Shown here: piece after piece, positions 1 through 12,034 of the stretch
Layout: every line of letters begins with the position of its first letter
Numbering within the stretch: the first letter of the stretch is position 1
Assembly: GCA_029548865.1 (NCBI GenBank)
Contig: JAKPMO010000011.1
Coordinates: 1 to 12,034, forward strand
Direction of reading: 5' to 3'
DNA: 12,034 nucleotides
From: Caldisericota bacterium
Lineage (GTDB): Bacteria > Caldisericota > Caldisericia > JAAYUI01
Made by a program: the position numbers and the translations under genes
The notes under the pieces: generated by a model
The model's database searches: none
The model's input: the letters and a program-made list of their open reading frames with translations, nothing else
What the model was told of the DNA's origin: nothing

Positions 1-1
1 C

Positions 2-3000
2 AGCTTTACGCTCAAAGTGCCGGAGGATGTTCCCTGCGGAGACATCCAGCCAGGTGAGTGCCTCAAGGTTTTTGCAAAAAAAGAAGGTAATGTGCTTGTG
101 GCTTCAGAGGCCGACATTGTCCAGCCACCGAAGGACGAAAAGTTCTACAGGCTTGCTTTTGTCACTTCAGTGAGCCCGCTCAGGGTTACTGTTCCTGGTG
201 GAAACACATTTACGCTTGTGCTTCCAAAATACTTCAAAACCCAGCTGAAGATTTCTGACGGGCTTGATATTTGGGGGGCAGTTTCAGGTTCGACAATAAA
301 AAGCCCGAGGGTTGTTTCTGCGCCAAATGCCGGAAAATACCTCAAGGGAGAGGTTGTTGGCGTTGTTTGCGAAAAGAAGTCTGTGCTTGTAAACGAGATT
401 TCAAGCAAAACCACGGTTGTGCTTTCGGACCTCGCAAATTGTGAGAGCATCCAGTTCGGCGAGTGCTATTCTTTCTTTGGGGTACAGACAGAAAAAGAGT
501 TCCTTGCCTGCACACTTGAAAAAACCGAGTGTCCAAAAGGTTGCCAGGGAGAAACTTACGAGGGCACCATTGTCGAAAAAGACTGTCAGGCTGGCACTTC
601 GAAAATAAGGACTTCTACCGGGGATTACCTGTCAGTCAAGCTGCCACAGGGATTTGACTGTTCATCACTCAAAAAAGGTCTTTGCCTCGAGATTTGTGGA
701 AACCTTGAGGGCGGCGTTATCACTGCCCAGAAAATATCTTTTAAGGATTGCAGGGAACCGGTTTGCACCGGCAAGCTTGTCGAGGGGCTCATTGTTTCCA
801 CTAACTGCAAGGACGGCACATTCAGGTTTGCTACCAAGGATGGAGAGCTACAGCTCCAGATGCCGGAGACCCAGGAGTGCGAGGACGTTCCTGTTGGCTC
901 ATGTGCGCAGGTTTGCATTGTTGGTGAATCGAAAACGTATTACATAAAAACCATACCCTGCTCCAAATTCGGGTCTGTCCTTGAAGGGACAATCATACAG
1001 TCAGTAAAGGACTCATACACGGTCCAGACCAAGGAGGGAAATGAAATCCAGCTCCTCTGGAAGGAAGGTCTTTCCCTTGGAGACTGCATTATTGCGCTTG
1101 GCAATTACCTCCCTGACAGCACGACACAATTCAGGGCAGACATCGTTGCAAAGACCACCTGCGGTGGTGTTGAAAACATCAGCGGGTCAGTAACTCTTGT
1201 TGATTGCGCCAAAAAAACCATCGAGGTTGCAACAGAATCTGGCACCCAGGAGATAAACCTGCCAGAAGATGCCGACTGCAAGACATTTTTGCCTGGAGAT
1301 TGTGTTTTTGTGAGGCACAAGGACGGCAAGACCCTCATCAACAAAGTTGATTGCCCGCAGACCAAAAGGGCCCATTTTGCAATGTTTGTTATTGGTAACA
1401 ACAAAGAAACAGTCTATGGGACTGATCTTGCCACACTTGATCGGTTTGAGTGTGTTGGGCAGAAGCCGCCTGCCGCTGGTTCGGTCGTGATTGTCCAGGG
1501 ACATCAGGTGTCATCCAGAAAAGTTCTCCAGGCCACCTTTACCCCATATGACATAGGCTGTGTCCAGACAAAACCAGTTTCAGGGAAGCTCATAAGCTAC
1601 AGGGAAGAAACAAGGGCAGGAACGATCGAGGATGTCTTTGGCAACAGCTATGTGATGATTTTCCCTGGCGACAGGACCTTTGCTGTTGGCGACTACCTTT
1701 CGCTGAAAGTCCAGGTCTATGACACCGGCCTTGGCACAAGGTGCATGATAGCCACAGAACTTTACAAATCATCTGAAGGTGGCATTGCGCAGGCCAACGT
1801 AACAGGCGTCATATTTGCAATAGACCCGGTTGAAGGTGCTGCGCTCCTTCATGTTTCAAGCGGAGAGAATATCGCAGTCATGCCTTCTGATCCAGAGACT
1901 TTGAAGATCGTCAGGGTGGGCGACTGCGCAAATGCAGTTGGTCGCTATAGAAAAGGTTCAATGGTTGTTGAGAAGGCCACGCTCACTGTTTCGGACTGTT
2001 TTGGTGGAACGCTTGGCAGAAATTTCACTGGCGTCATTGTTGGCGTCAACTCGACTGAGAAAACCATAGATGTCTATTCCGACAAGGGTGGCGTCTATGA
2101 GGTGACCGTGGAATCTGTTTCAATGCTTACAGGTCTCTCGCTTGGCAACTGCGTTGCCGTTTCGGGCATCCTTATGGATGAAACAGAAACCAGGCTCCTT
2201 GGCAAGACAATTGCCAGAATTGATTGCAAGCAGGGTGGTTTTGAACCAATCTCCATAGAGGGCAGGATCGTCCTTCTGGACACGTCTTCCAAGCAGGCGC
2301 AGATCGAGTCGATTGACGGTATGAAATGGACTGCCTACCTTGAACGCCCCGATCTCTGCACTGGGCTAAAGGTTGGAACAACTGTAAGGTGTTGCGGAAA
2401 ACTCCAGGCGAAACAGGGAATTATTGCCAAGGCATATCTCAAGAAGGCAGTTCTTCCGACTTCCAGGTGGTCGGTCATCGGCAAGGTCACAGAATCTGGC
2501 AATGGCACATTCAAGCTTGAGGATTCAACCGGAAGGTCCTGGGACGTGAAACCGGACAATGGTTTGCCTGCCGCTGGCCAGAGGGTTCTCTGCGTTGGCA
2601 ATGTTCCGCCTGATGGACTTTCTGCAATAGACCATGCCACATGGACGGACATTGGTGGTTGGCAGGAGCCAAAAACCTCAATTGTTGGCACTGTTTTTGG
2701 CGTTTCTTGCGGCATGGACAAGCTTTTAATCAGGGACGACCTTCTTATGATGCACTCTTTGAGGCTCCCGCACGCCGGTTTCTGTGGCTCGTTCACCATT
2801 GGCGAGTGTGTCTCCGTTTTGGGCAGGGTGCTTGCCAACATACCCAACCTCACCAAGGTCGCCGAGGTCAAACCATCGACTGGAAAATGCAACATACAGA
2901 CGGTCACCGGCTGGGCAATAGCAAGGTCCACCAAAGAAAGATATGGAATCATACAGGGTTTTGATGGGTCAACGTACAGGCTTGGGTTTGATACGGAGCT

Positions 3001-5338
3001 GATGACCGGAAAATTCTCGATTGGCAGTCTCTACAAGGCGAGGGGAAGGTTCCTTTCCACATCACCAGACACACTAAAGGTCGAGCAGATCGATTCGGTT
3101 TCACAGCCTGTCTATCAGACGGTTGGCAGGATCGTTTACATTGATAACAGTGATTTCTACCTTCAGGAATCATCGGGAAGAGTATTGAAGGTCAAAGCTC
3201 CAGGGGGTGTTTCCCCGTGGACAGCCTGGCTGTCCCAGAGCTTCTCGGTGGCTGGCAAATTTGAAGAGGGTGGCGCGTTCCTGGCTGAATCAGTCAACCC
3301 GATCGATACCGAGAGGATTGCTGTCGAACTTGAAGGTGAAGTTATAACAGCATCTGATACTGAAGTGATAGTGAAGTCAAAACAGGGTGGAATATGGAGG
3401 GCAGAAGGCTCATTTGGCGCAAAAGCGGGCGACAGCGTTTATGTTGTCGGGACTGCCGACTCAAACAGATGGTGGACAATCGCTTCTGCGAGGCTGACTG
3501 TTGTTGGGGGCGATGCCCCAACCAGCCAGATAATGTCCTGGGGCATTGTTGATTCAACCGAATGTGAAAACAACAGGCTCAAAATAAAGCTTGATGATGG
3601 AACAGTATACGAGATTTACCCGGAAGATCTTGGTGTCTGTGAAGGTTTCACCCAGGGTGAAAGAGTGCAGTTCTCTGGAGTGATTTCGCACGACAGAGGC
3701 AGGACCGTGCAGGGTGCGAAGCTTGCCAGATCTGGCTTATCAGGCGCAACAAAGACAATAGTTGGCATAATAACCGAGATCTCTTGCACCTCCAGGGTTA
3801 TAAAAATGAGGGAGGAATTTGCTCAGAGTGGTGGGCAGGGGCCGATATGGACAATGGGTCTCGCAAAAGATGCAGAGTGCGAGAAGCTCAAGATTGGAGA
3901 CAGGATCAGTGTAACTGGCGATCCGGTGCCCTCACAGCAATATCAGCTTGAGGATTGCAAGATCATAGTGATAGGTGAGGAGATAAAGGAGCTAAAGATA
4001 ACAGGAAAGCTCCACACTCTCAATTGTGCCTCGAATATCATGATAATTGAATCTGACGGCAAGCTGTACAGAGTGTTCCCATCACAGGAATCAAGATGTT
4101 CAGACCTTTTCTCAGGGGACACGATTGAGGTGACCGCAAAGGTTTCGATCTTCAGGAAATATGTTCTCAATGATGCAACATGGAAGAAGATCTATGACAA
4201 GGACGCATTCAAGATATTGCAAGGAAAAGTTGACACCGCAACCTGCCCTGGCATCAGGTTCATGGATTCGACAGGTGAATACTGGAGGGTCAACATCAGG
4301 GAAGATCAGCCTTGCAACCTTCTTGATAATGGCATGGAGATAACGTTAAAGGGCGTGCTTGACCTTTCTCAGGACCACCTCATGCACAAGGCCGAAATAC
4401 TGGACCTTATGAGGCCAAAAGTTATCTACGGAACAATTGACGACATATCCTGTTCCGAAGGAAAACTTGTTGTCGTGGACAAGGCAAACTCCTATTGGGA
4501 AGTTGTAATGGAAACATCCTTTGGCGATTGCATTGCAAACAAATTCTCCAAGGGCGACATGGTGCAGGTCAGTGGTTTCCAGAACATGCTTTACAAAGAC
4601 TCCCCGATATATTTTGGGAAAGTGGAAGGATTTGGCAATGAAACCGGAATGATACCAATGGATTTCATTGGTGAGGTCCTGAATACTGATTGTGGCAAAG
4701 GCAACATCCAGGTTCGTTCCGGGCACACCACCTGGATAGTGACTATTCCGGATGGTTTTAATTGCAACAGTCTAAAGCTTGGCGATTGGGTCAGGGTTGA
4801 GGGCGGCAGGGAAGACTGGCCAAAGAAGATCTGTTTTGGAAGCAAAATTGAAGTGACTGTTGCCACAATGATCGGATTTATTTCCGAGGCCAATTATGCC
4901 AAAAACGAGCTCACAGTTGTCGAGATAAAAAAGCCTGAAATGAAGTGGACCGTTTCGCTTGCCGACACAAGCAAGCTGACATCATACAAAAAGGGAATGT
5001 TCATAAAAATATCTGGAACAGTCAACCCTCCGAACACAAGACGCATTACCGGCGCAAGCGTTGTGGCCACATTTACCCAGATAAAGGGGAAGGTCACAAT
5101 GGTTGATCACAACAAACAACTGATCAAAGTAACCGGCACTGATCTCAAGGAATATACATGCTATGTCAAAACCGACTGGGTCAATCTGGAAGATTACAAA
5201 CTTGATCAGAATATCATTGTGACAGGAAATATAACGCAAAGCAAAGACAAAACAGCAGAGATGAAAGAGTGTTTGCTCGAAGATAACAATCCGTTTTTCA
5301 ATATGATGAGAGTGTTGAAAAAACTTGCAACACGGTAG
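2..5338 (+). CDS. Giant tandem-repeat protein (5'-truncated by the window edge), about 25 OB-fold/DUF5666-like repeats, Cys-rich, probably exported
   Basis: The frame is open from base 2 (agc ttt acg ctc aaa gtg = SFTLKV) to TAG at 5336-5338, so the GTG at 17 is probably internal (mid-repeat, no RBS visible). Recurrent unit: x-G-x-[IV]-x4-C/x ... hydrophobic strand ... G-x-x-[YW]-x-V-x-L-P ... C-x-x-L-x-x-G-[DE]-x-V-x-V-x-G ... A-x-x-I, e.g. ETYEGTIVEKDCQAGTSKIRTSTGDYLSVKLPQGFDCSSLKKGLCLEICG and MDFIGEVLNTDCGKGNIQVRSGHTTWIVTIPDGFNCNSLKLGDWVRVEG. The CDS itself is near certain; the fold and family are inferred. Confidence 0.85.
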   Translation, partial: SFTLKVPEDVPCGDIQPGECLKVFAKKEGNVLVASEADIVQPPKDEKFYRLAFVTSVSPLRVTVPGGNTFTLVLPKYFKTQLKISDGLDIWGAVSGSTIKSPRVVSAPNAGKYLKGEVVGVVCEKKSVLVNEISSKTTVVLSDLANCESIQFGECYSFFGVQTEKEFLACTLEKTECPKGCQGETYEGTIVEKDCQAGTSKIRTSTGDYLSVKLPQGFDCSSLKKGLCLEICGNLEGGVITAQKISFKDCREPVCTGKLVEGLIVSTNCKDGTFRFATKDGELQLQMPETQECEDVPVGSCAQVCIVGESKTYYIKTIPCSKFGSVLEGTIIQSVKDSYTVQTKEGNEIQLLWKEGLSLGDCIIALGNYLPDSTTQFRADIVAKTTCGGVENISGSVTLVDCAKKTIEVATESGTQEINLPEDADCKTFLPGDCVFVRHKDGKTLINKVDCPQTKRAHFAMFVIGNNKETVYGTDLATLDRFECVGQKPPAAGSVVIVQGHQVSSRKVLQATFTPYDIGCVQTKPVSGKLISYREETRAGTIEDVFGNSYVMIFPGDRTFAVGDYLSLKVQVYDTGLGTRCMIATELYKSSEGGIAQANVTGVIFAIDPVEGAALLHVSSGENIAVMPSDPETLKIVRVGDCANAVGRYRKGSMVVEKATLTVSDCFGGTLGRNFTGVIVGVNSTEKTIDVYSDKGGVYEVTVESVSMLTGLSLGNCVAVSGILMDETETRLLGKTIARIDCKQGGFEPISIEGRIVLLDTSSKQAQIESIDGMKWTAYLERPDLCTGLKVGTTVRCCGKLQAKQGIIAKAYLKKAVLPTSRWSVIGKVTESGNGTFKLEDSTGRSWDVKPDNGLPAAGQRVLCVGNVPPDGLSAIDHATWTDIGGWQEPKTSIVGTVFGVSCGMDKLLIRDDLLMMHSLRLPHAGFCGSFTIGECVSVLGRVLANIPNLTKVAEVKPSTGKCNIQTVTGWAIARSTKERYGIIQGFDGSTYRLGFDTELMTGKFSIGSLYKARGRFLSTSPDTLKVEQIDSVSQPVYQTVGRIVYIDNSDFYLQESSGRVLKVKAPGGVSPWTAWLSQSFSVAGKFEEGGAFLAESVNPIDTERIAVELEGEVITASDTEVIVKSKQGGIWRAEGSFGAKAGDSVYVVGTADSNRWWTIASARLTVVGGDAPTSQIMSWGIVDSTECENNRLKIKLDDGTVYEIYPEDLGVCEGFTQGERVQFSGVISHDRGRTVQGAKLARSGLSGATKTIVGIITEISCTSRVIKMREEFAQSGGQGPIWTMGLAKDAECEKLKIGDRISVTGDPVPSQQYQLEDCKIIVIGEEIKELKITGKLHTLNCASNIMIIESDGKLYRVFPSQESRCSDLFSGDTIEVTAKVSIFRKYVLNDATWKKIYDKDAFKILQGKVDTATCPGIRFMDSTGEYWRVNIREDQPCNLLDNGMEITLKGVLDLSQDHLMHKAEILDLMRPKVIYGTIDDISCSEGKLVVVDKANSYWEVVMETSFGDCIANKFSKGDMVQVSGFQNMLYKDSPIYFGKVEGFGNETGMIPMDFIGEVLNTDCGKGNIQVRSGHTTWIVTIPDGFNCNSLKLGDWVRVEGGREDWPKKICFGSKIEVTVATMIGFISEANYAKNELTVVEIKKPEMKWTVSLADTSKLTSYKKGMFIKISGTVNPPNTRRITGASVVATFTQIKGKVTMVDHNKQLIKVTGTDLKEYTCYVKTDWVNLEDYKLDQNIIVTGNITQSKDKTAEMKECLLEDNNPFFNMMRVLKKLATR

Positions 5339-6137
5339 AAGTTGGTGTAGATGCCCCTGAAACGAGGCCAACACACCCGCCACCAGACGCAGTTTTTATC
5401 TGGATGAGCACTTCTTCGCCAAGTTCTTCGGGGCCCTCTATCCAAAAGGTTTGGGCCCCTTTTTGTTTTGAAAGCTGGTAGAGTCTTTTTGTATTGGCCG
5501 AAACCTTGCCACCAACTACGACAACAGCCTTGCATTTTCCGGCAACTTCAAGCAACTGTGCCTGTCTTTCCCTGGTTGAAGTACAGATGGTGTTTTCAAA
5601 AAGGAGAAGGTCAGTGTGCCCGGTCAGTTCGCAGGCAACGTCTCTGAGCAGCGAGGTGTCTTGCGTGGTCTGGGAGAGCACAGCTATTTTCTTGAAAAAG
5701 CCAATTTCCATGGCCTGGCCTATATTACCTACGACAATAGGGTCAACTGCAAAGCTGGAAACTGAGACGACCTCCGGATGGTGTGAATCACCGACGATGA
5801 TTACCTTGTAACCCTCGTCGGAAAGCTCCGCCACCCTTTTTTGCAGTCTTTTGACAAATGGGCATGTACAGTCAATTATTCTGATGTTTGGAAACCCATT
5901 GTATACATCTTTTGGGGCGCCATGTGCGGTTATGGCAACTATGCCTGATGTTGACTGGTCTGGAGATTCAATGGTATGGACGCCGTTGTGTTCCAGGTTT
6001 GCAACCACCTGGGGGTTATGGACAAGGTGCCCAAGGACCTGAACCTCACCAGTCTTCGAGAAGGATGTGACTTCGTCAATGGCCCTCTTTACACCGAAAC
6101 AGAAACCCTGGCAGGCTTCGGGCAGGACGACCTTCAT
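5298..6137 (-). CDS. ispH: 4-hydroxy-3-methylbut-2-enyl diphosphate reductase (IspH/LytB), MEP pathway
   Basis: 279 aa with the IspH signatures GFCFGVKRA, LVHNPQVV, TAHG, DCTCPFV, HPEV, SQTT, NTIC, GG-x-x-S-A-N-T-x-x-L and GASTP. All three Fe-S cysteines are present. The start overlaps the upstream stop (ATGA, 6137-6134). Confidence 0.97.
   Translation of the reverse strand: MKVVLPEACQGFCFGVKRAIDEVTSFSKTGEVQVLGHLVHNPQVVANLEHNGVHTIESPDQSTSGIVAITAHGAPKDVYNGFPNIRIIDCTCPFVKRLQKRVAELSDEGYKVIIVGDSHHPEVVSVSSFAVDPIVVGNIGQAMEIGFFKKIAVLSQTTQDTSLLRDVACELTGHTDLLLFENTICTSTRERQAQLLEVAGKCKAVVVVGGKVSANTKRLYQLSKQKGAQTFWIEGPEELGEEVLIQIKTASGGGCVGLVSGASTPTSTVLQVFSTLSSY
5430..5469 (+). terminator. Candidate intrinsic terminator for the giant repeat gene, lying antisense within ispH
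   Basis: GGGGCCC (5430-5436) pairs perfectly with GGGCCCC (5453-5459). The 16-nt loop contains a small CC-AAAA-GG sub-stem. TTTTTGTTTT (5460-5469) follows immediately, and the stem starts about 90 nt after the stop at 5338. The loop is long for a typical terminator. Confidence 0.45.
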
Positions 6138-7168
6138 GATTCCCTGTAGACCAGCCCTTCTATGAGTTCACCAAGGGATTTCTTGAGTTTCTCGTCAGTT
6201 GGTATTGAGGCCAGCAAAGACAATGCCTTGGAGGTATATTCCCTCACCTGTGACATTGCGTATTCTTTAGCGCCAACCACCTCAAGGCAAGAAAGGAGTG
6301 ATTCCGCGTCTTTCTGCGATATTTCCTTTGAATAAGCTTCCTGGATGAGCTTTTTTGTGGAGTTGCTGCCATTTTCCATTGCGTATGAAATCGGAAGTGT
6401 TTTTTTGTGGCGTATAAGATCGAAACCGACCGACTTGCCCGTCTTTTTTGGATCACCCCAGAGGCCAAGGATGTCGTCTTGTATCTGGAATGCCATGCCG
6501 GCCGATTCGCCGACCTGCTTCATCTGTGGCGCAAGGTTCCTCAGCTCTTCCTTTGCCTGCAATGCGAAACCGCAGGAGAAGCTTGTACTCAGGAGACAAG
6601 CGGTTTTTGCCCTTGCCATCTGGAGGTATTGTGCCGTGTAAACCACGTCCTGTTTTTCGTACAGGATATCAAGGTGCTGGCCTTCAAAGACCCTCTGGGT
6701 CATCTCCTGGAATGATTCATACCATTTCATGGCTGTTCTTGGGGAGAGGTGAACGCAAGCATTTCTTGCGCACTCAAACGAGAGCGCCTCCGCAATGAGG
6801 GCTGCATTGAGCGCCTGTGGTATGCCAATGACTTTCCAGAGTGTTGATCTTCCCCTTCTGGTTGTGTCGTTGTCCTGTATATCATCAATTATCAGGGTGA
6901 AGTTGTGGAACAGTTCAAGCGCTATCGCGATGCTGGAAGAAAATTCCCCGTCGCCAATGTATTTTGCCGTCATCAAAGGGATTGAGGCCCTCAGCCTCTT
7001 TCCACCCTTTGGCTCTTTCAGTGGCTCGAACTTGTCATTTACAAGACCTAGTTGGTAGGCTACGTATTGAAAAAGTTTTTCAGGTTTCTTCGAAGATAGA
7101 AGCTGTGCAAGGTCTTCGTTTGTCTTTTTGACGTATGGCCTAAGTATGGTGCTCAGGCTTGTGGGCAT
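6134..7168 (-). CDS. Trans-polyprenyl diphosphate synthase, type-I geranylgeranyl diphosphate synthase (IdsA)-like
   Basis: 344 aa with GGKRLR, ELFHNFTLIIDDIQD (FARM) followed by RRG, GQHLDI, KTA, FQIQDDILG (SARM variant) and TGKSVGFDL...KKTLP. A purine-rich RBS-like GGAAGGGG lies upstream, and the start overlaps the upstream gene's stop (TAATG at 7170-7166). Confidence 0.93.
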   Translation of the reverse strand: MPTSLSTILRPYVKKTNEDLAQLLSSKKPEKLFQYVAYQLGLVNDKFEPLKEPKGGKRLRASIPLMTAKYIGDGEFSSSIAIALELFHNFTLIIDDIQDNDTTRRGRSTLWKVIGIPQALNAALIAEALSFECARNACVHLSPRTAMKWYESFQEMTQRVFEGQHLDILYEKQDVVYTAQYLQMARAKTACLLSTSFSCGFALQAKEELRNLAPQMKQVGESAGMAFQIQDDILGLWGDPKKTGKSVGFDLIRHKKTLPISYAMENGSNSTKKLIQEAYSKEISQKDAESLLSCLEVVGAKEYAMSQVREYTSKALSLLASIPTDEKLKKSLGELIEGLVYRES

Positions 7169-7620
7169 TACTGCTGTCCCCTTCCAGTTGCTTTTGCCAT
7201 AGTATTATCACTTTCTGGCAGTAAAGCAACACCCTCGCAAGACCATATTTCATCCCAAACCTCGGTGTCAAGCACCAGAGAGCAGTTTTTCAGCATTACC
7301 TCGGTTGCTTCAAAATCTGGAAGCTCCCTGTTTGGATGGAACTGGAATTCTCCTCTGACCTCGATAGTATCGCCATTGGAATAGGGTGTTACCGGTTTTC
7401 CGCACGGGAGTTTTATTACAGCGTTGACTGGGAAACCACAATCTATGGTGGCGATGAAAAGCTCGTCCAGGAGAACTGACTTCTCAATCTTGCCAGTTAC
7501 CGTGGTTTTATAGGGATTGGTTTTCTTGGATGCCAGGTCCGCTTCCTGTAAGAGTTGCCCTGTGCCCTCCGAAAGATTGCTGTCAGAGAGCTTGCACAAC
7601 AATACCAGACTGCCCTTCAT
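7168..7620 (-). CDS. Hypothetical protein with one OB-fold-like unit; start uncertain (ATG 7620, 150 aa, or ATG 7740, 190 aa)
   Basis: It fills the gap between the prenyl synthase and priA, and its TAA overlaps the next ATG by 1 bp, which suggests translational coupling. It contains TTVTGKIEK...IDCGFPV...LP...YSNGDTIEVRGEF. I prefer the 7620 start because the 7740 start leaves only 12 bp between divergent genes and runs over promoter-like sequence. Confidence 0.7.
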   Translation of the reverse strand: MKGSLVLLCKLSDSNLSEGTGQLLQEADLASKKTNPYKTTVTGKIEKSVLLDELFIATIDCGFPVNAVIKLPCGKPVTPYSNGDTIEVRGEFQFHPNRELPDFEATEVMLKNCSLVLDTEVWDEIWSCEGVALLPESDNTMAKATGRGQQ

Positions 7621-7696
7621 GGTGTCCACAGGGGAGTTGAATGTGGCGCCCAGAAATCTTTGCCACGATGAAATCACGAAACAAAACATAAGCCAG

Positions 7697-7724
7697 AGTG
7701 TATAGAAAATTAATGCCTTGAAAA
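7697..7724 (-). promoter_or_regulatory. Weak candidate sigma70-type promoter for the hypothetical-prenyl synthase-ispH operon
   Basis: On the - strand, TTTTCA (7724-7719), a 16 bp spacer and TACACT (7702-7697) lie in an AT-rich stretch upstream of ATG 7620. The match to consensus is only partial. Confidence 0.3.
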
Positions 7725-7746
7725 GGGAATTTTGGGGCATTAGCCT
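7718..7746 (+). promoter_or_regulatory. Candidate sigma70-type promoter for priA-def-guaA
   Basis: TTGAAA (7718-7723), exactly 17 bp, then TAGCCT (7741-7746, TAnnnT pattern). The predicted transcription start is around 7753. Confidence 0.5.
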
Positions 7747-7752
7747 TTAGGT

Positions 7753-9939
7753 GTGAACGTGCATGTTATGGTCGAGGGGCTTGAGCTGACCTATTCAGTC
7801 CCTGAGTCTCTTTCAGGCAGAGTGGTACCAGGTTGCCTCGTTCTTGTCCCGTTAAGGAACAGGACGGCAAAGGGTGTGGTGGTGGGTATTGGTGATGAAG
7901 AGGCCGGGATCGAACTGAAAGAGATGGTCTCGCTTGTTTACGACACACCCGTTATTGATGAGGAGGGCATAGAGGCGACCATTGTTGCAGATTCACTTGC
8001 GTTTTCAAAGGCTGGCACGACGCTCTCCGATAACCTCTGGATGCCACCATCGCCAAGGATTGAGACAAAGGTTGAAATTTTGGGTGAATGCGAGTTTTCG
8101 CCATCAGAAAAAACCCTGTTTGAAAAGATTGTCCAGCTTGGGGATGATGCAACGCTTGGCAGGCTCAACCATGCTTTGGGCAAATCGAGGGTGACATACG
8201 CTCTCAGGGGACTTGTAAAAAAGGGTGCAATACGGCTTGTGGAGGTGGTTTCTGCACCATTATTGCCAAAACCGAAGCTCCAGTACGAAGCCGACCCGGA
8301 CGTTGACTCATCAGTCAATGAAAAAGCACCTTTCTGCTCTTCCATGTCTTCACTCTCGAAAGCAAGCGGGGTGTCGCTCTCCAAGATAAAAAAACTTGTG
8401 CTCTCCGGGAAGCTCAGGCTTGTAGAAAGTGCAAAACCAGGCTCTGTCCCGAAACAGGAAAAACCAGGGTTTGATGTGGAATTTTTTGAAGGCCTTGTGC
8501 TTGAAAAAAGGGTTGCTCTTTACGCTGATTGGGCCAGAGGGCACATGGCTTCTGGCCAGAGCATGGCGATAATCGCCCCGGACGCCTCACTTTGCAGGGC
8601 GATACACAAGGAAATAAGCAAAATTGTTGATGATGGCGTCTATCTTGCAACAGGCGATGGCTCGATGGCCAACGACAGCAGGCTCTGGGACGCACTCAGA
8701 TCTTCCCTGCCATGTGTGGTGATTGGCATGGGGCAGGCGCTGTTTCTGCCTTTTGCAAATCTTTCAAGGGTTGTCGTTGATGAGCCGGCATCTCCACATT
8801 ACGAACAGGACCAACCTGGCAAACTGAGGCTGGGCGCCCTTGCAAGGGTGAGGGCAAAAGTTGGCAAATGCAATCTCAGCTTGGTTGGGGCCCCATCAAC
8901 GCTGGAAGCCCTGAAAGAAGGTGCCACTCCTGTATCGCTTCCCAACCGCGTCGAGGTCGTCAATATGCTGTTCCAGGCAGGCGCCAAAAACCAGCCGCTG
9001 GTCTCGGAGGGCATGGTTTCAGCGATTAAAAAGGAGCTCGAAGCTGGCAGACCCTCTGTGGTCCTGATCGCCAGAAAAGGCTATTCAAATTTTGTCTATT
9101 GTGATGAATGCAACGAGGTCATTTCTTGCCCGACATGCAAGGTGCCACTCATGTATAGTCTCGCAACGGGCAAGGTCTCCTGCAGGTTCTGTGGCTATGA
9201 GGCCAAGGCGCCAAGTACCTGCCCGAGCTGTGGTGGTGTGTCTGTCCTGTTTAAGGCAGGTGGGACCGAGAGACTCCACTTAGAGCTCGAGGAGAGATTG
9301 CCACAGTGCAGGATACTGCGGGCCGATGCAAACACAAAAAATGCTTTTGCAAACATAAGGAGTTTTGGTCTGCCAGGGGATGTTCTTGTCGGCACAACCA
9401 TGGTTCTGGACAGGGCCGATTTTTCAAATGTCAGGCTTGCCTGCATAGCAAGCCTTGACGGTGTGATGTCGATGCCCGTTTTTTCGGCTTCCCACAAAGC
9501 CTATTCGCTTGTGGCCATCCTTGCCGGCAAGCTTTCATCCGGCAGAGTCTTGCTCCAGACATACATGCCGCACCACCCGCTCATCAAATCGCTTGTTTCC
9601 TCTGATGCCAGCACCTTCCTTATGCAGGAGCTTGAGGACAGGAAAGAATCATTTTATCCTCCATTCTCCCAGGTACTTTGGTGGATTGTCACTTCCAAAG
9701 AACAGGGCGAGGCGGAAAGATGGGCAAAGTCTTGCTATGAAACCCTGCAGGAACTTGTGAAAGATGCCACCATTTTGCCTCCAAACGCAACCTATTATCA
9801 CCGCTTGAAGGGGGAGTACAGATGGGATATACTTTTAAAGATAAAGGACCTTGAAGGTGCAGTTCCGTCCCTCTGGGAGGCGATGAAGCTGTGTAGAATG
9901 AAAGGAATAAAGCTGGAAGTGGTGAATCCCAACCAATGA
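7753..9939 (+). CDS. priA: Primosomal protein N' (PriA) homologue with degenerate helicase motifs
   Basis: 728 aa. The N-terminus matches the PriA 3'-DNA-binding-domain pattern (LTYSVP...PG.LVLVPLRNRTAKGVV). Also present: ARKGYS followed by four CxxC motifs (CDEC, CPTC, CRFC, CPSC; 9100-9231), GTERL, DVLVGT, GRVLLQTYMPHHP, ELEDRK..FYPPFS and a C-terminal R..GEYRW. It sits directly upstream of def, a common priA-def linkage. An in-frame TAG at 7741 limits the start to GTG 7753, GTG 7759 or ATG 7768. Confidence 0.92.
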   Translation: MNVHVMVEGLELTYSVPESLSGRVVPGCLVLVPLRNRTAKGVVVGIGDEEAGIELKEMVSLVYDTPVIDEEGIEATIVADSLAFSKAGTTLSDNLWMPPSPRIETKVEILGECEFSPSEKTLFEKIVQLGDDATLGRLNHALGKSRVTYALRGLVKKGAIRLVEVVSAPLLPKPKLQYEADPDVDSSVNEKAPFCSSMSSLSKASGVSLSKIKKLVLSGKLRLVESAKPGSVPKQEKPGFDVEFFEGLVLEKRVALYADWARGHMASGQSMAIIAPDASLCRAIHKEISKIVDDGVYLATGDGSMANDSRLWDALRSSLPCVVIGMGQALFLPFANLSRVVVDEPASPHYEQDQPGKLRLGALARVRAKVGKCNLSLVGAPSTLEALKEGATPVSLPNRVEVVNMLFQAGAKNQPLVSEGMVSAIKKELEAGRPSVVLIARKGYSNFVYCDECNEVISCPTCKVPLMYSLATGKVSCRFCGYEAKAPSTCPSCGGVSVLFKAGGTERLHLELEERLPQCRILRADANTKNAFANIRSFGLPGDVLVGTTMVLDRADFSNVRLACIASLDGVMSMPVFSASHKAYSLVAILAGKLSSGRVLLQTYMPHHPLIKSLVSSDASTFLMQELEDRKESFYPPFSQVLWWIVTSKEQGEAERWAKSCYETLQELVKDATILPPNATYYHRLKGEYRWDILLKIKDLEGAVPSLWEAMKLCRMKGIKLEVVNPNQ

Positions 9940-10454
9940 GAAAAGTTCTTGACTGTGACAGCCCGATACTGAGGAAAAAGTCAAAACCGATAACAAAAAT
10001 TGATGACAATCTGATCGAGCTGATCAAAGAAATGTTTGTGATAATGAAAACGACTGCCCCAAAGGGCATCGGTTTTGCCGCACCGCAGATCGGTGAGCTG
10101 ATAAGGCTTGTTGTGATCGATTATGGTGAGGGCGAGATGGTCTTCATCAACCCTGAGATACTCTCGGGGGAAGGCGAGTGCATCTACAAAGAGGGCTGTC
10201 TTTCAATTCCTGGCCTGTGGGCAGACATCAAGAGGGCCGAAAAGGTCAGATTTGCATGCACAAATCTGAGGGGAAAGCGCGTCGAAGGCGAAGCAACCGG
10301 CATTCTTGCAAGGGTACTCCAGCACGAGATTGACCATCTAGACGGAAAACTCTTCACTGACTACATCGAGCCGGGCCAGGAGATCGAACTGGATGAGGGC
10401 GTGACGCTTCCAAAGCGTTTTCAGGAAAAACTCATGAAAGGCGACAAAAAATGA
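9936..10454 (+). CDS. def: Peptide deformylase
   Basis: 172 aa with all three PDF motifs: GIGFAAPQIG, EGCLS and QHEIDHLDG (HExxH). ATGA overlap with the priA stop. Confidence 0.98.
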   Translation: MRKVLDCDSPILRKKSKPITKIDDNLIELIKEMFVIMKTTAPKGIGFAAPQIGELIRLVVIDYGEGEMVFINPEILSGEGECIYKEGCLSIPGLWADIKRAEKVRFACTNLRGKRVEGEATGILARVLQHEIDHLDGKLFTDYIEPGQEIELDEGVTLPKRFQEKLMKGDKK

Positions 10455-11956
10455 TAGCAATCGTAGACTTTGGTTCGCAGTATACCCAGCTTATCGCAAG
10501 AAGGGTCAGAGAAGCCCATGTCTATTGCGAGGTGGTGCCATACTGGACAAAGCCTGACGAACTATCAAAATACAAAGGCATTATTCTGTCCGGCTCCCCA
10601 AGGTCAGTCCTTGGGGAGAGCTCTCCAATGCCGGACAGCTCGATATATTACCTTGGCAAGCCGGTACTTGGCCTGTGCTATGGAATGCAGGCAATGGCCC
10701 ACCAGCTTGGTGGTGCAGTGGAGAAGGGCAAATCCGGCGAGTATGGAAGGGCCGAGGCGAAGCTTGACCGCAATTCTGTGCTTTTTCAGGGCACAAAAGA
10801 AATCGGCACCGTCTGGATGTCCCATGGCGACCATGTCATCAAGGCGCCAAAGGATTTTGAGGTAATCGCCTCATCAGGAAGCTGTCCCGTGGCGGCAATA
10901 TCAAATGTCTCCAAAAACTTCTATGGTCTGCAGTTCCACCCCGAGGTAAAGCACACCGAGGACGGCGCCCTGATAATCGAGAATTTCCTTTTCAAGATAT
11001 GCGGCGAGGAGCCATCGTGGAAGATGAGCTCTTTTGCCGAGGAGCAGATAGAAGCGATCAAAAAAACCGTCGGGGGTGACCACGTCATAGCCGGCGTCTC
11101 TGGTGGCGTCGATTCTGTTGTAACGGCCGTCCTGCTCCACAAGGCCATTGGCAAACAGCTCCACGTGATTTTTGTTGACCACGGCCTGCTTCGGGAAGGC
11201 GAGAGGGAAGAGGTCATATTCACACTCACAAACCTTGGTCTGGACCCGATTCTTGTTGGCTGTGAGGACATTTTCCTGGACGCTCTCAAGGGTGTCACCG
11301 AGCCGGAACAAAAAAGAACAATCATTGGCAGGCTCTTCATCGAGGAATTTGAAAAGGCCTGCAAGACAATCCCAGGCGTCAAATGGCTGGCGCAGGGGAC
11401 GCTCTATCCAGACGTGATCGAGTCGTCTGGAGGCGTCTCTGGCCTGGCCGACAAAATAAAGAGCCACCACAATGTTGGCGGCCTCCCCGAGAGGATGAAC
11501 CTGAAGCTCATTGAGCCAATGAGAATGCTCTTCAAGGACGAGGTGCGCCACCTTGGCAGGGAGCTTGGCGTCCCCAAGCACCTGACCGACAGACAGCCGT
11601 TCCCGGGCCCGGGCCTCGCAATCAGGCTCGTTGGCGAGGTGACAAGACAGCGTCTTGATATTCTGAGAAAAGCCGACGAGATCGTGAGGGAAGAGATCGC
11701 AGGCGACGCAGACCAGTATTTTGCAGTCCTCTTGCCCGTCTCCTCCGTTGGAGTCCAGGGTGACGAGCGGTCATACAATTGCGTTTGCGCCGTCAGGGCC
11801 GTCTCCACAACAGATTTTATGACGGCCTCATGGACAAAACTGCCCTACGAAGTGCTGGACAGGATTGCAACCCGCATCACGGGAGAGGTGAAGCAGATCG
11901 GCAGGGTGGTTTTTGACATCACAAACAAGCCACCAGCCACGATCGAGTGGGAGTGA
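10451..11956 (+). CDS. guaA: GMP synthase (glutamine-hydrolysing)
   Basis: 501 aa with DFGSQYTQLIARRVRE, the class-I GATase residues (GLCYGMQ, QFHPE), the PP-loop SGGVDS, QGTLYPDVIES, IKSHHNVGGLP, PFPGPGL and the C-terminal KPPATIEWE. ATGA overlap with the def stop and an AAAGG RBS upstream. Confidence 0.99.
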   Translation: MIAIVDFGSQYTQLIARRVREAHVYCEVVPYWTKPDELSKYKGIILSGSPRSVLGESSPMPDSSIYYLGKPVLGLCYGMQAMAHQLGGAVEKGKSGEYGRAEAKLDRNSVLFQGTKEIGTVWMSHGDHVIKAPKDFEVIASSGSCPVAAISNVSKNFYGLQFHPEVKHTEDGALIIENFLFKICGEEPSWKMSSFAEEQIEAIKKTVGGDHVIAGVSGGVDSVVTAVLLHKAIGKQLHVIFVDHGLLREGEREEVIFTLTNLGLDPILVGCEDIFLDALKGVTEPEQKRTIIGRLFIEEFEKACKTIPGVKWLAQGTLYPDVIESSGGVSGLADKIKSHHNVGGLPERMNLKLIEPMRMLFKDEVRHLGRELGVPKHLTDRQPFPGPGLAIRLVGEVTRQRLDILRKADEIVREEIAGDADQYFAVLLPVSSVGVQGDERSYNCVCAVRAVSTTDFMTASWTKLPYEVLDRIATRITGEVKQIGRVVFDITNKPPATIEWE

Positions 11957-11964
11957 GAAGTATC

Positions 11965-11990
11965 AGTGTCATTTTTGGACACTAATTTTT
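11965..11990 (+). terminator. Weak candidate terminator or operator inverted repeat after guaA
   Basis: AGTGTC (11965-11970), 7 nt, GACACT (11978-11983), then AATTTTT. It starts 8 nt after the guaA stop. The stem is short and only half GC. Confidence 0.35.
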
Positions 11991-11999
11991 GGAGCAAAT

Positions 12000-12028
12000 T
12001 TGCATAATTGGGTGTTTATAATTAGAAT
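12000..12028 (+). promoter_or_regulatory. Candidate sigma70-type promoter for a gene beyond the window end
   Basis: TTGCAT (12000-12005), 17 bp, TAGAAT (12023-12028) in AT-rich intergenic DNA. A perfect TATAAT also lies at 12017-12022. Confidence 0.55.
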
Positions 12029-12034
12029 GATGGA

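Follow-up and report, generated by a model that had tools for sequence, protein, structure and literature searches.

The question raised by this locus is what a giant protein, built over most of its length from small repeated modules, may do for the bacterium that encodes it. The window, that is, the whole stretch of 12,034 nucleotides analysed here, is an entire contig (C26) of a 1.8-Mb, 93%-complete genome. It opens on a forward-strand reading frame (2..5338, 1778 aa) with no 5' end within the window, and the first-pass annotation had suspected that the repeat array continues upstream. This proved correct: the first 141 nt of C26 are an exact copy of the 3' end of contig C11, the assembly break lying inside the gene, and, once both contigs are joined, the gene starts at C11:7016 (L001:7016), its product being 2,243 aa long with residues 466-2243 encoded in the window. 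The join was independently confirmed by two single-contig metagenome loci (L013 and L014) and by the database protein P0005, all 100% identical. The start and units 1-4 were retrieved on C11, and the part outside the window begins with a signal-like leader, followed by an FN3-like and a Cu_amine_oxidN1 ('stalk') domain and then by four units, which brings the total to 28. The window contains the following features:

1..141, + strand: 141-nt overlap with the 3' end of contig C11 (exact sequence identity)
2..5338, + strand: 3' part of the gene, aa 466-2243 (overlap with C11, identical full-length proteins)
2..130, + strand: C-terminal portion of unit 4 (unit parse)
134..1783, + strand: units 5-12, of which 6-10 are cysteine-rich, with one to three inferred pairs each (parse, alignment)
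1787..3103, + strand: units 13-18, the most conserved block (40-62% identity among eight orthologs)
3107..3514, + strand: units 19-20, cysteine-free and less conserved (30-32%; parse, alignment)
3524..4858, + strand: units 21-26, the second conserved block (40-50%), with one kept cysteine pair each (alignment, model)
4859..5290, + strand: units 27-28, the final predicted barrels (parse, model, Pfam scan)
5291..5338, + strand: short C-terminal tail, which differs among orthologs
5298-6137, - strand: ispH, convergent, overlapping the 3' end of the gene by 41 nt

Neither a sortase motif nor a membrane helix was seen in the C-terminal tail (5291..5338), and a Pfam scan of the full protein found no domain beyond unit 28. 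The relatives of the protein are assigned to Caldisericia or Caldisericales, and the sequencing runs for which a habitat is given are sludge metagenomes; the host organisms are apparently uncultured. Metatranscriptome contigs with 99% identity, from three runs in three studies, span most of the window, but such contigs can show neither transcription nor its level, and DNA was possibly present. No phage match to the protein was found.

By eye, residues 1-27 resemble a Sec signal peptide, and residues ~28-115 show an FN3-like motif pattern for which Pfam and PDB sequence searches gave no match (for the FN3-like and stalk part, the best E-value against solved-structure sequences was 0.87). Residues ~121-250 form the Cu_amine_oxidN1 or stalk domain, and residues 254-2228 parse into 28 units of 56-78 aa each, followed by the short tail. 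The initial count of one partial and 24 complete units was right, as the window starts inside unit 4 and then covers units 5-28. The description of very short linkers was right too (0-8 residues between units in the AlphaFold2 model of units 13-28). The statement that no other domain accompanies the array holds for the window but not for the full protein, which carries the stalk and FN3-like domains upstream.

No peak around 70 emerged from ungapped autocorrelation, in which lag 216 scored best (z 3.0), and self-BLAST returned zero off-diagonal matches for the real and the shuffled sequence alike; as the unit lengths are too variable for these two methods, which are blind to a period of ~70 aa in this protein, profile tests were used instead. 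A profile made solely from a paralog encoded on another contig scores the protein at 50.5 bits; the array region, shuffled 100 times, reaches at most 5.3 bits, and the reversed sequence 1.7 bits. When each unit was left out in turn, 25 of the 28 units (22 of the 24 whole window units) exceeded all 200 shuffles, the failures being units 1, 11, and 12, reached by 10, 2, and 16 of the 200 shuffles, respectively. The repeat is, thus, significant by profile tests. The array also looks as old as first supposed: mean pairwise identity between units is 17% (maximum 37%), units 11-12 are the most diverged of units 5-12, and near-identical DNA repeats are indeed lacking, direct repeats reaching at most 23 nt. 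A tree of 57 units has long branches, and so few of its inner branches are supported (5 of 54) that no duplication history is claimed. Two neighbours of 190 aa and ~500 aa, which look OB-like by eye, were not counted as parts (hhalign probability 11% and 0.6%, respectively).

AlphaFold2 predicts five strands per unit, both for units 6-8 (pLDDT 87.5, pTM 0.59) and for units 13-28 (13 sequences; pLDDT 75.7, pTM 0.41), and the last strand of unit 27 runs into the first strand of unit 28 in the model. At a pTM of 0.41, the 16-unit model supports no overall shape. When the unit 6-8 model was compared with 48,161 solved chains, the top 50 matches were OB folds throughout, each covering about one unit (Z 10.2-8.5, mostly with an rmsd of 1.4-2.8 Å over 64-72 residues). 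The matches at Z 10.2-9 are OB domains of MCM, SSB, PolC, RPA, and tRNA synthetases; being near-ties at 9-23% identity, these matches show the fold and not the function. The unit profile also matches the small subunit chain of an RPA complex (E 6.6e-4), which we take to be RPA14. The OB-fold barrels proposed from the sequence, therefore, find agreement in the structural matches at Z ~10 and in the models, where units 6-8 and 13-28 are predicted to form five-stranded closed beta-barrels. Such a barrel, in many cases with a helix between strands 3 and 4, defines the OB fold.

Several known proteins share parts of this architecture. PilY2 (3tdq), YobA (4qy7), and CcmE (2kct) are non-cytoplasmic examples of the same fold (Z 9.0, 8.8, and 8.6 over 65-66 residues), but they are single domains, not chains, and our protein has no Pfam match to these families. 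The cytoplasmic tandem-OB proteins bS1, RPA, Unr, and Mpa, which contain several consecutive OB folds, are the top Foldseek matches, although superposition fails over their whole length (TM-score 0.06-0.38 by query, rmsd 5-28 Å) and, unlike them, our protein is likely exported, acidic, and far longer. For the 16-unit model, nothing but bS1 and some unrelated beta-propeller proteins came out of Foldseek (TM-score <=0.10), and these were set aside. ESM Atlas gave leads only below 0.9 (DUF1344, DUF5666, DUF3221), and the NCBIfam search gave no usable match.

The likeness to DUF5666 (PF18914) noted at the outset was recovered at the summed threshold only: with a cut-off of 27, the window part scores 34 bits and the full protein P0005 27.4 bits, while no single stretch of the protein passes the single-domain test. 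Six of 57 units of the genome match DUF5666 at E<=0.05, and among five other orthologs scanned, four have no match and one reaches 17.3 bits, all below the cut-off. Judged from these scores, the array appears to be a distant relative of DUF5666 and not a clear member. A search of 1.84 billion representatives with the unit profile yields 5,168 proteins at E<=0.001, including DUF5666 arrays of 8, 12, and 16 scored units. Among the best 150 of these 5,168, all proteins with at least 20 scored stretches bear the stalk domain; long stalk-less arrays nevertheless exist, such as P0033 with 16 DUF5666 units. Tandem DUF5666 proteins, like ours, consist of small five-stranded barrel repeats in exported proteins, but the combination of 28 units, paired cysteines, and stalk fusion was not seen among the stalk-less relatives within the best 150 of 5,168. 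To speak of an undescribed system was, thus, too strong, since cysteine-free DUF5666 arrays of 8-16 units occur in other proteins; what is new here is that the layout of 28 units is fixed, that the cysteines are paired, and that the array is fused to a stalk. In the literature examined, DUF5666 is mentioned in tables only.

Queried with units 13-18, every one of the 11 family genomes (three genera) gives a single match, and the 82 remaining genomes of the phylum give none, both at E<=1e-10. Full-length orthologs (2,242-2,267 aa, 35-96% identity) are colinear unit by unit, with nearly constant unit lengths, and order, length, and locus are retained at 35-47% identity. Wherever a checked locus reaches that side (11 loci), the same HAD and MEMO-like genes immediately precede the gene on its upstream side; in most loci, it is followed by ispH, polyprenyl synthase, priA, def, and guaA, with a stalk-domain gene inserted in three. 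Among eight diverse orthologs, identity amounts to 24-35% in units 1-12, 34-36% in units 27-28, and 63% in the stalk domain; unit 17 has 28 invariant columns, and units 17-18 are net basic. The dN/dS ratio, measured against three close relatives (two of which are identical in the counts), is 0.03-0.08 (~0.05) in all seven segments, and purifying selection is strong, distal end included.

A paralogous group with the same head varies in length from 1,328 to 2,998 aa, and the source genome has four or more long OB arrays that are joined to stalk domains. Unit matches number 50-61 per genome in the family versus 0-2 in the 82 others, a count that favours kin because the profile was built from the source genome. 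With a neutral Pfam model, the numbers are 1-7 per family genome versus 0-4 in the others, and no frame with a listed match outside the family exceeds 616 aa.

Where the protein ends up is indicated by its N-terminal part. Every full-length ortholog has a leader in which a basic stretch precedes a hydrophobic one, as judged by eye and with a crude hydropathy rule, and the stalk domain (PF07833, cut-off 24.2) scores 78.9 bits in the C11 part, 98.4 bits on the full protein, and 72.6-82.9 bits in five orthologs. An exported or surface protein, as originally proposed, is, therefore, well in line with both features. The source genome contains 68 ORFs with PF07833, of which 63 pass the signal rule (31% background), and only two frames with SLH. 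Of its stalk matches, 55 of 76 are C-terminal, unlike the stalk of our protein; the domain is N-terminal in some OB arrays and C-terminal in others, as expected of a portable anchor. According to PMC4137172, PF07833 is frequent in hydrolases of the cell wall and in surface proteins, the latter, like ours, having no amine oxidase catalytic domain, and 10.64898/2026.09.23.753664 counts it among predicted wall-binding modules. Nevertheless, the one experimental study of a PF07833-like domain that was consulted reports homodimerisation, not wall binding (PMC10432803). The cargo also differs, being a non-catalytic OB array of ~2,000 aa in our protein, whereas other stalk proteins carry a hydrolase or superoxide dismutase. 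The stalk domain is likely a general anchor in the source genome and a candidate wall binder.

A periplasmic location, the other option given in the first-pass annotation, was not borne out: Omp85/BamA was not found in the 93%-complete source genome, and Caldiserica is named, in the accessible literature, among the lineages that lost the outer membrane, so that any exported protein would be exposed to the wall or the exterior. In its bias toward the codons of ribosomal proteins, an expression proxy only, the gene ranks at the 78th percentile, versus the 99th for two other giant exported proteins, which makes a main S-layer protein unlikely.

The cysteines of the repeat follow a paired pattern, a feature that the first-pass annotation did not mention. 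Among 57 units from three proteins of the source genome, which are paralogs, so that the p-values overstate independence, a cysteine at profile position 14 and another near position 39 are both present in 36 units, one without the other in 0 and 2, and both missing in 19 (p=3e-13); for cysteine 47 and a C-terminal cysteine, the corresponding counts are 15, 10 and 6, and 26 (p=0.002). The two pair types are independent of each other (p=0.26-0.59). The position-14 cysteine follows strand 1 and its partner near 39 precedes the capping helix, while cysteine 47 opens strand 4 and its C-terminal partner follows strand 5. With strand neighbours as defined by OB topology, each pair type would join neighbouring strand ends. 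The same topology would put the two ends of a unit on opposite sides, which favours a head-to-tail chain. Across orthologs, 58 cysteine columns are kept in at least six of eight, and 56 of them were assigned by position to 28 pairs, with 22-51 residues between partners, not as CxxC. Four pairs were lost as whole pairs among orthologs, in five events; the exceptions are C253, lost in the source lineage with C120 retained, and C485 and C2222, which have no evident partner. Within the best 150 of the 5,168 profile matches, median cysteine content is 0.0% in stalk-less relatives (126 proteins) versus 5.5% in the 24 with a stalk-profile match. Putative disulfides in the repeat are, judging from the paired cysteines, well supported.

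The machinery that would form such bonds is less apparent. Over cut-off among the 93 genomes, DsbB has no match, VKOR none, and MauE one (outside the family); in the 11 family genomes, two of them single-contig, none of the three was found over cut-off. No Thioredoxin_4/DsbA-like match was found in the source genome, which encodes five exported or membrane-tethered thioredoxin-like proteins (by motif). A weak VKOR match in genome G068 was rejected, as it is below the cut-off and lies in a 450-aa, 7-helix protein, far longer than VKOR. A lone CcdA/DsbD gene adjoins two thioredoxins, and by eye the cluster resembles an arsenic-resistance operon; CcdA/DsbD is a reducing system. The genome-wide even-cysteine test, run twice, speaks against general oxidative folding: even counts are found in 115 of 278 exported proteins (41%) versus 358 of 703 cytoplasmic ones (51%), and in 23 of 62 stalk proteins, using a crude, home-made signal rule that makes the test approximate, and noisy for cysteine-rich proteins. 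Structural disulfides have been reported, in the accessible text of 10.64898/2026.03.05.709764, in 13 species without DsbB, VKOR, and MauE, and clostridial DsbA can be recycled by small thiols, according to the available part of PMC12453122.

The explanation that we favour, at about even chances, is a predicted wall-tethered, disulfide-stiffened surface fibre, whose proximal part would be a variable spacer and whose conserved barrels would bind a partner. The protein would be exported by the Sec pathway via its N-terminal leader and tethered to the cell wall by the stalk domain; the 28 predicted OB-fold barrels would project as a head-to-tail chain, stiffened by internal disulfides and extending over roughly 80 nm (28 x ~3 nm, an estimate made without coordinates). 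Units 13-18 and 21-26 may bind a conserved surface ligand, glycan or protein, and units 1-12 may be mostly spacer. The protein as a whole is not a free spacer, given its fixed length, colinear units, same locus, single copy, and dN/dS of 0.03-0.08. No known adhesive Pfam domain was found in the full-protein scan, and a pAdhesive_17 match in one of 57 units (E 0.036) is at chance level; likewise, none of the anchors named for fibrillar adhesins (sortase motif, SLH, LysM, and others) was found in the protein, which leaves PF07833 as the candidate anchor. As far as the accessible text of 10.1101/2020.12.07.414375 goes, fibrillar adhesins are likewise long, exported proteins in which small beta domains follow each other in tandem and one end bears a putative anchor, and the tandem small domains that define their stalks have a counterpart in the 28 units with short linkers, for which an elongated shape is inferred. 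Nevertheless, fibrillar adhesins have an adhesive domain, whereas our protein has no recognised one at its far end, and its repeats are 17% alike and fixed in number. The terms 'OB-fold', 'DUF5666', and 'Cu_amine' do not occur in the available main text of that paper, domain tables aside. The protein, thus, most likely works like a fibrillar surface protein in which no adhesive domain is recognised. No description of it was found in the literature, subscription journals and supplements aside.

The main rival to the fibre, possible but doubtful in our judgement, is a structural component of the envelope (strut, ruler, or minor S-layer or sheath subunit), in which the conserved barrels would contact other copies of the protein or other proteins of the envelope and the number of units would set a distance. 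The number and order of units, fixed across three genera when the paralogous group ranges from 1,328 to 2,998 aa, would fit such a role, as would the strong purifying selection at the distal end, the basic units 17-18 amid acidic ones, and the ability of a stalk-like domain to dimerise, reported in the accessible sections of PMC10432803. However, the codon bias (78th versus 99th percentile) makes it an unlikely main layer protein, and no confident packing between units appears in the long model (pTM 0.41). In a bolder form, which we consider unlikely, the protein would be a fixed-length ruler, a 28-barrel disulfide-locked strut that sets outer-layer thickness or the distance to a partner cell in this family and is folded by an oxidative pathway without DsbB, VKOR, and MauE.

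Binding functions without a fibre were also weighed. OB folds are general ligand-binding barrels, and the exported ones PilY2, YobA, and CcmE match at Z 8.6-9.0, so a released or loosely held scavenger, capturing polymers or peptides multivalently to feed uptake, could be imagined. The stalk would then serve only for dimerisation, the role shown for one PF07833-like domain in the text available of PMC10432803. Yet no transporter or hydrolase cluster accompanies the gene, whose conserved neighbours are mostly housekeeping, and the unit alignment reveals strongly divergent units without a surface motif common to the whole array, which leaves this reading improbable. The cysteines might, instead of forming disulfides, be metal ligands or a redox buffer in a metal-sequestering or oxygen-scavenging coat: CusF- and CcmE-type OB folds handle metals or heme, CcmE matches at Z 8.6, DsbB, VKOR, and MauE are not found over cut-off in the family, and there is no even-cysteine bias. 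This is quite improbable, however, as each of the two main pairs comes and goes without the other, which is not the behaviour of a four-cysteine site, units 21-26 carry one pair each and few histidines, and the pair spacing of 22-51 residues is not that of CxxC. An extracellular chain binding single-stranded DNA or RNA, like a tethered SSB or RPA, was suggested in the first-pass annotation (as extracellular nucleic-acid binding) and recalls the best structural matches (SSB, RPA, PriB, and MCM OB folds) and the RPA-complex match of the profile (E 6.6e-4). We regard it as very improbable: all of the 8 orthologs have an acidic array (net charge -20 to -138), which argues against DNA binding, only units 5, 15, 17, 18, and 27 are net basic on average (23 of 28 being acidic or near neutral), aromatic residues (2-10 per unit) follow no shared pattern, and the structural near-ties at 9-23% identity indicate fold, not function. 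Moreover, SSB/RPA-type proteins are cytoplasmic and without an export signal, whereas all full-length orthologs of our protein have a signal-like leader (by eye).

Surface stalks are usually regarded as chains of Ig-like repeats in variable number. A fixed OB chain conserved unit by unit, as found here, points to position-specific roles along the protein. That the organisms are apparently uncultured limits direct tests. DUF5666 has no assigned function, and the protein supplies a predicted fold, a likely location, and a conserved, testable layout. The gap of a missing oxidant is known and not unique to this family, which, nevertheless, constitutes a large test case: some 28 conserved cysteine pairs in one protein, together with several cysteine-rich paralogs, bear on the question of how disulfides are made without DsbB, VKOR, or MauE. 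If the ruler reading were true, OB folds would be a new building block of bacterial surface fibres, and these proteins would be the largest known clients of an unknown disulfide-forming system.

Beside the 3' part of the giant OB-fold gene, the window carries these features:

5298-7168, minus strand: ispH (LytB) and a polyprenyl synthase gene, convergent with the giant gene
7168-7740, minus strand: 190-aa ORF with a hydrophobic N-terminus
7753-9939, plus strand: PriA-like gene with 3'-binding, zinc-ribbon and C-terminal domains

In the window's genus, ispH overlaps the 3' end of the giant gene by 41 nt, an overlap absent from the other genera. The 190-aa ORF, retained at the same locus in most relatives, had no match in Pfam or NCBIfam searches, and its likeness to one OB unit is weak (hhalign probability 11%). 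No Pfam helicase domain was matched in the PriA-like gene, even at E<=1; it is possibly a helicase-dead PriA.

A neighbouring gene encodes an exported, beta-rich protein, which has no Pfam match and is syntenic in every locus extending to that position, with 22-30% identity across genera:

L001:4031-5671, minus strand: exported beta-rich protein of ~500 aa

Three genomes from a different genus have an additional gene inserted immediately after the giant one; it encodes 677-890 aa, with an N-terminal head similar to that of the giant protein:

L009:16799-19249, inserted second gene with similar head
L010:16874-18907, inserted second gene with similar head
L011:12301-14973, inserted second gene with similar head

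At the locus of a close relative (L007), the giant protein is 94% identical, against 81-89% for its neighbours (HAD, MEMO-like and ispH), an excess for which recombination or unusually strong constraint is possible.

OB arrays also occur in paralogs:

L003:7542-11528, minus strand: 1,328 aa, 5.3% Cys, stalk domain N-terminal
L004:6339-10601, plus strand: 1,420 aa, 15 units, stalk domain C-terminal, clear DUF5666
L002:4232-5608, minus strand: 458 aa, without stalk domain, similar to the giant protein's last units
Contig C19:88488-93887 of the window's genome (G000), minus strand: 1,799 aa, 8.2% Cys

In G000, five thioredoxin-like proteins carrying CxxC are either exported or tethered to the membrane, and two of the five are near-duplicates encoded in tandem. 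All are candidates for extracytoplasmic thiol-disulfide exchange:

C29:26127-27649, C17:48436-49152, C16:11374-12102, C19:38516-39058

Across the same genome, the stalk domain (Cu_amine_oxidN1) is found in 68 of ~1,500 ORFs, at the C-terminus in most, and 63 of these 68 have a signal-like leader; it may be the main surface anchor of this lineage. Two other giant exported proteins are encoded there, with codon bias in the 99th percentile:

C20:111995-121018, 3,007 aa
C20:126191-135526, 3,111 aa

As candidates for the main surface layer, these two fit better than the giant OB protein.
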